Position numbers and translations under genes: made by a program. A stretch of 64,000 nucleotides of DNA from contig JAKALS010000004.1 in assembly GCA_021813145.1 (NCBI GenBank), positions 8,594 to 72,593 on the forward strand. Direction: 5' to 3'. The first letter of the stretch is position 1; the number at the start of each line of letters is the position of its first letter. The notes beneath the pieces were generated by a model, which worked only from the letters and a program-made list of their open reading frames with translations, was not told the DNA's origin and searched no databases. Shown piece by piece: positions 1-64,000 of this stretch. Origin of the DNA: a bacterium (GTDB taxonomy: Bacteria; Patescibacteriota; Microgenomatia; Levybacterales; UBA12049).

Positions 1-1259
1 ATATTCCAAACGTTTCCGAGGAAGATTTGGCAAACCTTGACGAAGACGGAATAGTGGTCGTAGGAAGCTCGGTCGGACCGGGAGACATAATTGTAGGGAA
101 AATTGCACCAAAAGGCGAAACGGAATTGACGGCAGAAGAAAGACTTTTGAGGGCAATATTCGGAGAACAGGCAAGAGAAGTGAGGGATACCTCGCTTAGA
201 ATGCCCCACGGAGAAAGAGGAACCGTTATAAGCGTGCAGATATTGGACAGGAAAAAAGGAGATGAGTTGGAGCCGGGAACAATTAGAAAAATTCTTGTCG
301 AAGTAGCGCAGTTCAGACACGTTGTAATAGGAGACAAACTTGCCGGAAGACACGGAAATAAAGGCGTAATCTCGAGGATTCTTCCCGAAGTAGACATGCC
401 TCATCTTGCGGACGGGACACCCGTAGACATTATAATTTCGCCTATTTCGGTGCTTGCACGTATGAATTTGGGACAGCTTTTGGAAGCCCATTTGGGCTGG
501 GCCGAGAGGGATCTAAAATCAAAAGTCGGAGTTCCTGTTTTTGAAGAGGTAGACGAAGAAAGAATTGTGGGAGAGCTCAAAAAAGCCGGCCTTCCCGTCA
601 ACGGAAAAGCGGTTCTTTACGACGGAAGAACAGGAGAGCCTTATGAGAATCCTGCAGTTGTAGGAATAGAATATGTAATGAAGCTTATTCACATGGTAGA
701 AGACAAGACCCATGCACGCTCGACGGGGCCATATTCTTTGGTAACCCAGCAGCCATTGGGAGGAAAAGCCCAAATGGGAGGACAGAGACTTGGAGAAATG
801 GAAGTCTGGGCATTGGAATCTCACAGAGCAAGGTATACATTGCAGGAAATGCTTACGATTAAGTCCGACGACGTTGTGGGAAGGGCAAAAGCATTTGAAG
901 CAATTGTTAAAGGAACAGATATTCCTACACCCAAAGTTCCGGAATCATTCAAGGTCCTTATAAAAGAGCTTCAGGCTTTGGGGTTGAATGTTGTGCCTAT
1001 GGGAGCTACAATATCGGATAAACCCTTGGATATTCCTACAAACGAAACTCCGGCGGAAGAAAATGCAGAGGAAAAAGTTGAAGATCAGGCCAAAGAACTT
1101 CAGGACGAGTTGGGTGGCGGAGAAGAAGGCGTAACTCCAGGCGAAGAAGGAATGGAGCTTTCGGGAGAAGAAACTCCCCAGGATGTACAGACTTCGGAAA
1201 CGGTAGGAGAAGCGTCGGAGGAAACTGCAGAAGAAAGCAAGGAGGAAATAAATGAATAA
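1..1259 (+). CDS. rpoB: DNA-directed RNA polymerase beta subunit, C-terminal part (5' end outside window), with ~70-aa acidic low-complexity tail
   Basis: Frame open from window edge; [19 protein letters not shown] and [30 protein letters not shown] motifs typical of RpoB C-terminus; followed by rpoC. Confidence 0.95.
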
Positions 1260-4200
1260 CGACAATTCTAAAAAAATGAAAGATTTAACAGTATTGGACT
1301 TTAAGGCTTTAAAGATTTTATTGGCCGGAAAAGAAGATATTCTTTCCTGGTCATACGGAGAGGTAACAAAACCGGAAACAATAAACTACAGAACTTTAAG
1401 GCCCGAAAAAGACGGACTTTTTGACGAAAGAATTTTCGGTCCCACAAAAGACTGGGAATGCTATTGCGGAAAATATAAGAGAATAAGAAACCGCGGGATA
1501 ATCTGCGATAAATGCGGAGTCGAGGTTACTTTATCGAGAGTGAGGAGAGAAAGAATGGGCCATATTACAATAGCAGCACCCGTTGCCCACGTGTGGTTCT
1601 TTAAGGGATCTTCTTCGCCCTTGTCTCTTATTCTGGATATGTCTCAGAAAAACCTTGAAAGCGTTATCTATTACGCTTCTTATCTTGTTGTAGGCATAGA
1701 CGAAGAAAAGAAAAAAGAAGCTCTTGCCACTCTTAATAAAACAATAGAGGCTAGAAAAGTCGAACAGAAAAAAGAAATGGAAGAGGAAGAAAAGAAAATC
1801 GAAGCCGAAATGGCAGACAAGAAAAAAGACAGCAAAGACATAAAAGTAAAAGGTGAACAAAAGACATTAATAGCGGAAGAGTTAGAGCTTCAGAAGAGAC
1901 AAAAAATAGCAAGACTTAAAGAAAGATTCGATACCGAAAATAAGAAACTCGAGGAAATTTCCGAAGCGCTTTCAAGGCTTCTTAAAAGCCTTAAGGTCGG
2001 AAGCGTACTTTCCGAAGACGAATATTACAAGATTCTGGAATACGATATTCCTGTTTTCTTCACAATTAAAACCGGCGCGGAAGGATTAATGGAGCTTGTA
2101 AACAAAATCGACCTTGCAGCTTTAATCATGTCTTTGAGGGAAGAGGCCGAGAAATCAAAAGGACAGAAATACTTAAAGGTAATAAAAAGACTAAGACTCA
2201 TCGAGGATATGAGAAAAGCGGGAGTTTCTCCTTCCAACATGGTATTTACGGTACTTCCCGTTATCCCTCCGGATTTAAGGCCTATGGTACAGCTGGCCGG
2301 CGGAAGATTCGCAACCTCGGACCTTAACGATTTATACAGAAGAGTAATAAACAGGAATAACAGACTGAAACACTTAATAGGACTCGGAGCTCCCGAGATA
2401 ATTTTAAGAAACGAAAAGAGAATGCTTCAGGAATCGGTCGATTCTTTAATAGACGCGTCTCAGAGAAGCGGACAGTTTGTTGCTTCGCCTTTGAGGTCTT
2501 TGTCTGACATGCTAAGGGGAAAACAGGGAAGATTCAGACAAAACCTTTTGGGTAAAAGGGTAGATTATTCCGGACGTTCCGTAATCGTCGTCGGACCCCA
2601 GCTTAATATTTCCCAGTGCGGACTTCCGAAAGAAATGGCTTTGGAAATGTTTAAACCCTTCGTACTTAGGGAAGTAATACTCAGAGGTTTTGCTCCTAAC
2701 ATCAAATCCGCTAAAAGATTTATAGAAAAAAGACCTCCCGAAGTGTTCGATATCTTGGAGGAAATAACAATGAATCATCCTGTCCTTTTAAACCGCGCGC
2801 CTACGCTTCATAAACTTGGAATCCAGGCATTCTATCCGATATTGACAGAGGGTTCGGCAATCTCTTTGCATCCTTGCGTTTGCGCAGGATACAATGCGGA
2901 CTTTGACGGAGACCAGATGGCAGTACATATTCCGCTTTCTCAAAAAGCACAGCAGGAAGCGATAGACCTTATGATGCCAAAAAACAATCTATTAAAACCC
3001 GCGGACGGAAGTCCGATTACTCTTCCCAACAAAGAAATGGCCGTCGGAGTTTTCTATCTTACTTCAATGGACGAGGCATTAAGAAAAGAGGAGATTCCTA
3101 TGTTTTCGGGTTATCATGAAGCTCTTTTGGCAAATTCGTTTAAAAAGGTATCCTTAAGGGAACCTATCAGCGTAAAAGTGGACGGAAAACTCGTAGAAAC
3201 AACCCTTGGAAGACTTATGTTCAACGAAAGACTTCCAAAGGCGTTAGGTTTTATAAACGAACCTATAAAAGCTTCGGGAATTAAAAGACTGGTTACAAGA
3301 GCTATTTCTCTTGTAAGTTCGGAAGAAGTAGCAAACCTTATAGACAGTATAAAAGCATTAGGATTCTACGGTTCCACGATTTCGGGAATTTCGGTTTCGG
3401 TATTCGATAATACAATGGTTTCGGAGAAAGGAAAGTTGATAAAAGAAGCTGAAGAGAAAGTCTCAGGAGTTGAAAATGACTATCAGGAAGGGCTTATTAC
3501 AAATGATGAGAAAAAGAGGCTTTCGAATGAAATCTGGCTCGAGACTACGGATAAACTTGCAAATCTTACATGGAATAATTTAAGCAAGGAGAATGTAATA
3601 AGGGTAATCATAGATTCCGAAGGAGCAAGGGCAGGAAAAGAACAGCTAAAGCAGCTTTCCGCCATGAGAGGACTAATTCTGGATCCTTTGGGAAAAATTG
3701 TCGAGCTTCCGATTAAATCGAACTTCAGACAGGGACTTTCAATTTTTGAATACGTGGCTTCGGCAAGAGGTTCGAGAAAAGGTCTTACGGATTCGGCATT
3801 AAAGACCGCAAATGCAGGATATCTGACCAGAAGACTCGTCGACGTTTCGCACGACGTAATAATAAGAGATGAAGATTGCGGAACTACGGAAGGAATAGTG
3901 ATAAAGGCAAACGAGGCCGACAGGACAGCCGCTTTCGGGGACAGAATTTTGGGAAGGTTTGCCGCTACGCACATTGTTTCGAAGAAAAATAAGAAAGAAC
4001 TGGTAAAAGCGGGCGAAGAAATAACGGAGGATAAGGTAAAAGAAATTCTTGACAATGAAATAGACGAAGTAGTCGTAAGAAGCCCGATTACCTGCAAACT
4101 TGAATACGGAATTTGCGTAAAATGCTACGGCTGGGATTTCTCAAACAGAAGAAAAGTAGACCTCGGAGTTCCGGTCGGAGTAGTAGCCGCACAGTCCATC

Positions 4201-4971
4201 GGAGAGCCGGGAACACAGCTTACGATGAGGGTAAGACATTTCGGAGGAGTCGTAATGAGCGACGTTACTCAAGGTCTTCCGAGGGTAGAGGAACTCTTTG
4301 AAATGAGAACTCCCAAAAACCTTTCGCCTATAACCGATATTGCAGGAAAAGTAAGCATAGAAACAACAGAAGACGGATATATAGTAAGAGTAAAGAATTC
4401 GAGAGTCAAACCAAACGAAGAAAGAGAATATTTTGTTCCCTTGGCATCGACACTAACAGTTTCTGACGGAGACGAAGTCGGGGTCGGAACACAGCTTGCA
4501 CAAGGATATTTGGATCCGAAGGAAATACTTAAAGTAAAAGACCTTTTGGATGCACAAAGATACATCATAAACGAAGCACAGAAAGTTTATGAATCACAGG
4601 GAATAGTAATAAACGACAAGCATTTTGAAGTAATTCTTAGAAAAATGTCCGATAAGGTAATAATAGAAACAGTCGGAGACACGGCTCTTATTCCGGGAGA
4701 CTTCATAACAAAGACAAGATTCGACGAGATAAATGCAGAAGTGTTATCCCAGGGCGGAGAACCTGCAACGGCAAGACAGGTAATACTGGGAATTACAAAG
4801 TCATCTCTCTTCTCAGATTCATGGCTTTCGGCTTCCTCGTTCCAGGAGACCACTAAAGTTCTTACGGAAGCTGCTTTGGAAGGGGCGGAAGACAAGCTTG
4901 TCGGACTTAAGGAAAACGTAATAATCGGAAGACTCATTCCGGTTGATAGCAAGGAAGCAGTTGAAGTATAA
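1252..4971 (+). CDS. rpoC: DNA-directed RNA polymerase beta' subunit
   Basis: 1239 aa; Zn-finger [23 protein letters not shown], catalytic [12 protein letters not shown] motif, overlaps rpoB stop. Confidence 0.97.
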
Positions 4972-5048
4972 TATCAACTCAGAATTCCGAATTTAGAATT
5001 CATAATTAAAATTCTAAACTCTGAAATATAAATTATAAATTTAATATA

Positions 5049-5528
5049 ATGCCTACATTATCACAGTTAGCTAAAAAAGGAAGAAACAGAAAAACAAAAA
5101 AGATAAGGTCAACAGGCCTTAGGCGTTTGTTTAATGCAAAAGACAGGGTATATACCGCTGTTCCGGCTCCCCAGAAAAGAGGAGTTGTGACCTTGGTTAA
5201 AACAATGACTCCCAAAAAACCTAATTCGGCTCTTCGAAAAGTCGCAAGAGTAAAGCTTTCAAACAAAACGGAGGTTACAGCATATATACAGGGAGTAGGA
5301 CATTCACTTTCAGAGCACGGAATAGTACTGGTAAGAGGCGGAAGGGTAAAGGACTTGCCCGGAGTTAAATACCACATAGTAAGAGGGAAATTTGATTTGC
5401 AGGGAGTCGAAGGAAGAAAAAGATCAAGAAGTAAATACGGAACAAAGAAAGGCGGAGGCGGGGGGCCTAAGGTAATTTCAGGCTCTGCTCCGTCGGCACC
5501 GGCACCGGCAGCAGCGCCAAGCGCGTAG
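5049..5528 (+). CDS. rpsL: 30S ribosomal protein S12 with ~30-aa Gly/Ala/Pro/Ser-rich C-terminal extension
   Basis: [12 protein letters not shown]... [10 protein letters not shown]... [15 protein letters not shown] motifs; 159 aa vs ~124 typical. Confidence 0.93.
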
Positions 5529-5546
5529 ATTAATGATTATTGAAAA

Positions 5547-6020
5547 ATGAGACATAAGAAAGTACAAAAAAGAAAAATTGAAAGCGATAAAGTTTACAAC
5601 AGCCAGCTTGTCGCAAAGTTTATTAATAACATAATGAAAGATGGTAAAAAAAGCGCGGCGGAAGCAGCTTTTTACGGTGCTTTCAAAGTCCTCGAGGGTC
5701 AGAATAAGAATGCAATGGAAATATTCGAAAAGGCAATCTCAAATGTCGGACCTAGAACCGAGGTAAAAGCAAGAAGAGTCGGAGGAGCTTCCTATCAGGT
5801 TCCGCAGGAAGTAAGAGGAGAACGAAAAACATCTTTGGCAATAAGATGGATAATAGAAGCTGCAAGGGCAAGGTCGAATAAAGACTTCAGGACGTTTGCG
5901 GATAAGCTCGCGGCAGAATTTACGGATGCTTCAAACAACGAAGGTGCGGCAATAAAGAAAAGAGACACGGTCTTAAGAATGGCAGAAGCAAACAGGGCAT
6001 TTAGTCACTTTAGATTTTAA
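5547..6020 (+). CDS. rpsG: 30S ribosomal protein S7
   Basis: 157 aa, S7-like sequence, str-operon position between rpsL and fusA. Confidence 0.93.
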   Translation: MRHKKVQKRKIESDKVYNSQLVAKFINNIMKDGKKSAAEAAFYGAFKVLEGQNKNAMEIFEKAISNVGPRTEVKARRVGGASYQVPQEVRGERKTSLAIRWIIEAARARSNKDFRTFADKLAAEFTDASNNEGAAIKKRDTVLRMAEANRAFSHFRF

Positions 6021-6050
6021 ATTTACTTCAGATAGTATATAATTGAATAG

Positions 6051-6073
6051 CTTCCGAGGGCGGGAGTTTTTTT
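6051..6073 (+). terminator. Hairpin CUUCCG-aggg-CGGGAG followed by T7 between rpsG and fusA (attenuator/terminator-like), preceded by TATAAT-like box at 6038-6043
   Basis: Seen directly in sequence; stem has one G-U pair. Confidence 0.4.
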
Positions 6074-6092
6074 AAGGCTAAGGTTCAAAAAT

Positions 6093-8204
6093 ATGGCAGA
6101 ACAAACACAAGACAGGTTAAAAAGTTTAGATAAAGTAAGAAACATAGGGATTATTGCCCATATAGACGCCGGCAAGACAACAACTACAGAGCGTATTCTT
6201 TTTTATACCGGAAAAACCTACAAAATAGGAGATATTGACGAAGGAAACACTCAGATGGACTGGATGGAACAAGAAAGAGAAAGAGGAATTACAATCGTTT
6301 CCGCCGCAACTACGGCTTTTTGGAAAGATTACAGAATAAATATTATAGATACTCCCGGACATGTAGATTTTACCGCAGAAGTTGAAAGGTCGTTAAGGGT
6401 TTTAGACGGGGGAATAACTGTTTTGGACGCGGAAGAAGGAGTGCAATCGCAGTCAGAAACAGTCTGGAGACAGGCAGATAAATATAAAGTTCCTAGGCTT
6501 TGTTTTGTAAACAAAATGGATAAATTAGGAGCGGATTTTCTCGCAACTGTTAAATCCATAGAAGACAGACTCGGGGCAAATCCCCTTATAATGGTTCTTC
6601 CCATCGGTTCGGAATCTTCCTATAAAGGGATAGTTCATTTATTGGAAATGAAATCTTATATCTGGGGCTCGGACGAGTTGGGTGCAAAATTTGAGGTTTC
6701 GGATGAAATACCCGAAGACATGAAGGCCCAGGTGGAAGAATACAGGCATAAACTTATTGAAAAAATAGCGGAAACCGACGACGTTTTAATAGAAAAATAT
6801 TTAAACGGAGAAGAAATTTCAAACGACGAATTAAAAGCGGCTTTAAGGCGTGCGGTAATCGCTTATAAACTTGTCCCGATTTTTGCAGGATCATCTCTTA
6901 GAAACAAAGGTGTTCAGCCCCTTTTGGATGCGGTAGTAGATTATCTTCCTTCGCCTTTGGATGTGGGAGCAGTAACCGGAACAAATCCAAAGACAAACGG
7001 AGAAGAAAAAAGAGAGCCTAAAGAAGCAGATCCCATGGCAGGACTTGCTTTTAAAATACAGATAGACCCGCATGTTGGAAAACTCACATACTTTAGGGTC
7101 TATTCCGGAAAAATCCAGGCGGGTTCCTATATTTATAACTCCAATAAAAACAACACGGAAAGAGTCGGAAGGATTCTTTTGATGCATGCAAACCACAGGG
7201 AAGAAATAAAAGAAGCTTATGCGGGAGAGATTGTAGCTTTGGTCGGACTTAAGGATACAATAACAGGGGACACGCTTTGCGATGAAAATGCACCCATAAT
7301 TTTGGAGCAGATCTCTTTTCCCGAACCCGTTATTTCTTTGGCAATAGAACCAAAAACAAAAGCGGACCAGGAAAAACTGGGGTTTGCTCTTAAAAGGCTT
7401 TCCGAAGAAGATCCGACATTTTCTATAAAAACAAACCACGAAACAGGACAGACAATTATCTCGGGAATGGGAGAATTACAACTTGAGGTTATGGTAGACA
7501 GGATGAAAAGAGAATTCGGTGTTTTGGCAAATGTCGGAGCTCCCCAGGTAGCTTATAAGGAAACTGTTAAGGGAGAGGGAGAAGGAGAAGGAAAATACAT
7601 AAGACAGTCCGGAGGACATGGACAATACGGACACTGCTGGCTTAGGGTTAAACCCAAGGCAAGAGGTGAAGGATACGAGTTTGTCGATGCTATTAAAGGA
7701 GGAGCAATCCCCGCGGAGTTTGTTGTTTCTATACAAAAAGGAGTCAAGGAGACAATGGAAAACGGAATTCTTTTGGGATACCCGATGGTGGATATGGAAG
7801 TAACGGTTTATGACGGAAGTTTCCACGAAGTAGACTCTTCCGATATGGCATTTAAGATAGCAGCTTCCCAGGCCTTACAGGCAGCGGCCAAAAAAGCAGA
7901 ATTGTCGCTTTTGGAGCCTATTATGAAAGTTGAAGTTACGACTCCTTCGGAGTTTATGGGAGATGTAATAGGAGATTTGTCCGCAAAAAGGGCGCAGATT
8001 ATGGGAACGGAAGAAAGAGGGAAAGCAACTGTTATTTTGGCAATGGTTCCTTTGGCCGAGCTTTCCGGTTATGCAACAACTTTAAGGTCTATGTCGCAAG
8101 GCCGTGCATCTTATTATATGGAACCTTCACATTACGAAGAAGTTCCGCAAAATATAGTAGCCCAAATGCTTGCAAAATCCACATTTACGGGAAGAGTCGA
8201 ATAA
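6093..8204 (+). CDS. fusA: Elongation factor G
   Basis: 703 aa; G-domain [27 protein letters not shown] motifs. Confidence 0.97.
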
Positions 8205-8678
8205 TCAGGCCGCGGAGGGATAATCTCTTTGAATTCTTCTTAATTGATTGTTAAAATTTTTTGTTATATCGTTTCTGCTTCTACTTCCGTCTAAAAGTAT
8301 TAATCTTTGGCTTGCAAGCCATTCTCTTACCGGGACATGGATTCCGGTTTTTGATAGTCTATTTCCAATTTGTTTTATAAACTCACTTACTCCTGTTTGA
8401 CTTGATTTAACCTGTACCCAAACGATGTCCCCTGTTACTAAATGAACGGTTAAATCTCTTCCTCTTATGTCCTCATCGCTGAATTGTTCGTTTCTTATTA
8501 CTTCTTCAACCGTGTCCTGTCCTTGAATAACTGCGGCGGCTCTCATTTCGGATTTTCTTCCCCTTTTTTGGTCTTCGTGATAGCGTTCGAGTTCTTTTAT
8601 TTGTGAAGAAGAGAGTAAGGAGGTATCCCGGTATCCGGGAAAAAAGTTTCCTGGGGCAATTTCTACTGCAATTGCCAT
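8205..8678 (-). CDS. Hypothetical protein (157 aa), convergent with fusA with zero spacing
   Basis: ORF only; Arg/Gln-rich, no motif recognised; first gene of accessory insertion between fusA and tuf. Confidence 0.45.
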   Translation of the reverse strand: MAIAVEIAPGNFFPGYRDTSLLSSSQIKELERYHEDQKRGRKSEMRAAAVIQGQDTVEEVIRNEQFSDEDIRGRDLTVHLVTGDIVWVQVKSSQTGVSEFIKQIGNRLSKTGIHVPVREWLASQRLILLDGSRSRNDITKNFNNQLRRIQRDYPSAA

Positions 8679-8730
8679 CTAATTCCATTTTTAATTATAG
8701 AAATTACTTTGTCAATACAGCAAAAACGGG

Positions 8731-8739
8731 TGATATAAT
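8731..8739 (+). promoter_or_regulatory. Extended -10 promoter TGATATAAT, 6 nt upstream of the ATG at 8746 (predicts leaderless mRNA)
   Basis: Sequence match to TGnTATAAT; possible -35 TTGTCA at 8709-8714 with 19-nt spacer. Confidence 0.5.
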
Positions 8740-8745
8740 TTAATC

Positions 8746-9345
8746 ATGATGAATGATGCTGTCAGACAAGGGTATAACAAAGTTGCCGATAAATATCTGG
8801 AAGAAAGAGATCAATTTAAAAACGATAAATACCTCAAGAAATTCAATTCTTTACTTTCTCCCGAGTCTTTAATTTTAGATATAGGGTGCGGAGCAGGAAA
8901 ACCGGTGGACAAGTTTTTCATACAGCACGGACATCGAATAATCGGAATAGATATTTCGGAAAAACAAGTGGAACTTGCCAGGCAAAATGTTCCTCAGGGT
9001 TTGTTTAAGGTTGAAGATATGTCAGCCCTTAAACCCGGGGAATATAAAGTAGATGCTGTTATTTCGTTTTATGCAATTTTTCATATCGACAGAGAAACTC
9101 ATTTCGAGTTATTCAAAAAGATTTATTCATTTCTACCGACAGGCGGGTTAATTATGGTTACAATGGGATCAAGTAGCTGGGAAGGAAGCGAAGAAGATTT
9201 TCATGGTGGTAAAATGACTTGGAGCCATTTTGGAAAAGAGAAAAATAGACAAATAGTTGAGGCACAGAGCTTTAAGGTTTTAACAGATGAAATTGATGAA
9301 AACGGAAATGAAAAACATCAAGTAATTATTGCCAAAAAAATATGA
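8746..9345 (+). CDS. Class I SAM-dependent methyltransferase
   Basis: LILDIGCGAGKPVD (motif I GxGxG), acidic residue after beta2 (IGIDISE), 199 aa. Confidence 0.8.
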   Translation: MMNDAVRQGYNKVADKYLEERDQFKNDKYLKKFNSLLSPESLILDIGCGAGKPVDKFFIQHGHRIIGIDISEKQVELARQNVPQGLFKVEDMSALKPGEYKVDAVISFYAIFHIDRETHFELFKKIYSFLPTGGLIMVTMGSSSWEGSEEDFHGGKMTWSHFGKEKNRQIVEAQSFKVLTDEIDENGNEKHQVIIAKKI

Positions 9346-9872
9346 CAAAGACTAAAACAGGAAAAGAAATAACAATAAGATATCCGAGAAAATCCGATGC
9401 AGAAGAAATGTGGAGGTATATTAACGAACTTTCAAAAGAAAAAACTTTTGTAAGGTTTCAGGGCGAAGAAGTTTCTTTTGAAGACGAATCTAAATATCTG
9501 GAAACGATGCTTAAAAGAATAGAAGAAAAAAAGTCGGTTACACTTATGGCATTTTTCGGAGAAGAAATAATAGGAATTACCGGTATTAACATGATGGAAA
9601 AGACGGAAAAACACATTGGGGTTTTCGGAATTTCGGTTGCAAAAGATTATAGAAATGACGGTGTGGGAAAAATTCTTATGGAAAAAGTAATAGAAGAAGC
9701 AAAGAAAAACATAGAGGAATTAAAGATTATAATACTTGAGGTCTATGCCAAAAACTCCATTGCAAAAAGGGTGTACGAAGGGTTCGGCTTTAAGCAGTAT
9801 GGTCTTTTGCCGGAAGGAATAATAAGAGACGAGGGTTTTGATGACGCCCTTTTTATGTACAAAAAAATATGA
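9342..9872 (+). CDS. GNAT family N-acetyltransferase (RimJ/RimL-size)
   Basis: IGVFGISVAKDYRNDGVGKILMEKVIEEAKK acetyl-CoA binding motif (R/Q-x-x-G-x-G/A); start overlaps upstream stop (ATGA). Confidence 0.8.
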   Translation: MTKTKTGKEITIRYPRKSDAEEMWRYINELSKEKTFVRFQGEEVSFEDESKYLETMLKRIEEKKSVTLMAFFGEEIIGITGINMMEKTEKHIGVFGISVAKDYRNDGVGKILMEKVIEEAKKNIEELKIIILEVYAKNSIAKRVYEGFGFKQYGLLPEGIIRDEGFDDALFMYKKI

Positions 9873-10288
9873 ACGATAAAAATGTAAAAGTTGGAGTGGG
9901 AGTGATGGTTTTAAAAGACGGAAAAGTACTTCTTGGAAAAAGAAAAGGTTCTCACGGAGAAGGAGAATACGCATTTCCCGGTGGACATATGGAATTCGGA
10001 GAATCTTTTGAGGATTGCGCAAAAAGGGAAACTTTTGAAGAAACAGGAATAAAAATAAAAAATGTCAGATTTATTCTTTTATCGAATATAAAAATCTGGG
10101 AAGGTAAACATTATATTCACATAGGTTTATTGGCAGATTGGGAAAGCGGGGAACCGGAAGTTAAGGAAATAAATAAAGCGGAGAATTGGGATTGGTACGA
10201 GCTGGATAAATTGCCAAGCCCTTTATTTCTTCCGGTTATCCAGGAAATAGAAGCATATAAGGAAGGTAAAAATTTTATAGACTCATGA
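9869..10288 (+). CDS. NUDIX hydrolase
   Basis: Nudix box GGHMEFGESFEDCAKRETFEETGI; ATGA overlap with GNAT. Confidence 0.85.
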   Translation: MNDKNVKVGVGVMVLKDGKVLLGKRKGSHGEGEYAFPGGHMEFGESFEDCAKRETFEETGIKIKNVRFILLSNIKIWEGKHYIHIGLLADWESGEPEVKEINKAENWDWYELDKLPSPLFLPVIQEIEAYKEGKNFIDS

Positions 10289-10911
10289 GTAATAATTTTT
10301 GCACCATTTATTTGGTAAGACACGGACTTTCGGGAGCAAATGTAGCAAGAACAGTCGGAGGAAATACGGGTCTTGTTGAGAAAGGAAAAGAGCAAGCCAT
10401 GGAGTTGGGAAAGAAATTAAAAGATATAGATTTTGCCGCGGTTTTTTCTTCCGATTTGTTAAGAGCTAGACAGACAGCAGAGCTAATTATTGAAGGAAGA
10501 AATTTGGAAGTTTCAACACACAAGGAATTAAGGGAAAGAAGTTTTGGAAGCATAGATAACAAAAACGATAAAGAATTCATTCACCTTTTTCAAGCTTTAA
10601 AAGATGTATCGGATGATGAGTATTGGAAGTGGAAAATAGTAGATGATATGGAAAGCGCACAGGAAGCTTTCGGAAGATTTTTTAATGCTTTAAAGAAAAT
10701 CTCAAAAAAATATTTAGGTAAAGAAATTTTGATAGTAAGTCATGGAACGGTAATGCGTTCTTTACTGGTTTATCTGGGTTATGGAAGTTTTAAAGAACTT
10801 CCTACAAATTCTCTACAAAACACGGGTTATATAAAATTAAAAAGTGATGGCGAAAATTTCATAATTGAAGATACATGGGGTGTTAATAAAATGAAAGGAT
10901 TATCATTGTAG
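10285..10911 (+). CDS. Histidine phosphatase (phosphoglycerate-mutase-like) family protein
   Basis: IYLVRHGLSGAN (RHG catalytic motif), ...ILIVSHGTVMRSL second His motif; ATGA overlap with upstream. Confidence 0.8.
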   Translation: MSNNFCTIYLVRHGLSGANVARTVGGNTGLVEKGKEQAMELGKKLKDIDFAAVFSSDLLRARQTAELIIEGRNLEVSTHKELRERSFGSIDNKNDKEFIHLFQALKDVSDDEYWKWKIVDDMESAQEAFGRFFNALKKISKKYLGKEILIVSHGTVMRSLLVYLGYGSFKELPTNSLQNTGYIKLKSDGENFIIEDTWGVNKMKGLSL

Positions 10912-10912
10912 G

Positions 10913-11431
10913 ATGGAGCCTAAAGAATTTTATAAATTTTGTCCAAAGTGCGGAGGGGATTTGATTCCCGGAGAAGAACAGCTTCTTATTTGCGGTAAGT
11001 GTTCTTTCCGCTTTTACATTAATCCTTTGCCTTGCAATGCGGCGATCTTGGAAAACGAAAAGGGCGAAATACTTCTTGTAAAAAGAAAATACGACCCGAT
11101 GAAAGGATACTGGGATTGGCCGGGAGGTTTTATAGACCCGGGGGAAAGCCTTGAAGATTCGGTAAAAAGAGAAATAAAAGAAGAGCTAAATGTAGATATT
11201 AAAGTTATGGGGATTATCGGAGTTTATAACGACAGATATCTTTATCAAGATATTTTGCATTACTCTTTATGCGCTGCGGTATCGGCGAAAATAACTGCGG
11301 GACAATTAAAAGCCAACGATGACATAGATGGATTTGAATTTTTTAACAAAGACAAAATACTTAAACTGGATTTTGCATTTCCCTCGATTAAAAAAGGAAT
11401 AGAAGATTACTTTAAAAAGAGAAAAGTTTAG
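10913..11431 (+). CDS. NUDIX hydrolase with N-terminal C4 zinc ribbon (NudC-like architecture)
   Basis: CPKCGG...CGKCSF zinc ribbon then Nudix box GGFIDPGESLEDSVKREIKEELNV. Confidence 0.8.
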   Translation: MEPKEFYKFCPKCGGDLIPGEEQLLICGKCSFRFYINPLPCNAAILENEKGEILLVKRKYDPMKGYWDWPGGFIDPGESLEDSVKREIKEELNVDIKVMGIIGVYNDRYLYQDILHYSLCAAVSAKITAGQLKANDDIDGFEFFNKDKILKLDFAFPSIKKGIEDYFKKRKV

Positions 11432-13665
11432 GCTTTTTCGAAAATTACGTTTGAAGAATCTATGGGTACTGCTTGAGGCTCTTTGATTTTCTCATCCGGT
11501 TTTTTCTCGTGTATTTTTTCTTCCTTTTTGTTTTTTGAATACCTTTGTGCGGAAACTTTAATAACTTTTTCCCTGTTTTGGGTTTTTGATTGTGGCAAAG
11601 GTAGGGTTTGGGCAAGAAAAGGTGCCGTTGTTATAGAATCTATGGAGAGTTTTGTTAATATCTGGTAGTTCCCCAAAGCCAAAAGGTCATCTTCTTTAAA
11701 TCTTTCCCCGAATTCTTTTGCAAGATAGTAAGTGTCCTGCGCTCCGACTACGAAAGACAAAAGGGTTCCGATATTTCCGAATATTGCTGACCTTACATCA
11801 TCGGGTATTTGCGCCATATATTGGTTTGCCAAAATTAAATTAAGCCTGTATTTTCTTGCCTCGGACAATATTTTTATAAACGAACCCGTTGCAAAATTTT
11901 GGAACTCGTCTACATAAAGATAAAAATCTTTTCTTTGGGCTTCGGGTATATCGACTCTTTTCATTGCCGCAAGCTGTATTTTTGTAATTATCATCGCTCC
12001 CAAAAGAGATGAGTTATCTTCTCCGAGTTTTCCCTGCGACAGGTTAAGAATTAGAATTTTTCCTTCGTTCATTATCTTTTCAAGGTCTATTGTTGATTTG
12101 GGGTGACCTATTATATTTCTTACAGTCGGAGAGGAAACAAACTGCCCGACTTTATTAAGGATGGGAGATATGGACTCGCTGTAAAGCTTGGGAGGCATTT
12201 TTTCAAACTCATTTTGCCAGTAGCTTTTAAGGACAGGATCCTTAAGGTCTTTTACTATTTTATCCCTGAAACTTTTATCCGTTAGAAGTGGGTGTACATC
12301 CATAAATGTTGAATCCGGTTTTTCCAAAAGGGTAAGGACTGTATTTCTTAAAATGTATTCGAGTCTGGGTCCCCATGATGTTCCGTAGAGTTTCTTGAAT
12401 ATTGAAACTATTCCCGATGCAATCAACTCTTTTTGCGTTGTCCCTGCTTCCAGAGGATTTAAATGGAAAGAGCTGTCCGGGTCGGAGGGATTAAGGTAAA
12501 TTATGTCGTTAATTCTGTAAGAAGGAATATAGTCTAAGATAAGAGAAGTCAAATCTCCGTGCGGGTCTATAACGGCAAGGCCTTCGTTATTTCGCATATC
12601 GTTTATAAGCATATTTGCGATAAGAGTTGATTTTCCCGCTCCCGTTTTTCCCACAATATACTGATGTTTCCTTCTGTCATTTCTTTTTATACCGAAATTT
12701 GTAATTTTGTTTTTAAATTCCGTGTTTGCAAAAAAATTAATCTCCTTTTTCTCTTCTTGCGAAAGGTTTGCGGCAATAGGTAGATTTTCCGGCGGCTCGG
12801 AAAGGATTGTTTTTGTCCAGGAGAGATTATGGATTTTAGAAAGCTGTTCGGTAGGAAGATGATAAAGGGTTGCTATTTCCGACACATTTAAAATTTCGCT
12901 TGCCGGAATAAATGCTTTTGTCCTTTCCATTATTGCCCTGTGCAGTCTTTTTCTTTGCCAAAGTACGGGTCTTCTTAAAAAGAGGCTGTTTCCGGAAGGG
13001 TTTGAAAAAATAGAGAAGCCGTTGGTTATCTGGAAAAAATCCGAGTTGTTTGCCGTTTTTGCAAGAATTCTTATTCCCGTCTTAAAACCGTTTTTGCCGA
13101 TTTTTTCAGTAATAAATTTTGAATAAGGATTGGCGCCTTCTCCCGGTTCTTTCTGAAGGCTTTTTTGTCCTCTTGACTGCCACGACTGTGAAACGGGAAG
13201 AAGCAGGTATTGGATAACGACGGCGTTATCTTTATCCATTTTGGAAAGAAGGCTTAAAAGCGAAGAGAGGGGGTCTACTTCTTTATAATCTCTATAATTT
13301 TTTAATGGGTAAATAAAAGAAGATCGTAGTTTTAATCTTCCTTCGTGAATAACTCCCTTTCCTTCTAAAAGTGCAGGCAAATAATCTTTTACCTCGTTTA
13401 TAAGTGCTTTGGGATACTGAGCGCTGAGTTGTCCGATAACGAATGTTTGGTAGGCTTTTGGAACGACCAGGAAAAAATGTATCTGCTGGTCAAAAACCGC
13501 TATTTCCAAACTTATGGGAATACCCTTTTTGTAGACATATAAAATGGAACGCCTCAAGTTGGTTAAGCTGGCCAGAAACTGTTCCATGGCCTCGGGCGTT
13601 TCTTCGGATTTTCTCGGGGTTTTTATCTCAAGGACCGTTTTTTTGTCCATATTTAGCTTATGCAA
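11428..13665 (-). CDS. FtsK/HerA/TraG-VirD4-superfamily P-loop ATPase (type IV coupling-protein-like), 745 aa
   Basis: Walker A GKTGAGKST followed by VIDPHGD, Walker B LYVDEFQNF; no obvious N-terminal TM segments; convergent with the 5-gene cassette. Confidence 0.55.
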   Translation of the reverse strand: MHKLNMDKKTVLEIKTPRKSEETPEAMEQFLASLTNLRRSILYVYKKGIPISLEIAVFDQQIHFFLVVPKAYQTFVIGQLSAQYPKALINEVKDYLPALLEGKGVIHEGRLKLRSSFIYPLKNYRDYKEVDPLSSLLSLLSKMDKDNAVVIQYLLLPVSQSWQSRGQKSLQKEPGEGANPYSKFITEKIGKNGFKTGIRILAKTANNSDFFQITNGFSIFSNPSGNSLFLRRPVLWQRKRLHRAIMERTKAFIPASEILNVSEIATLYHLPTEQLSKIHNLSWTKTILSEPPENLPIAANLSQEEKKEINFFANTEFKNKITNFGIKRNDRRKHQYIVGKTGAGKSTLIANMLINDMRNNEGLAVIDPHGDLTSLILDYIPSYRINDIIYLNPSDPDSSFHLNPLEAGTTQKELIASGIVSIFKKLYGTSWGPRLEYILRNTVLTLLEKPDSTFMDVHPLLTDKSFRDKIVKDLKDPVLKSYWQNEFEKMPPKLYSESISPILNKVGQFVSSPTVRNIIGHPKSTIDLEKIMNEGKILILNLSQGKLGEDNSSLLGAMIITKIQLAAMKRVDIPEAQRKDFYLYVDEFQNFATGSFIKILSEARKYRLNLILANQYMAQIPDDVRSAIFGNIGTLLSFVVGAQDTYYLAKEFGERFKEDDLLALGNYQILTKLSIDSITTAPFLAQTLPLPQSKTQNREKVIKVSAQRYSKNKKEEKIHEKKPDEKIKEPQAVPIDSSNVIFEKA

Positions 13666-13776
13666 TTATAGCATTCCATTAAGAATAAGAAAAACTTCTT
13701 ACTTCTTTCTTACCTAACCTTAAAATAATTTTTACTGTCAGGATTTAACATGACTGCAGTATGGTAAAAGTCTACC

Positions 13777-13810
13777 AGAATGAGACCTCCAAAAAGGTCT
13801 CATTCTTTTG
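13777..13810 (+). promoter_or_regulatory. Perfect 11-bp hairpin AGAATGAGACC-(8)-GGTCTCATTCT followed by TTTTG, immediately 5' of yggT-like gene
   Basis: Seen in sequence. Confidence 0.4.
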
Positions 13811-14134
13811 AGAATTATGAAAGTAGCAGGATTTTTTTCAACCATAATAAATATAGTCTTCACCGTAATAGAGCTTTTGATAGGAGCAAGAGTTGTATTG
13901 AGGCTTTTGGGTGCCAATCCTTTTACTCCATTTGTTAACTGGGTCTATACGCTTTCCTCGGCTCTTATTTCTCCGTTTGCCAATATTTTTCCGAGCCCGG
14001 TTCTTAGAGGCGGATTTGTTTTGGATATTCCCGCGATCGTGGGACTTCTAGTTTATGCAATTTTGGCCTACGTAATTTTTCAGCTCATTGAATTTTTGTC
14101 GTACAAAAGGACAACAGTGTATACAACTCCTTAA
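13808..14134 (+). CDS. YggT-family small integral membrane protein
   Basis: 108 aa, two hydrophobic segments, conserved ...SPFANIFP...RGG.VLDIPAIVGLL pattern similar to YggT/Ycf19. Confidence 0.55.
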   Translation: MRIMKVAGFFSTIINIVFTVIELLIGARVVLRLLGANPFTPFVNWVYTLSSALISPFANIFPSPVLRGGFVLDIPAIVGLLVYAILAYVIFQLIEFLSYKRTTVYTTP

Positions 14135-14142
14135 TTTCCCTA

Positions 14143-14171
14143 TTGACGGAGTCAGAAAAATATTGTATATT
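14143..14171 (+). promoter_or_regulatory. sigma70-type promoter TTGACG-17-TATATT for tuf
   Basis: Sequence match; ~35 nt upstream of tuf ATG. Confidence 0.5.
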
Positions 14172-14208
14172 AAGTCTAACCTTAGACGGGTTATTTTTTT
14201 GACCAAAT

Positions 14209-15390
14209 ATGGCAGAAACATATCAAAGAACAAAACCACACGTTAATATCGGAACCATCGGTCATGTAGACCATGGTAAGACAACATTAACAGCAGCAAT
14301 TGCTACTGTTTTATCCAAACAGGGTAAAGCAAAAGCGATGAAATATGAAGATATTGATAACGCCCCGGAAGAAAGAGCAAGGGGAGTCACCATCAATATT
14401 ACCCACGTAGAATACGAAACAGAAAAAAGGCATTATGCACATATAGATGCTCCGGGACATGCCGATTATATTAAGAACATGATTACGGGAGCCGCCCAAA
14501 TGGACGGTGCAATCCTCGTAGTCTCGGCCCCCGACGGACCCATGCCTCAAACAAGAGAACACATTTTACTAGCACACCAGGTTCAGGTCCCTTCAATAGT
14601 AGTATTTCTTAATAAATGCGATATGGTTTCGGATCCCGAACTCTTGGACTTGGTTGAAATGGAAGTAAGGGAACTTCTCACAAAATACCAGTATCCGGGA
14701 AATGATGTGCCGATTATAAGAGGCTCGGCTCTTAAAGCTTTAGAAGGCGACGCGGAAGCAGAAAAACAAATACTGGCATTAATGGATGCGGTAGATAATT
14801 ATATTCCTACACCTGTAAGAGATACCGAAAAACCTTTCCTTATGCCTGTTGAAGACGTTTTCTCAATAAAGGGGAGAGGGACAGTCGTAACGGGAAGAAT
14901 AGAAAGAGGCAAGATTAAAATCAACGATCCGGTCGAAATAATAGGAATCAAACCCACAAGACAGTCGGTTGTAACGGGCGTAGAAATGTTTAGAAAACAG
15001 CTCGATGAAGGAATGGCCGGAGATAACGTAGGACTTCTTCTTAGGGGTGTAGAAAAAACCGATGTAGAAAGAGGACAGGTTGTTGCAAAACCCGGATCGA
15101 TAACACCCCACACACAATTTGAAGCAGAAGTTTATATCCTTACAAAAGAAGAAGGAGGAAGACATACTCCCTTCTTTACAGGATACAGGCCGCAATTCTA
15201 TATAAGGACAACGGACGTAACCGGAGAAGCTACGCTTCCTTCCGGAGTAGAAATGGTAATGCCCGGAGATAACGCAAAAATGAATGTAAAACTTATTGTG
15301 CCGGTTGCTATGGAAGAAGGATTAAGGTTTGCAGTAAGAGAAGGCGGAAAGACGGTAGGAGCAGGAGTAATTTCCAAGATTATTGCTTAA
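14209..15390 (+). CDS. tuf: Elongation factor Tu
   Basis: 393 aa; [22 protein letters not shown] motifs. Confidence 0.98.
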
Positions 15391-15413
15391 CGCCTTAATA
15401 AGTGTTAAAATCA

Positions 15414-15437
15414 ATGACCGCAAGGTCATTTTTTTTG
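15414..15437 (+). terminator. Intrinsic terminator ATGACC-gcaa-GGTCAT + T8 after tuf
   Basis: Seen in sequence. Confidence 0.6.
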
Positions 15438-15462
15438 TAATAAGAGGTTGGATCTTTAAAAT

Positions 15463-15771
15463 ATGCCAAAAGGAAGAATAAGAGTACGTTTAAAAAGTTA
15501 CGACGCAAGGGTAATCGACTCTACGTGTCAGCAAATATTGGATACGGCCATAAGGACCGGAGCCAAGGTTGTGGGACCGATACCTCTTCCTACAAAAAGA
15601 AGTGTATACGCAGTAAATAAATCTCCCTTTATAGATAAAAATGCAAGAGACCATTTTGAAATAAAAGTACACAAAAGATTAATAGATATAGTTTCTCCTA
15701 CGGAAAAAACAATTGACTCATTAACACACCTTGAGCTTCCAGCAGGTGTAAACATCGAAATCAGAATGTAG
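15463..15771 (+). CDS. rpsJ: 30S ribosomal protein S10
   Basis: 102 aa; IRVRLKSYD...LDTAI... typical S10. Confidence 0.95.
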   Translation: MPKGRIRVRLKSYDARVIDSTCQQILDTAIRTGAKVVGPIPLPTKRSVYAVNKSPFIDKNARDHFEIKVHKRLIDIVSPTEKTIDSLTHLELPAGVNIEIRM

Positions 15772-15886
15772 TTCTCCCCGATCTTTCTTAGCTCGCAAGT
15801 GAAATTTTCGTTTCTCGTTTGCTCAAGCAGATGTAAAGTTATCTGATAGAGAAAAAAATTCTGTTTTTATCCTTTAAGCTTTAAGT

Positions 15887-15915
15887 TTGACAAATCATAT
15901 CTTCGGATATATACT
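15887..15915 (+). promoter_or_regulatory. Consensus sigma70 promoter TTGACA-17-TATACT driving orphan gene inside S10 operon
   Basis: Exact TTGACA and TATACT with 17-nt spacer; ATG 9 nt downstream of -10. Confidence 0.55.
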
Positions 15916-15924
15916 GCGGCCACT

Positions 15925-16485
15925 ATGAGCCATGAATCTATATCTTCTGAAAATAAATATTCTTTGGGTGAGATATTAAGAAGTTTAAACGAAAGCCAGA
16001 AGCACTCTTTGGCTATAATTTTGCGCCTTGATGAAAGATTAAGGGATATGTCCCAAAGTGCTGAATTTTCGGACATTAGGACTTTTTCTATAAGACACGA
16101 TGCCTCAAATAATATTAGAGGTTTGGAATGGGATAAAGAATATGGATTTATGGAGCCATTCGGGGAGCCTCTTACAGCAATGGATATACTAAATGATTAT
16201 ATTGCCCGAACCTATACAAAACGTACGCAAGGTCCTGTTTGGTATTTTTCCCATATGTTTCCCGATACAGATTCACCAACGCTAAGAAGATCGGCAAAAG
16301 AAGAGATAAGAGCTGCTGTTTCGGCTCCACTTTATGCTTATGAAACTTCGTTTGACGGTTTATTTCCGAAATTTAGGGCAAATTTTCAAAATGCTGCTGC
16401 TGCTTGCATAAGAGGAGAAGGGAAACTTCGGGCTGACCCGCAAAGCCTTCTTTCAAAAGCAAAAGAAATTGCCAAAATTCTCTAG
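15925..16485 (+). CDS. Hypothetical protein (186 aa) inserted between rpsJ and rplC
   Basis: ORF only; Arg/Ala-rich composition atypical of the Lys/Ile-rich neighbours; own promoter; flanked by ~150-180 nt non-coding DNA each side. Confidence 0.5.
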   Translation: MSHESISSENKYSLGEILRSLNESQKHSLAIILRLDERLRDMSQSAEFSDIRTFSIRHDASNNIRGLEWDKEYGFMEPFGEPLTAMDILNDYIARTYTKRTQGPVWYFSHMFPDTDSPTLRRSAKEEIRAAVSAPLYAYETSFDGLFPKFRANFQNAAAACIRGEGKLRADPQSLLSKAKEIAKIL

Positions 16486-16668
16486 AATTTCCACTTTAAT
16501 TCTACTTGCATTTAGGCTCATTGCATTATATAATTATGCTTACTTAAGCATGGTTATAACGCATCAGGAGGTGATTGTAACTACATAGCAGAGCTTAAAA
16601 CTACGGATTCGTAAGTAAAGTGACTCTATGTGGGTCGCTTTTTTTTGTGTTTTATAACCTGAAAATAA

Positions 16669-17586
16669 ATGAACATACAAGGGCTAATAGGCAAAAAAAG
16701 TTATCAGACACAGGGATTTCTGGAAGACGGGACGAGGGTCCCGTTGTCTGCTGTCATTTTGGCAGAAAACCTGGTTTCTCAGGTAAAAACGCAGGAAAAA
16801 GAAGGATACAATGCGGTGCAAATTGCCTTCGGAGAAAAGAGGAAAACAACAAAAGCATTACAGGGACACGGAAAGAAAGCGGGACTTGAAAAAAATGCCC
16901 GCTTTTTTAGAGAAATAAGAGTAGAAGACACGGCGGGGTTTGAGCCGGGTGCAAAAATAAATGTTAATGATGTGTTTAAACCCGGAGATATCGTTGACGT
17001 AACGGGAGTTTCCAAAGGAAAAGGATGGGCAGGAGTAGTTAAAAAATGGCATTTTAGAGGAGGACCAAGAACTCACGGGCAATCCGACAGAGAAAGGGCC
17101 CCCGGTTCAATCGGACAGACTACAACGCCGGGAAGAGTATACAGGGGAAAGAAAATGGCCGGGAAAATGGGAAGCGAAACTGCCACGGTAAAAAATCTCG
17201 AAATAACAGAAGTAACAAACGACGGAGTACTTTTAATAAAAGGATTGATTCCCGGTTATACAAACGGTTTGGTAATGGTTAAAAAGGTGGGAGAAAACAA
17301 AAAATTTGTCCCTCTCTATAAGGAAATATCAAAAGAGGAAGAGGTATCAGAACCTTCGGAAGGGCAAGAAACACAGGAAGCTTCTCCAGAACCAGTTGTT
17401 GAAGAAGCACCGGTCTTGGAAGAAAATCCCGAACAAAGTTCAGAGCCGGTTGTCAGTTCGCCTGCAAATGAACAGCCTGCTGTCTCTGAGGATAAGGGAA
17501 CAATAGAAGAAGCATCAGAAGCAACAGTGGAAACTGCCGAAAAGAGGAAAGAAGCACAAGAAGAAGAGAAAGGAGAGAATTCTTAA
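16669..17586 (+). CDS. rplC: 50S ribosomal protein L3 with ~90-aa acidic/Pro-rich C-terminal extension
   Basis: 305 aa vs ~210 typical; conserved L3 core through ...LIKGLIPGYTNGLVMVKK, then low-complexity E/P/S/A tail. Confidence 0.93.
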   Translation: MNIQGLIGKKSYQTQGFLEDGTRVPLSAVILAENLVSQVKTQEKEGYNAVQIAFGEKRKTTKALQGHGKKAGLEKNARFFREIRVEDTAGFEPGAKINVNDVFKPGDIVDVTGVSKGKGWAGVVKKWHFRGGPRTHGQSDRERAPGSIGQTTTPGRVYRGKKMAGKMGSETATVKNLEITEVTNDGVLLIKGLIPGYTNGLVMVKKVGENKKFVPLYKEISKEEEVSEPSEGQETQEASPEPVVEEAPVLEENPEQSSEPVVSSPANEQPAVSEDKGTIEEASEATVETAEKRKEAQEEEKGENS

Positions 17587-17654
17587 TTACTAATTGACCT
17601 AATAACATAATTTCTCTAAAGAGGTTAGAAATTAGGATTTAGAATTTTCAGAAT

Positions 17655-18425
17655 ATGCCAAAAGTTAAAGCCAACGTAAAAGTTAAGGTTGCTCCCAAAG
17701 CCAAAGTCAAGGTTGCAGTTAAGACAGGGTCTAAAACAAGTGCCACCAAAAAGGTGATACAAGAGCTTCCCAAGGAAACGGGATTAAAGCAAAGTGTTTA
17801 TGATACGAAAGGAAAGGTTGTAGAAAGCATAACTTTACCTAAAGAAATTTTCGGAGTAAAAGTAAACGAACATTTAATGGCCCAGGCCGTAAGAGTATTT
17901 CTTAACAACAGAAGAAAAGGTACGGTAAAAACAAAATCAAGAGGAGAGGTAAATAAGACAACAAAGAAAGCATACAGGCAAAAAGGAACAGGAAGAGCAA
18001 GGCACGGAGCAATGTCCGCTCCTATATATGTAGGAGGAGGAGTTGCATTCGGACCAAAACCCAGGGATTATTCATTAAGCCTTCCTAAAAAAATGAAAAG
18101 AGCAGCTCTTTTTTCCGCTCTTTCTGCAAAAGTTGCGGGTGGGGAAATAAAAGTTCTGACCGGACTTGAAAAGATTGAACCTAAAACAAAGCTTATGGCG
18201 GATGTTATAAAAAATCTTTCGCTTGATGGCAAAAATAAAAAGTTGCTTTTGGTAGCAGCCGATCCTAAAGCCGATAATGTAAAAAAAGCAGGAAGAAACA
18301 TAAAGGGATTAAGCATTTTGGATGCTAATCTTTTGAACACTTATGAAGTTTTGGATAGCAAAGGAATAATTTTAATGAAAGGAGCAATAGAAGCTATTCA
18401 AAAAAGCTTTGTAAAAGAAAGTTAA
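17655..18425 (+). CDS. rplD: 50S ribosomal protein L4 with Lys/Val-rich N-terminal extension
   Basis: 256 aa; KANVKVKVAPKAKVKVAVK repeat N-terminus, then L4 core (RQKGTGRARHG). Confidence 0.93.
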   Translation: MPKVKANVKVKVAPKAKVKVAVKTGSKTSATKKVIQELPKETGLKQSVYDTKGKVVESITLPKEIFGVKVNEHLMAQAVRVFLNNRRKGTVKTKSRGEVNKTTKKAYRQKGTGRARHGAMSAPIYVGGGVAFGPKPRDYSLSLPKKMKRAALFSALSAKVAGGEIKVLTGLEKIEPKTKLMADVIKNLSLDGKNKKLLLVAADPKADNVKKAGRNIKGLSILDANLLNTYEVLDSKGIILMKGAIEAIQKSFVKES

Positions 18426-18709
18426 TGAATACAATAATTGCGCCGGTTATTTCGGAAAAATCTATGGCAGATGCGGCAAAAAATAAATTTACCTTCAGGG
18501 TAGCAAGGGCAGCCGGAAAAGACGAGATTAAAAAAGAAATAGAAAAAAAATTTAAAGTTAATGTAATAGGTATTTCAACAATTACGATTAAGGGTAGAAC
18601 TCAAAAAACCGGCACCAGGAGAATAGAGGTTAAACATTCGCCGTTTAAAAAGGCTGTAGTAAAACTTAAAGAAGGACAAAAAATCGCCTTATTTGATATA
18701 GGAGCATGA
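18425..18709 (+). CDS. rplW: 50S ribosomal protein L23
   Basis: 94 aa, operon position, L23-like. Confidence 0.9.
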   Translation: MNTIIAPVISEKSMADAAKNKFTFRVARAAGKDEIKKEIEKKFKVNVIGISTITIKGRTQKTGTRRIEVKHSPFKKAVVKLKEGQKIALFDIGA

Positions 18710-18740
18710 CCTTAAAATTAATAATTAAAGATTAAAAAAT

Positions 18741-19493
18741 ATGAAGAAATTAAAATTTATTAAAAAGAAAAATTCGGGAAGAGACCAAAGCGGACAAGTC
18801 TCGGTAAGACATCAGGGAGGACAGCATAAAAGATATCTTAGGGTAATAGACTTTAAACGTGATAAAATAGGCGTTGGCGGAAGAGTTGTTTCCCTTGAGT
18901 ATGATCCTAACAGGAGTGTTGATATTGCTCTTATTCACTACTCGGATGGAGAAAAAAGATATATTCTTGCTCCTCAGGGTTTAAAACTCAACGACACTGT
19001 CTTTTCCGGACAGAATGCGGATTTAAGGACAGGCAATACCTTACCCCTTTCTCTTATTCCGATAGGAACATTTGTGCATAATGTAGAGTTAACTCCCGGA
19101 AAAGGCGGACAAATAGCAAGAGGAAGCGGAACAAGTGCGATAGTCCAGGCAAAAGAAGGCGATTTTGTCCACCTTAAGATGCCATCAGGAGAGGTAAGAA
19201 AAATAAGAGCTGCGGGCTTTGCGACAGTCGGAGTTCTGGGAAAAGCGGAATTAAAAAACAGGAACTTGGGCAAAGCAGGAACAAAAAGACACATGGGAAT
19301 CAGACCGACCGTAAGGGGAGTTGCGCAGAACCCCAGAAGCCATCCTCACGGAGGGGGAGAGGGAAGAAGCGGAATAGGAATGTCTTTACCTAAGACTTTC
19401 GCAGGAAAGCCAGCGGTTGGAAAAACAAGAAGACCTAAGAAATATTCGAATAAGTATATTTTACAAAGGAGAAAGGCTGGTAAACACAGTTAA
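18741..19493 (+). CDS. rplB: 50S ribosomal protein L2
   Basis: 250 aa; ...GRNxxGxITxRHxGGGHKRxYR-like motifs ([10 protein letters not shown]). Confidence 0.95.
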
Positions 19494-19777
19494 TGAGTAG
19501 AAGTTCTAAAAAAGGACCATTTGTAGACCAGAGGCTTTTAAGAAAAGTCATGGTTCAGAAAAATACGGGCGACAAAAGCCCTATAAAAACGTGGTCGAGG
19601 GCATGCCAGATACCTCCGGAATTTGTAGGACACACGATTGCTGTTCACAACGGTAGGGTCTTTAACAATGTATTTGTTCTTGAAGGAATGGTGGGCCACA
19701 GGCTCGGAGAGTTTTCGCCTACCAGAACATTCAGAACCCATGGAAGAGTAGTAGCAAGGGAGATTTCTAAGACCTAA
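19493..19777 (+). CDS. rpsS: 30S ribosomal protein S19
   Basis: 94 aa; [10 protein letters not shown] motif. Confidence 0.95.
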
Positions 19778-19803
19778 GACATAGGACTTAAGATTTAAAA
19801 ATT

Positions 19804-20148
19804 ATGGAAGTAATTGCAAGAAGCACATCGGTAAGAGTAAGTCCAAGGAAAGTAAGGCTTGTAGCAGAGCAGGTAAGGACATTGCCTGTGGATGAAGCTT
19901 TAAAAGTTTTGGCGGTAATCAATAAACGCGGAGCGTTTGTACTAGGAAAAACTCTAAAAAGTGCGATAGCAAATGCCACAAACAACGCAAATCTTAAAAG
20001 GGAAAACTTATTTATAAAAACAATTGACGTAAACGAAAGCGTTTCCTTTAAAAGGTTTCATCCTTCGACAAGAGGAAGGGTGCATCCTTATAAAAAAAGA
20101 GGAAGCAATATACGAATAACTTTAGGAGAGAAGGGAGGCAGTAAATAA
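19804..20148 (+). CDS. rplV: 50S ribosomal protein L22
   Basis: 114 aa; SPRKVRLVAEQVR typical L22 start. Confidence 0.93.
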   Translation: MEVIARSTSVRVSPRKVRLVAEQVRTLPVDEALKVLAVINKRGAFVLGKTLKSAIANATNNANLKRENLFIKTIDVNESVSFKRFHPSTRGRVHPYKKRGSNIRITLGEKGGSK

Positions 20149-20224
20149 GCAAATATCAAATAAGCAAATGACAAATGGGTGTCAAATGCCAATTGATAAA
20201 TGATATTTACAACTAAAAGGAGTT

Positions 20225-20872
20225 ATGGGACAGAAAGTTAATCCAAAAGTAATAAGGCTCGGCCCGGTTTATGACTGGAGCAGCCGATGGTTCGACGATA
20301 AAAAATACAGCGACACACTTTTAGAGGATGTTAAATTGAGAAAATTACTAAACGAAAGGCTTAAAAATGCAGGAATTTCGGAAATAGTAATAGAAAGGTC
20401 CATAAATAACATAAAAATAACCGCTAACGTCTCAAGACCGGGAATGGTTATAGGAAGAGCCGGCTCGGGACTCGAGGAACTTAAGGAGTTCTTGTATGCA
20501 CAATTGGGCTATAGGAAAAACGGAAAAAATGCCCAAAAGCTTGATATAAGAGTAGAACCTATTAAAGATCCTAATCTTGATGCATATCTTGTTGCAAGAA
20601 ATGTTTCGGAACAGCTTGTGAGAAGGCTTCCTGCGAAAAGGGTTTTGAGCCAGACCGTAGATAAAGTTATGGGTTCCGGAGCAAAAGGAGTAAGAATAGT
20701 TCTTTCGGGAAGGATCGGCGGAGCCGAAATAGGAAGAAGAGAAAAATTACAGCAGGGAAAAGTCCCGCTTTCGACGATACGGGAACATATTAGTTTTGCA
20801 AGCGTTCCTGCTTTAACAAAGAAAGGATACATAGGAGTTAAAGTTTGGATAAACAAACCGGAATCGAGTTAA
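20225..20872 (+). CDS. rpsC: 30S ribosomal protein S3
   Basis: 215 aa; MGQKVNPKVIRLG start, KH-domain; AGGAG Shine-Dalgarno upstream. Confidence 0.95.
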   Translation: MGQKVNPKVIRLGPVYDWSSRWFDDKKYSDTLLEDVKLRKLLNERLKNAGISEIVIERSINNIKITANVSRPGMVIGRAGSGLEELKEFLYAQLGYRKNGKNAQKLDIRVEPIKDPNLDAYLVARNVSEQLVRRLPAKRVLSQTVDKVMGSGAKGVRIVLSGRIGGAEIGRREKLQQGKVPLSTIREHISFASVPALTKKGYIGVKVWINKPESS

Positions 20873-20907
20873 AAATTCATAAAGAAATTAAAAATTAGAA
20901 TTAATAT

Positions 20908-21315
20908 ATGTTAGTACCGAGAAGAGCAAAATACAGAAAACAGCACAGAGGAAGAATGAAAGGGGATGCTTATAGGGGCACCAAGGTTTCCTTTGGAGAA
21001 TTCGGGTTGCTTGCAGAAACCGCCGGCTGGATTTCTAACAGGGAAATAGAGGCGGCAAGAAGAGCAATAACTCACTACACACAAAGAGGCGGAAGAGTAT
21101 GGATAAGAATTTTCCCTGATAAGCCGATAACAAAAAAACCTGCAGAAACAAGGATGGGAAGCGGAAAAGGAGATGTTTTTGAGTTTGTGGCTCCGGTAAA
21201 AGCCGGGAGAATGCTCTTTGAAATGGGCGGAGTCTCGCAGGATATAGCAAATGCGGCATTAAAACTTGCTGCGCATAAACTGCACGTAAAAACAAGGATC
21301 GTAGCAAAAGAATAG
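20908..21315 (+). CDS. rplP: 50S ribosomal protein L16
   Basis: 135 aa; [19 protein letters not shown] typical L16. Confidence 0.95.
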
Positions 21316-21328
21316 CTATAAAGTAATT

Positions 21329-21532
21329 ATGAAGACGAAAGAAAGAAAGGATTTACATACAAAGAGCCTGGCCGAGCTAAGAACACTTTTAAAAAGTGCA
21401 AAAGAGACGTTGTTAGATTATAATCTTGAGAAGTCTCAGAATAAGCTTAAAAATACAAGGCAGATTTTCTTAAAGAAAAAAGAAATTGCGCAGATACTAA
21501 GCGTAATGAGAGAAAAGGAGATTGAAAAATAA
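21329..21532 (+). CDS. rpmC: 50S ribosomal protein L29
   Basis: 67 aa, operon position, helical K/E-rich L29-like. Confidence 0.85.
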   Translation: MKTKERKDLHTKSLAELRTLLKSAKETLLDYNLEKSQNKLKNTRQIFLKKKEIAQILSVMREKEIEK

Positions 21533-21533
21533 T

Positions 21534-21773
21534 ATGAAGAAGACATTTTCGGGAAAAGTAGTTTCGCTTAAAATGCAAAATACGGCAGTGGTCGAAGTCT
21601 TAAGATACATAGAACACCCGCTTTATAAAAAGAGGCTAAAAAGGACAAAAAAATATAAGGCGGATTTGGGAGAATTAACCGTAAATCTTGGAGATAGAGT
21701 AAGAATCCAGGAAATCCCTCCGATGTCAAAAGGAAAATATTTTAGAGTGTTGCCGGGAAAGGCGGAAAAATAA
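21534..21773 (+). CDS. rpsQ: 30S ribosomal protein S17 (start taken at ATG 21534 rather than upstream TTG 21522)
   Basis: KKTFSGKVVS...; SD GGAG upstream; operon position. Confidence 0.88.
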   Translation: MKKTFSGKVVSLKMQNTAVVEVLRYIEHPLYKKRLKRTKKYKADLGELTVNLGDRVRIQEIPPMSKGKYFRVLPGKAEK

Positions 21774-22148
21774 ATGATACAGCACAGAAGTATTTTAAAA
21801 GTTGCTGATAATTCGGGAGCAAAATCTCTTATGGTAATCCATATCTTCGGGGGTTCAAAGAGAAAATATGGGTATTTGGGAGATGTATTAAACTGTGTCG
21901 TCAGAGAAGCGAATCCGACTGGACAGGTAAAAGACAGCGAGATAGTAAAAGTTGTTCTTGTCAGGTCAAGGAAAGAATTCAAAAGAGCGGACGGTTCTTA
22001 TATAAGATTTTCCGATAACGCGGGAGTCCTGATAGACAATATAAAAGATAAAAATCCCAGGGGAACCAGGATATTCGGACCTGTTGCAAGAGAGGTAAGA
22101 GACAGAGGGTTTGCAAAAATAGCGAGCATGGCAGTAGAAGTTGATTAG
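21774..22148 (+). CDS. rplN: 50S ribosomal protein L14
   Basis: [17 protein letters not shown] typical L14 start; 124 aa. Confidence 0.95.
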
Positions 22149-22183
22149 TCCATAAAATTGAAAGTTATAAAGGTAAAAAAATT

Positions 22184-22489
22184 ATGAAATTAAAAAGAGG
22201 AGACGAAGTAAAAGTAGTAAAAGGAAAAGACAAGGGAAAGACCGGAAAAGTAGAACAGGTTTTTCCAAAATTTAATAAGGTTTTAATAAACGGTGTAAAC
22301 GAGTTTAAGAGACATCTTAAAAAAAGAACAGAAGAGCAGGCATCTCAGATAGTAACTCTTACAAAACCGATGCCGGTTGCAAATGTTTCCCTTGTTTGCC
22401 CCAAGTGCCATCTTACAACAAGAGTCTCTTATAAATCGGAAAAAAATAAAAAAGTAAGAATTTGCAGTAAATGTAAGGCGGAAATTTAA
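22184..22489 (+). CDS. rplX: 50S ribosomal protein L24 (KOW) carrying a Cys4 zinc-ribbon in its C-terminal part
   Basis: [23 protein letters not shown] motif; CPKC...CSKC in last 30 aa. Confidence 0.9.
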
Positions 22490-22490
22490 T

Positions 22491-23042
22491 ATGTCAAGAC
22501 TTGAGGAAAAATACAAAAAAGAACTGGTTAAAAAATTGCAAACCGATTTGGGAATAAAAAATGTAATGTCCGTTCCCAGAATGACAAAGATTGTTCTTAA
22601 TATGGGCGTAAAAGATGCAATTGCCGATAAGAAAAATATGGAAAAGGCAGCAGAGACCTTGGCTTTAATTACAGGTCAAAAACCTAAAGTTATGAAAGCC
22701 AAAAAATCTATTTCCACCTTTAAATTAAGAGAAGGGGACGAGATAGGATTGGTTGCAACGCTTAGAGGCGAGAGAATGTACGATTTTTATGATAAACTTG
22801 TCTCTATTGTTTTTCCAAGACTCAGAGATTTCCATGGAGTAAGGAGAAACAGTTTTGACGGACACGGAAATTATACTTTGGGCTTTGTGGAAAGTGCGGT
22901 ATTTCCGGAAATAGATCCCGGAAAAGTAGATAAGATACAGGGATTGGAAATTAGCATAGTTACAACGGCAAAAAGTAATAAGGAAGGAGAGGCATTGCTC
23001 GAAGCTTTGGGAATGCCCTTTGCGAAGGGAGAGAATAGATAA
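22491..23042 (+). CDS. rplE: 50S ribosomal protein L5
   Basis: 183 aa; typical L5; operon position. Confidence 0.93.
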
Positions 23043-23060
23043 TTCTATTCACTAAAATTT

Positions 23061-23246
23061 ATGGCTAAAGTATCGGATATAGTAAAGTTTAAGAAAAAAC
23101 AGAAATTTAAGGTAAGAGAAAAGAACAGATGTAAAATCTGCGGTAGATCCCGCGGCTACATGAGAAAGTTTGGAATTTGCAGACTCTGCTTTAGAGAACT
23201 TGCACAGAAAGGAGAACTTCCCGGAGTAGTTAAATCTACCTGGTAA
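23061..23246 (+). CDS. rpsN: 30S ribosomal protein S14 type Z (zinc-binding)
   Basis: 61 aa; [10 protein letters not shown]...CRLCFRE. Confidence 0.93.
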
Positions 23247-23252
23247 CGAGCT

Positions 23253-23645
23253 ATGAATCATACCGTTTCGGATTTTGTGGTAAGAATTAAAAATGCAACA
23301 CTCGCAAGAAGGAAAGAGGTTATTCTACCTTTCTCGAACATAAATAAAGAAATAGGGAAAGTTCTTGTTAAGGAAGGATTTTTAGAGGGAATAAAAGAAG
23401 AAAGCGAAAAAGGCAAAAAAACACTTAAGGCAATAATCAAGTACGAAAAAAGGACACCTGTTCTTACGGATGTTCTTATAATATCAAAACCTTCGTTAAG
23501 AGTATACGAAGGAGCAAAGGATACGCAAGCAATAGAAAGAAGAGGAAATAAAACAATAATAATGTCTACAAGTAAAGGCGTTATGACAGGAAAAGAGGCA
23601 AGAAAAAAGGGAGTAGGAGGAGAAATATTATTTACCATTTGGTAA
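23253..23645 (+). CDS. rpsH: 30S ribosomal protein S8
   Basis: 130 aa; S8-like; operon position. Confidence 0.92.
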   Translation: MNHTVSDFVVRIKNATLARRKEVILPFSNINKEIGKVLVKEGFLEGIKEESEKGKKTLKAIIKYEKRTPVLTDVLIISKPSLRVYEGAKDTQAIERRGNKTIIMSTSKGVMTGKEARKKGVGGEILFTIW

Positions 23646-23684
23646 ATAAAAATAAAGGAATAAAAGATTAAATCTTAAATAAAT

Positions 23685-24242
23685 ATGTCAAAAATTGCAA
23701 AGAAACCGGTTTTAATAAAAGAAGGAGTAAGTGTAAATATAGCCGAGAATAAAGTTTCGGTTAACGGCCCAAAGGGCTCGCTTTCTTTTGTTGTTCCGCA
23801 AGGAATAGAAGTTAAACAGGAAGACGGTAATCTTGTAGTTTCACAAAGAATAAAAAATGACATAAAGACAAATGCCCTTTTCGGACTTACAAGGGCGATG
23901 GTGGCAAACATGGTAACGGGGGTATCAAACGGTTTTACCAAAAAACTCGAGCTTTCGGGAGTCGGATATAGAGCGCAAGCTTCCGGAAATACTCTTACGC
24001 TTTCACTGGGTTTTTCTCATCCGGTAATTATAAAAGGCGAAGAAGGAATAACGTTTGCCGTTGAGGAAAACGTAATTACGGTTTTGGGAATAGACAAAAC
24101 ACTTGTCGGAAATACTGCGGCAAGAATAAGGGCGATAAGGCCCCCGGAGCCTTATAAGGGGAAAGGTATAAAATATCAGGGCGAAAGAATAAGAAGGAAA
24201 GCAGGAAAAGCTGCAAAAGCCGTAGGAGGAGCTGCTAAATAA
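23685..24242 (+). CDS. rplF: 50S ribosomal protein L6
   Basis: 185 aa; SKIAKKPV start typical. Confidence 0.93.
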
Positions 24243-24580
24243 TGAATAAAAAAATAAGAAGACAAAAAAGGGTAAGGGTAAAACTTTTCGGAACCAAAGA
24301 AAAACCAAGACTATCCGTTTTCAGGTCTAACAGATATATTTTTGCGCAGGTAATAGACGACGAGAAAAAAGAAACAATCGTGGGAATTTCGGAAAAAGAT
24401 CTATCTCTCAAGGAAAGGATAAATAAAACAGAAAAAGCCAAACTTCTGGGAAACCTTTTGGCAAAGAAAGTTTTGGAAAAAAAGATAAAGAAAGTTATTT
24501 TTGACAGAGGAAGTTATATGTATCATGGAAGAGTAAAAGCATTGGCGGAAGGCGCAAGGGAAGGAGGACTTGAATTTTAA
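24242..24580 (+). CDS. rplR: 50S ribosomal protein L18
   Basis: 112 aa; [18 protein letters not shown] typical L18. Confidence 0.93.
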
Positions 24581-25095
24581 TGGACAGAAATATTAGGCGG
24601 ATGGAGAGCGTCAGAAATCAGGACGGATTTGAAGAAGAAATAGTCCAGGTAAACAGAGTCTCTAAAAAAACAAAAGGAGGAAACAAAATCGGATTCTCTG
24701 TCCTTACGGTTGTTGGTGATAAAAAAGGAAAAGTCGGAGTAGGTTTAGGAAAGGCTCCCGATGTATCGGCAGCTATTAAAAAAGGGGTAGCGTTGGCAAA
24801 AAAACACGCAATTGAAGTGCCTATACAAAACGGAACCATTCCTTTTGAGGTAAATATTAAATTAGGAGCCGCAAAAGTACTTCTTAAACCTGCGCCTCCG
24901 GGGAGCGGAGTAATAGCAGGAGGAGCGGTAAGAAGCGTAGTTTCTTTGGCCGGCATACAAAATGTCTCCTCAAAGGTTTTAGGAACAGATAATCAGGCAA
25001 GCAATGTTTACGCCACAATAGAGGCATTAAAAAGATTATCCGAAAGGCATAAAAGACAAAAAGAATTAAGGGGAGTGAAAGATGAATCTAAATAA
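24580..25095 (+). CDS. rpsE: 30S ribosomal protein S5
   Basis: 171 aa; dsRBD + S5 C-domain (VVGDKKGKVGVGLGKA). Confidence 0.95.
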   Translation: MDRNIRRMESVRNQDGFEEEIVQVNRVSKKTKGGNKIGFSVLTVVGDKKGKVGVGLGKAPDVSAAIKKGVALAKKHAIEVPIQNGTIPFEVNIKLGAAKVLLKPAPPGSGVIAGGAVRSVVSLAGIQNVSSKVLGTDNQASNVYATIEALKRLSERHKRQKELRGVKDESK

Positions 25096-25540
25096 TCTTG
25101 CAAAAACTACAAAAAGAGAAAAGAAAAGACTCGGCCAGGGTCACGGCTCGGGAAGGGTAAAAACTTCGGGGCGGGGAACAAAAGGACAGAAAGCCAGAAG
25201 CAAAATTCCCCTTTATTTTGAAGGGGGAGCTCTCCCTTTAATTAAAAGGATGCCATTCCATCGGGGGAAAGGCAAAAATAAAGTCTTTAAGAAAAAACCT
25301 ATTGTAATAAATATTGAAGCATTAAACCTTTTTAAGAAAGACGAATCAATAGACTTAAAAGCCCTTATAGCAAAAAAAATCGTAGAGGAAGAAGAGGCAA
25401 AATTATACGGAGTGAAAATACTGGGAAACGGAGAAATAAAAACGTCTTTAACCATAAAATTGCCAATTTCTAAACAGGCAGAGGAAAAAATAAAAAAAGC
25501 CGGCGGTCGAGTCGAGCTTGAGGGGAAAAGTAGAATTTAA
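25082..25540 (+). CDS. rplO: 50S ribosomal protein L15 (overlaps rpsE; no L30 gene between)
   Basis: 152 aa; LGQGHGSGRVKTSGRGTKGQKARS motif. Confidence 0.93.
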   Translation: MNLNNLAKTTKREKKRLGQGHGSGRVKTSGRGTKGQKARSKIPLYFEGGALPLIKRMPFHRGKGKNKVFKKKPIVINIEALNLFKKDESIDLKALIAKKIVEEEEAKLYGVKILGNGEIKTSLTIKLPISKQAEEKIKKAGGRVELEGKSRI

Positions 25541-25544
25541 TTAA

Positions 25545-26834
25545 ATGGACCGAATTTTAGCCATTTTTAAAAACAGCGTAAATTCTCCCGACGTAAGAAG
25601 AAAACTTTTGTTTACTGCTCTGATATTTGCCGTGTTCAGAGTATTTGCCCATATCCCCGTTTCGGGCGTAAACGTAGCACAACTTAAAGCGCTTTTTGCA
25701 CAAAATCAATTCCTTGGACTTTTGGATATATTCTCGGGAGGAACGCTTGCAAATTTTTCGATTATGGCTTTAGGACTTAACCCATACATTAACGCATCGA
25801 TTATTTTTCAGCTTTTGGGAATGGTTTTTCCAAAACTCGAGGAACTGCAAAAAGAGGGAGATCAGGGAAGGCAGAAGATTAATCAGTACACAAGAATTTT
25901 AACAGTTCCCCTCGCAATGCTTCAGGCTATAGGTATGTATGCTCTTTTAAGAAACCAGGGGATAATTTCGGTTTTTAATCCTTTGGATATTGTTTCTTTT
26001 ATAGTTGTAACTACCGCCGGAACAATGCTTTTGGTATGGCTTGGAGAAATGATTACAGACAGAGGCGTTGGAAACGGAATTTCACTTCTTATTTTTGCGG
26101 GTATAATTTCAAGACTTCCCGTATTGTTTGGTCAGACCGCCTCTACCGTTACAGCGCAGAACTTCTTTAATTTGGGAGTATTTGCCGTAATGGGACTTTT
26201 GGTAATTGCTTCTATAGTAGTTATAAACGAGGCCACCAGGCAGATAACAGTTTATTATGCAAAGCAGGTAAGAGGAAACAAGATGTACGGAGGCCAGTCC
26301 ACTCACTTGCCTCTCCGTTTAAATCAGGCAGGAGTAATACCTATTATATTTGCCGTTTCTTTGGTCCTTTTGCCTTCGTTAATTGCCAATTACCTTTCGG
26401 TTTCAAAGATCCCTGTCTTACATAATATCGCTACAGATATTACGATATGGCTTAATCCCAACGGATTTTTATATAACGCCATGTATTTTATCCTTGTCGT
26501 AGGGTTTACTTACTTTTATACGGCTGTTGTTTTTAACCCTAAAAAAATTGCCGAGGAAATACAAAAATACGGAGGATTTATTCCGGGAATAAGGCCGGGT
26601 GCTCCAACGGCAAAATATTTGAATTACATATTAACAAGGATTACCCTTGCGGGAGCAATATTTTTGGGTATTATTGCCATATTTCCGACAATTGCAAGAG
26701 CCGCCACTAATGTCCAGAATCTCCTTTTGGGAGGTACAGGGATACTAATCGTTGTTTCGGTAATTCTCGAGACCATAAAAGCAATTGAGGCCCAACTGGT
26801 GATGAGAAATTACGAGAGCTTCGCAAAAAAATAA
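25545..26834 (+). CDS. secY: Preprotein translocase subunit SecY
   Basis: 429 aa, 10 TM segments, conserved SecY motifs. Confidence 0.96.
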
Positions 26835-26843
26835 TAGAAAATT

Positions 26844-27377
26844 ATGAAACTTATTCTGATAGGAATTCAGGGAGCCGGAAAATCTACGCAGGGAAATTTA
26901 CTTTCCGAAAAACTAGGAATTCCATATCTTTCGACAGGTCATATCTTTAGGGAAATGGCAAAAGAAAAAACACCGCTCGGCAGATATATAAAAGAAACGA
27001 TAAATGCCGGGTATCTTATTCCAGACGAAAAAACTCTCGAGATCGTTACCGGTTATTTGCATAGGCCAGAATATGAAAAAGGGTATATAATGGACGGATT
27101 TCCGAGAACCACACAGCAGGCCGAAAAATTCGAAAACGGGATAGATAAGGTGATTTATCTTAAGGTTTCGGATAAAGAGGCTTTGTGGAGGCTTTCGGGA
27201 AGAAGCGACAACAGACAAGACGATACTTTGCAGGCGATAAGAAAAAGAATAAATCTTTTCCACGAATTTACCGAGCCGGTAATCGATTATTTTAAGAAAA
27301 AAGGAATATTGGTTGAAATAGACGGAGAAAAGCAGATAGAGGAAATCCACAAAGAAATCCTCTCAAAGCTTCATTAA
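26844..27377 (+). CDS. adk: Adenylate kinase (short form, no Zn LID)
   Basis: GIQGAGKSTQ P-loop, ...GFPRTTQQAE. Confidence 0.9.
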   Translation: MKLILIGIQGAGKSTQGNLLSEKLGIPYLSTGHIFREMAKEKTPLGRYIKETINAGYLIPDEKTLEIVTGYLHRPEYEKGYIMDGFPRTTQQAEKFENGIDKVIYLKVSDKEALWRLSGRSDNRQDDTLQAIRKRINLFHEFTEPVIDYFKKKGILVEIDGEKQIEEIHKEILSKLH

Positions 27378-27392
27378 ATCTTCGCTCGAATT

Positions 27393-28112
27393 ATGGAAAA
27401 AGGTTTTGTTATTGCTATAGATGGTCCGGCTGCTGCCGGAAAAGGTACGATTGTCCAGATGCTTACAAAATATCTTGACGGAATAAATATTTACACGGGA
27501 GGAATGTACAGAGCTTTAGGTTTAAAATGTTTAAGAAAAAACATCTCTCTTGATGATAAAGAAAAGATAATAGAAATTATGAATAATTCCGATATAAACC
27601 TGGGAAGCGGAGATAATCTGGGAATAGTTGCGAATGTATATCTTGACGGAGAAAACGTAACCGAGGGGATAAAGACTCCAGATGTGGGCATAGCTGCGGG
27701 CAAAACGGTTCTTATAGAAGAGGTCCGCAATGCTATGGTGAGAAGACAAAGAGAGCTGGCAGACAGATTTATAAACATGGGAAAAACCGTTATTCTGGAC
27801 GGTCAGGATACGGCTCTTATATATCCTGACGCAAAAATTAAAATATTCCTTACGGCGAGTCAGGAAGCGAGGGCAAAAAGAAGACAAAAACAATACGAAC
27901 GGCAGGGAATAGCAAAAACCTTGGAAAATGTTCTCTCGGAAATTAAAGAAAGGGATACGCGAGACTTTTCCAGGAATGTTCATCCGCTTTCAAAGGATCC
28001 GTTAAATGATGGCTATTTCGTTCTGGATAGCACGGATTTAAATGAAGAAGAAACTTTTAATATAATAAAAGAAGAACTTTTTAAAAGAGGTTTTATTAAT
28101 GATAAAAATTAA
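27393..28112 (+). CDS. cmk: Cytidylate kinase-like NMP kinase
   Basis: IAIDGPAAAGKGT P-loop typical of Cmk; unusual position between adk and map. Confidence 0.75.
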   Translation: MEKGFVIAIDGPAAAGKGTIVQMLTKYLDGINIYTGGMYRALGLKCLRKNISLDDKEKIIEIMNNSDINLGSGDNLGIVANVYLDGENVTEGIKTPDVGIAAGKTVLIEEVRNAMVRRQRELADRFINMGKTVILDGQDTALIYPDAKIKIFLTASQEARAKRRQKQYERQGIAKTLENVLSEIKERDTRDFSRNVHPLSKDPLNDGYFVLDSTDLNEEETFNIIKEELFKRGFINDKN

Positions 28113-28869
28113 AAATAAAAAAGAAATAGAAATAATGGCAAAGTCGGGGAACATACTTGCAAATACTTTATTCGAGGTATTAAGGCATGTCGAGCCTGGA
28201 GTTTCTGAAAAAGAACTCGACAAACTGGCCGATGATTTAATAGTAAAACAGGGAGGATATCCCGGTTTTAAAAAAGTTCCCGGTTACCATAATGCTACGT
28301 GTATTGCTACAAACGATGTAGTTGTCCACGGAATCCCTTCGGATTATCGGCTAAAAGAGGGGGACGTTATAGCAATTGACTGCGGAGTATTTTATAAAGG
28401 TTACCATTCGGATATGTGCGAAACGGTAAGAGTAAGGTCTAAGGGGTCAAAGTTAAAAAAAGACAGGGTGGACGAATTTCTGGAAATTGGGAAAAAAGCT
28501 CTCGAGGAAGGAATAAAAGCCGCAAAATTAGGCAATCATGTGGGTGATATATCGAAAGTTATACAGGACATAGTAGAGAAAAAAGCCGGGTATTCGGTCG
28601 TAAGAAGCCTTGTGGGCCATGGAGTCGGAAAAGAACTTCATGAGGATCCCGAAGTTCCGGGTTACCTTATGGATAGAATAGAGGATACGCCTGTTCTTAA
28701 AGAAGGAATGGTAATAGCCATAGAGGTAATTTACAATATGGGAGCAAGTGATGTGGTATATGCAAATGATGACGGTTGGACAATTGCAACCGAAGACGGA
28801 AGCCTTTCGGCTGTTTTTGAAAGGACAATAGCAATAACAAAAGACGGCCCGTTGGTCCTTACCAAGTAG
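28099..28869 (+). CDS. map: Methionine aminopeptidase type I
   Basis: 256 aa; MIKIKNKKEIEIM start, metal ligands D...D...H...E...E pattern. Confidence 0.93.
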   Translation: MIKIKNKKEIEIMAKSGNILANTLFEVLRHVEPGVSEKELDKLADDLIVKQGGYPGFKKVPGYHNATCIATNDVVVHGIPSDYRLKEGDVIAIDCGVFYKGYHSDMCETVRVRSKGSKLKKDRVDEFLEIGKKALEEGIKAAKLGNHVGDISKVIQDIVEKKAGYSVVRSLVGHGVGKELHEDPEVPGYLMDRIEDTPVLKEGMVIAIEVIYNMGASDVVYANDDGWTIATEDGSLSAVFERTIAITKDGPLVLTK

Positions 28870-28952
28870 TTGCTCTTTTCAGGTTCGTTTGTTATAATTG
28901 TAGATACAAAATTCTAAATCCCTAAGAAAAAACGGGATTAGAATTTTATTTT

Positions 28953-29171
28953 ATGGCTCATCAGGGAAGTTTTGAAGCCGAAGGGGTTGTAAGAGAATCT
29001 TTGCCGAATACCCTTTTTAGGGTAGAATTGCAAAACGGCGACATAATTCTTTGCCATTTGTCGGGCAAAATGAGGATGAATTTTATAAAGATCTTGCCGG
29101 GAGACAAAGTTAGGGTCGAAATGACTCCTTACGATAAAACAAAAGGAAGAATAGTTTACAGAAGCAAATAA
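28953..29171 (+). CDS. infA: Translation initiation factor IF-1
   Basis: 72 aa S1-like OB fold, typical IF-1. Confidence 0.93.
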
Positions 29172-29284
29172 TGAAAGTTCAGGCTAGCGTTAAACCAAGA
29201 TGTTCTAAATGTAAAATAATTAAGCGCAGAGGCGTGTTACGTGTGGTTTGCGAAAACCCCAGGCACAAACAAAGGCAGGGCTAG
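29171..29284 (+). CDS. rpmJ: 50S ribosomal protein L36 (zinc form), not in ORF track (<60 aa)
   Basis: [37 protein letters not shown]; TAATG overlap with infA. Confidence 0.9.
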
Positions 29285-29318
29285 GTTAAATCGGACTAGC
29301 ATCGAAGATTATAGTATT

Positions 29319-29735
29319 ATGAGATTTTCAGGCGTAAACATACCGGACGAAAAAAGGGTCGACATAGGCCTTTCTTATCTTTATGGAATAGGAAGGAAAA
29401 ACGTAGAAGAAATTTTAAAAAAGTCCGAAGTTGACCCTTCGACAAGAGTAAAATCTCTTTCGGAAGACGAACAGAAAAGGATTCAGAAGGCACTCGAATC
29501 CTATAAAATAGAAGGAGATTTAAGAGCGGAAATTTCCGATAACGTAAAAAGACTCAGGGAAATGGGTACATACAGAGGAATAAGGCACAACAGAAATCTT
29601 CCGGTAAGAGGACAGAGAACAAAATCAAACGCAAGGACAAAAAGAGGAAAGAGAGTAACAATTGGAGCTATAAAGAAAGAAGTCGCGGCAAAAATGGGAA
29701 TCGGAACAGCAGCCCCGGCGGGAGGAGCTAAATAA
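29319..29735 (+). CDS. rpsM: 30S ribosomal protein S13 (start at internal ATG; tracked ORF start overlaps rpmJ)
   Basis: [25 protein letters not shown] typical S13 N-terminus. Confidence 0.9.
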
Positions 29736-29737
29736 AA

Positions 29738-30145
29738 ATGGCAACAGCAGAAACAAAAAAGCAGACAAAAACAGCAAAGAAAAAATCCAATTTAAAAGTT
29801 TCAAATAACGGAAAGGTTTTTATTTCCGCTACTTTTAATAATACACTTGTAACAATTACAAACGATAAGGGAGACACTGTTGCCTGGAGTTCTGCAGGAG
29901 CAAGCGGATTTAAAGGGACAAGAAAATCAACTCCGTTTGCGGCAACAACCGCAGTCGAAGGAGTAGCGAAAAAGGCGGTTGATTCCGGAATAAAAACAGT
30001 AGAGGTTTTTGTAAAAGGACCGGGAGCGGGAAGAGACGCGGCGCTGAGAGCAATAAAGGCTGCCGGTCTTTCTATTTCGATGATTGCCGACGTTACGCCT
30101 ATGCCACACAACGGGCCAAGAGCGCAAAAGAAAAGAAGGGTATAG
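29738..30145 (+). CDS. rpsK: 30S ribosomal protein S11
   Basis: 135 aa; typical S11. Confidence 0.95.
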
Positions 30146-30249
30146 GATTTATGAATACATTAATCATTACAATTCGAAGAATTTTGGAAAGGAGAATCCA
30201 GCTGAAAGCCAAAGTCCGATAAGGACGAAGGCACTAACTGAGACTTGAC

Positions 30250-30855
30250 ATGGCTAGATATACAGGACCAAAACACAGATTAGCAAGAAGAGAAGGAGTA
30301 AATGTTTTAGATAAGACTTCTAAGAGCCTTCAAAGAAGGCTTAATGTTCCTCCGGGAATACACGGAAGAAAAAGAAGAAGAAGGCTTTCGGAATACGGAA
30401 CTCAACTTAGGGAAAAACAAAAAGCAAAAACAACATACGGGATTTTGGAAAAACAATTTAAAAAACTCGTTCAGACGGTACGAAAGAGAAAAGGCGAGAC
30501 CGGAGAAATGATAGTAGCGCTTTTGGAAACAAGGCTGGATAATGTTGTCTATAGACTGGGTTTCGCAAAATCCAGAAATATGGCAAGACAGTTTGTTACG
30601 CACGGACATGTCACTGTAAACGGAAAAAGAGTAAACATTCCTTCATATCAAGTCAGTATCGGAGATGTGATTGCCATATCACCGAAGATCCAAAAAAACC
30701 CTGAAGTTTCGGAACTTTTAGCAGACAAAGAAATGCCCGTATTACCCTTTTTAGAGAAAAAAGGCGTTTCCGGAAAGCTTGTCAGGATGCCCAAAAGGGA
30801 GGATTTGGAAGTTCCCTTCAACCTGCAGTTGATTATTGAATATTATTCCAGATAG
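30250..30855 (+). CDS. rpsD: 30S ribosomal protein S4
   Basis: MARYTGPKHRLARREG typical start; S4 domain. Confidence 0.95.
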   Translation: MARYTGPKHRLARREGVNVLDKTSKSLQRRLNVPPGIHGRKRRRRLSEYGTQLREKQKAKTTYGILEKQFKKLVQTVRKRKGETGEMIVALLETRLDNVVYRLGFAKSRNMARQFVTHGHVTVNGKRVNIPSYQVSIGDVIAISPKIQKNPEVSELLADKEMPVLPFLEKKGVSGKLVRMPKREDLEVPFNLQLIIEYYSR

Positions 30856-30872
30856 TGATAAAATAGTAAACT

Positions 30873-31790
30873 ATGGTCGAACCGACTTTTAAGATAAAAG
30901 AACAAAACGCAACCGATACTTTCGGAGAATTTATTATAGAACCTTTAGAACCCGGATATGGACACACGCTAGGCAACTCTTTAAGAAGAGTTCTTTTGGT
31001 TTCTATTCCCGGAGCAGCGGTTACATCTGTTAAAATTTCAGGCGTAAAACATAAGTTTTCAACTGTCCCCGGTCTTAAAGAAAATGTCGTAGATTTCCTT
31101 CTAAATATAAAAGGACTTAATTTAAGGCTTTTGGATGGTGCTACGGAGGCAACAGTAAAATTATCCGTAAAAGGACCGAAAGAAATTACGGCCAAAGATT
31201 TGGAAACCCCCGAAAATGTAGAAATAGTTAACCCTGACCACTACCTCGGATACTTAAGCGATAAAAAACTGGATATGGAATTGACAGTCGAAAAAGGAAT
31301 GGGATATTCTTTGGCTGAAGAAAGGAAAGTCTCGACTCTTGGAGTACTTTCTACAGACGCAGTATTTACACCTATACGAAGAGTCAACTATGAAGTTTCC
31401 GCAACAAGGGTAGGAAGACAAACAAATTTGGACAGACTCGGTTTGAGTATTTGGACAAATGGCGTGGTAACGCCCAAGGAGGCACTTGAGGAAGCTGCAA
31501 AAATATTAAGTTCTTATTTCTTCCAGGTTTATGAACCTAAATCGGCTCCGGCTTCGGAGGCTCCCGCTGTTCATTCATCTATTCCGGAAGCAACCTTAAA
31601 ACTTACCATAGATGAACTTGATTTACCAACAAGAATATATAATAGCTTAAGAAACGGCGGAATAGAAACATTGGGACAGCTTTTAGAAACTCCGAGAAAA
31701 GACCTCATCTCCATGAGGAATATGGGAGGTAAATCGATTACAGTAATAGAAGAAAAGCTGAGAGAAAAAGGTATAAGTTTAACGGTCTAG
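30873..31790 (+). CDS. rpoA: DNA-directed RNA polymerase alpha subunit
   Basis: 305 aa; NTD + CTD (RIYNSLRNGGIETLGQL). Confidence 0.95.
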   Translation: MVEPTFKIKEQNATDTFGEFIIEPLEPGYGHTLGNSLRRVLLVSIPGAAVTSVKISGVKHKFSTVPGLKENVVDFLLNIKGLNLRLLDGATEATVKLSVKGPKEITAKDLETPENVEIVNPDHYLGYLSDKKLDMELTVEKGMGYSLAEERKVSTLGVLSTDAVFTPIRRVNYEVSATRVGRQTNLDRLGLSIWTNGVVTPKEALEEAAKILSSYFFQVYEPKSAPASEAPAVHSSIPEATLKLTIDELDLPTRIYNSLRNGGIETLGQLLETPRKDLISMRNMGGKSITVIEEKLREKGISLTV

Positions 31791-31886
31791 GGTAAATCCG
31801 AAATTCGAATTTCGAAATTCGAAATGGCTCGACTCCGGTCGAAGAGTTTCGTTTTTCGGGTTTAATATTCGGATTTTTTTGTATTT

Positions 31887-32369
31887 ATGAAGAAAAGTGT
31901 GTACGGACGAAAATTTAAAAGAGATGTAGACGAAAGAAAGGCCTTATTCAAGGGTCTTATGTCCTCGCTTGTGCTTAACGAAAGAATAAAAACAACAGAA
32001 CCCAAAGCAAAAGCGATAAAGGGTGAGGTAGACAAACTCGTTACTAAGGCAAAAAAAGATGGTATATTGGCAAGAAAACTTCTCTCTTCAAAATTAACCC
32101 CGGAGGCAATAGACAAAATGATAAATGATGTATCGAAAAGATTTGATAAAAGACAGGGCGGATATACAAGGACATTAAGGCTGGGAAAAAGATTCGGCGA
32201 TGACGCGACAATGGTAGTTATGGAGTGGACAGAGATATCAAAAGCGGTAGCTGTAGTAGAACCGGAAAAACCCTCCGCTAAACCTGCGCAAGGGCAAGGG
32301 AAAAAGGCAAGTACGGCAAAGAAAGTTTCACCTAGAAAAAGAGCAGTAAAAAAGGAGACTAAAAAATAA
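31887..32369 (+). CDS. rplQ: 50S ribosomal protein L17 with ~35-aa Lys/Ala/Pro-rich C-terminal extension
   Basis: 160 aa; L17 core then low-complexity tail. Confidence 0.9.
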   Translation: MKKSVYGRKFKRDVDERKALFKGLMSSLVLNERIKTTEPKAKAIKGEVDKLVTKAKKDGILARKLLSSKLTPEAIDKMINDVSKRFDKRQGGYTRTLRLGKRFGDDATMVVMEWTEISKAVAVVEPEKPSAKPAQGQGKKASTAKKVSPRKRAVKKETKK

Positions 32370-32794
32370 TGACAAAGGCGACTAAAGCATCGGAAATAAA
32401 AAGAGAATGGCACATAGTTGATATAAAGGATAAGATTTTGGGAAGGGAAGCAACAAAAATAGCAAACCTTCTTATGGGTAAATCGAAACCTAATTTTGTA
32501 AGAAATCTTGACTGCGGAGACAGTGTTGTTGTAATAAATGCCAAAGAGGTAAAAGTTTCCGGAAAAAAGGAAACACTTAAAAAATATTACAGGCACTCCG
32601 GATATCCGGGAGGATTTAAGTCCGAAAGGTTAATCGACTTAAGGCAAAGAAAGCCGGAACTGATTATAATAGAAGCAGTAAAAGGAATGCTCCCTCAAAA
32701 CAGATTAAGGGACCAAATGCTTAAAAGGCTTTTTGTATTTCCGGGGGAAGAGCATACCCATCAGGATAAATTTAAAACAGGAGGTAAAGAATAA
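32369..32794 (+). CDS. rplM: 50S ribosomal protein L13
   Basis: 141 aa; WHIVDIKDKILGR typical. Confidence 0.93.
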   Translation: MTKATKASEIKREWHIVDIKDKILGREATKIANLLMGKSKPNFVRNLDCGDSVVVINAKEVKVSGKKETLKKYYRHSGYPGGFKSERLIDLRQRKPELIIIEAVKGMLPQNRLRDQMLKRLFVFPGEEHTHQDKFKTGGKE

Positions 32795-32852
32795 AAGAGT
32801 TCAGCGATAAGTTTGACTTATCGTTTAATACTAAATTTTTTAAATTTTAAAT

Positions 32853-33317
32853 ATGACAGAAATTGCAGACGAAAGAAAAAATCCGAAAAAAGAATATATT
32901 TTTGCAGTAGGAAAAAATAAAGAAGCAGTGGCAAGATTAAGGTTGTATGAAACTCTTAAATCCGGTCTTACCCTAAACGGAACCGAAGTGGAAAAAGGTA
33001 AGATGTATGTAAACGGCAAAAATATAGAGCAATATTTTGGAGGAGAAGCGGCAAAAGCAAAATTCCTCGAGCCTTTTAGGATAACAAATACTCTTGATAA
33101 ATTCACATTAACATTTAGGGTAAGCGGCGGAGGTAAAGGCGGACAGTTGGACGCAGTGGTTCATGCAATAGCGAGGGCGCTTTCTCTAATGGATATAAAA
33201 AACAGACAGATGCTTAAAAAAAGAGGATTCTTAACAAGAGATGCAAGAGTAAGAGAAAGAAGAAAAGTCGGAATGGGCGGAAAATCAAGAAGACAAAAAC
33301 AAAGTCCCAAGAGGTAA
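32853..33317 (+). CDS. rpsI: 30S ribosomal protein S9
   Basis: 154 aa; C-terminal ...SRRQKQSPKR typical S9 end. Confidence 0.93.
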   Translation: MTEIADERKNPKKEYIFAVGKNKEAVARLRLYETLKSGLTLNGTEVEKGKMYVNGKNIEQYFGGEAAKAKFLEPFRITNTLDKFTLTFRVSGGGKGGQLDAVVHAIARALSLMDIKNRQMLKKRGFLTRDARVRERRKVGMGGKSRRQKQSPKR

Positions 33318-33398
33318 ATCCGTTTAACAGGCGAGAACAAATGCTTAGATGGTATAAATTAGATCCCGGCTTCTAGATCTAATTCCCAGTTTCCACTT

Positions 33399-33740
33399 TC
33401 AGCCATCAATTTCCAGGTATTCTTTTATTGCAACTGCGTTGTTGTGCTCTACGTTTTTTGCTCCGAAGACCAAAGTAACTGTCCCTTTATGTTTTTTGAT
33501 TTCTTCAATCAAGTCTTTTTTTGTTTCTAATTCTTTAAAATATTTTTTTCTAAAGTCGGACCATTTTTCATCTTCGTGATTAAACCATTCACGAAGTTCG
33601 TTAGAAGGACCTATATCTTTTAGCCATAAGTCTATTTTTGCTTCTTCTTTTGAAATCCCTCTTGGCCAAAGCCTGTCTACAAGAATTCTTGTTCCGTCGT
33701 CTTTCGAAGCTTTTTCATAAACTCTTTTAAGGAAAATCAT
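33399..33740 (-). CDS. DUF488 (YeaO-like) family protein
   Basis: 113 aa; RVYE...[14 protein letters not shown]...[15 protein letters not shown] pattern characteristic of DUF488. Confidence 0.6.
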
Positions 33741-33794
33741 ATAATCTATCTTACACTATCAGTCAATGTTAAAGCCGGATATATGCTATATAGG

Positions 33795-34337
33795 TTAAAG
33801 AAGTTTTTTTTCAATCATTTTTTTGCCCCAAGGGGAAAGGTTTTCAAAGATTCTGGATTTTTTGTTATAAAGTTCTTCTTTTGTTGCAAGGGAATATCCG
33901 TAGGCAAAATCAAGATTTGGTTTTGGAAATTTATTTATCTCTACTATTAAAATATCGCAGTATTCGTGTTCGGTATAAATGCTTTTTGGATCTCTCGATT
34001 TGTAATAGACATATCCCAAGTTTTTTATTTCCCCCCTTAAATCCTCTTCCTTAATATTCCATTCTCTTTTTAAAGAATTGATAACCGCTTCGTTAAGGTT
34101 TTCAAAATCTCCCCTTTTTTGCAGCTGATGGGAAGCAGAGCTTAAATCCAATACCGCGTCGAATGCGGGATGTCGTCTGTGCTGTAAAAGATAATAATTT
34201 TTATAAACAAGAATAACCCCGAAACCTCTATGAAGAACTCCTTTTTTGTGGGCTTCCCATTTTTCTATAAATCCCAGATGTTTCCCCTTTTTATCGACTT
34301 TTTCTATATATTGTTTTTCATCGTAATAGTTTTTCAT
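33795..34337 (-). CDS. Isopentenyl-diphosphate isomerase type 1-like NUDIX-fold protein (His metal ligands present, catalytic Cys position is Ala)
   Basis: 181 aa from internal ATG (MKNYY); alignment by eye to E. coli Idi: H..H and S.SH conserved but NSVCGHP -> SSASHQ; TATAAT box lies inside the longer tracked ORF. Confidence 0.5.
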   Translation of the reverse strand: MKNYYDEKQYIEKVDKKGKHLGFIEKWEAHKKGVLHRGFGVILVYKNYYLLQHRRHPAFDAVLDLSSASHQLQKRGDFENLNEAVINSLKREWNIKEEDLRGEIKNLGYVYYKSRDPKSIYTEHEYCDILIVEINKFPKPNLDFAYGYSLATKEELYNKKSRIFENLSPWGKKMIEKKLL

Positions 34338-34420
34338 AGGTTTGCCCTGAGCCTGGAAATGTATTATAATCCAACGGTTGATAAAATAACAATTCCTCAT
34401 CAACGGGCTGGATAAAAATT

Positions 34421-35194
34421 ATGAAGGAAATTTTTCTGGTAAAACTTGGGGGTTCGGTAATTACGGATAAAAAGACTCCTTATAACGCGAATAAGGACAC
34501 TATAAGGCGTTTGGCAAAAGAAATTCTCCAAAGTAAAAAAAATGTTGTTATTGCCCATGGCAGCGGCAGCTTCGGCCATCCTTCTGCCGTTAAATACGGA
34601 GGTAAAAAAGGTTATAAGAGTAAATTAGGGCTTGCAAAAGTTGCCAGAGACGCAATGGAGATAAACAGGATTGTAATGGAGATTCTGGTAGAAGAGGGTT
34701 TGCCCGCTGTTTCTTTCCGGCCCATGAGTATGGTTTTCTCCGAAAAAGGAAAGACAAAAGAAAATTTTTTCCAAGTTATAAAAGCTGCGGTTTCACAGGG
34801 GTTTATTCCTGTTGTTTACGGGGATGTAATTATGGATAAAAACTGGAAAACAACAATTCATTCCGGAGAAAATACATTAAATGAAATAGGAATTTATCTT
34901 AGAAAAAACGGATTTTTGGTAAATAGGATAATACAGGCCGGAAAAACAAGCGGAGTTTACGACGGCAACGGAAAAACAATTCCCCAGATTTCTAAAAATA
35001 CCTGGCCTAAATTTAAAAAATTTGTAAATAAATTAAAAGTAAAAGACGTAACGGGAGGAATGCTTCATAAAATTGAAGAATCTCTGCAAATGACAGAATT
35101 TGGAATTACAACAATCCTTGTTAACGGAGAAACAAAAAAGGAATTATTAAAAGCTCTTGCAGGCAAAAAGGTTGAAGGAACCTTAATTAAATAA
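34421..35194 (+). CDS. Isopentenyl phosphate kinase (amino-acid-kinase fold)
   Basis: LVKLGGSVITDK ... VIAHGSGSFGHP motifs characteristic of IPK. Confidence 0.75.
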   Translation: MKEIFLVKLGGSVITDKKTPYNANKDTIRRLAKEILQSKKNVVIAHGSGSFGHPSAVKYGGKKGYKSKLGLAKVARDAMEINRIVMEILVEEGLPAVSFRPMSMVFSEKGKTKENFFQVIKAAVSQGFIPVVYGDVIMDKNWKTTIHSGENTLNEIGIYLRKNGFLVNRIIQAGKTSGVYDGNGKTIPQISKNTWPKFKKFVNKLKVKDVTGGMLHKIEESLQMTEFGITTILVNGETKKELLKALAGKKVEGTLIK

Positions 35195-35853
35195 TGGCAG
35201 TAGAAAGAATCGGAGATTCTCTTAGGGAAGAGTCAGGAATTGAACGGGAAGTCGTTCAAAGCGCCGGAGTGGCGCTTTTAATAGTAGGTTTTGATCCTTT
35301 AAAAAACGGAGATAATATAACGGATCCCCTTATCTGGACAATAACCGAACTTCAGGATAAACCCGAAACACAAAAAAGGGCAGGAGACACTTCTATTCCA
35401 TCAGAAACAAGAAAACAAAATGAAACAAGAACACAGAATATTTTGGGAGCTTTGGCTGAATTTTGTGATGAAGGCTGCGTAGGCGGATTAAGCAGACATT
35501 TATTTTTTGCCCCCGGTTCTTATAAGGATGAAGCAATTTCTATAAACGGCAATCTTGTAGATATCGGCGTTTTGGTTTACGACGGTCCTTTAGATGTTTT
35601 TTTTAATCCCCAAAACTGCGAGGAGGTCTCGGGAAACGGATGGCAAAAAAGAAGCGTTATCGAGCAAGGAGAAAATATAAGAAGTGTTTTAAGGCTTGCG
35701 CTGGAGGAGGATAAAAAAGAGGGTTTAACAAGAAAGGCACTCGAGACGTACTATGCAAATTCCGGGATACAAATAGTCCCGGAAGGTTTTTCTATAAGAA
35801 ATTATTACCAAGCAAGAGAAAGCCGAAAGGACCTTACCCTTAAAAAAGGTTAA
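35194..35853 (+). CDS. Hypothetical protein (219 aa) translationally coupled to IPK (TAATG)
   Basis: ORF only; no recognisable motif; operon context with isoprenoid genes. Confidence 0.5.
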   Translation: MAVERIGDSLREESGIEREVVQSAGVALLIVGFDPLKNGDNITDPLIWTITELQDKPETQKRAGDTSIPSETRKQNETRTQNILGALAEFCDEGCVGGLSRHLFFAPGSYKDEAISINGNLVDIGVLVYDGPLDVFFNPQNCEEVSGNGWQKRSVIEQGENIRSVLRLALEEDKKEGLTRKALETYYANSGIQIVPEGFSIRNYYQARESRKDLTLKKG

Positions 35854-36914
35854 TTCTGTCTTATCCTCATTGATTCTATGAGTATTAAACAAATTTCCTT
35901 GCATTCTTCCGGCAGAAGAGAATTTTCTATTATTTTTTTTGCTTCATTTAAATTTTTAAGAATTTCCAGTTTTCCTTCTTCTATAGCTCTTGATTTCTCA
36001 AAAATTTCTATAACTTCTTTCTGCTCATTATCTTTTAATTCTTTTCCGAAATATTTTAATAATTTTTCTTTTTGTTGTTTTGTTCCTTTTTCAAAAACAT
36101 AATCCGTAAAAAAAGTATGCTGGTGTTCGGCAATATCCCTTAGAGTATTTTTCTCCAATATTTTAGGGTCTCCTACAATATCCAGCAAATCGTCCTGCAT
36201 TTGGAAAGCAATTCCTAGCCTAGTCCCCAGCTCTTCGCAAAAAGCGTCCATATTGCTGTTGGGGTTTGCTAGATGGGCTCCTATTTGCATGGGCCTGACA
36301 AAGGTGTAGCGGGAAGTTTTAAGCCTTGTTTTATCCTCAATTAAGTTTTTCTTTGCCTTTTTTCTTGTTGCTATATCTATATCCAGAATCTGGCCGAAAC
36401 ATAATTCGTCCACCATTTTGTAAAAATAATTTTGGCTGCTGTTGAGATTTTCCTTTGGAAAATTTTTGTTTCCCAGGAAAAGTTCCATTGCCCAGGAAAA
36501 AAAGAGGTCTCCCATCAGTATCCCCTGGGCGTTTGAGGCGTTTTCCAGATCTCCCGTTCTTTTTTCTTCCTTAAGCCTTTTTAAAACAAAAGCGGGAATT
36601 GTATCCACGCCGTGTCTTTTGTATTGTTTATCCATTATGTCGTCGTGGATCAATGCAAAGTTATGAAATATTTCCAAAGAAACAAAAAGTTTTAATGCGT
36701 TTTGTATATCTTTTCCTCCGTTTGCCGTGTACATTACATAGGCAATGTACGGCCTTATCCTTTTTCCTCCGGCCATTGTTAATTTTTCCGAGTATTCTAT
36801 AAAATCTTTTATGAAATTATCTGAAGAATTAGACGAAAACTTCTTAAGCCTTTGTTCGAGAAAATTTTTTAGTATGGGGTCGAAGACCTGCTTAAATTCC
36901 TGTAGGTTATACAT
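35850..36914 (-). CDS. Polyprenyl (geranylgeranyl/farnesyl) diphosphate synthase; start moved to ATG 36914 because tracked start 37001 runs through tRNA-Pro
   Basis: FARM FALIHDDIMD and SARM MQDDLLD motifs. Confidence 0.85.
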   Translation of the reverse strand: MYNLQEFKQVFDPILKNFLEQRLKKFSSNSSDNFIKDFIEYSEKLTMAGGKRIRPYIAYVMYTANGGKDIQNALKLFVSLEIFHNFALIHDDIMDKQYKRHGVDTIPAFVLKRLKEEKRTGDLENASNAQGILMGDLFFSWAMELFLGNKNFPKENLNSSQNYFYKMVDELCFGQILDIDIATRKKAKKNLIEDKTRLKTSRYTFVRPMQIGAHLANPNSNMDAFCEELGTRLGIAFQMQDDLLDIVGDPKILEKNTLRDIAEHQHTFFTDYVFEKGTKQQKEKLLKYFGKELKDNEQKEVIEIFEKSRAIEEGKLEILKNLNEAKKIIENSLLPEECKEICLILIESMRIRQN

Positions 36915-36920
36915 AAAAAG

Positions 36921-36991
36921 TCGGGGTGCCGAGAATTGAACTCGGCCCACACGCACCCCATGCGCGCATTCTACCGATAAACTACACCCCG
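36921..36991 (-). tRNA. tRNA-Pro (anticodon GGG)
   Basis: Hand-folded cloverleaf: 7-bp acceptor CGGGGUG/CACCCCG with C1-G72 and A73 (bacterial Pro identity), anticodon loop AUGGGGU, T-arm CCGAG-UUCAAUU-CUCGG. Confidence 0.8.
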
Positions 36992-37086
36992 TTTGTGCCA
37001 TTGAATTATATCAAAAAAAGTCCAGGCATGGTACAGTTTGACCTATTGTATTTTGTTAGAGTTTTGTTCTACAATATTTCAGAAAT

Positions 37087-38181
37087 ATGGCAAGGGCGGC
37101 AGGAAATTCTCATAAGACCTCTAACGAACCTTCGGAAGGCGCGCAAAAACTGGAAGCGGTGAAGCTTGCAATGGAACAAATAGAAAAGCAGTATGGGCGT
37201 GGTTCCATAATGCGATTCGGAGAAGCAGGCAATAAACTCGACATTTCCGTTATCTCCACAGGATGTCTTCCCCTGGATTTGGCTCTCGGAGTAGGCGGAG
37301 TGCCAAGAGGAAGAATCATAGAAATCTTCGGCCCCGAAGCTTCGGGAAAAACAACGGTTTGTCTGTCAATTATTGCACAGGCGCAAAAACACGGAGGAGT
37401 CGCGGCATTCATAGATGCGGAGCACGCCCTTGATCCGCTTTGGGCAGAACAAATAGGAGTAAAACTTGATGAACTTCTTATTTCCCAGCCCGACACGGGA
37501 GAACAGGCATTGGAAATTGCTGAAAGCCTTATTCGAAGCGGAGGAATAGACGTTTTGGTCATAGACTCGGTAGCTGCTTTAGTACCGAGGGCGGAACTTG
37601 AGGGCGAAATGGGAGAAGCGGCAATCGGACTTCAGGCAAGGCTTATGTCGCAGGCTTTAAGAAAATTAACAGCCGTTATTTCCAAATCAAAAACAGTAGT
37701 CATTTTTACAAATCAACTAAGGCAAAAAATCGGAGTGATGTTTGGAAATCCCGAAACAACAACAGGAGGACTGGCACTTAAATTTTATTCTTCAGTTAGA
37801 ATGGATATTCGAAAAATAGAAACAATAAAAGATGCGGATAAGGCAGTTGGTTCAAGGCATAGGGTGAAAGTTGTAAAAAATAAAGTTTCTTCGCCCTTTA
37901 GGATTGCGGAATTCGATGTTATGGCGGACACCGGAATTTCAAGGGAAGGCGGAATAATGGACGTAGGAGTTGAGATGGGAATTATACAAAAATCCGGTGC
38001 ATTTTTCAGATACGGAGAACAAATGCTGGGTCAGGGAAAACAGGCCGCAATTTTATATCTTAGAGAAAAACCGGATCTTGCCAAAAAAATAGCGGATGAG
38101 ATAATTAAAAGAAGTAAAACAAATACACCTGTTGAAGTAGGAGTTGAGAATGAAGAAAAAGACAGCGAAGACTCCGAGTGA
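37087..38181 (+). CDS. recA: Recombinase RecA
   Basis: 364 aa; GPEASGKTT Walker A, typical RecA core, acidic C-tail. Confidence 0.97.
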
Positions 38182-38674
38182 AGATTTTGAAATAAACCTC
38201 AATAGAGCATTGCGTTATCTCTCATATAGGGCAAGAAGTGAAAAGGAAATAGTTACATATCTCAATAAAAGAATTAAGATTCAAGACTTAAAAATTAAGA
38301 ATGGAATGATAGAAAAGATAAGAAATAGACTAAGGGAATTAAGATTAATAGATGACGAAGGGTTTGCAAGAATGTGGGCAGAGAACAGAAAAACAAAAGC
38401 ATGGAGAGTTGTAAAAATGGAATTAAGGCAAAAAGGAATATCCGAAGATACAATTCAGAATTTAGAATTTAGAGGTCAGAATGACGATAACCAACCGGAA
38501 TTAAAGATTTTAAATGATGAGGAGAAGGCAAAGAAACTTGCGGAAAAAAGAATGGAAAGATATAAAGAATTGCCGAAGAACGAAATATACCAAAAAATGG
38601 GAAGATATTTGGCTTTAAAAGGATTTGACTGGGACACAATAAAAAGGGTAATTGACGGAATTTTTTCTAAATAG
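38144..38674 (+). CDS. recX: Regulatory protein RecX
   Basis: [18 protein letters not shown]... three-helix repeat pattern of RecX; overlaps recA 3' end. Confidence 0.8.
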
Positions 38675-38710
38675 TATAATTAACAGTACTTAGGACACCG
38701 GAAGGTTTTT

Positions 38711-38764
38711 ATGAAAAAGCTAAATACTTTTCTTCAGAAACTCTTAAAAAGGCTTAAAATATAA
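38711..38764 (+). CDS. Possible 17-aa Lys/Leu-rich small ORF (MKKLNTFLQKLLKRLKI) with GGAAGG SD; 3' end overlaps terminator-like hairpin AAGGCTT-(7)-AAGCCTT
   Basis: Seen in sequence only; no homology evidence. Confidence 0.25.
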   Translation: MKKLNTFLQKLLKRLKI

Positions 38765-38793
38765 GCCTTTCTTTGTTGTGTCCTCATTAATAT

Positions 38794-40056
38794 ATGGCAG
38801 ATCAAGATTTAGTAGCACTCGAAAAAAAACTTCTTGAAAGACAGGAAGCATTAGACAGACAAAAAGAAGAATTAGAAAAAGAAGATAAAGAAATACAAAG
38901 ACTTAAAGACGAATACAGGGAAAAACTCTCGAAAGCTTCGGGTCTGACCGCGGAAGAAGCAAAAAAAGAACTCCTTAAAGAGACCGAAGATAAAGAAGCA
39001 TCTGCAGTTGCAAAACTCATTAAAGAAAAAGAGGAAGAAGCAAAATTGACCGCGGATAAAAAATCCCGCGAAATTCTGGTGGATAGTATGCGACACGGAG
39101 CTCTTAACTACATTGCGGAATACACGGTTTCGGAAGTAAAAATCCCCGATGAGGAATTAAAGGGAAGAATTATCGGAAAAGAAGGAAGAAACATAAGAGC
39201 CTTCGAGCAGGCAACCGGAGTAGATGTAGACCTTGATGAAGAAGGAGTAATAAGACTTTCTTCGTTTGACCAGGTAAGAAGGGAAGTGGCAAGAAGGTCT
39301 TTGGAGATATTAATAAAAGATACAAGAATACAGCCTTTTAGGATAGAAGAAATAGTTGAACAGACAAGAAAAGAAGTAGAAAAAATAATGCTCGAAGAGG
39401 GAGAAAAACTTGCTCACGAAGTAGGAGTTTACAATCTTCAACCAGAATTATTGGCCGTTTTGGGGAGATTTAAATTCAGGACCTCTTACGGACAGAACTT
39501 AATAGTACATACGCTTGAAGATACAAAAATCGGAACCCATATAGCGGAAGAAATTGGAGCAAATGTAAATGTTGTAAAACTTGGGTGTCTTTTCCATGAC
39601 ATAGGAAAAGTTGTAGAGGGCGAAGGAAGCCATGTAAAACTCGGCGTTGAGCTTCTTAAAAAATTCAATATTCCTGAGCCTATTGTAAACTGCGTTGCGG
39701 AACACCATGAAGATATTCCTTTCTCTTCCGTAGAATCGGTAATAGTCCATATTGCAGACTCAATTTCGGGGGCAAGACCCGGAGCAAGATACGAAGATGT
39801 CGAAGAATACGGAAAAAGATTAAGAGAAATGGAAGAAATAGCAAAGAAACACGACGGAGTAGAAGACGCGTATGCATTCGAAGCGGGAAGGGAGTTAAGG
39901 GTTATTATAAATCCGGGAAAACTCGATGACGCGCAGACAACAATAGTAGCATCCCAGATACGCGACGAATTAAGCAAATCTCAGGCCGTTCCGGGAGAAA
40001 TAAAAGTAACCGCGATAAGGGAATTCAGGGCAGTAGCATCGGAATTTTCCTCGTAA
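38794..40056 (+). CDS. rny: Ribonuclease Y (KH + HD domains; no N-terminal TM helix)
   Basis: GRIIGKEGRNIRAFEQATGVDVDLD KH motif; HTLEDTKIGTHIAEEIGANVNVVKLGCLFHDIGK HD motif. Confidence 0.88.
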   Translation: MADQDLVALEKKLLERQEALDRQKEELEKEDKEIQRLKDEYREKLSKASGLTAEEAKKELLKETEDKEASAVAKLIKEKEEEAKLTADKKSREILVDSMRHGALNYIAEYTVSEVKIPDEELKGRIIGKEGRNIRAFEQATGVDVDLDEEGVIRLSSFDQVRREVARRSLEILIKDTRIQPFRIEEIVEQTRKEVEKIMLEEGEKLAHEVGVYNLQPELLAVLGRFKFRTSYGQNLIVHTLEDTKIGTHIAEEIGANVNVVKLGCLFHDIGKVVEGEGSHVKLGVELLKKFNIPEPIVNCVAEHHEDIPFSSVESVIVHIADSISGARPGARYEDVEEYGKRLREMEEIAKKHDGVEDAYAFEAGRELRVIINPGKLDDAQTTIVASQIRDELSKSQAVPGEIKVTAIREFRAVASEFSS

Positions 40057-40239
40057 GTCTTGCTCGGTAGTTCGAAAGTAAACTGCCTCTCAGCTTCAAT
40101 AGATTTACTCCTTGACAAATGCGTCGATTACATTGTATTGTTAAGCTAATCTAATAGCCACTAGTGATTAGCTACTAGCCTTTAGTTTTAACTGATCGCC
40201 AGTTGCAGTTGCTAAATGCTGAAAGCGGGGTGAATAAAA

Positions 40240-40512
40240 ATGACAAAAAAAGATTTAATCGAATTAGTTGCAAAAAAATCAAATCTTACAAACAAAGCTG
40301 CTAGAGATTCTGTTCAGGCTTTTCTTAATGGAATAAGGGATTCTCTTAAAAGAGGAGAAAAAGTTGTAATCACGGGATTCGGCACATTTTCTGTAAGAAA
40401 AAGAGCAACAAGACCCGGAAGAAACCCAAAGACCGGAGCAAAAATCACTATCGAGGCAAGAAAGGCTCCAGGTTTTACTCCCGGAAAAACTCTCAAAAAG
40501 GCAGTCCGCTAA
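40240..40512 (+). CDS. hup: DNA-binding protein HU
   Basis: 90 aa; GFGTFSVRKRATRPGRNPKTG arm motif. Confidence 0.95.
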   Translation: MTKKDLIELVAKKSNLTNKAARDSVQAFLNGIRDSLKRGEKVVITGFGTFSVRKRATRPGRNPKTGAKITIEARKAPGFTPGKTLKKAVR

Positions 40513-40539
40513 GGATTCTGATATAATATAGAAGCTCTT

Positions 40540-41574
40540 ATGACAATAAGACTCAGAACGGCATTTTTTATAGTCTTAGGCCTGGTTCTTGTTTGGTTTT
40601 TGTATTATGAGAGGGCAGTACTTGCTCCGTTTATACTTGCCGCAATTTTTGCATATCTCTTTAATCCTCTTGTAAATTTTTTCTCTAATAAGATAAAGCT
40701 TCCCAGAACGCTTTCTATAATAATTATTTATATTCTTTTAATAGGAATAGTAGCAGCCATAGGGATAACAATGAGTAAAAGAGTAGTTGAAGAATCTTCG
40801 GAACTTACCCAATATGCTACCCAAATAAACAAAGAAGCAAAACAACAAATAAATTCTTTGCCCGATTGGATAAAGCCTACTGTCAACGATGCCTTATATT
40901 CTCTGGAAAATTATAAAGTCATTTCCTCGCCTTCGGCATTTAGCTTTGTTCCGAAAGCGTTTTCCAGGATATTGAGTTTTATAATTTTTCTCTTTTCTGC
41001 ATTTTATTTTCTAAAAGAGGGAAAGAATATGCGGGATAAGGCCTTAAACTTGATTCCCAACGAATATAAATTCGATGTCGAGATACTTCTTCGTAAAATC
41101 AATCTGACTTTAGGAAGTTACCTTAGGGGTCAGATATTCCTTGTTGTTATAGTCTCTACCGCGCTTTTTATAGCTCTTACGATTTTGGGTGTTAAATTTT
41201 CACTTATACTTGCCATTTTTTCTGGACTTGCAGAAATTGTCCCCATAATAGGCCCTATTGTTGCTGCTTCAGTTGCGGCAATTGTTGCTTTTGTCGGAGG
41301 CACTTCTAGCTTTGGCTTAAATTCTGTCCAGATGGTAATTGCAGTTATTGTTATTTATACAGTTTTAAGGCAAATACAGGACTATATAGTTAATCCTTAT
41401 TTTATGGGTAAGATTACCAATCTTCATCCGCTTATTATTCTTTTTGCAGTTGTGGCAGGCGAACATACCGCAGGAATTTTAGGTTTAATACTTGCTGTTC
41501 CAACCGCGGGAATAATAAAAATACTTCTGGAATTTTCCCTCGATAAGCTAAACGGAATAGAGGATAAAGAATAA
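40540..41574 (+). CDS. AI-2E family transporter (PerM/YhhT, UPF0118)
   Basis: 344 aa polytopic membrane protein with conserved ...ILAVPTAGIIKIL C-terminal region typical of the family. Confidence 0.75.
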   Translation: MTIRLRTAFFIVLGLVLVWFLYYERAVLAPFILAAIFAYLFNPLVNFFSNKIKLPRTLSIIIIYILLIGIVAAIGITMSKRVVEESSELTQYATQINKEAKQQINSLPDWIKPTVNDALYSLENYKVISSPSAFSFVPKAFSRILSFIIFLFSAFYFLKEGKNMRDKALNLIPNEYKFDVEILLRKINLTLGSYLRGQIFLVVIVSTALFIALTILGVKFSLILAIFSGLAEIVPIIGPIVAASVAAIVAFVGGTSSFGLNSVQMVIAVIVIYTVLRQIQDYIVNPYFMGKITNLHPLIILFAVVAGEHTAGILGLILAVPTAGIIKILLEFSLDKLNGIEDKE

Positions 41575-41579
41575 AAAAG

Positions 41580-41980
41580 TTCTTTGGAAGACAATAAGCC
41601 AGATTCTGTATTTGTTGCAATCTATCTCTATTGTGATGTTTATGTCACTTTAGGTCCGATTTTCGTCGGACTGCCCTCTGCATTGATGCTCCCGTAAAGC
41701 AGGTAACGTCCTTCTTCGCACAAAGCTATGGAAGGACACGCATCTTTCGGAGGTTGCAGCAGGTAGGATTGCCCGTTTCACTCCCACTCGTCTCTGTTGC
41801 TCTCAAGTTCTGTCGATTCAGAACCTGTCTCAAATCTTATATGTGGGTAAAAAAACTTGAGAACCAGCTATCTCTAGTCGGAGCTTTCGCTCCGTCCCCG
41901 GCCTTACACCTGTCTGGACTTTCCTGTCCGGTGTTGTCCTTAGACTTCACCGGACTAGCAACTCATCTTCCAAAGAACAG
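41580..41980 (-). ncRNA. rnpB: RNase P RNA (bacterial type A-like)
   Basis: Minus-strand sequence contains CAGGAAAGUCCAGAC (P4 5' strand, cf. GGAAAGUCCGGGC), GCAACAGAGA, and ACAGAAUCUGGCUUAU (cf. ACAGAACCCGGCUUAU, P4 3' strand); 5' CUUUGGAAGA pairs with 3' UCUUCCAAAG (P1); region is GC-richer than flanks. Confidence 0.8.
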
Positions 41981-42036
41981 CCGTATTATACCAAAATAGG
42001 AGCAATTTTAAAAGTTTTTGAGGCTAAAGTAAGCAG

Positions 42037-44895
42037 TTACACATTGCATAATAATTTGTACTCGCAGTTTAGGCAAAGTACATTTCCGCTGCATTTAAAA
42101 TCGCTTTTTTCAATTTCCTTTATTTTTTCGATTAAATCTTCCTCCACTTTTATTAAGTCTTCTTTTTTAAACGCCATTGTCTTTTTTGTTCCGTCTTCCA
42201 AAAAGTAAAGGGAAAGAGATATATCTTCCGGCTTGCGGTTAAAAATTTTATCGTTAATTTTTGTAGCCGCCAAAGCATATATTTCCAACTGCAGTTTATG
42301 AGCCTTGTCCGCCTTTGGATTATCTTCTCCGGTTTTGTAATCTATTATTTCTATGCCTTTTTCCTTAGCGTCGACCCTATCTATTTTTCCGAATACTTTT
42401 ACTCCGTTCTTTAAAACAAAAGAGAAAGGCAGTTCTATTCCTATTGGTTTTATAGGCGGTTTACATTCTTTTTCGTAAAATCTTTCAAGAATTTTTGTTG
42501 CCTGTTCATATCTTTCCTTCTCGTGACTTTTGTTTTCGTATCCGTCGCTCATCCATTCTTTTTTTAGCATCTCTTTAAATTCCAAAAGAGTTGGAGATTT
42601 TTCTTCGGTAACGTTTTTATAAAAATCGTAAAGTGTATTGTGCAGGGAAATGCCGAAACTTTGGACAGAGCTTATGGGTGTCGGAATATTTAATATTGCT
42701 TTTGCTTTATAATGTAGAGGGCATATATCAAACATTTGAAGGTTTGAATAAGTAATATAAGAAATTTTAAACGGAGGTTTTTCTTCGTCTTTTTCTTCTT
42801 CTATTTCGTAGTTTGAGAGCACGTCGGAAAGAGTCAACTGTTTTGCGTTTTTTAACAGGTTTTCTTCTATTTTAAGTTTTGGGAGAGCTTCATAGATAAA
42901 AGGCGAAAGTTTCTTTGAACGTTTTCCGTTACCGTAATAGTTTGCTGCAGTAAAATACAGGGCTTCTTTAGCTCTTGTCATTCCGACATAAAACAATCTT
43001 CTTTCTTCCTGAAGGTGGAAGTCAACCCCTTCGGGTAGTTTTTCTTTTATTATTCCCAAAGGCAAAGGTATTTTTTCCGATCTTTCTCTTGAAGGAAAAC
43101 GCTCCGAGACGAGGTTTACAAGAAAAACAACCTTGAATTCCAGTCCCTTGCTGGAGTGAACAGTTAAAATATTAACCGCATTTTTGTCTCTTATGTCTAT
43201 ATCGGCAGCAGTAGGGCTGTCTCCAAGCGAAAGCATAAGAGTAAGCCATTCAACTACATCAAAAATATTACTGTTATTTTTTTCGGTTTCGAAATTTTTT
43301 ATCCTGTCGAAGAATTTTGCTATATTCTTTACCCTTTTTTCTTCTTTAATGGAATCAGTTTTTTGAAATGATTCATAAAGACCCGAATCTATAAGGAAGT
43401 AGTAAAGAATCTGTCCTGCGACTTCTTTCTTACTTTTTTCAAGGTGTCTTTCAACCATGAATTTAAACTTTCCAAGTTTTTCCCGGGTCTCGTCTTTTAG
43501 AAACGCATGTTCCATATCCATTGCTTCAAAAAGCGAAAGATTTTTTTTCTTCGCAAAATTAAGAAGGAAATTCAGTTCTATATTAGAAATTTTGAAAATA
43601 TCCATGGAAAGAACTCTAAAAAGCGATACGGAATCCGAAAGGTTTGTTAAAAATGTCAGATACGCTATTAAATCTTTTATTTCTTCCTGCTGGAAAAGAT
43701 AGCCTGGACCCAAAAACTGGTAAGGAATTTTATGCCTTTGCAATGCCTGGGTAATACTTTGGGAATGATTGTTGGCTCTGACAAGAATTGCTATATCCCG
43801 GTATTCATATTCTTTTGCAAGTTTTTTTATTGTTTTTGCTATTTCGTCTGCTTCGTCTTCGACTTTTTCCGCGTGTATAATTTCTATTTCGCGTTCCATG
43901 GTTTTTGTGTGGCTTTGGAGTTTTTTATTGATATTTTCTACAACCTCAAGACGGTTCGGATTGTTGTTTTGTATGAGCTGATGGGCAGAATCGAGTATTG
44001 TTTGGGTTGAGCGGTAATTGTCGGTTAAAGTTATTATTTTTGCATTCGGAAAATTTTTCTTAAACTGCAGGACGTTTGATACGGCAGCTCCGCGGAATCT
44101 ATAGATGGACTGGTCGTCGTCTGCCACCACCGTAATATTTTTATCGTTACCGGCAAGGAGAATGGCAAGCTCGTTTTGCGAATAATTTGTATCCTGAAAT
44201 TCGTCTACCAAAACATATTTAAACTGTTCTTGATATTTTTTAAGAATATTTTTTCTTGTCCTGAAAAGTAGAAGAGTATTGGAAATAAGGTCTGAAAAAT
44301 CCATAACTCCCTCCTTGGCTTTTAGTTCCTCGTATGCTTTATAAGCATTTGCAAGTTCAAGGTATTCAACTTTTTCGTCAACGGAAGTAAGTTCCTTTGC
44401 CCATTTTAAATATTCTTCGGGCGTTATGTCTTCGTCTTTAAGTCTTGAAAAATGTGTAAGTAGGGCGTCGAGAAATTTTGTTGGATTCCCCAAGGGCCTG
44501 AAAAATTTAAGCCCCAAATTAAAAATATTTTTTTTCATAAGAAGTACGGATTCGGCTTCTGTGATAAGTCTGTAAGCAGGGTCAAGTCCTATTGCGTGGG
44601 CGTCATCTCTTAAAATTCTGTCGCAGAAAGAGTGGAAAGTGTGAATCCACATGTTTAAATATCCGTAGGGAAGAAGAATATCCACTCTTTCCTGCATTTC
44701 AAAAGCAGCTTTGTCGGTAAAGGTAAGGGCTAAAACTTCCGAAGGAGGAACTTTTTTTTCAACGATAAGGTGTTTTATTCTTTCGGTTATTACGGTTGTT
44801 TTTCCCGTTCCGGCTCCTGCAATAATAAGAAGCGGCCCTTTGTCGTGCTCCACTGCCTCAAGCTGTTCTTTGTTGAGGGTTTTTTCCGTCTTCAT
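42037..44895 (-). CDS. UvrD/PcrA-family helicase fused to C-terminal RecB/Cas4-like PD-(D/E)xK nuclease with Cys4 cluster (AddA-like architecture)
   Basis: N-terminal GAGTGKTT Walker A; C-terminal GKIDRVD...EIIDYKTG nuclease motifs; Cys in DICPLHY plus CSGNVLCLNCEYKLLC. Confidence 0.85.
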   Translation of the reverse strand: MKTEKTLNKEQLEAVEHDKGPLLIIAGAGTGKTTVITERIKHLIVEKKVPPSEVLALTFTDKAAFEMQERVDILLPYGYLNMWIHTFHSFCDRILRDDAHAIGLDPAYRLITEAESVLLMKKNIFNLGLKFFRPLGNPTKFLDALLTHFSRLKDEDITPEEYLKWAKELTSVDEKVEYLELANAYKAYEELKAKEGVMDFSDLISNTLLLFRTRKNILKKYQEQFKYVLVDEFQDTNYSQNELAILLAGNDKNITVVADDDQSIYRFRGAAVSNVLQFKKNFPNAKIITLTDNYRSTQTILDSAHQLIQNNNPNRLEVVENINKKLQSHTKTMEREIEIIHAEKVEDEADEIAKTIKKLAKEYEYRDIAILVRANNHSQSITQALQRHKIPYQFLGPGYLFQQEEIKDLIAYLTFLTNLSDSVSLFRVLSMDIFKISNIELNFLLNFAKKKNLSLFEAMDMEHAFLKDETREKLGKFKFMVERHLEKSKKEVAGQILYYFLIDSGLYESFQKTDSIKEEKRVKNIAKFFDRIKNFETEKNNSNIFDVVEWLTLMLSLGDSPTAADIDIRDKNAVNILTVHSSKGLEFKVVFLVNLVSERFPSRERSEKIPLPLGIIKEKLPEGVDFHLQEERRLFYVGMTRAKEALYFTAANYYGNGKRSKKLSPFIYEALPKLKIEENLLKNAKQLTLSDVLSNYEIEEEKDEEKPPFKISYITYSNLQMFDICPLHYKAKAILNIPTPISSVQSFGISLHNTLYDFYKNVTEEKSPTLLEFKEMLKKEWMSDGYENKSHEKERYEQATKILERFYEKECKPPIKPIGIELPFSFVLKNGVKVFGKIDRVDAKEKGIEIIDYKTGEDNPKADKAHKLQLEIYALAATKINDKIFNRKPEDISLSLYFLEDGTKKTMAFKKEDLIKVEEDLIEKIKEIEKSDFKCSGNVLCLNCEYKLLCNV

Positions 44896-44912
44896 TAGAG
44901 GTTATTGTATCA

Positions 44913-45881
44913 CTAATTTTCGCTCTTTTCGCCTATTCTTTTTGTAGAATTAAGCTTTTGTCCGAGTTGCAAAAATCCCGAAGTTACGTTGTTAAATTGT
45001 GTATAGGCGTTATTCAAATGCTTACCTAAAACATTAAGACTTTCGTTTGTTTTGTCGTAGTCTATTTGAAGCGCTCTAAGCATTGCAAAAACTTCTCTTG
45101 ATTTTGCCTCCAGCTTTTTACCTTCAAAAGAAAGAAGAATTGTCTGAAGGTGTGCATAAAGGGTAGAAGGTGAAACTATATAAACTCTTGCCCTTCTTGC
45201 ATATTCCATGATGTCCTGGCTGTTTACGACTTCGTAGAAAACCGACTCGCTCGGAACATACATAAGGGCAAAATCCATTGTTCCTTCCGCCGGCAAAATG
45301 TATTTTTTCGAAATAGCGTCTACGTGTTTTTTAACGTCTTTAATAAATTCCTTTTCATATTGTTCTTTTTCACCGTTTACTGCTTTTGTCATTTTCTGGA
45401 AATTTTCCATAGGGAATTTGGAGTCTATCGGTAAAATCCCCGCGTCTGTTTTTATTGCGGCATCCACCTTTTCTCCCGATTTAAATTCGTATTGTAAATT
45501 AAAACTGTTTTTGGGAAACATTTGTGCGATTAAATCCTTAAGCACCTGTTCGCCTATATTTCCCCGAAGCTTAGGGCTTTTTAAGAATTCCTGGAGCTCA
45601 CGCATATTCCTTCCAATTTCGTTCATCTGCCCGACCTCTTTGCTTACGTCTCTCATTGCAAGAGCAGCTTTATCTAATCTTTCGTTTAATTGTCTTGAAT
45701 TTTCCTGCAGAGTTTTCACCATATTGCCGGTTGAGGAGTTCATTGTATTTTGCATGGACTTTAGCCATTCCATTAAAGCCTCGTCGGTTTTTTGGGTGTT
45801 TGATTTTTTATTTAGTAAATAAAACATAATTCCAAATCCTAAGATTACAATAAGAAACAGTATGGTGAATTCAAAAGACAT
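44913..45881 (-). CDS. rmuC: DNA recombination protein RmuC
   Basis: N-terminal TM, coiled-coil, C-terminal DFALMYVPSESVFYEV region typical of RmuC. Confidence 0.75.
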   Translation of the reverse strand: MSFEFTILFLIVILGFGIMFYLLNKKSNTQKTDEALMEWLKSMQNTMNSSTGNMVKTLQENSRQLNERLDKAALAMRDVSKEVGQMNEIGRNMRELQEFLKSPKLRGNIGEQVLKDLIAQMFPKNSFNLQYEFKSGEKVDAAIKTDAGILPIDSKFPMENFQKMTKAVNGEKEQYEKEFIKDVKKHVDAISKKYILPAEGTMDFALMYVPSESVFYEVVNSQDIMEYARRARVYIVSPSTLYAHLQTILLSFEGKKLEAKSREVFAMLRALQIDYDKTNESLNVLGKHLNNAYTQFNNVTSGFLQLGQKLNSTKRIGEKSEN

Positions 45882-45897
45882 ATTTATATTTTATCAC

Positions 45898-46941
45898 TTA
45901 ATCAAAATATAATTCGGGATTGGCAGTCACATTCTGCCAGGGTTCTTCTTTTTGGTTAAAAAAAGCTGCGGCTGCAATCATTGCCGCGTTGTCGGTGGAA
46001 AGTTTTTTCTCGGGGACAAAAAACTTGATTGTTGATTGCTGATTGCTGATTACCGATTCAAAACGTTTTCGAAGTTCAGAATTTGCGGAGACACCGCCGC
46101 CTAATAGTATTGATTTCACTTTATATTCTTTTGCTGCTTTTAATGTTTTTGTTGTTAAAACGTCGAAGATGGCATTTTGCAAAGAAAAGCAGATATTGGA
46201 AATTATTTCTTTGTCGGCGATATTTACTTTTTGTATTTCCCTGTGTACCGCGGTTTTGAGCCCGCTAAAACTAAAATCGTAATCGGAAGAGTCTATTAGC
46301 GGTTTTGGAAAATGATAAATATCTTTTTGGGAAGAAGAAGCAAGTTTTTCTATTAGTGGCCCTGCAGGATAAGACAAATTAAGAAGCCTTCCCGTTTTGT
46401 CGAATGCTTCACCAGCCGCGTCGTCTCTTGTTCCCCCGAGCCATTTATAATCGTTATAATTTTTCATAAGCACCAAATCGGTATGTCCTCCAGAGACGAT
46501 AAGGGCTATTGCCGGAAATTCAACATCTTTAAGTTTAAGATTTAAGACTTCAGATTTAGGATTTTCGCGAATGAAATTGGCGTAGATGTGGCCGAATAAA
46601 TGGTTGACGGGAATGATGGGTTTTTTATAAATGTAGGAAAGGGTTTTTGCCGTTTCTACCCCTACCAAAAGAGAACCAATAAGTCCCGGCCCTACGGTAA
46701 CCGCTATTGCGTCTATATCTTCAACTCCGGTTTCTCCTAATGCTTCTTTTATTACCGGTATTATAAATTTTACCTGTTCTCTTGCGGCAATTTCTGGTAT
46801 TATGCCTCCAGTTTTTGAATGAAGGACCAGGGAAGTAGCAAGAGAGTTGGAAATAAGATCAACAAAATTTCCTCCCTTTTTTCCTTCTATTATTGCCGCA
46901 CCTGTTTCGTCGCAGCTTGTTTCAATTCCCAGTATTTTCAT
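45898..46941 (-). CDS. tsaD: tRNA N6-adenosine threonylcarbamoyltransferase TsaD (Kae1/Gcp)
   Basis: MKILGIETSCDETGAAI start; His-His metal motif region. Confidence 0.93.
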   Translation of the reverse strand: MKILGIETSCDETGAAIIEGKKGGNFVDLISNSLATSLVLHSKTGGIIPEIAAREQVKFIIPVIKEALGETGVEDIDAIAVTVGPGLIGSLLVGVETAKTLSYIYKKPIIPVNHLFGHIYANFIRENPKSEVLNLKLKDVEFPAIALIVSGGHTDLVLMKNYNDYKWLGGTRDDAAGEAFDKTGRLLNLSYPAGPLIEKLASSSQKDIYHFPKPLIDSSDYDFSFSGLKTAVHREIQKVNIADKEIISNICFSLQNAIFDVLTTKTLKAAKEYKVKSILLGGGVSANSELRKRFESVISNQQSTIKFFVPEKKLSTDNAAMIAAAAFFNQKEEPWQNVTANPELYFD

Positions 46942-46942
46942 A

Positions 46943-47392
46943 TTAATAATTAATGCTTACGGAATCTCCTTCTTTAAATCCGTATTTTTGAGATAAACCT
47001 GCGTTAATTTCAAGTACCGTATCCGAAAGGGAATCAGGTCTGTAAATCGGCAAAGGCGAATTATCCGTTTTGGGAGGAGGAACGTTTGCAAAAATTTTAA
47101 TAATTTTTCCATTTCTTATAAAAATAATATCTATAGGAAATTTCATATTCTTCATCCAGAAAGAGTAATAGCCTTCCTTTCCAAAAGGAAAAAGCATTCC
47201 GAAATCATTGGATATTTTATTATATTTTGCAAGGCCGGTTTCTTTTTCCTTATCGGTTTTTGCCACCTCTATTTTAAACGTATAGTCGTCTATTGTCGCA
47301 GAAGGGACAGTTTTTTTTAGGATTTGCGGGAGAATAGATATAAGCAGAAAAACGACTGCTGTCGCAAAGAAAAAGAAAAAAATTTTTTTCAT
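46943..47392 (-). CDS. DUF192 family protein (signal/TM at N-terminus)
   Basis: 149 aa; C-terminal ...LEINAGLSQKYGFKEGD pattern characteristic of DUF192. Confidence 0.6.
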   Translation of the reverse strand: MKKIFFFFFATAVVFLLISILPQILKKTVPSATIDDYTFKIEVAKTDKEKETGLAKYNKISNDFGMLFPFGKEGYYSFWMKNMKFPIDIIFIRNGKIIKIFANVPPPKTDNSPLPIYRPDSLSDTVLEINAGLSQKYGFKEGDSVSINY

Positions 47393-47880
47393 ATGCGGTT
47401 ATTTTCTTCTATGAGTTTTGCAAGACGGGTAGTAGATCTGTTGGAAATCCTGTTTACAACAAAAGCTGGTTCTGCTCCTGCGAGTTTTGCCGTCCTTTTT
47501 ATATGTATACTCTGCTCTGCGTCTTTTGTGGCTGCAATAATATCCGGTTTTAAAGACAATACAAGTTTATCATAGTCGGTATTTGTATTCATATCGGGGA
47601 GAATAACAACATAATCAACGGGTCTAAGAGATGAAAGAAGAATCGCTCTTTCTTCCTGCGTATTTATCGGTCTTTCCTCTCCTTTTAGTTTTTTTACGGA
47701 TGTATCGTTTTCCAAAAGTACAAATAAAATATCTCCTTCTTTTTTTGCCGCGTCCAGAAATCTTATATGACCTATATGGAGTACATCAAAACATCCTCCG
47801 CAAAGTACTATTTTCTTTCCTTCTTGCTTTAATTTTTTGCTTATCTTTATTGCTTTTTTTATATCTATTATTCTTTGCAT
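47389..47880 (-). CDS. Cytidylyl/adenylyltransferase-like nucleotidyltransferase (TagD / RfaE domain II-like)
   Basis: GGCFDVLHIGH (HxGH) motif. Confidence 0.75.
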   Translation of the reverse strand: MQRIIDIKKAIKISKKLKQEGKKIVLCGGCFDVLHIGHIRFLDAAKKEGDILFVLLENDTSVKKLKGEERPINTQEERAILLSSLRPVDYVVILPDMNTNTDYDKLVLSLKPDIIAATKDAEQSIHIKRTAKLAGAEPAFVVNRISNRSTTRLAKLIEENNRI

Positions 47881-49296
47881 TTATTGTGTTCCTCTGAGGT
47901 ATACAGCCTGCCATGGTTGGTAATTCGATACAAATTTATCGTTTAGGTAAAGTTTTCCGTCTTTATAAACCTGTCTGGTAAAATAAACATTTGCTCCCCA
48001 TGCGGCAAAATCTGTTTGTTGTATTACTCCTTTTGGAAGGTTGGGGTCATCCTGATAAAGGGGCGGAGGAGGGGGAGTCTGGTTGGTTATTACGGGTTTA
48101 GAAATTGTCACCTGTCTTCCGTCCGAAGTGCCGTAAAGGTAGAAAGCCATGGAATAATTAGCCGGATCCGTTACTCCCTGAATTAAAATATAATGCCCTG
48201 TATCGTTTTTAAATTTTAAATCTACTGTAGGGACATAAATCGTGGCGTCGAAACCGGGAGGGGAATCTTGTTCGTAATATCCTACCCTATAGGCATGAGC
48301 AGTCCTGTCTACTATAGGGAGCCCTGCGTTTAGAAGTGCCCTGAAAAAGGTAGTTGAAACCTGGCAGACTCCGCCACCGTCTCCAAGCACGGTATGACCG
48401 TTTTGGATTACATAAGCCTGCTGATAACCACTATAAACGGATATATCTCCCAAAGTTTTGTCAAAAGAAAAAGTTTCTCCCGGAGCCACCAATACACCGT
48501 TTATTCTCGAAGTTGCAAGGACTATGTTGTGAACGCGGCTCGTTATAGAGTCATAATATGTAGAATGGCCTTCACCTATAAGTTCTTTTATACCCATATT
48601 GTTTGCCTTATCCGTTGTCACATCGGGTTGTATAGTTGCTATGGGAAGAGGAACAATAATAACAGAGCCTTTTTGTCCCGACATTGCAGTTAATGATTTC
48701 GATAAAAGCTGCGTATCTAATGCATTTAAATCTACCGCCTGGCCGTTTTCAGACATCCTAAAAGCCGTAACTCTACCATTTGAAAATGTAAAGAGTGCGT
48801 TTACGGGTTGTTTGTTTATTTTTTGCGTTAAAGGAAGAAGGATCCGGGACAAAGAGTCTTGCGAATATGTATACGAAGAGGGGAGATTGATTCCATTTAT
48901 ATAGGCCTGAAGAATAAGACTTATATTGGAAAGTATGTTATTAGTCCTTCCAAGTGTAAAAGCCTGTGAGGCAAGAAGGTCCGAGTTGTATCCATAAGAA
49001 ATGTCTCCGGCAGAAGCCGTTGCTACGCCATCGCTACTGGTAAAAACAAAGTTTACATCTTTTACCGAAAGATTCTTTTTGTCGAAATAGCTCTGCACCT
49101 GTTGTTCCGTTTTCCCTCCGAAATTAACTCCGTTTATCATTACCCCCGGATAAACAGAATTTTGGTAGATAGTCTTAAATATTAAAAAACTGAAGCTTAG
49201 GATAAAAAAGAGGGAAAGAAATGCTCCCATAAAAAACCAAAAAAGAATCCTGCCTGTATGATAAAAATGTTTGGCTTTAATTCGAGGAATTTTCAT
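47881..49296 (-). CDS. VanW family protein (N-terminal TM anchor)
   Basis: GGGVCQVSTTFFRALLNAGLPIVDRTAHAY...GFDATIY signature of VanW domain. Confidence 0.8.
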   Translation of the reverse strand: MKIPRIKAKHFYHTGRILFWFFMGAFLSLFFILSFSFLIFKTIYQNSVYPGVMINGVNFGGKTEQQVQSYFDKKNLSVKDVNFVFTSSDGVATASAGDISYGYNSDLLASQAFTLGRTNNILSNISLILQAYINGINLPSSYTYSQDSLSRILLPLTQKINKQPVNALFTFSNGRVTAFRMSENGQAVDLNALDTQLLSKSLTAMSGQKGSVIIVPLPIATIQPDVTTDKANNMGIKELIGEGHSTYYDSITSRVHNIVLATSRINGVLVAPGETFSFDKTLGDISVYSGYQQAYVIQNGHTVLGDGGGVCQVSTTFFRALLNAGLPIVDRTAHAYRVGYYEQDSPPGFDATIYVPTVDLKFKNDTGHYILIQGVTDPANYSMAFYLYGTSDGRQVTISKPVITNQTPPPPPLYQDDPNLPKGVIQQTDFAAWGANVYFTRQVYKDGKLYLNDKFVSNYQPWQAVYLRGTQ

Positions 49297-49340
49297 TTGA
49301 TATGTTATACTAAGTATTATACTATAATAGCCGCTTAAAT

Positions 49341-50756
49341 ATGGATGAAAATGCCGTTTTCCAGGGACAAAATCTAGAACAGCCGCAAAGCTATTATCAG
49401 CCCGTTCAGGCTCCGCAAATGCAGACTCCGCCTCCGCCTCCTCCTGAAGAAGGCTCGAGGTTTAATTTTTCGCCTCAGGCCCTTGTAAAGCTCTTAATAG
49501 GACTTGTCGTTGTCATACTATTATTGACGGTTTTGATTGTAGTAGTATTACCACGTTTTACGCAAAAGAATAATCAAAAGGTGACTCTTGTTTATTGGGG
49601 ACTTTGGGAATCTCCAAGCGTCATGCAGCCCGTAATTTCGGATTTTGAAAGACAATATCCTAATATTACGGTAGAGTATTCGCAACAGGATATTAAACAG
49701 TACAGAGAGAGGCTGATGACAAGGATAAGCAACGGGAACGGTCCTGATGTTTTTCGTTTTCACGATAGCTGGTATCCTATGCTTTCTTCCTATCTTGCTC
49801 CGCTTTCAAGCGATACGATTTCAAATGCCGATTTTAGCCGTCTATTTTATCCTGTCGCTGTGAAAGACCTGGTGAAAAATGGTGCAATATACGGTATACC
49901 TCTGGAAATAGATACTCTTGGCCTATATATTAACACGGATATACTAAAAGCTGCGGGACTTACCCCTCCTGCTACCTGGAACGATTTTGTAAATGACGCA
50001 AAAACAATGACCGTAAAAGACTCTTCGGGGAAAATAAAGACAGCAGGGGCAGCGCTTGGTACCTACAGCAACGTTACCCACGCACCCGATATTATGGCTC
50101 TCCTTTTTGCCCAGAACGGAGTAAATATGAGTACGATGACTCCCGCTCAAAGTGCTTCGGATGCCTTGAATTTTTACACTTCGTTTGCTCTTGATAATGC
50201 CAATGTCTGGGATAATACTCTTGATCCTTCGATTCTTGCTTTTTCTAAAGGGAACCTTGCCATGTATTTCGGATATTCTTGGGATTACTTTACCATAAAA
50301 GCTGCGAATCCTTCGTTAAATTTTGAGATTGTTCCGGTTCCCCAGCTTCCCGGCCAAAACATAAATATCGCAAGCTATTGGGTCGAAGGGGTTTCGTCAA
50401 AGAGTAAGCACCAAAAAGAAGCTATGCTTTTTCTTAAGTACCTTTCACAGGCATCAACAGAACAAAAACTTTACGGCGAAGAATCTAAGACAAGAGATTT
50501 CGGGGAACTTTATGCGAGAACAGACCTGGCATCAACTCTCGAGCAAAATCCAACAGTGTCCCCGTTTATTAAGGAAGCGCCAACTGCGGTTTCTTCTTTT
50601 TTTGCAGACGGTACCTATGATGACGGTCTTAATTCTCAGGTAAATACATACCTTGGTAATGCCATTAATTCGATGTTTAATAATACCTCCGCCGATACTG
50701 CCATAGGTACACTTTCCCAGGGGGTGGCACAAGTGTTGAAGCAGTATGGACAATAA
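49341..50756 (+). CDS. ABC transporter extracellular solute-binding protein (family 1) with Pro-rich N-terminus and TM anchor
   Basis: 471 aa; LVYWGLWESP...; typical SBP_bac_1 pattern. Confidence 0.7.
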   Translation: MDENAVFQGQNLEQPQSYYQPVQAPQMQTPPPPPPEEGSRFNFSPQALVKLLIGLVVVILLLTVLIVVVLPRFTQKNNQKVTLVYWGLWESPSVMQPVISDFERQYPNITVEYSQQDIKQYRERLMTRISNGNGPDVFRFHDSWYPMLSSYLAPLSSDTISNADFSRLFYPVAVKDLVKNGAIYGIPLEIDTLGLYINTDILKAAGLTPPATWNDFVNDAKTMTVKDSSGKIKTAGAALGTYSNVTHAPDIMALLFAQNGVNMSTMTPAQSASDALNFYTSFALDNANVWDNTLDPSILAFSKGNLAMYFGYSWDYFTIKAANPSLNFEIVPVPQLPGQNINIASYWVEGVSSKSKHQKEAMLFLKYLSQASTEQKLYGEESKTRDFGELYARTDLASTLEQNPTVSPFIKEAPTAVSSFFADGTYDDGLNSQVNTYLGNAINSMFNNTSADTAIGTLSQGVAQVLKQYGQ

Positions 50757-51609
50757 GCTGAAAGCTATTCTTAGTACCCTTTCCTACGCGGATATCTTCG
50801 ATTATCCGTTAACAAAAGAAGAAATATTTTTATATCTTATTTCAATCCAAAAATTTTCAAAACAGGATATATATCCTTTCCTTAGTGAGAAAAACGGTTA
50901 TTTTGAAAGAAAAAAAGAATTTTATTTCCTGAAGGGAAGAGGGGAAATTATAGAAAAAAGAATAAGAAGAAAAAAGGAAAGTATTAAAAAACTTAATATT
51001 GCCCGGAAAATCGTAAGAAAAATTTCTTTTGTCCCGACGGTAAAATTTATAGGTATCAGCGGAGCCCTAGCGATGCAAAATTGCGAGAAAGAAGATGATA
51101 TAGACCTTTTTGTAATAACGGAAAAAAACTCGGTATGGGCCACAAGGCTTTTGTTGGTGCTGTTACTAAGGATTTCGGGAATTTACAGGTCCAGAGGGGA
51201 TAAAAATGTTTCCAATAAAATCTGTCTTAATTTTTTGATAGATTCCGGCCAAATAGATTTCTCAAAAAAATCCGATATCTTTACAGCTCATGAAATAGTA
51301 CAGATAATCCCCGTGTTTTCAAGAAATTCCGGTTTTAGGGACTTTGTAAAAGCCAACTCATGGACTAAAAAATTCTTGCCGAATACTTCGGTGAAATACA
51401 TTAGGGAAGAGAAAGACAAATTTTATAATCCTTTGTTTAAGTTCTTTCTTCTAAAAAGTGAAAAAACAGCCCGTTTCATTCAATACGGTTACATGAAAAA
51501 ACACATAACAAAAGAGAAGGTATCTCAAAATTTGCTCGCTTTTCACCCATTCGATTACAGACAATACGTACTGAAAGAATATAGAAATAAGCTCAAAAAA
51601 TTGATATAG
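50746..51609 (+). CDS. Hypothetical protein with possible Pol-beta-like nucleotidyltransferase fold
   Basis: GISGALAMQNCEKEDDIDLFVIT resembles GS-x(n)-DxD NTase motif. Confidence 0.4.
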   Translation: MDNKLKAILSTLSYADIFDYPLTKEEIFLYLISIQKFSKQDIYPFLSEKNGYFERKKEFYFLKGRGEIIEKRIRRKKESIKKLNIARKIVRKISFVPTVKFIGISGALAMQNCEKEDDIDLFVITEKNSVWATRLLLVLLLRISGIYRSRGDKNVSNKICLNFLIDSGQIDFSKKSDIFTAHEIVQIIPVFSRNSGFRDFVKANSWTKKFLPNTSVKYIREEKDKFYNPLFKFFLLKSEKTARFIQYGYMKKHITKEKVSQNLLAFHPFDYRQYVLKEYRNKLKKLI

Positions 51610-51736
51610 TAAGTAAATACTAGAGGTTATTGACAAAGATTTTAATTTCTTATATCATTCCTTAAATTAAGTATTTATCATGTTTACTCCCTCATTGATT
51701 CTGAGGGATTTTCTTTTAAATACGGCAATAAAAAAT

Positions 51737-52210
51737 ATGGACAGTAAAAAAATTTATTTGACCAAAGAAGGCCTAGACGACCTTAAAAAAGAATACGAAG
51801 ATCTTACTAAATCAAGAAGGCCCGATGTTTTGTCGAGGGTTTCCCAGGCAAGAAGCATGGGAGATCTTTCGGAGAATGCTGAGTATGTAGCCGCAAGGGA
51901 AGAGCTATCTTTTATCGACGGAAGAATAGATGAGCTTGAAGAGCTCTTAAAACAGGCAATTCTTATTTCCGGAAACGGTCATAGAAACGCCGGACAAACG
52001 GTAAAACTCGGTTCAAAAGTTATCCTTAATACAAAAGGAAAAAAGGAATCCTTTGTCGTAGTTGGTGAATGGGAGGCGGATCCCAAAGAAAGGAAAATTT
52101 CACACGAATCCCCCCTTGGAAAAGCCCTGATAGGGAAAAAAGTAGGAGAAAAGGTCGAGGTTGAAGCTCCGGCCGGTAAAGTCCTTTACACAATCGTTTC
52201 GGTAGACTAA
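51737..52210 (+). CDS. greA: Transcription elongation factor GreA (start at internal ATG of tracked ORF)
   Basis: MDSKKIYLTKEGLDDLKKEYEDL... typical GreA N-terminal coiled coil and FKBP-like C-domain. Confidence 0.9.
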   Translation: MDSKKIYLTKEGLDDLKKEYEDLTKSRRPDVLSRVSQARSMGDLSENAEYVAAREELSFIDGRIDELEELLKQAILISGNGHRNAGQTVKLGSKVILNTKGKKESFVVVGEWEADPKERKISHESPLGKALIGKKVGEKVEVEAPAGKVLYTIVSVD

Positions 52211-52220
52211 AATAATTAGG

Positions 52221-53408
52221 ATGCCTCAACAAGATTTCTATAAAAAAATTGAATCCGAAGTATCTTCTTTTAAGTCCCCGTATGTAATTGGATCCGGACA
52301 AGGCGCATATTTAAAAATTAACGGGCAAGACAAACTTAATTTTTGCTCAAGCCATTATCTGGGATTTGCCGTAGACCAAAGGCTTAAAGATGCCGTTTGC
52401 GAAGCCGTCCAAAAGTATGGAGTCGGAACAGGTTACAGGACCTTGGCGGGTACTCATTCTCTTCATCTAGAGCTTGAAGAAGCGATAGCAAAATTTAAAG
52501 GCACGGAAGCTGCGGTAGTATTTTCAAGCGCTTATATGGCGAATGCGGCAGCCATTCAGACGATTATAGGAAAAGACGATGTCGTAATTTCGGACGAGCT
52601 TAATCATGCTTCCATAATCGATGCAGTAAGGCTCTCTCAGGTTAAAAATAAATTTATATACAAACACGTGGATACGAACGATCTTGAGGAAAAACTCAAG
52701 GAAGCTTCAAAAACAGTAAAGCCCGACGGGGAAAAGCCTTTAATGCTTATTGTTACCGACGGCGTGTTTTCCATGGACGGAGATTTGGCTCCTTTGCCTA
52801 AAATTGTAGAATTGGCCAGAAAATACGGCGCTTTGACAATGGTTGACGATGCCCACGGGGAAGGAGTTTTGGGAAAAGGCGGACGCGGAATCGTAGACCA
52901 TTTTGGTCTGGTTGGAGAAATAGATATAGAAATCGGAAGCCTGTCAAAAGCATTTTCGGTTATAGGTGGATTTATTGCAGGAAAAAAGAACCTGATAAAT
53001 TATTACAACTTAAAATCCAGGCAAAGGCTTTTTTCTATAGCGCTGACGATCCCCGATACGGCAGCAGCATTAAAGGCGGTGAACATTCTTCTTGAGTCCG
53101 ATGCCCAGGTTAAAAAACTTTGGGAGAATGTTGATTATCTCCAGCACGAATTTAAAAGACTGGGTTTTGATACGGGAAATTCTAAGACTCCGATAATACC
53201 GGTAATGATAGGCGATGAAGACAAGGCAAGGGAATTCAGCACAAAATTGTTCGAGGAGAATGTGTTTGCGACTCCTATTCTTTTCCCGATGGTTGCAAAA
53301 GGGAAAGCGAGAATAAGGATAATTGCCTCAGCCTCCCATTCAAAAGAAGACCTCAAAAAGGGGATAGAGGCATTCGAAAAAATAGGGAAAGAGATGCAGA
53401 TCATATGA
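52221..53408 (+). CDS. kbl: 2-amino-3-ketobutyrate CoA ligase / 8-amino-7-oxononanoate synthase family (class II PLP aminotransferase)
   Basis: 395 aa; PLP-lysine region SLSKAF; adjacent to tdh favours Kbl. Confidence 0.8.
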   Translation: MPQQDFYKKIESEVSSFKSPYVIGSGQGAYLKINGQDKLNFCSSHYLGFAVDQRLKDAVCEAVQKYGVGTGYRTLAGTHSLHLELEEAIAKFKGTEAAVVFSSAYMANAAAIQTIIGKDDVVISDELNHASIIDAVRLSQVKNKFIYKHVDTNDLEEKLKEASKTVKPDGEKPLMLIVTDGVFSMDGDLAPLPKIVELARKYGALTMVDDAHGEGVLGKGGRGIVDHFGLVGEIDIEIGSLSKAFSVIGGFIAGKKNLINYYNLKSRQRLFSIALTIPDTAAALKAVNILLESDAQVKKLWENVDYLQHEFKRLGFDTGNSKTPIIPVMIGDEDKAREFSTKLFEENVFATPILFPMVAKGKARIRIIASASHSKEDLKKGIEAFEKIGKEMQII

Positions 53409-54340
53409 AAAAAATCTTAGTCACCGGAGCATTCGGCCAGATTGGCTCCGAGCTTGTCCCCGCCCTTTATAAGGAATACGGAAAAGAGAATGTCGTATCC
53501 ATGGGACATTCAACTATTAGCCTGGGCTTTGACGGTACTTTGGAAAAAGCTGATGCAAGAGATAAAGAAGCTCTAAGAGGCATAATAAAAAAATACGACA
53601 TAGATACTGTTTATCATTTGGTTTCTCTTCTTTCCGCAAAAGGTGAGGTTGACCCTTCTCTTACATGGGACATTAACATGAACGGCTTAAAAAATGTTCT
53701 TGATCTAGGGGTAGAATTTAAACTTAAAATCTATTGGCCAAGTTCTATTGCAGCCTTCGGGCCGACAACTCCAAGAGAGGATACCCCCCAGCATACTGTT
53801 TTGGAGCCTACAACAATGTATGGAGTTACAAAAACAGCCGGTGAGGGGCTTTGCCGCTATTACAATGTTAAATACGGATTGGATGTAAGGTCACTAAGAT
53901 ATCCAGGCATTATTTCCTGGAAAACTCCTCCGGGCGGAGGAACAACCGATTATGCGGTAGCAATTTTTTATGAAGGCATAAAAACGGGAAAATATGAATG
54001 CTTTGTGGGTCCGGATACGATGCTGCCCATGATGTATATAGACGATGCAATAAGAGCAACGGTAGAGCTTATGAAGGCAGACTTAAAAACAGACAGCTGG
54101 AACAGTTATAATTTGTCAGCAGTAAGCTTTACCGCCAAAGAGCTGGAGGAGGAGTTAAGAAAATATCTGCCGGATTTGACTATAACATATAAACCAGACC
54201 ATAGACAAAAAATTGCCGATTCCTGGCCAAAGTCTATTGATGACAGTCAGGCCCGGAAAGACTGGGGTTGGAAACACGAATACGGGCTTTCGGAAATAAC
54301 AAAAGTTATGGTAGAGAATCTTAAAAAGGTTCTTGCTTAA
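53405..54340 (+). CDS. tdh: L-threonine 3-dehydrogenase (NAD-dependent epimerase/dehydratase-family type)
   Basis: MKKILVTGAFGQIGSEL Rossmann start; YxxxK; coupled to kbl. Confidence 0.75.
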   Translation: MKKILVTGAFGQIGSELVPALYKEYGKENVVSMGHSTISLGFDGTLEKADARDKEALRGIIKKYDIDTVYHLVSLLSAKGEVDPSLTWDINMNGLKNVLDLGVEFKLKIYWPSSIAAFGPTTPREDTPQHTVLEPTTMYGVTKTAGEGLCRYYNVKYGLDVRSLRYPGIISWKTPPGGGTTDYAVAIFYEGIKTGKYECFVGPDTMLPMMYIDDAIRATVELMKADLKTDSWNSYNLSAVSFTAKELEEELRKYLPDLTITYKPDHRQKIADSWPKSIDDSQARKDWGWKHEYGLSEITKVMVENLKKVLA

Positions 54341-54415
54341 TGCCATGCTTTTGTGATATAAATCACTTATTCAATGGTAATTAAATTCGGTTTCGATTCA
54401 AAGAAGTCCAAGAAG

Positions 54416-54436
54416 ACCCTCTTAACGAGGGGTTTT
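54416..54436 (+). terminator. Intrinsic terminator CCCTC-uuaac-GAGGG + U-run
   Basis: Seen in sequence. Confidence 0.55.
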
Positions 54437-54472
54437 GTCTTGGAGTAAAATAAAAAACTCAGAGAAAGACGA

Positions 54473-54495
54473 CCCCTCAAAATGAGGGGTTTTTT
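54473..54495 (+). terminator. Intrinsic terminator CCCCUCA-aaa-UGAGGGG + U6
   Basis: Seen in sequence. Confidence 0.65.
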
Positions 54496-54521
54496 AGTGG
54501 AAAAAAGGAGGTGAATAATAA

Positions 54522-54788
54522 ATGAAAGAACATTTTAAACCGGTTGACGGGGATTTTCCGGATATGCCCAGGGTAATAAGATACAGGACGCCAAGAGACG
54601 AAAGAGTAGTAGTAAAATTTGGGACAGTTTTTGGATATCCAGCTACCGATTATGCCGTAAGGAATAGAAGAGGACAGGTTGTAAGTGAAGGACTAAGTTG
54701 GGGAGTTAACTTTGATACTGCTTTGACTGCAGGGTTAAAATATGACGGAAGAAGAGGAAAAGTGCTTTTAAGCCGTCTTGTGAGGTAG
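54522..54788 (+). CDS. Hypothetical Arg-rich small protein (88 aa) with perfect SD AAGGAGGTGA
   Basis: ORF + 10-nt perfect Shine-Dalgarno; no signal peptide or TM. Confidence 0.55.
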   Translation: MKEHFKPVDGDFPDMPRVIRYRTPRDERVVVKFGTVFGYPATDYAVRNRRGQVVSEGLSWGVNFDTALTAGLKYDGRRGKVLLSRLVR

Positions 54789-54820
54789 GTAAACTTTAAT
54801 AAAAAAGGAGGTGAATTATT

Positions 54821-55306
54821 ATGAAAGAAAACGGTAGAAATCGTGGAACAGAAAATGCAGTCTCTTATGAAACAGTTGAGGCTTCCAGGTTTCCCTGGTT
54901 AAGAGGCCCGCAAAGATGTCCCGTGACAACGGAGCAGGTGGGAGACAGAACAATTAGGATAATCGATATAACAGGAACACATCCTGTTTTAGATTCTTTG
55001 AGTAAAAAACTTAACGGAAGTACGCAAAGAGCGAATTCATTAATAAGAACAAGCATAGGAAGAGGACTTGCCAACGGAGGGGTTGTACAAGGGGCACAGA
55101 TTTTAAGGGAAAGAGGAAGAAATTCTTCTCTTATAGGAGTTGCAACAACCGACCCGAATGAAAGGACAAGGTTAAGTGCAATTTATACAGCTCCAGATTC
55201 CGATAACAGAAGTTATATTGTTTCAAGGTCTATGTATGAGGATTCAAGAAAAGTCTTGCAGGCGCTGGCTTCTGTCGGGTATGTTTCCTCCGGTAGAGGA
55301 AATTAA
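54821..55306 (+). CDS. Hypothetical Arg/Gly/Ser-rich protein (161 aa) with identical perfect SD context
   Basis: ORF + AAAAAAGGAGGTGAAT...ATGAAAGAA initiation region identical to upstream gene. Confidence 0.55.
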   Translation: MKENGRNRGTENAVSYETVEASRFPWLRGPQRCPVTTEQVGDRTIRIIDITGTHPVLDSLSKKLNGSTQRANSLIRTSIGRGLANGGVVQGAQILRERGRNSSLIGVATTDPNERTRLSAIYTAPDSDNRSYIVSRSMYEDSRKVLQALASVGYVSSGRGN

Positions 55307-55323
55307 TGTGGTAGAATAGCATT

Positions 55324-56835
55324 ATGTTCTGGGCAGATAAAGTAGCGGAAGAAGTTATAAAATCCGGCAAATACAAACCTTATTGGGTGGATGACATGAA
55401 AACTCCCTCGGGTTTTTCCCATGTAGGCTCAATGATGGGTCCTGTCGTTCACAGTATGGTCTATAGGGCTCTAAAAGACGTGGGCAAAGAAGATACTTTT
55501 ACTTTTGTTATCAACGATTTTGATCCGGCTGACGATTTGTTACCCGAAGTCCGGGGGAAATACGAGAAGTATTTGGGGATGCCTTTAAAGCTTTTTCCTT
55601 CTCCCGACCCTTCTTTTCAAAGTATGGGAGATATGTTTGCCGCAGATTTTGTAGGTTCAATTAGAAATTTGGGAGTAGAGGCAGAGATGCTTTCTTCCTG
55701 GGAGCTTTACCATCAGGGAAAATTTGACGAAGTTATAAGGCTTGCCTTGGATAACGCAGAAAAAATCCAAGATATTTACCAGAAAGTAAGCGGCAGCAGG
55801 AAAAAAGAAGCCGGGTGGCTCCCTTTTCAGGTAATTTGTGAAAATTGCCAAAAACTCGGGACAACAAGAGTTTTTGCCTGGGACGGGGAAAAAGTTTCAT
55901 ATAAGTGTGAGTCTAATCTTGTTAAATGGGCTGTGGGTTGCGGATACGAAGGAAAAATTTCTCCATTCGGCGGAACCGGAAAACTGCCCTGGAAAGTTGA
56001 CTGGGCAGCACACTGGAAAGTAATAGGGGTAACAATAGAAGGCGCGGGCAAAGACCATGCCTCAAAAGGCGGTTCATACGATATAGCAATGACAATATGC
56101 GAAGAAGTTTTTAAATATCCCCATCCTTTTAAGCTTCCCTACGAATTCGTCTTAATCGGTGGCAAAAAAATGTCTTCTTCCAAAGGCCTTGGTCTGAAGG
56201 CCCACGACCTTGTTGAGATTCTTCCTCCGCAACTGGGGCGTTTTCTTTTTGCAAGAAACGGTATAAGGTCGCAGACAAATTTTGACCCTGTTGGCACGGA
56301 TGCTATTCCCCTTCTTTTTGACGATTATCAAAAAGCGGCAGATGCTTATTTTGATAAAGGGGACGAAGATTCGGCCAGAGCTTTCGAACTTTCACAAATA
56401 GGAAAAATCCAAAAACCTCCGTCTGTAAGGTTTTCGGTTTTGGCTCAATGGATACAGATGCCAAATATGGAGGAGGAAATTAAAAAAAAGGGACTTGAGG
56501 AGTGGGCAAAATATGCAAGAATATGGGTCGAAAGATTTGCTCCGGATAAAGACAGGTTTACCGTACAAAAAGAGCTGCCGATTAGCGCAAGGGAACTTTC
56601 CCAAAAACAAAAAGAGTTTTTAAGAAATATTGCAAAAGAGCTGGATAAAAAATGGGAGGGAGAAGAATTCCAAACCAGAATTTATGATATCGGAAAAGAA
56701 TTGGGCTTGGGAGGAAAAGACGCTTTTAAAGCGATCTATTTATCTTTAATCGGAAAAGACCACGGTCCAAAAGCGGCATGGTTAATTCTTTCTTTGGATA
56801 AAAACTTTGTAGAAAAAAGATTTAATGAGGTTTAA
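55324..56835 (+). CDS. lysK: Lysyl-tRNA synthetase, class I (archaeal-type)
   Basis: PSGFSHVGS (HIGH-like), KMSSSKG (KMSKS), Cys cluster CENC...CES; 503 aa. Confidence 0.8.
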   Translation: MFWADKVAEEVIKSGKYKPYWVDDMKTPSGFSHVGSMMGPVVHSMVYRALKDVGKEDTFTFVINDFDPADDLLPEVRGKYEKYLGMPLKLFPSPDPSFQSMGDMFAADFVGSIRNLGVEAEMLSSWELYHQGKFDEVIRLALDNAEKIQDIYQKVSGSRKKEAGWLPFQVICENCQKLGTTRVFAWDGEKVSYKCESNLVKWAVGCGYEGKISPFGGTGKLPWKVDWAAHWKVIGVTIEGAGKDHASKGGSYDIAMTICEEVFKYPHPFKLPYEFVLIGGKKMSSSKGLGLKAHDLVEILPPQLGRFLFARNGIRSQTNFDPVGTDAIPLLFDDYQKAADAYFDKGDEDSARAFELSQIGKIQKPPSVRFSVLAQWIQMPNMEEEIKKKGLEEWAKYARIWVERFAPDKDRFTVQKELPISARELSQKQKEFLRNIAKELDKKWEGEEFQTRIYDIGKELGLGGKDAFKAIYLSLIGKDHGPKAAWLILSLDKNFVEKRFNEV

Positions 56836-57046
56836 TCCCGTTGCCGTTTTCTTTGGAGATTTCCATGCTTAAATCCCTGAAGATTTCCCTTTGTAAAAGC
56901 TCCGTATGAATTTTAGGATTTTGGTCCTGAAGTCTTCTTAGTCTTGAAATATCCGTAATAAGGGTTTGGGCAATGGAGGTTCTTGCTTCTAACCTGGACA
57001 TATAAATTTTATAAACAAAAAATGGGTGTATTTCAAGTGGCATTTT

Positions 57047-57055
57047 TGTTATACT
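57047..57055 (+). promoter_or_regulatory. Extended -10 TGTTATACT 7 nt upstream of rdgB ATG (leaderless)
   Basis: Sequence match. Confidence 0.45.
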
Positions 57056-57062
57056 TTTTGCG

Positions 57063-57614
57063 ATGAAAAGTCTGGTTTTGGCAACGGGCAATAAGGGGAA
57101 ACAAAAAGAGCTTGAAGATATTCTGGAAATACCCATAGAAATTGCGGATGCGGGAATGGACGAGGTTCAAAGCATGGATCTTGAATATGTAGCAAGAAGA
57201 AAAGCGGAAGAAGCATTTAAAATAATAAGAAAACCCTTAATCGTGGACGACGTCGGAGTATTTATAGAAGCTTGGAACGAGCTTCCCGGCCCCTTTGTCA
57301 AATATTTCTATGAAATAATGGGGCTTAAAAAAATTCTCAAGATGATGGAAAATGAGAAAAATAGAAGTGTCACAGTCAAATGCGCGGTAGGATACCACGA
57401 CGGAAATAAGGTACATGTTTTTACGGGGGAAGTAAAGGGAGTTGTGGCAGAGAAGGAAAAGGGAACAGAAGGATGGGGATTTGACCCAATTATTATTCCA
57501 AAAGGGTATAAAGAGACTTTTGCCGAAATGGGATTTAAAAAGAAAAATAAAATTTCCCATAGGGGGAAAGCATTCAAAAAATTAAAAAAGTATTTGGATA
57601 GTAAAAGAAAATAA
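57063..57614 (+). CDS. rdgB: Non-canonical purine NTP pyrophosphatase (RdgB/Ham1)
   Basis: LATGNKGKQKELEDIL start and FGYDPIF-like region typical of Ham1. Confidence 0.88.
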   Translation: MKSLVLATGNKGKQKELEDILEIPIEIADAGMDEVQSMDLEYVARRKAEEAFKIIRKPLIVDDVGVFIEAWNELPGPFVKYFYEIMGLKKILKMMENEKNRSVTVKCAVGYHDGNKVHVFTGEVKGVVAEKEKGTEGWGFDPIIIPKGYKETFAEMGFKKKNKISHRGKAFKKLKKYLDSKRK

Positions 57615-57633
57615 AAAAGGTTATAATTGCCTT

Positions 57634-58890
57634 ATGCTAGACATAAAGTTTATCCGCGAAAATCCTCAGTTGGTAAAACAGGGAGCAAAAAATAAGGGGA
57701 TAGTGGTAGACATAGATAATCTTTTAAAAATAGACGAAAAGTTTAGGGCCTTAGATGCTTCGGTCCAGAAGTTGAGAGAAGAGAGAAATACAAATTCATC
57801 CCAAATCAAAGGAAAGCCTACAAAAGAGCAAATAAAAAAAGGACAGGAAATAAAGGAAAAACTGGAAAAGGCGGAAAAAGAGCTAACAGAAAAACAATCA
57901 GAATTAAAAAACCTGGTTTTAGAAATTCCTAATCCTCCAAAAAATGACGTTAAAATAGGAAAAGATGAAAGTGAAAACGATGTAGTCAAAAAATATAAAG
58001 AGCCGCGAAAATTTATCTTTAAGCCAAAGGATCATTTGGAGCTCGGCGAAGCTTTGGATATCCTGGATGTAGAAAGGGCATCCAGGGTTTCTGGCGCTAG
58101 GTTTGCATATCTTAAAAATGACGGAGTCCTTTTGGAGCTTGCCCTTGTACAGCTTGCAATGAAAACTCTTATTAAAGAAGGTTTCACTCCTGTTATTCCT
58201 CCTACCCTAATAAAAAAAGAAACAATGAAGGGACTGGGTTACATGGAAAACGGAGGGGAAGAAGACATGTATCATCTGGAAAAAGACGATTTGTATCTTG
58301 TCGGAACGGCTGAACATTCGATAGTCCCTATGCATATGGGAGAGGTTTTTGATAAAAAAGAATTGCCTAAACGTTACGTCGCATTTTCAAGCGCATACAG
58401 AAGAGAAGCCGGAAGTTATGGTAAGGACACAAAAGGGATAATAAGAGTTCACCAGTTTGACAAAGTGGAAATGGTTTCCTATGTTCCCCAGGGCGAAGAC
58501 GACAAGGAACACGATTATTTATTATATATAGAAGAAAAACTGTTTCAGCTTTTGGAAATCCCATATCAAGTAGTAAAAATGTGTACCGGAGATTTGGGAT
58601 TTCCTGCTGCAAGAAAATACGACATCGAAGCATGGATGCCCGGCCAGAATAAATACAGGGAAGTTACCTCGGTTTCTACAATTACCGATTTCCAGTCAAG
58701 AAGGTTAAATATAAAATACCAGGACGGTAATGAGAAAAAATTCGTAAATATATTAAACGGGACTGCCTTTGCGATAGGAAGAACGATAGTAGCTATTTTA
58801 GAAAATTATCAGCAAGAAGACGGTAGCGTAGAAATTCCCAAAGTTTTGCAAAATATTGTAGGAAAAAGTGTTATAAAATCAATAAAATAG
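57634..58890 (+). CDS. serS: Seryl-tRNA synthetase
   Basis: 418 aa; N-terminal coiled-coil, class II motifs. Confidence 0.95.
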   Translation: MLDIKFIRENPQLVKQGAKNKGIVVDIDNLLKIDEKFRALDASVQKLREERNTNSSQIKGKPTKEQIKKGQEIKEKLEKAEKELTEKQSELKNLVLEIPNPPKNDVKIGKDESENDVVKKYKEPRKFIFKPKDHLELGEALDILDVERASRVSGARFAYLKNDGVLLELALVQLAMKTLIKEGFTPVIPPTLIKKETMKGLGYMENGGEEDMYHLEKDDLYLVGTAEHSIVPMHMGEVFDKKELPKRYVAFSSAYRREAGSYGKDTKGIIRVHQFDKVEMVSYVPQGEDDKEHDYLLYIEEKLFQLLEIPYQVVKMCTGDLGFPAARKYDIEAWMPGQNKYREVTSVSTITDFQSRRLNIKYQDGNEKKFVNILNGTAFAIGRTIVAILENYQQEDGSVEIPKVLQNIVGKSVIKSIK

Positions 58891-59039
58891 AAACGTGATT
58901 TTTCCCCCGGAATCAATCTAAATAGAGTAATTTGAGGCAAGCGGAAAATCTTGACAAAACAATAAAAATATTTCACCATTAAGTTAGTTTCTGCCCATTT
59001 CATTTTAGAAACGGTAGAAGGAAAGGAAGGTGATCCTTC

Positions 59040-59072
59040 ATGGCTGCAAAGAAAAAGAAGAAGAAGAAATAA
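59040..59072 (+). other. Mini-ORF MAAKKKKKKK with strong SD AGGAAGGTGA, in serS 3' region upstream of terminator and secA
   Basis: Seen in sequence; function unknown. Confidence 0.3.
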
Positions 59073-59114
59073 TTGGTAACGTATTTGGAAATTACCAATT
59101 GATCAGTTGGTAAA

Positions 59115-59146
59115 CCCCTCACTATATATTAGTGAGGGGTTTTTTG
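59115..59146 (+). terminator. Intrinsic terminator CCCCUCACUA-uauau-UAGUGAGGGG + U6
   Basis: Perfect 10-bp stem. Confidence 0.7.
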
Positions 59147-59156
59147 AGCTCGATTA

Positions 59157-59165
59157 TGGTAAAAT
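59157..59165 (+). promoter_or_regulatory. Extended -10 TGGTAAAAT 6 nt upstream of secA ATG (leaderless)
   Basis: Sequence match. Confidence 0.45.
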
Positions 59166-59171
59166 GTATGT

Positions 59172-61865
59172 ATGCTAAATGTCATCACCAAATTCTTCGA
59201 TTCTAACGAAAAAGAGGTAAAAAAGCTGGAGCCTATTATTGAAGAGATTAACTCTCTTGAGGAAAAAACCAAAAAATTAAAAGATTCGGATTTTCCAAAA
59301 AAAACCGCAGAGCTTAAGGAACGGGTAGAAGAAGGAGAGCCTTTGGAACTGATACTTGTGGAGGCTTTTGCTCTTGTAAGAGAAGCGGCAAAAAGAACTA
59401 TCGGTTTAAGGCCTTTTGATGTCCAGCTGATGGCAGCTGCGGTTTTATCATCGGGAAAAATAGCCGAACAAAAAACAGGAGAAGGAAAAACTCTTTCTGC
59501 TGTTCCTGCGCTTTACCTAAATGCTTTAACCGGAAAAGGAGTTCATCTTGTTACCGTTAACGACTATCTTGCAAGAAGAGATGCGGGGTGGATGGGTCCG
59601 GTTTTTAATCTTTTGGGAATGAAAGTTTCTTCAATAATAAGCGAAGAATCTTTTATTTACGACCAGGATTTTATAAACAAAGATGCACACGATTTCAGAC
59701 TTTTGCATCTAAAACCTGTAACAAGAAGGGAAGCATACCAGGCAGATGTAGTTTACGGAATAAATTCGGAATATGGATTCGACTATCTAAGGGACAACAT
59801 GGCTCCGGATATGGAATCTATAGTTCAAAGGGACTACTACTTTGCTGTTGTCGATGAGGTCGATTCGGTTCTCATAGATGAGGCAAGGACTCCTCATATA
59901 ATCTCAGCTCCCGATGAAGAGCCAACGCAAAAATATTATGAGTATGCAAAACTGGTCGAAAGACTGACTCCCGAAATAGATTTTAAAATAGATGAGAAGT
60001 TAAAGACTGCACATCTCACTGACCATGGGATAGGAAAAGTCGAAAAAATTTTCGGTATATCGGATATTTATGAAAAAGATTTTGATACCGTTTACCACCT
60101 TGAAGCCGCCCTTAAGGCAAGAACTTTGTTCCATAAAGAAAAAGATTATATTGTAAAGGACGGAGAGGTAATCCTTGTAGACGAGTTCACGGGAAGACTT
60201 ATGGTCGGGAGAAGGCTTTCCGAAGGACTTCATCAGGCAATAGAGGCAAAGGAAGGGGTACAAATACAAAGGGAATCAAAAACACTTGCAACAGTATCCC
60301 TACAGAACTACTTCAGAATGTATGAGAAGCTTGCCGGTATGACCGGAACAGCGGTAACCGAAGCCGAAGAATTTCATAAAATATATAAACTCGATGTTGT
60401 CGTAATTCCCACACACAGACCGATGGTAAGGGAAGATTTCCCGGACGCAATATATAAAACTTCAAGAGCAAAATATACGGCGGTCGTAAACCAGATAGAA
60501 CAGGCTCATAAAAAAGGCCAACCGGTTCTTGTCGGAACAACATCTATAGACAAGAACGAGATAGTTTCCGAACTTTTAAGAAGACGTGGAATAAAGCACG
60601 AAGTTTTAAACGCAAAAAATCATGAAAGGGAAGCGGAGATAATCGCAAGAGCGGGAGAAAGAGGTGGGGTAACAGTTGCAACCAATATGGCCGGAAGAGG
60701 TGTTGATATTATTCTCGGTGGAGATGCCCCTAAAGGTGAAAACGGTATAGAAAAAAGAGGGACAAAAGAATGGGAAGCGTGGGAAAAAAAGCATAATGAA
60801 GTGTTATCTCTGGGAGGACTTTTGGTAATAGGTACAGAAAGACACGAGTCAAGAAGAATAGATAACCAGTTAAGAGGAAGGTCGGGAAGACAAGGTGATC
60901 CGGGGGAATCAAGATTTTTCGTAAGTCTAGAAGACGATATAATGAGGCTTTTCGGAGGAGATTCTATTTCTGGGATTATGACAAGATTTAACATGCCCGA
61001 AGACGTTCCCCTTCAGCACCCGCTTGTTTCAAGAGCTATAGAGCAGGCCCAAGTAAAAGTTGAGGGATATAATTTCGATATCAGAAAACATCTTGTGGAA
61101 TACGATGATGTTTTAAATAAACAAAGAGAAATAATTTATCAGAGAAGAAGAAAAGTTTTGGAGGCAGGCGGACGTGATGGCGAGGGGCTAAAAGAAGATG
61201 TCGGTGAAAAAATATCAAATAGTATTACAAATATGGTTATGCTCAATTCAGGTGAAACTTTGGTAGATGGAAAATCCTTATCAAGAAAACTGGCAGAGGA
61301 ATTTACCACAATAATTCCCTTTGACGAAAATTCTATAGACCAAATAACTCAGCAACTGGAGCAGGTGTATTCCGTCGAAGAAAAAACAGCTTTTCTTACC
61401 AACATAGCAAACGATCTCTACAAGGCAAGGGAAAACCAGATGGGAAAAGATTTAATGAGACAGATAGAAAGATTCGTAGAGCTTTCGGTAATAGATAATC
61501 TTTGGATGGATCATTTGGATGCCATTGAAAATTTAAGGCAGGGAATAGGGCTTAGGGGTTACGGGCAAAAGGATCCTCTTGTGGAATATAAAAATGAAGC
61601 ATACACGATGTTCGAGAAATTGATAATGGCAATAGACGACGAAATTGCCCATAGAATTTATAAAATTCAGGTACAGCAGACCCCTCAGCCTACTGTCCAG
61701 CAACACCAGAATATTGTCACACAAGCAGCAGGGGCATCTGAGGTAAAAACTACTTCTCGGACTCCAAAGGCAAATACGACAACTCTCAATAAAAAACTCG
61801 GAAGGAACGATCCCTGCTGGTGCGGAAGCGGTAAAAAATACAAGAAATGTCATTACCCCAATTGA
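59172..61865 (+). CDS. secA: Preprotein translocase ATPase SecA (with C-terminal zinc-binding CWCGSGKKYKKCH)
   Basis: 897 aa; DEAD-like motor motifs; Zn-finger tail. Confidence 0.97.
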   Translation: MLNVITKFFDSNEKEVKKLEPIIEEINSLEEKTKKLKDSDFPKKTAELKERVEEGEPLELILVEAFALVREAAKRTIGLRPFDVQLMAAAVLSSGKIAEQKTGEGKTLSAVPALYLNALTGKGVHLVTVNDYLARRDAGWMGPVFNLLGMKVSSIISEESFIYDQDFINKDAHDFRLLHLKPVTRREAYQADVVYGINSEYGFDYLRDNMAPDMESIVQRDYYFAVVDEVDSVLIDEARTPHIISAPDEEPTQKYYEYAKLVERLTPEIDFKIDEKLKTAHLTDHGIGKVEKIFGISDIYEKDFDTVYHLEAALKARTLFHKEKDYIVKDGEVILVDEFTGRLMVGRRLSEGLHQAIEAKEGVQIQRESKTLATVSLQNYFRMYEKLAGMTGTAVTEAEEFHKIYKLDVVVIPTHRPMVREDFPDAIYKTSRAKYTAVVNQIEQAHKKGQPVLVGTTSIDKNEIVSELLRRRGIKHEVLNAKNHEREAEIIARAGERGGVTVATNMAGRGVDIILGGDAPKGENGIEKRGTKEWEAWEKKHNEVLSLGGLLVIGTERHESRRIDNQLRGRSGRQGDPGESRFFVSLEDDIMRLFGGDSISGIMTRFNMPEDVPLQHPLVSRAIEQAQVKVEGYNFDIRKHLVEYDDVLNKQREIIYQRRRKVLEAGGRDGEGLKEDVGEKISNSITNMVMLNSGETLVDGKSLSRKLAEEFTTIIPFDENSIDQITQQLEQVYSVEEKTAFLTNIANDLYKARENQMGKDLMRQIERFVELSVIDNLWMDHLDAIENLRQGIGLRGYGQKDPLVEYKNEAYTMFEKLIMAIDDEIAHRIYKIQVQQTPQPTVQQHQNIVTQAAGASEVKTTSRTPKANTTTLNKKLGRNDPCWCGSGKKYKKCHYPN

Positions 61866-62992
61866 CAAAAAAATTAATAAGAAATAGGAGTTTGATTAAT
61901 AAATTGTCGTTCACAATTTTTATTCTTTCTCTTTTTTTTATTTTTAAAACTCTTTTCTTAAATTTTTATCCCGATTTTAAAGTACATTATTTATCTCCCA
62001 TAGCCGTCTTTTCGGGAAATAATCCCTATAAGGGAGGGGAAAATTTTTTTACTCCTGAAGTCTATCCTCCGTTTGTTATTTACCTTTTCTCGCCTTTTAT
62101 TCTTTTTTCCTACTCTGTTGCTGAAAAACTTTGGACCGCTCTCTCTATAATTTTTTTATTTGTTTCGTTATATTTTATCTTTAAAATAAACGGAAAATTT
62201 TTATTTTCCACAACGGGCCTTTTACTTTCGGCATTATTTTTTACTTTCTATTTTCCGATAAAGTTTACTCTCGGGATGGGACAAATAAACTTTTTAATTT
62301 TATTTCTTACAGTTCTATCAGTTTATTTTTTAAATAAAAACAAAGAAGCCTCTTCCGGTTTTTTCCTAACCCTTTCCATGATGATAAAATTTTTTCCCTT
62401 ACTGTTACTGCCCTATTTATTATTATTAAAAAAATGGAAAATGCTGTTGTCTATAGGAATTACTTTTTGCACAATTTCTTTTTTCATTTTTTTGCTGAAT
62501 CCTAAACTTACTCTTTATTTTTACGGCAGTGTTCTTCCCTCTCTCTTAGGAGGATGGAAAGGGGATTATTATAACCAATCATTGGCGGGATTTCTTACAA
62601 GAGAAGTAGTTTTTTTACCGCTAAGAGAATTTATGACTGTTTTATTCTCTCTCTTACTCGTCATTATTTCTTTTGTCACTATCCATATAAGAAAAAATAT
62701 TTTTTCAAATCTTTCAGTCAGTCTTTTAATTTCGCTTTCTCTTTTAATAAATAATTTTTCCTGGCAGCATGTTTTTGTCTGGTTAAGCTTTCCATTTATT
62801 ACGATTTTCTATTTTATTAAAGATCAAAGAAGCTCGTTATTTTACTTTTTAGTTTGGGGAGCAAGTTTTTTCCTTACCGGGTTAAATTTGCCAAATCCGG
62901 GAATATTTCCTGTTATTTTTATTTCACATGTTTTTTACGGAGCCTTACTGCTTTGGGCATTAAATATTTATCTTCTTTTAAAAAAAACTTAA
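61847..62992 (+). CDS. Polytopic integral membrane protein, possible GT-C-fold glycosyltransferase (DUF2029/GT87-like)
   Basis: 381 aa, >8 hydrophobic segments; MMIKFFPLLLLPYLL region; overlaps secA 3' end. Confidence 0.4.
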   Translation: MSLPQLTKKLIRNRSLINKLSFTIFILSLFFIFKTLFLNFYPDFKVHYLSPIAVFSGNNPYKGGENFFTPEVYPPFVIYLFSPFILFSYSVAEKLWTALSIIFLFVSLYFIFKINGKFLFSTTGLLLSALFFTFYFPIKFTLGMGQINFLILFLTVLSVYFLNKNKEASSGFFLTLSMMIKFFPLLLLPYLLLLKKWKMLLSIGITFCTISFFIFLLNPKLTLYFYGSVLPSLLGGWKGDYYNQSLAGFLTREVVFLPLREFMTVLFSLLLVIISFVTIHIRKNIFSNLSVSLLISLSLLINNFSWQHVFVWLSFPFITIFYFIKDQRSSLFYFLVWGASFFLTGLNLPNPGIFPVIFISHVFYGALLLWALNIYLLLKKT

Positions 62993-63972
62993 TCCCTTTT
63001 CCCTTCAAAATGCCAGTCCACAATATCCTGATTAGGATTAACAACCGCTATCCTTCTTTCCTGACTGATGGGAAGGCTTCTTAAGAGAGTTCTTATGTAA
63101 TAGGCTTTTTTCTTGAATACTGTTGCTTCTTCCGGGGAAAGGTTTTCGGTTCCAGGATAAAGAGGAATACTTTCAAGCGGATTTCTGATTTCATCCCATC
63201 TTCTTCCAAGCATTTGATTTGCCTGGTCTATTATTTCTTTTTCTATTCTTTTTATTGTTGTTTCTCCTGCGATAGCCTGCGACCTTATTATTCTTCCCGC
63301 TTTGGTTGGAGTCATTCCTTCTAGGCCATGGACTACGACTCCGTATTTTCTTGCAAGCCCGTCGATTACATAGTCGGGTTGTGTGCTCCTTATATATTCT
63401 CTTATGGCGATTCTTCTTTTTTGAGATTCCGCATCGGTTCCCGCTATTCCTATAATAAAAGAATCTGGCCTTTGCGCAAGCATCATAAGGGTCGATTGAC
63501 CGTAGTCCATTCCTCCTACCGCAGGCATTTCTACGACAAGTATTTTCCTGCGGAATTTTTCCTGTTTTGTTTTTTCAACTTTTGAGCTGACTGTCCTTGA
63601 AAATATTTCCGTTGCCTTGACTCTTTCTTCAGGCCCAGTCCATTTACGCCACGAGCCAAGTTTTCTTTTAACGGCTTTTAGGTGCTGATCCCACGAGTAT
63701 TTTTCTATACAGATATTGTTTTGCGATCTTCTTTGCAGCTCGTGTATTAATTGTCCCTGAATTGTGCTTTTTCCAGCGTTGGGTTCTCCTATAATTGCTA
63801 CGACGCTAATATTACCCCCCAATATTGCTTTTACTATATAGTCTCCAACCAGCTCCGGCGTTATCCTTACGTTTTCCTCTTTGACGGTACCGGTGTTTCC
63901 CTCGACGGAGACAGAGAAATTTTTAGTTCCGTTTATAAGAGTTAAGTTGTATAGAACAGGAGCCTGTCTCAC
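62989..63972 (-). CDS. Uncharacterised P-loop NTPase/kinase-like protein
   Basis: Walker A VAIIGEPNAGKST; rest unrecognised. Confidence 0.4.
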   Translation of the reverse strand: MRQAPVLYNLTLINGTKNFSVSVEGNTGTVKEENVRITPELVGDYIVKAILGGNISVVAIIGEPNAGKSTIQGQLIHELQRRSQNNICIEKYSWDQHLKAVKRKLGSWRKWTGPEERVKATEIFSRTVSSKVEKTKQEKFRRKILVVEMPAVGGMDYGQSTLMMLAQRPDSFIIGIAGTDAESQKRRIAIREYIRSTQPDYVIDGLARKYGVVVHGLEGMTPTKAGRIIRSQAIAGETTIKRIEKEIIDQANQMLGRRWDEIRNPLESIPLYPGTENLSPEEATVFKKKAYYIRTLLRSLPISQERRIAVVNPNQDIVDWHFEGKRD

Positions 63973-64000
63973 TAGTGACTCAAGCGAATTTCCTATTACT

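Follow-up and report, generated by a model that had tools for sequence, protein, structure and literature searches.

The Nudix enzymes that accompany isopentenyl phosphate kinase (IPK) in plants are hydrolases with a canonical Nudix box. As far as the available portions of the papers go, plant IPK and these hydrolases jointly set the levels of IP and IPP (PMC8248349, citing Henry et al. 2015 and 2018), and bacterial Nudix enzymes that hydrolyse IPP/DMAPP are also known (PMC6058358). The Nudix box is defined as GX5EX7REUXEEXGU, and clan members in which it is altered, among them IDI, MutY, the GDP-sugar glycosyl hydrolases, and NUDT21, have changed chemistry or are non-enzymatic (PMC5389931). 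In CPR genomes, synteny of genes for IDI, IPK, and prenyl synthase, even where most of the MVA genes are lacking, was published in 2018 (Hoshino & Gaucher, PMC6107057). In the available text of that account, the IPK is often syntenic with IDI-I and linked to IPPS, its function is called enigmatic, and in many Microgenomates the classical MVA set is complete at other sites of the genome.

The locus described here is from the same lineage, Microgenomates-type CPR, and has the same flanking genes. The gene between IPK and the prenyl synthase, referred to here as X, is not mentioned in the available text of the 2018 account, nor are a Nudix fold, the breadth of the family, a fusion to IspH, or an IDI variant without its Cys described there (PMC6107057). 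The flanking module is already published, and X is an uncharacterised isoprenoid-precursor protein absent from that text. As in the plant pair of IPK and AtNUDX1/3 (PMC8248349, in its available portion), an IPK is found with a Nudix-fold protein in a terpenoid-precursor context. In plants, however, the Nudix gene is not genetically linked to IPK, whereas X is translationally coupled to it in an operon, lacks REUXEE, and has no detectable sequence relationship to AtNUDX1/3.

Organization of the locus

The features of the module are as follows, with positions given within the window, that is, the whole 64-kb stretch of DNA that was analysed.

33795-34337, minus strand: IDI-1-derived Nudix-clan protein, 180 aa, without the catalytic Cys (NCBIfam, structure matches, alignments)
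34338-34420, no strand: divergent intergenic region of 83 bp between the IDI-like gene and IPK (promoter-motif scan)
34421-35194, plus strand: isopentenyl phosphate kinase (IPK), 257 aa (NCBIfam IPPK_Arch, PF00696, PDB)
35194-35853, plus strand: X, divergent protein of predicted Nudix fold, 219 aa, whose Nudix box is altered and whose C-terminus has a helical extension (AF2, Foldseek)
35850-36914, minus strand: short-chain trans-isoprenyl diphosphate synthase (chain length predicted), 354 aa (PF00348, Asp-rich motifs)
36920-36991, minus strand: tRNA-Pro(GGG), the module boundary (ARAGORN)

The four-gene module is real, its open reading frames having the coordinates and orientations given in the preliminary description, and the overlap of IPK and X claimed at 35194 is present, the IPK stop and the X start sharing TAATG at 35192-35196. 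The prenyl synthase gene converges on X, with overlapping stop codons (TTAA, 35850-35853), and its start is placed at 36914 because the tRNA-Pro(GGG) fills 36920-36991 on the minus strand. A 383-aa open reading frame from 37001 is an artefact, overruled by this tRNA. The start of the IDI-like gene is most likely the ATG at 34337, which gives 180 aa as in the orthologues, and not the TTG at 34403.

The intergenic region between the IDI-like gene and IPK contains the two best σ70-like matches of the scanned region, one on each strand and each matching at 10 of 12 positions. The total of promoter-like sites in the scanned region does not exceed the expectation from shuffling, and the placing of divergent promoters here is only suggestive.

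Close relatives keep the synteny of a ribosomal protein operon, followed by the module and then by RecA, RecX, and RNase Y. The order of genes within the module was found again at 20 of the 25 distinct related loci, which means that the arrangement is not due to chance.

IPK and the flanking genes

Judged by its sequence, the gene at 34421-35194 encodes a bona fide IPK. It scores 195 bits against the NCBIfam equivalog IPPK_Arch (cutoff 120; residues 6-256), matches PF00696 (E 4.6e-22) and the crystallised IPKs in the PDB (7lnt at E 2.6e-35, 3ll9, and 3k4o, over a range of E 1e-35 to 1e-25), and contains the motif HGSGSFGH. Its closest named relatives are from Candidatus Levybacteria.

The same kind of evidence identifies the product of 35850-36914 as a trans-isoprenyl diphosphate synthase, which matches PF00348 (E 9e-45, 153 bits, cutoff 27) and has the Asp-rich motifs DDIMD and DDLLD. 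The best NCBIfam matches are short-chain IPPS models, all of them below their equivalog cutoffs, and these, with the Phe at -5 from DDIMD, are the two features that suggest a short chain length (C15-C20).

The flanking gene had been described as IDI-like. It is indeed divergent from IPK and derived from IDI-1, but its product falls below the NCBIfam cutoffs for IDI (45 bits against 127, and 39 bits against 106) and has no catalytic Cys. The human IDI1/2 structures match it at E 5e-8, and alignments show that it retains the equivalents of the residues for metal and diphosphate (H, H, H, E, Y, ExE, and W). The canonical 'NSCCGHP', which is present at the orthologous position in L001, L015, L017, L018, and L030, has become 'LSSASHQ', with the catalytic Cys (the equivalent of E. 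coli C67) replaced by Ala. This loss means that the protein may not be an isomerase.

No MVA, MEP, UbiD, or UbiX genes were found within the whole window, and the claim that mevalonate kinase, decarboxylase, dehydratase, and UbiD/UbiX genes are absent holds across all 64 kb. There are likewise no MVA genes within 10 kb on either side of X in eight relatives. Neither MVK with phosphomevalonate decarboxylase, nor dehydratase with a UbiD-type decarboxylase and UbiX, was found in the window or within these flanks in the eight relatives.

The X family and its gene neighbourhoods

Exhaustive searching gave an X family of 171 representatives at 50% identity, of which 102 were aligned. The window is part of a contig of about 149 kb, and an orthologue, P0006, is encoded on the 863-kb contig Ga0209514_10000010. 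Of the 25 distinct loci, 20 have an IPK gene directly upstream of X and on its strand, with the encoded IPKs scoring 172-209 bits (IPPK_Arch cutoff 120) and the junctions being TAATG, ATGA, or gaps of 1-3 nt. The pairing is found in four clades of X that share less than about 32% mutual identity, and it is kept in L014, L033, and L036, where the other surrounding genes are wholly different. In the other five loci (L011, L012, L013, L021, L026) there is no adjacent IPK; in lineages of this kind, X still keeps all of its invariant residues.

After IPK, prenyltransferases are the most widespread neighbours. Usually, a trans-prenyl synthase or UppS (TIGR00055, 245 bits against a cutoff of 110) is downstream of X. 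In L013, X is followed directly by UppS and there is no IPK, while in L033 the order is IPK, X, and UppS on one strand. IDI-1 genes are near X in related loci, being fully canonical in L001, L014/15, L017, L018, and L030, and a divergent ECF-sigma cassette flanks X in six clades. X also occurs fused to IspH, an enzyme of the MEP pathway that makes IPP and DMAPP; this fusion protein (P0086; LYTB, E 1e-65) was found on four contigs from at least two independent sources, within one lineage.

That X and IPK co-occur across genomes is borne out by the 20 loci of 25, the four diverged clades, the translational coupling, and the IspH fusion. The adjacency to IPK, the prenyltransferase neighbours, and this fusion link X strongly to C5 isoprenoid phosphates, and it is very probable that X is a Nudix-fold protein functionally tied to their metabolism.

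Fold and conserved residues of X

The Nudix fold is an alpha/beta/alpha arrangement of some 130 residues in which the box forms a loop-helix-loop. In the AF2 model of X (pLDDT 85, pTM 0.82), helix 79-89 sits at the position of the box. The top 50 Foldseek matches of this model in the PDB are all Nudix proteins (E 1e-4 to 2e-3, target-normalised TM of at most 0.59), the best being Dcp2, RppH, NUDT15, and ADP-ribases, with NrtR-type Nudix-fold regulators also among the matches. An independent AF2 model of a second family member again gives only Nudix proteins. On these models, the fold of X is that of Nudix. In sequence searches, X has no match in Pfam (E ≤ 0.1), NCBIfam, or the PDB sequences; with regard to the Nudix families of Pfam (clan CL0261), 3 of 102 family members match PF00293 weakly (best E 2.9e-4), and the family profile has just two matches to PDB sequences, both weak and both Nudix (E 0.14 and 0.19). 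X had been presented as an unknown protein coupled to IPK; the coupling is wide and real, but structure prediction now gives the protein a fold.

The box consensus of the family is E71-x5-E77-x7-G85-A86-L87-x-E89-F90-x-D-D. This is not a canonical REUXEE box: the glutamates left are the first one of the box and the first one of 'EE', while G85 and A86 stand where the R and E of 'RE' would be and F90 takes the place of the other E of 'EE'. E77 and E89 are invariant in the 102 aligned representatives, and E71, T72, K74, E144, W150, R163, R208, and D213 are at least 90% conserved. Four Glu (E71, E77, E89, E144), one Lys (K74), and two Arg (R163, R208) are nearly invariant over 102-132 divergent representatives, which speaks for a functional site that binds a ligand or metal. 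E144 and W150 align with the generic Nudix element 'E-x5-W', the Glu of which is the out-of-box catalytic Glu in ADP-ribase-type Nudix enzymes. There is no conserved Cys or His in the family alignment. The N-terminus is disordered in the model, and no membrane segment or amphipathic anchor is predicted. Within the Nudix homology clan, X is fast-evolving and highly divergent, and its hydrolase box has been lost.

Other clan members have altered boxes. IDI-1 is, like X, an altered-box protein encoded in the same gene cluster, and acts on IPP/DMAPP, but it has a His3Glu2 metal site and a Cys/Glu catalytic pair, neither of which is found in X, and its box reads GX5EX7RRX2YEXGU, as against EX5EX7GAX2EFXDD. 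GDP-mannose mannosyl hydrolase (NudD/Gmm) and NUDT21/CPSF5 have the Nudix fold with at least two box Glu replaced by hydrophobic residues, as in X, and in NUDT21, too, the EE pair is reduced to its first Glu (PMC5389931). NudD/Gmm is associated with GDP-sugars and NUDT21 with RNA and CPSF6; neither has an isoprenoid context or any similarity to X beyond the fold.

Possible functions of X

The reading preferred here, with a probability of roughly 0.35, makes X a non-canonical phosphohydrolase of IPP/DMAPP and a working partner of IPK, by analogy with the plant IPK/Nudix pair. In CPR/Patescibacteria, X is co-produced with IPK from overlapping or nearly abutting genes. An IDI-1-type protein and a prenyltransferase (short-chain trans-IPPS and/or UppS) belong to the same compact cassette, the presumed role of which is to provide prenyl diphosphates for the undecaprenyl carrier lipid. 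The carboxylates of E71, E77, E89, and E144 and the basic K74, R163, and R208 would suit the binding of Mg2+ and of phosphate or diphosphate. X may bind a C5 isoprenoid diphosphate, either IPP or DMAPP and possibly HMBPP, and remove the terminal phosphate, which IPK would restore. Between them, the two proteins would govern the IP/IPP (DMAP/DMAPP) balance, forming a bacterial equivalent of the pair in plants. The analysis shows the fold of X and how its residues are conserved, along with its coupling to IPK, its linkage to prenyltransferases, and its fusion to IspH; we infer what X acts on, that it does so by hydrolysis, and what its role in the cell is. That the residues of X which would define a Nudix pyrophosphohydrolase are all replaced counts against a hydrolase.

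Three points sit uneasily with such a cycle. Equal production of two enzymes that reverse each other's reactions, one a hydrolase and the other a kinase, would waste ATP in a minimal genome; an IPP hydrolase fused to the IPP-making IspH is not an obvious arrangement; and X is found without an adjacent IPK at 5 of 25 loci.

The loss of the hydrolase residues, with the conserved acidic cluster kept, would suit a non-hydrolytic enzyme acting on C5 isoprenoid phosphates, which could be an isomerase (IPP/DMAPP or IP/DMAP) or could cleave C-O rather than P-O-P bonds; this is rather unlikely. The products of IspH are the substrates of IDI, so the fusion fits a step on IPP/DMAPP, and in the clade of the window, where the IDI-1 derivative has lost its Cys, an isomerase might be needed from elsewhere. 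Such an enzyme would parallel IDI-1 and the GDP-sugar glycosyl hydrolases, and altered-box clan members do show new chemistries (PMC5389931). However, profile-profile comparison with the IDI family (hhalign) gives a probability of 3% and no specific relationship, X has no conserved Cys or His to match the catalytic and metal residues of IDI-1, and the canonical IDI-1 beside X in L001, L014/15, L017, L018, and L030 would make a second isomerase redundant.

It is also doubtful that X is a non-catalytic, ligand-binding partner of IPK, a Nudix-derived sensor of IPP/DMAPP or of some other phosphorylated metabolite through which the kinase is regulated or scaffolded. The TAATG and ATGA overlaps, conserved across clades, are typical of subunits of fixed stoichiometry, Nudix-fold regulators such as NrtR are among the matches of the predicted structure, and in keeping only the first 'EE' Glu X resembles the non-enzymatic NUDT21 (GX5EX7RLX2EIXGR; PMC5389931). 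On the other hand, the four invariant or near-invariant Glu, with the Lys and Arg, are more suggestive of the active site of a metal-dependent enzyme, X keeps all of its invariant residues in several lineages without an adjacent IPK, and no IPK-X fusion was found among the 120 closest IPK clusters.

The neighbouring genes would also accommodate a cytoplasmic prenyl-diphosphate phosphatase for longer chains, converting FPP or undecaprenyl-PP to the monophosphate as the last step of an operon running from IP through IPP, FPP, and UPP to Und-P, but this is decidedly unlikely. Prenyltransferases are the most widespread neighbours other than IPK, as in the X-UppS and IPK-X-UppS arrangements of L013 and L033, the ECF-sigma cassette beside X in six clades is of a type that controls envelope stress regulons, and plant Nudix enzymes convert prenyl-PP to prenyl-P (PMC8857926, PMC7194074, in their available portions). 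Against this, X has no predicted membrane segment or amphipathic anchor, its modelled N-terminus is disordered, the hydrolase-box residues are lost, and the IspH fusion and tight coupling to IPK point to soluble C5 substrates.

The preliminary description had put X forward as a candidate for the missing step that supplies or handles isopentenyl phosphate. Taken to mean an enzyme that forms this compound in place of phosphomevalonate decarboxylase or of the archaeal dehydratase/decarboxylase pair, the suggestion is now very improbable. The IP on which an IPK acts must come from somewhere, and MVA genes are absent both from the window and from the 10 kb on either side of X in the eight relatives. 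However, we know of no Nudix-fold enzyme that decarboxylates or dehydrates mevalonate phosphates; the fold is known for diphosphate hydrolysis, isomerisation, and ligand binding, so that X is probably not the missing mevalonate step. In addition, the four functional classes of the Nudix clan include no such reactions (PMC5389931), and X co-occurs with IspH, an enzyme of the MEP pathway, in one lineage. The available text of Hoshino & Gaucher bears on both sides, as the enigmatic function of CPR IPK would leave room for such a step, while the complete MVA set of many Microgenomates means that there may be no missing step (PMC6107057).

A housekeeping role, such as nucleotide sanitation or RNA decapping, with the position of X being inherited synteny only, would agree with the predicted structural matches to Dcp2, RppH, NUDT15, and ADP-ribases and with the conservation of the wider locus in close relatives, but there is very little chance of this, given that the IPK-X pair persists amid completely different genes in L014, L033, and L036, that the IspH fusion is an independent isoprenoid link, and that two canonical Nudix hydrolases are already present in the window for such roles.

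Implications for CPR isoprenoid metabolism

A large part of bacterial diversity belongs to the CPR/Patescibacteria. Their cell wall requires polyprenyl carrier lipids, and many of them have no recognisable MVA or MEP pathway. X adds an altered-box lineage to the Nudix clan, in which such lineages have repeatedly given new chemistry. Being unannotated, coupled to IPK, and in one case fused to IspH, the X family is the most obvious candidate to clarify the role of the CPR IPK. It is conceivable, if unlikely, that X is a new Nudix-fold enzyme that explains the orphan IPK. The two, joined in many lineages by YjbQ, would then make up a minimal pathway that needs neither MVA nor MEP, in which a C5 isoprenoid phosphate is captured or recycled and IPP is passed on to the synthesis of FPP and UPP. 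The substrate for such a route could be scavenged from a host, or it could be generated from HMBPP or IPP. If this were true, ultra-small symbionts would make their carrier lipid without a full precursor pathway.

Isoprenoid genes in the window

The four genes of the preliminary description are present and arranged as it had them, with a tRNA gene beside them:

33795-34337, -, IDI-like gene (180 aa from the most likely start, ATG 34337, as in orthologues)
34421-35194, +, isopentenyl phosphate kinase, IPK (NCBIfam IPPK_Arch equivalog, 195 bits, cutoff 120)
35194-35853, +, X (219-aa ORF)
35850-36914, -, trans-isoprenyl diphosphate synthase, trans-IPPS (354 aa; PF00348, E 9e-45)
36920-36991, -, tRNA-Pro(GGG)

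On sequence matches the IPK assignment is secure; the nearest named relatives are from Candidatus Levybacteria (Microgenomates group, Patescibacteria) and several crystallised IPKs are also matched (7lnt at E 2.6e-35). The IPK stop codon and the X start overlap in TAATG, and X and the trans-IPPS are convergent, with TTAA as the shared overlap of both stops. The position of the tRNA-Pro(GGG) gene fixes the real trans-IPPS start at 36914, in agreement with the preliminary description. The longest ORF (383 aa, from 37001) crosses this same-strand tRNA gene (window 36920-37001), and this over-extended start was used in one public gene call, the protein representative P0027. The start of the IDI-like gene at ATG 34337 would leave an 83-bp divergent gap before IPK.

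The 64 kb were surveyed through an existing annotation of the identical contig in public data, an ORF map, and Pfam scans of unnamed ORFs; they contain housekeeping genes and ribosomal-protein operons, and no MVA, MEP, UbiD, or UbiX gene. The description of the module as an orphan was confirmed across the window and +/-10 kb in relatives only, and in many Microgenomates a full classical MVA set is present elsewhere in the genome (PMC6107057).

Elsewhere in the window (9869-11431, +), a histidine phosphatase gene (10285-10911) lies between genes for two Nudix hydrolases with the canonical box (9869-10288 and 10913-11431, the second with a zinc-ribbon-like N-terminal segment). Genes for a methyltransferase and a GNAT acetyltransferase belong to the same series of small, overlapping genes. 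The EF-G and EF-Tu parts of the translation gene cluster are separated by a gene on the other strand (11428-13665, -) for a 745-aa TrwB/TraG-like type IV coupling ATPase. The lysyl-tRNA synthetase (55324-56835, +) belongs to class I (PF01921, E 2e-88).

X belongs to an unannotated family with a predicted Nudix fold

X has no match in Pfam, NCBIfam, or PDB sequences, and a word-indexed search returned only 22 clusters, all unnamed. Exhaustive profile searching found 171 family representatives (clustered at 50% identity), and for 123 the match had E < 1e-10. AlphaFold, given the family alignment, modelled X with confidence (pLDDT 85, pTM 0.82), and the top 50 Foldseek PDB matches of this model are all Nudix proteins, the structural matches including Dcp2, DR1025, NUDT15, RppH, ADP-ribase, and NrtR. 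A second model, of a fusion-type family member, repeats this Nudix-only outcome, PF00293 is weakly reached by 3 of 102 family members, and the family profile touches just two PDB sequences, both Nudix hydrolases. From these matches X is predicted to be a Nudix-clan domain with a helical C-terminal extension. That X is an IDI paralogue was ruled out, the profile-profile probability being 3%.

In the family alignment the canonical hydrolase box GX5EX7REUXEEXGU is absent from X, the aligned stretch being E71-x5-E77-x7-G85-A86-L87-x-E89-F90-x-D-D. Among 102 representatives, with a mean column identity of 21%, E77 and E89 are invariant and conservation is 90% or higher at E71, T72, K74, E144, W150, R163, R208, and D213, which suggests that this putative metal- and phosphate-binding site is working rather than decayed. 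The alignment places X among the altered-box Nudix members, such as IDI, MutY, GDP-sugar glycosyl hydrolases, and NUDT21, in which the chemistry has changed or enzyme function has gone (PMC5389931).

Association of X with IPK

Of 38 X loci gathered from relatives (numbered with L), 25 could be used as distinct loci with adequate sequence 5' of X. IPK is immediately 5' of X on the same strand in 20 of these, with junctions of TAATG, ATGA, or 1-3 nt gaps. With the family clustered at about 32% identity, the pair is found in four separate clades: the window's, P0086 (L014/15), P0062 (L033, where IPK, X, and UppS are all on one strand), and P0057 (L036-38). Since these clades are diverged and the genes around the pair in the last three are unrelated to the window's, the pairing is more than shared synteny, and the coupling noticed in the window thus extends well beyond it. 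All of the X-paired kinases in these clades pass the IPK equivalog cutoff, at 172-209 bits. The five exceptions without a neighbouring IPK are L011/L027, L012, L013, L021, and L026, although in L013 UppS is directly 3' of X.

On the 3' side of X there is in most cases a trans-IPPS gene in convergent orientation, a cis-prenyltransferase gene of the UppS type (TIGR00055, 245 bits against a cutoff of 110), or both (L020, L022), and there is an IDI-1-type gene near IPK-X. Many lineages have a YjbQ-family gene 5' of IPK. In six X clades a divergent cassette, encoding an ECF-type sigma factor along with two short proteins that lack annotation (about 75 and 105 aa), flanks the (YjbQ-)IPK-X operon on its 5' side or sits directly 5' of X (L001:6923-9158; also L005, L012, L013, L015, L030, L033, L036). 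It is absent from the window, whose clade has lost both this cassette and the YjbQ gene here and has a DUF488 gene (33399-33740) in their place.

In one lineage (L029:9934-10629, and L028) X is interrupted by a stop codon early in its frame and by a frameshift halfway along, either as a pseudogene or through assembly error, despite intact IPK, IDI-like, and prenyl synthase genes. The 3.3-kb contig of L010 (CAYYAC010000059.1), which shares the gene order S9 / IDI-like / IPK / X, is labelled 'uncultured Gammaproteobacteria bacterium' and is probably mis-binned.

Fusions of X

In P0086, a 531-aa protein, X is joined to a complete IspH/LytB domain (PF02401, E 1e-65). Four contigs of independent origin carry it as one ORF, located between an IPK and a UppS gene (L014:3132-4727; L015:3087-4682). 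As IPP and DMAPP are the products of IspH, this fusion is an independent link of X to C5 isoprenoid diphosphates. Two further, differing C-terminal domains of about 180 aa are fused to X in P0033-P0036 and P0052 (e.g. L030:3137-4474) and in P0057 (L036:6603-7784). One carries a conserved 'RGDRLGYPELGxxWYLxF...IPVxxIKDxxLRP' motif, and neither matches a Pfam family, has a homologue standing alone in the DNA retrieved, or gives a fold match that can be interpreted.

The flanking IDI-like protein and prenyl synthase

The IDI-like protein of the window keeps all of the IDI-1 metal and diphosphate residues and has lost the catalytic Cys, 'LSSASHQ' replacing 'NSCCGHP', as have its Cys-less orthologues (L003:8555-9097; L005:6892-7434; L009:8552-9094; L010:1210-1752; L021:1544-2083; L029:8543-9085). 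Alignments with E. coli Idi, the source of the residue numbering, and with human IDI1 lead to the same conclusion. Canonical IDI-1 occupies the same position in close relatives L001, L017, L018, and L030 and in the IspH-fusion lineage L015, so that genomes with otherwise conserved synteny carry this gene in one of two sharply distinct forms, which share about 25% identity.

Several close relatives have a trans-prenyl synthase that is shorter by about 60 residues right after the second Asp-rich motif (L001:10692-11576; L003:10697-11581; L005:10697-11638). This stretch is retained in L009 and in the window (35853-36914), where it reads 'EKNTLRDIAEHQHT'; the usual motif there is 'GK..G.D...GK.T'.

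Possible roles of X

What the preliminary description observed is borne out, with small corrections, and its interpretation is supported in part. Its candidate for a missing step supplying or handling isopentenyl phosphate is indeed IPK-coupled and isoprenoid-linked; given its divergent Nudix fold, it is unlikely to stand in for a missing step of the mevalonate pathway. X combines this fold with a conserved group of acidic and basic residues, close coupling to IPK, and linkage to prenyltransferases, IDI, and IspH, and its chemistry is what we infer.

The preferred reading, held tentatively at a probability of about 0.35, is that X removes the terminal phosphate of IPP or DMAPP and that IPK restores it. 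X would bind IPP or DMAPP together with Mg2+ and take off the terminal phosphate, which IPK would then put back. However, the canonical catalytic residues are lost from X, a co-translated hydrolase and kinase would waste ATP, and a hydrolase joined to IspH is awkward. X might instead be a non-hydrolytic enzyme, for example an isomerase or one cleaving C-O bonds, or a non-catalytic, ligand-sensing partner of IPK, each of which is rather unlikely. It is more doubtful still that X is a phosphatase of long-chain prenyl diphosphates giving Und-P. A missing IP-forming step, as first proposed, matches no known Nudix chemistry and is very improbable, and a housekeeping Nudix protein unrelated to isoprenoids is equally improbable.

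Archaeal-type IPK is carried by CPR bacteria, mainly Microgenomates, seemingly independently of other MVA genes; synteny of this kinase with IDI-I is typical, also in genomes where most MVA genes are missing, isoprenyl diphosphate synthase genes are associated with the CPR MVA genes, and the role of the kinase has been termed 'enigmatic' (Hoshino & Gaucher 2018, PMC6107057). The module as such was therefore already known, and literature searches for a CPR Nudix-IPK pair returned no report of one. What appears to be new is that the gene between IPK and the prenyl synthase represents a broad, unannotated, altered-box Nudix family, that X persists with IPK across deep divergence, and that in one lineage it is fused to IspH. 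In plants, according to PMC8248349 with reference to Henry et al. 2015 and 2018, an IPK/Nudix pair tunes IP/IPP. If X does remove the phosphate that IPK restores, X and IPK would be a bacterial analogue of this pair.

What the first reader, a model, noticed from the sequence alone, without database searches (positions are those of the whole stretch)
54522..55306. Two tandem Arg-rich small ORFs with identical perfect Shine-Dalgarno regions immediately upstream of class-I lysK
Both ORFs (88 and 161 aa) are preceded by the same 16-nt AAAAAAGGAGGTGAAT and begin ATGAAAGAA (MKE). The SD is a 10-nt perfect complement of the anti-SD, which is rare in this window and typical of very highly expressed or phage-derived genes. 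The proteins are Arg/Gly/Ser-rich with few Lys, opposite to the host proteome bias. They have no signal peptide or TM segment. They sit between a double terminator (54416-54495) and lysK (18-nt gap, no terminator), so are likely co-transcribed with lysK. Candidates are a novel RNA/tRNA-binding pair, a toxin-antitoxin or anti-defence pair, or accessory factors of LysRS.
Basis: partly seen in the sequence, partly recalled or inferred. Interest (0 to 1): 0.6.

Follow-up and report, generated by a model that had tools for sequence, protein, structure and literature searches.

The report
Lysine-starvation operon with lysine-poor cargo genes

Summary
ORF1 (54522-54788) and ORF2 (54821-55306) exist. 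The 16-nt AAAAAAGGAGGTGAAT occurs exactly twice in the window, and both proteins are Arg-rich and Lys-poor.

ORF2 is a real gene (dN/dS 0.07-0.11). It belongs to a small unannotated family of 15 clusters among 1.84 billion representatives. Every member I could place lies between one conserved RNA leader and class-I lysK. ORF1 is an orphan, but its codon usage is host-like.

The "double terminator" is a trp-type attenuator:
- a promoter;
- a 24-codon leader ORF, MVIKFGFDSKKSKKTLLTRGFVLE (54374-54448);
- mutually exclusive 1:2, 2:3 and 3:4 helices;
- a stop codon just after segment 2.

In other genomes the same leader precedes a DAP-decarboxylase-type gene and amino-acid-kinase genes, so it most likely senses Lys-tRNA.

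The strong SDs are needed because these genes sit inside a long-leader transcript in a genome rich in leaderless-type starts. Lys depletion is shared by 24 cargo ORFs in 14 loci (median K/(K+R) 0.24 against 0.75 for flanking genes), which fits translation during lysine shortage.

The biochemical role of ORF2 is unknown: it matched no family and no fold, and I found no phage or toxin-antitoxin evidence.

The parts
54333..54363 (+). Promoter of the leader: -35-like TTGCTT (54333-54338, overlapping the stop of the upstream epimerase gene) and an extended -10 region TGTGATATAAAT (54352-54363).
   Evidence: It aligns with TTGACA-17-GAGATAAT in 15 related loci (alignment A4). A consensus match only; the transcription start is not mapped.
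54374..54448 (+). Leader-peptide ORF, 24 codons: MVIKFGFDSKKSKKTLLTRGFVLE*. Regulatory Lys codons lie at 54401-54406 and 54410-54415. The ATG is about 10 nt after the -10 region and has no SD, so the mRNA is leaderless or nearly so.
   Evidence: In 17 of 17 leaders the only ATG ORF that spans segments 1-2 is in the Lys-codon frame. There are 3-6 Lys per peptide, with a KKxKK core.
54408..54421 (+). Attenuator segment 1 (CCAAGAAGACCCTC). It contains the second Lys-codon pair.
   Evidence: It pairs with segment 2 (-14.7 kcal/mol). The 1:2 helix has 93% of cells paired and 4 pairs with changes on both sides in 23 leaders.
54427..54443 (+). Attenuator segment 2 (GAGGGGTTTTGTCTTGG). The leader stop codon TAA follows 2 nt later (54446-54448).
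   Evidence: It pairs either with segment 1 or with segment 3 (2:3 antiterminator, -19.1 kcal/mol; 99% of cells paired and 3 pairs with changes on both sides).
54465..54478 (+). Attenuator segment 3 (AAAGACGACCCCTC).
   Evidence: It pairs with segment 2 (antiterminator) or with segment 4 (terminator).
54484..54495 (+). Attenuator segment 4 plus U-tract (GAGGGGTTTTTT). The 3:4 pairing is the intrinsic terminator.
   Evidence: The terminator scan finds a 9-bp stem followed by TTTTAG. The 3:4 helix is -14.2 kcal/mol. The covariance model R1 scores 99.8 bits here, and this is the only copy in the window.
54501..54516 (+). First copy of the 16-nt repeat, which contains the SD AAGGAGGTGA of ORF1.
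   Evidence: It directly follows the terminator, as the SD of the ORF2 homologue does in L015.
54522..54788 (+). ORF1, 88 aa, pI 10.3: a lineage-specific orphan cargo gene.
   Evidence: Only identical copies were found among 5.8 billion clusters. Codon-usage score is 0.287 per codon in frame against -0.89 and -0.78 in the other frames, equal to true genes and higher than about 99% of 76 spurious ORFs. It shows no detectable relation to the slot or N-extension families.
54801..54816 (+). Second copy of the 16-nt repeat, which contains the SD of ORF2. It lies exactly 300 nt after the first copy.
   Evidence: An equivalent SD (AAGGAGGTGAAAAwTTATG) precedes ORF2 homologues in L005, L011, L012, L013 and L015.
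54821..55306 (+). ORF2, 161 aa, pI 10.2: a member of a small unannotated family restricted to CPR-type genomes.
   Evidence: dN/dS is 0.07-0.11 against 78-80% identical orthologues. The profile search found 15 clusters among 1.84 billion representatives. The AF2 model has pLDDT 88 and pTM 0.82. No Pfam, NCBIfam, PHROGs, PADLOC or PDB match.
55309..55317 (+). Extended -10-like TGgTAGAAT, 6 nt before the lysK ATG. It is probably lysK's own promoter, giving a leaderless mRNA.
   Evidence: The sequence is shown. The same element (TAGAAT or TAAAAT, 6-8 nt before the ATG) is present before lysK in all related loci. Inference; not mapped.
55324..56835 (+). lysK, class-I lysyl-tRNA synthetase.
   Evidence: Pfam tRNA-synt_1f, E = 2e-88.

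Best explanation
ORF1 and ORF2 are real protein-coding genes. They are the variable "cargo" of an operon: promoter, Lys leader-peptide attenuator, ORF1, ORF2, lysK.

Proposed mechanism, by analogy with the trp and pheST attenuators:
- Transcription starts a few nt before the leader ATG (54374).
- A ribosome translates the 24-codon leader.
- When Lys-tRNA(Lys) is plentiful, the ribosome reaches the stop at 54446 and masks segment 2. The 3:4 terminator then forms and transcription ends at 54495.
- When Lys-tRNA(Lys) is scarce, the ribosome stalls on the KKxKK codons inside segment 1. Segment 2 pairs with segment 3, the terminator cannot form, and RNA polymerase reads into ORF1, ORF2 and lysK.

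Consequences for the two ORFs:
- They are internal to a transcript with a leader of about 150 nt, in a genome where many starts look leaderless. They therefore need strong SDs.
- They are made when lysine is limiting, so they have been purged of Lys. Their Arg is almost all AGA/AGG, one transition from AAA/AAG.
- ORF1 probably arose by insertion of about 300 nt together with a duplication of ORF2's initiation region.

The biochemical role of ORF2 is not established. My low-confidence guess (about 0.2) is a basic RNA-, tRNA- or ribosome-binding factor that helps the cell cope with Lys-tRNA shortage.

Shown here: gene reality, family, synteny, leader anatomy and composition bias. Inferred: lysine sensing, induction, and the reason for Lys depletion.
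For: ORF2 is a gene:
- dN/dS is 0.07-0.11 at dS 0.6-1.7, as low as the neighbouring greA.
- The family has 15 clusters.

ORF1: host-like codon usage in frame only.

Synteny: ORF2-family genes lie in the leader-to-lysK interval in the window, L001-L005, L011, L012, L013, L014, L015/L016, L025, L029, L151, L153, L156 and L157.

Leader:
- It is conserved in 23 copies from 21 loci.
- 17 of 17 leaders have a single ATG ORF across segments 1-2, always in the Lys frame.
- Energies are -14.7 (1:2), -19.1 (2:3) and -14.2 (3:4) kcal/mol.
- 1:2 plus 3:4 has 93.8% of cells paired and 5 pairs with changes on both sides. 2:3 has 99.2% paired and 3 such pairs.
- Variants L111, L153 and L156 change the peptide C-terminus but keep the Lys codons and an early stop.

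Lysine specificity: the same leader precedes a DAP-decarboxylase-type gene plus an AA_kinase gene in L022, and AA_kinase plus lysK in L111.

SD logic: 25 of 71 window ORFs have a -10-like hexamer within 20 nt of the start, and only 14 have SD-like motifs.

Lys depletion:
- 24 cargo ORFs in 14 loci have median K/(K+R) 0.24, against 0.75 for 77 flanking genes (Mann-Whitney p = 9e-14, U = 1).
- 29 of 31 Arg codons in ORF1 and ORF2 are AGA or AGG.

Conceptual precedents: cognate bias (PMC4209129) and Down-Trp selection in Chlamydia (PMC3937554).
Against: - There are no expression data. Transcription-translation coupling and leaderless initiation have not been shown for these uncultured bacteria.
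- The leader is so conserved that covariation is thin: most pairs never vary. Alignment A8 was fitted to the 2:3 + 1:4 structure.
- The Lys codons are also part of the segment-1 stem, so part of their conservation may be structural.
- The known enzymes behind the same leader (lysK, the DAP-decarboxylase-type gene, AA_kinase) are not Lys-poor (K/(K+R) 0.71-0.90). Lys-sparing is therefore not a general rule, and the bias could reflect function (Arg-rich nucleic-acid binding) instead.
- lysK seems to have its own promoter, so the attenuator may mainly control the cargo.
- ORF1 has no homologue, so selection on it cannot be measured.
- The cargo ORFs are not phylogenetically independent, so the p-value is overstated.
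Confidence: 0.6

Rival explanations
1. ORF1 and ORF2 are a type II toxin-antitoxin-like pair. ORF2 would be a RelE/HigB-like, ribosome-dependent toxin and ORF1 its antagonist, lodged next to lysK and perhaps induced by starvation.
For: - These are two small adjacent genes. In relatives the upstream gene overlaps ORF2 by 4 nt.
- The upstream partner is replaceable while ORF2 is kept, and ORF2 types are shuffled relative to partners, as in L001 versus L029.
- The ORF2 core topology (strand, two helices, four strands, helix) resembles my recollection of the RelE/HigB topology. HigB2 is among the best PDB matches (TM 0.31/0.43, probability 0.5).
- One related cargo contains an NTP_transf_2 protein.
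Against: - The Foldseek E-value is about 0.1, which is not significant.
- No Pfam, PADLOC or NCBIfam match.
- ORF1 has pI 10.3 and no matched domain, so no DNA-binding domain was found.
- Single-chain fusions of slot and ORF2 domains exist: P0006, P0012, P0014.
- The chromosomal position is fixed across lysK divergence down to about 41-55% identity, with no match in phages or viral contigs.
Confidence: 0.12
2. ORF2, with ORF1, is a dedicated accessory factor of class-I LysRS, such as a tRNA(Lys)-binding or editing cofactor, and is required for its function.
For: - The gene neighbourhood with lysK is strictly conserved in every family member placed.
- The protein is basic and Arg-rich, pI 10.2.
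- ORF2 is more conserved than lysK itself between the window and its relative (80% against 55% identity).
Against: - Many lysK loci with the same leader have no ORF2-family gene (L019, L024, L026, L030, L111) or have a different cargo.
- lysK has its own -10 element.
- The family has only 15 clusters, although class-I LysRS is (from general knowledge) far more widespread.
Confidence: 0.1
3. The ORFs are recently acquired phage or mobile-element genes, or anti-defence genes. Their strong SD and odd composition would reflect a foreign origin.
For: The SD is unusually strong for this window. The composition is atypical. The locus content is variable.
Against: - No tblastn match in 50,697 phage records and none in IMG/VR.
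- PHROGs gives only noise, E >= 0.019.
- Codon usage matches host genes. GC is 0.42, inside the host range.
- Arg is encoded by the AT-rich AGA and AGG codons.
- The position is syntenic across divergent genomes.
Confidence: 0.03
4. ORF1 is not a gene. It would be a chance ORF in an insertion, or part of a 5'-UTR element, and only ORF2 would be translated.
For: ORF1 has no homologue outside identical contigs. The single-sequence AF2 model has pLDDT 47. In relatives the slot is filled by unrelated proteins.
Against: - ORF1 has a perfect SD at optimal spacing.
- It is an 88-codon open frame in 39%-GC DNA.
- Its in-frame codon score of 0.287 is typical of true genes and far above the other two frames.
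- It shares the Lys-poor composition of the other cargo ORFs.
Confidence: 0.1

Closest known systems
Ribosome-mediated attenuators with leader peptides: E. coli trpL, hisL, thrL, and pheM upstream of pheST (textbook knowledge; Rfam families Trp_leader, His_leader, Thr_leader, Phe_leader)
   Same: A short leader ORF carries a run of codons for the regulated amino acid inside segment 1. There are four segments with exclusive 1:2, 2:3 and 3:4 pairings. The 3:4 pairing is an intrinsic terminator. The stop codon is placed so that a terminating ribosome masks segment 2. As with pheST, the regulated operon includes the cognate aminoacyl-tRNA synthetase.
   Different: The specificity is for lysine. 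I found no described Lys-specific leader-peptide attenuator in Rfam 15 or in the searched literature; the nearest is a suggested Thr+Lys leader in S. meliloti (PMC10117765). The host is a CPR/Patescibacteria-type genome. The leader ORF has no SD and starts about 10 nt after the -10, so it looks leaderless. The regulated genes include a hypervariable set of unknown Lys-poor proteins.
T-box control of class-I lysK in Bacillus cereus (PMC2916919)
   Same: The regulated gene (lysK) is the same, and so is the logic: more expression when tRNA(Lys) charging falls, through transcription antitermination.
   Different: A T-box senses uncharged tRNA directly through an RNA of more than 200 nt. Here there is no T-box match, the leader is about 120 nt, and sensing is by a translating ribosome. 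That paper stresses how rare regulated LysRS is.
Lysine riboswitch (L-box, RF00168)
   Same: It controls lysine biosynthesis genes (lysC, lysA) by termination or antitermination.
   Different: No Rfam match. There is no five-way junction. The element encodes a peptide, and it would sense Lys-tRNA rather than free lysine.
Cognate bias of biosynthetic enzymes (PMC4209129) and Down-Trp selection in Chlamydiaceae (PMC3937554)
   Same: Proteins that must be made when one amino acid is scarce are depleted in that amino acid.
   Different: Here the depletion affects unknown cargo proteins, not the biosynthetic enzymes or LysRS behind the same leader. It is very strong: K 3.6% against 10.2%.
RelE/HigB-type toxins
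   Same: The topology looks similar (judged against my recollection of the RelE/HigB topology), the protein is basic, and the two-gene layout with a variable upstream partner is similar.
   Different: There is no significant structural or profile match. ORF2 has an extra N-terminal beta-hairpin with an FPW motif, occurs fused to its partner in some genomes, and sits at a fixed locus.

Membership tests
Leader-peptide (ribosome-mediated) transcription attenuator | A short translatable ORF in the leader, starting at a start codon | tested here: met
   In 17 of 17 leaders there is one ATG ORF of 22-27 codons across segments 1-2, and none in the other two frames. In variants L153 and L156 the leader stops within the 1:2 loop, about 17 codons in L153.
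Leader-peptide (ribosome-mediated) transcription attenuator | A cluster of codons for the regulated amino acid at or in segment 1 | tested here: met
   A KKxKK core overlaps segment 1, with 3-6 Lys per peptide. It is kept in divergent variants whose C-termini differ.
Leader-peptide (ribosome-mediated) transcription attenuator | Mutually exclusive 1:2, 2:3 and 3:4 helices, with 3:4 an intrinsic terminator | tested here: met
   Energies are -14.7, -19.1 and -14.2 kcal/mol. The terminator scan finds 3:4. Pair counts are 93.8% and 99.2% of cells paired, with 5 and 3 pairs changed on both sides. Covariation is thin because the sequence is highly conserved.
Leader-peptide (ribosome-mediated) transcription attenuator | The stop codon is placed so that a terminating ribosome covers segment 2 | tested here: met
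   The stop lies 2 nt after segment 2 in 16 leaders, 11 nt after it in L111, and inside the 1:2 loop in L153, L156 and the second copy in L151.
Leader-peptide (ribosome-mediated) transcription attenuator | The downstream genes belong to the metabolism or charging of that amino acid | tested here: met
   lysK in at least 15 loci; a DAP-decarboxylase-type gene plus AA_kinase in L022; AA_kinase plus lysK in L111.
Leader-peptide (ribosome-mediated) transcription attenuator | Read-through increases when the cognate charged tRNA is limiting | not testable with these tools
   This needs Term-seq, a reporter, or an in vitro coupled assay.
T-box riboswitch | Match to the T-box covariance model (specifier loop, T-box sequence) | tested here: not met
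   The Rfam 15 E-value search of 54200-55500 gave only noise at E >= 0.86, with no T-box match.
Lysine riboswitch (RF00168) | Match to the L-box covariance model | tested here: not met
   No match at E <= 10.
RelE/ParE/HigB toxin superfamily (for ORF2) | Sequence or profile match to a toxin family | tested here: not met
   Pfam, NCBIfam and PADLOC: none. hhalign against RelE and YoeB gives probability below 1% (those sequences were recalled from memory).
RelE/ParE/HigB toxin superfamily (for ORF2) | Significant structural superposition on a solved toxin | tested here: inconclusive
Type II toxin-antitoxin module (for the pair) | An upstream antitoxin with a DNA-binding fold (typically acidic) that neutralises the toxin | tested here: not met
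   ORF1 has pI 10.3 and no Pfam domain. Its model is uninformative. Neutralisation cannot be tested here.
Phage-encoded protein families (PHROGs, INPHARED, IMG/VR) | A homologue in phage genomes | tested here: not met
   PHROGs E >= 0.019. tblastn against phages found none. The viral-contig scan found none. BFVD gave no hit with E < 0.001.

The most novel reading that the evidence does not exclude
CPR/Patescibacteria-type bacteria would have a dedicated lysine-starvation regulon. It would be switched by a Lys-specific, leaderless leader-peptide attenuator. Besides lysK, lysA and lysC, it would drive a rapidly exchanging island of Lys-depleted proteins: the ORF2 family with an unassigned fold, several small partner families, and NTase-, GNAT- and DIT1-like enzymes. 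These proteins would be effectors made only when the cell is cut off from lysine, for example growth-arrest factors, ribosome-rescue factors, or factors directed at the host. ORF2 would be the founding member of a new functional class.
Probability: 0.3. Interest if true: 0.8.

Novelty: new variant of a known kind. Interest (0 to 1): 0.64.

Why it matters
Gene regulation in CPR bacteria is largely uncharted, and these organisms depend on others for many amino acids.

- A lysine-specific leader-peptide attenuator would extend a textbook mechanism to an amino acid and a lineage where I found no description of it.
- It would give a directly testable sensor of lysine limitation.
- It would imply tight transcription-translation coupling on a leaderless leader ORF in these cells.
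- The finding defines a set of unknown proteins that are marked both by regulation and by extreme Lys depletion as a starvation response. That turns "hypothetical proteins next to lysK" into a concrete hypothesis about how episymbionts react when lysine runs out.
- It also explains, without invoking phage origin, why two genes carry perfect SDs and an inverted Lys/Arg bias.

Tried and rejected
Annotation searches:
- Pfam, PHROGs, NCBIfam, PADLOC and a PDB sequence search on ORF1, ORF2 and the whole family gave nothing usable.
- Foldseek of the ORF2 model against the PDB and BFVD gave no hit with E < 0.001.
- The listing of cluster members returned no names.

ORF1:
- ORF1 against the 75-aa protein that occupies its slot in relatives: no BLAST alignment.
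- ORF1 against an HMM of the small "slot" family: E = 10.
- ORF1 against the N-terminal extension domain of longer ORF2 homologues: hhalign probability 0.5%. The idea that ORF1 is a split-off domain is therefore not supported.
- The single-sequence AF2 model of ORF1 has pLDDT 47 and is uninformative.

Other comparisons:
- The 178-aa cargo protein of L017/L023 against the ORF2 family: probability 33%, inconclusive.
- RelE and YoeB profile comparison: negative.

Collection scans:
- The search for related loci with the wide alignments failed for lack of conserved stretches. With the close alignment it found nothing in the GTDB representatives.
Only 4 of 120 loci were true leaders.

RNA searches:
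- Rfam found no family for the leader.
- The covariance-model search found no second copy of the leader in the window.

Considered and rejected for the leader:
- A dispersed repeat: there is one copy per locus, always before Lys-related genes.
- A riboswitch: a conserved in-frame ORF with Lys codons, and variants that keep the codons but not the downstream peptide, argue against it.
- A plain double terminator of the upstream operon: a conserved dedicated TTGACA-17-GAGATAAT promoter sits in front of it.
Full report
**1. The observation**

The window has 38.7% GC and carries rpoC, the ribosomal-protein operon, class-I lysK, serS and secA.

- The 16-mer AAAAAAGGAGGTGAAT occurs only at 54501 and 54801; 0.01 matches are expected by chance. 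AAGGAGGTGA occurs nowhere else in the window.
- Both ORFs begin ATGAAAGAA.
- Both proteins are basic (pI 10.3 and 10.2) and Lys-poor. ORF2 has the lowest K/(K+R) of 67 window ORFs, 0.17 against a mean of 0.64.
- Neither has a hydrophobic segment.
- The gap to lysK is 17 nt, not 18.

**2. Are they genes?**

ORF2 is. Orthologues of 78-80% identity sit in the same synteny in related metagenomic contigs. Its dN/dS is 0.07-0.11 with dS of 0.6-1.7, as constrained as the neighbouring greA.

ORF1 has only identical copies in a 5.8-billion-cluster database. In the closest relatives its place is taken by an unrelated 75-aa protein that overlaps ORF2 by 4 nt. Even so, ORF1's in-frame codon usage is typical of host genes:

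- 0.287 per codon in frame, against -0.89 and -0.78 in the other two frames;
- true genes score 0.29 ± 0.085;
- ORF1 scores higher than about 99% of 76 spurious ORFs.

I take ORF1 as a real, lineage-specific gene, with less certainty than ORF2.

Its start region (terminator, SD, ATGAAAGAA) copies that of ORF2, and the two repeats lie exactly 300 nt apart. In L015 the SD of the ORF2 homologue follows the terminator directly. This suggests ORF1 was inserted together with a duplication of ORF2's initiation region. This is an inference.

**3. The ORF2 family**

A profile search of 1.84 billion representatives found only 15 clusters, of 141-507 aa, and the ORF2 domain is always C-terminal. No member matches Pfam, NCBIfam, PADLOC or PDB sequences.

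An AF2 model built on the 17-sequence alignment is confident (pLDDT 88, pTM 0.82). It shows an N-terminal beta-hairpin and then a strand, two helices, four strands, a helix and a strand. Foldseek found nothing significant in the PDB or BFVD. The best PDB hits include HigB2, at E about 0.1 and TM 0.31/0.43.

Every member I could place genomically lies just upstream of class-I lysK, even at 27-28% identity to ORF2: L011, L012, L013, L014, L015/16, L025, L029, L151, L153, L156 and L157.

The upstream "slot" protein varies: 88, 75, 74, 72, 91, 111 or 214 aa. In P0006, P0012 and P0014 a slot-type domain is fused to the ORF2 domain.

**4. The "double terminator" is the key**

The two hairpins are conserved almost base for base in loci whose ORF2 homologue is only 27% identical. 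A pattern scan plus a covariance model recovered 23 copies in 21 loci. These include records named Candidatus Levyibacteriota and Patescibacteria. The window holds one copy, at 99.8 bits.

Each full copy has the following parts:
- a TTGACA-17-GAGATAAT promoter;
- an ATG 7-14 nt after the -10, with no SD;
- a 22-27-codon ORF with a KKxKK core;
- a stop codon right after the first hairpin.

In the window the leader reads MVIKFGFDSKKSKKTLLTRGFVLE* (54374-54448). In 17 of 17 leaders this is the only ATG ORF across the hairpin, and it is always in the Lys-codon frame.

The RNA has four segments:

| Segment | Coordinates |
|---|---|
| 1 | 54408-54421 (contains Lys codons) |
| 2 | 54427-54443 |
| 3 | 54465-54478 |
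| 4 + U-tract | 54484-54495 |

Three mutually exclusive helices form from them: 1:2 at -14.7, 2:3 at -19.1 and 3:4 at -14.2 kcal/mol. Across 23 leaders, 1:2 plus 3:4 keeps 93.8% of cells paired, with five pairs changed on both sides. The 2:3 helix keeps 99.2%, with three such pairs, although that alignment was fitted to 2:3.

Divergent variants (L111, L153, L156) alter the peptide C-terminus or stop earlier, but they keep the Lys codons. This is the architecture of the trp and pheST attenuators.

The same leader also precedes a DAP-decarboxylase-type gene plus an amino-acid kinase in L022, and an amino-acid kinase plus lysK in L111. I therefore conclude that it senses Lys-tRNA(Lys) through ribosome stalling. 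The lysine sensing itself is inferred, not shown.

Rfam 15 has no match. I found no description of such an element in the searched literature. The nearest cases are the T-box on B. cereus lysK (PMC2916919) and a suggested Thr+Lys leader in S. meliloti (PMC10117765).

**5. What this explains**

(a) The strong SDs. Of 71 window ORFs, 25 have a -10-like hexamer within 20 nt of the start and only 14 have an SD-like motif. lysK itself has TGgTAGAAT 6 nt before its ATG, in every locus. ORF1 and ORF2 lie downstream of a leader of about 150 nt, cannot use 5'-terminal initiation, and so need an SD. The same strong SD precedes ORF2 homologues elsewhere.

(b) The composition. In 14 loci, the 24 ORFs between attenuator and lysK come from at least six unrelated families, including NTP_transf_2- and DIT1_PvcA-like proteins.

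| Set | n | Median K/(K+R) | Median K |
|---|---|---|---|
| Cargo ORFs | 24 | 0.24 | 3.6% |
| Flanking genes | 77 | 0.75 | 10.2% |

The distributions hardly overlap (U = 1, p = 9e-14; the ORFs are not phylogenetically independent). Arg in ORF1 and ORF2 is AGA or AGG in 29 of 31 codons, one transition from AAA or AAG. Codon usage and GC are host-like. The bias is therefore selected in place and was not imported.

The natural reading is that these proteins must be translated when Lys-tRNA is limiting. This parallels cognate bias (PMC4209129) and Down-Trp selection (PMC3937554).

One caveat applies: lysK, the DAP-decarboxylase-type gene and the kinases behind the same leader are not Lys-poor. A functional reason, such as Arg-rich RNA binding, cannot be excluded.

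**6. What ORF1 and ORF2 do**

This remains open. I found no phage link.

The toxin-antitoxin idea has some support: the two-gene layout, the swappable partner, and a weak HigB-like topology. It fails on several points:
- profile tests;
- the basic ORF1;
- the existence of fused proteins;
- the fixed locus.

An obligatory LysRS cofactor is unlikely, because many lysK loci with the same leader lack the family.

My working view is that ORF2 is a lysine-limitation-induced, basic, probably RNA- or ribosome-associated protein, and that ORF1 is a lineage-specific partner or add-on. Confidence in that specific function is about 0.2.

**7. Verdict**

The most informative feature, however, lies just outside the reported coordinates.

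- The regulatory element is a new variant of a known kind.
- The ORF2 family is uncharacterised.
- Interest is moderately high, because the model is specific, testable, and concerns a poorly understood lineage.

Noticed in passing
window 55309-55317: lysK is preceded by an extended -10-like TGgTAGAAT 6 nt before its ATG. The equivalent element is conserved before lysK in all related loci, so lysK is probably also transcribed as a leaderless mRNA, independently of the attenuator.
   Followed up: partly
window, whole: 25 of 71 mechanical ORFs have a -10-like hexamer within 20 nt upstream of the start, and only 14 have an SD-like motif. The genome appears rich in leaderless or short-leader mRNAs.
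   Followed up: partly
L151 7512-7603; L156 1401-1496: A second, degenerate copy of the Lys attenuator lies inside the cargo region. Its short leader is MREIYFIELKKTEKNSF* in L151, where it precedes a DIT1_PvcA-like gene that is itself Lys-poor.
   Followed up: partly
L017 and L023 (178-aa cargo, oriented coordinates 6315-6851 and 6667-7203); L025 (206 aa, 4030-4650); P0005, P0009, P0010, P0016: An N-terminal motif MGEAR(M/L)A(R/Q)QMG is shared by many ORF2-family proteins and by a 178-aa cargo protein that is otherwise barely related (hhalign probability 33%). It could be a targeting or regulatory peptide, or a constraint at the RNA level.
   Followed up: no
L001 5400-5440; L011 about 815-860; L017, L023, L025, L029, L151 just after the terminator: A GC-rich hairpin (TCGCCTG...CAGGCGA or TCCGCC...GGCGGA) lies between the attenuator terminator and the first cargo gene in several relatives. 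It is absent in the window.
   Followed up: no
L017, L019, L021, L025, L026, L027, L030: GenBank TPA MAG records titled "uncultured Gammaproteobacteria" have 32-38% GC and carry the CPR-type leader, class-I lysK and the same synteny. Their taxonomic labels look wrong.
   Followed up: no
L027 2692-4226; L021 7544-8000: The same Lys leader also precedes a 410-aa protein (weak GNAT match, Lys-poor) followed by a histone-deacetylase-family gene in L027, and an unknown Lys-poor protein of at least 152 aa in L021. The regulon may therefore extend beyond lysK, lysA and lysC.
   Followed up: partly
window 36920-36991 (-): tRNA-Pro(GGG) overlaps the 5' end of the mechanical ORF 35850-37001. The real start of that gene must lie downstream.
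   Followed up: no
window 53405-54340 and 54333-54338: The upstream epimerase gene has no terminator of its own, and its stop codon overlaps the -35 of the leader promoter.
   Followed up: partly
L001 versus L029: The 75/80-aa slot proteins are 73% identical, but the ORF2-family genes next to them are only about 32% identical (window-type against P0016-type). This indicates modular exchange of cargo genes between related genomes.
   Followed up: partly
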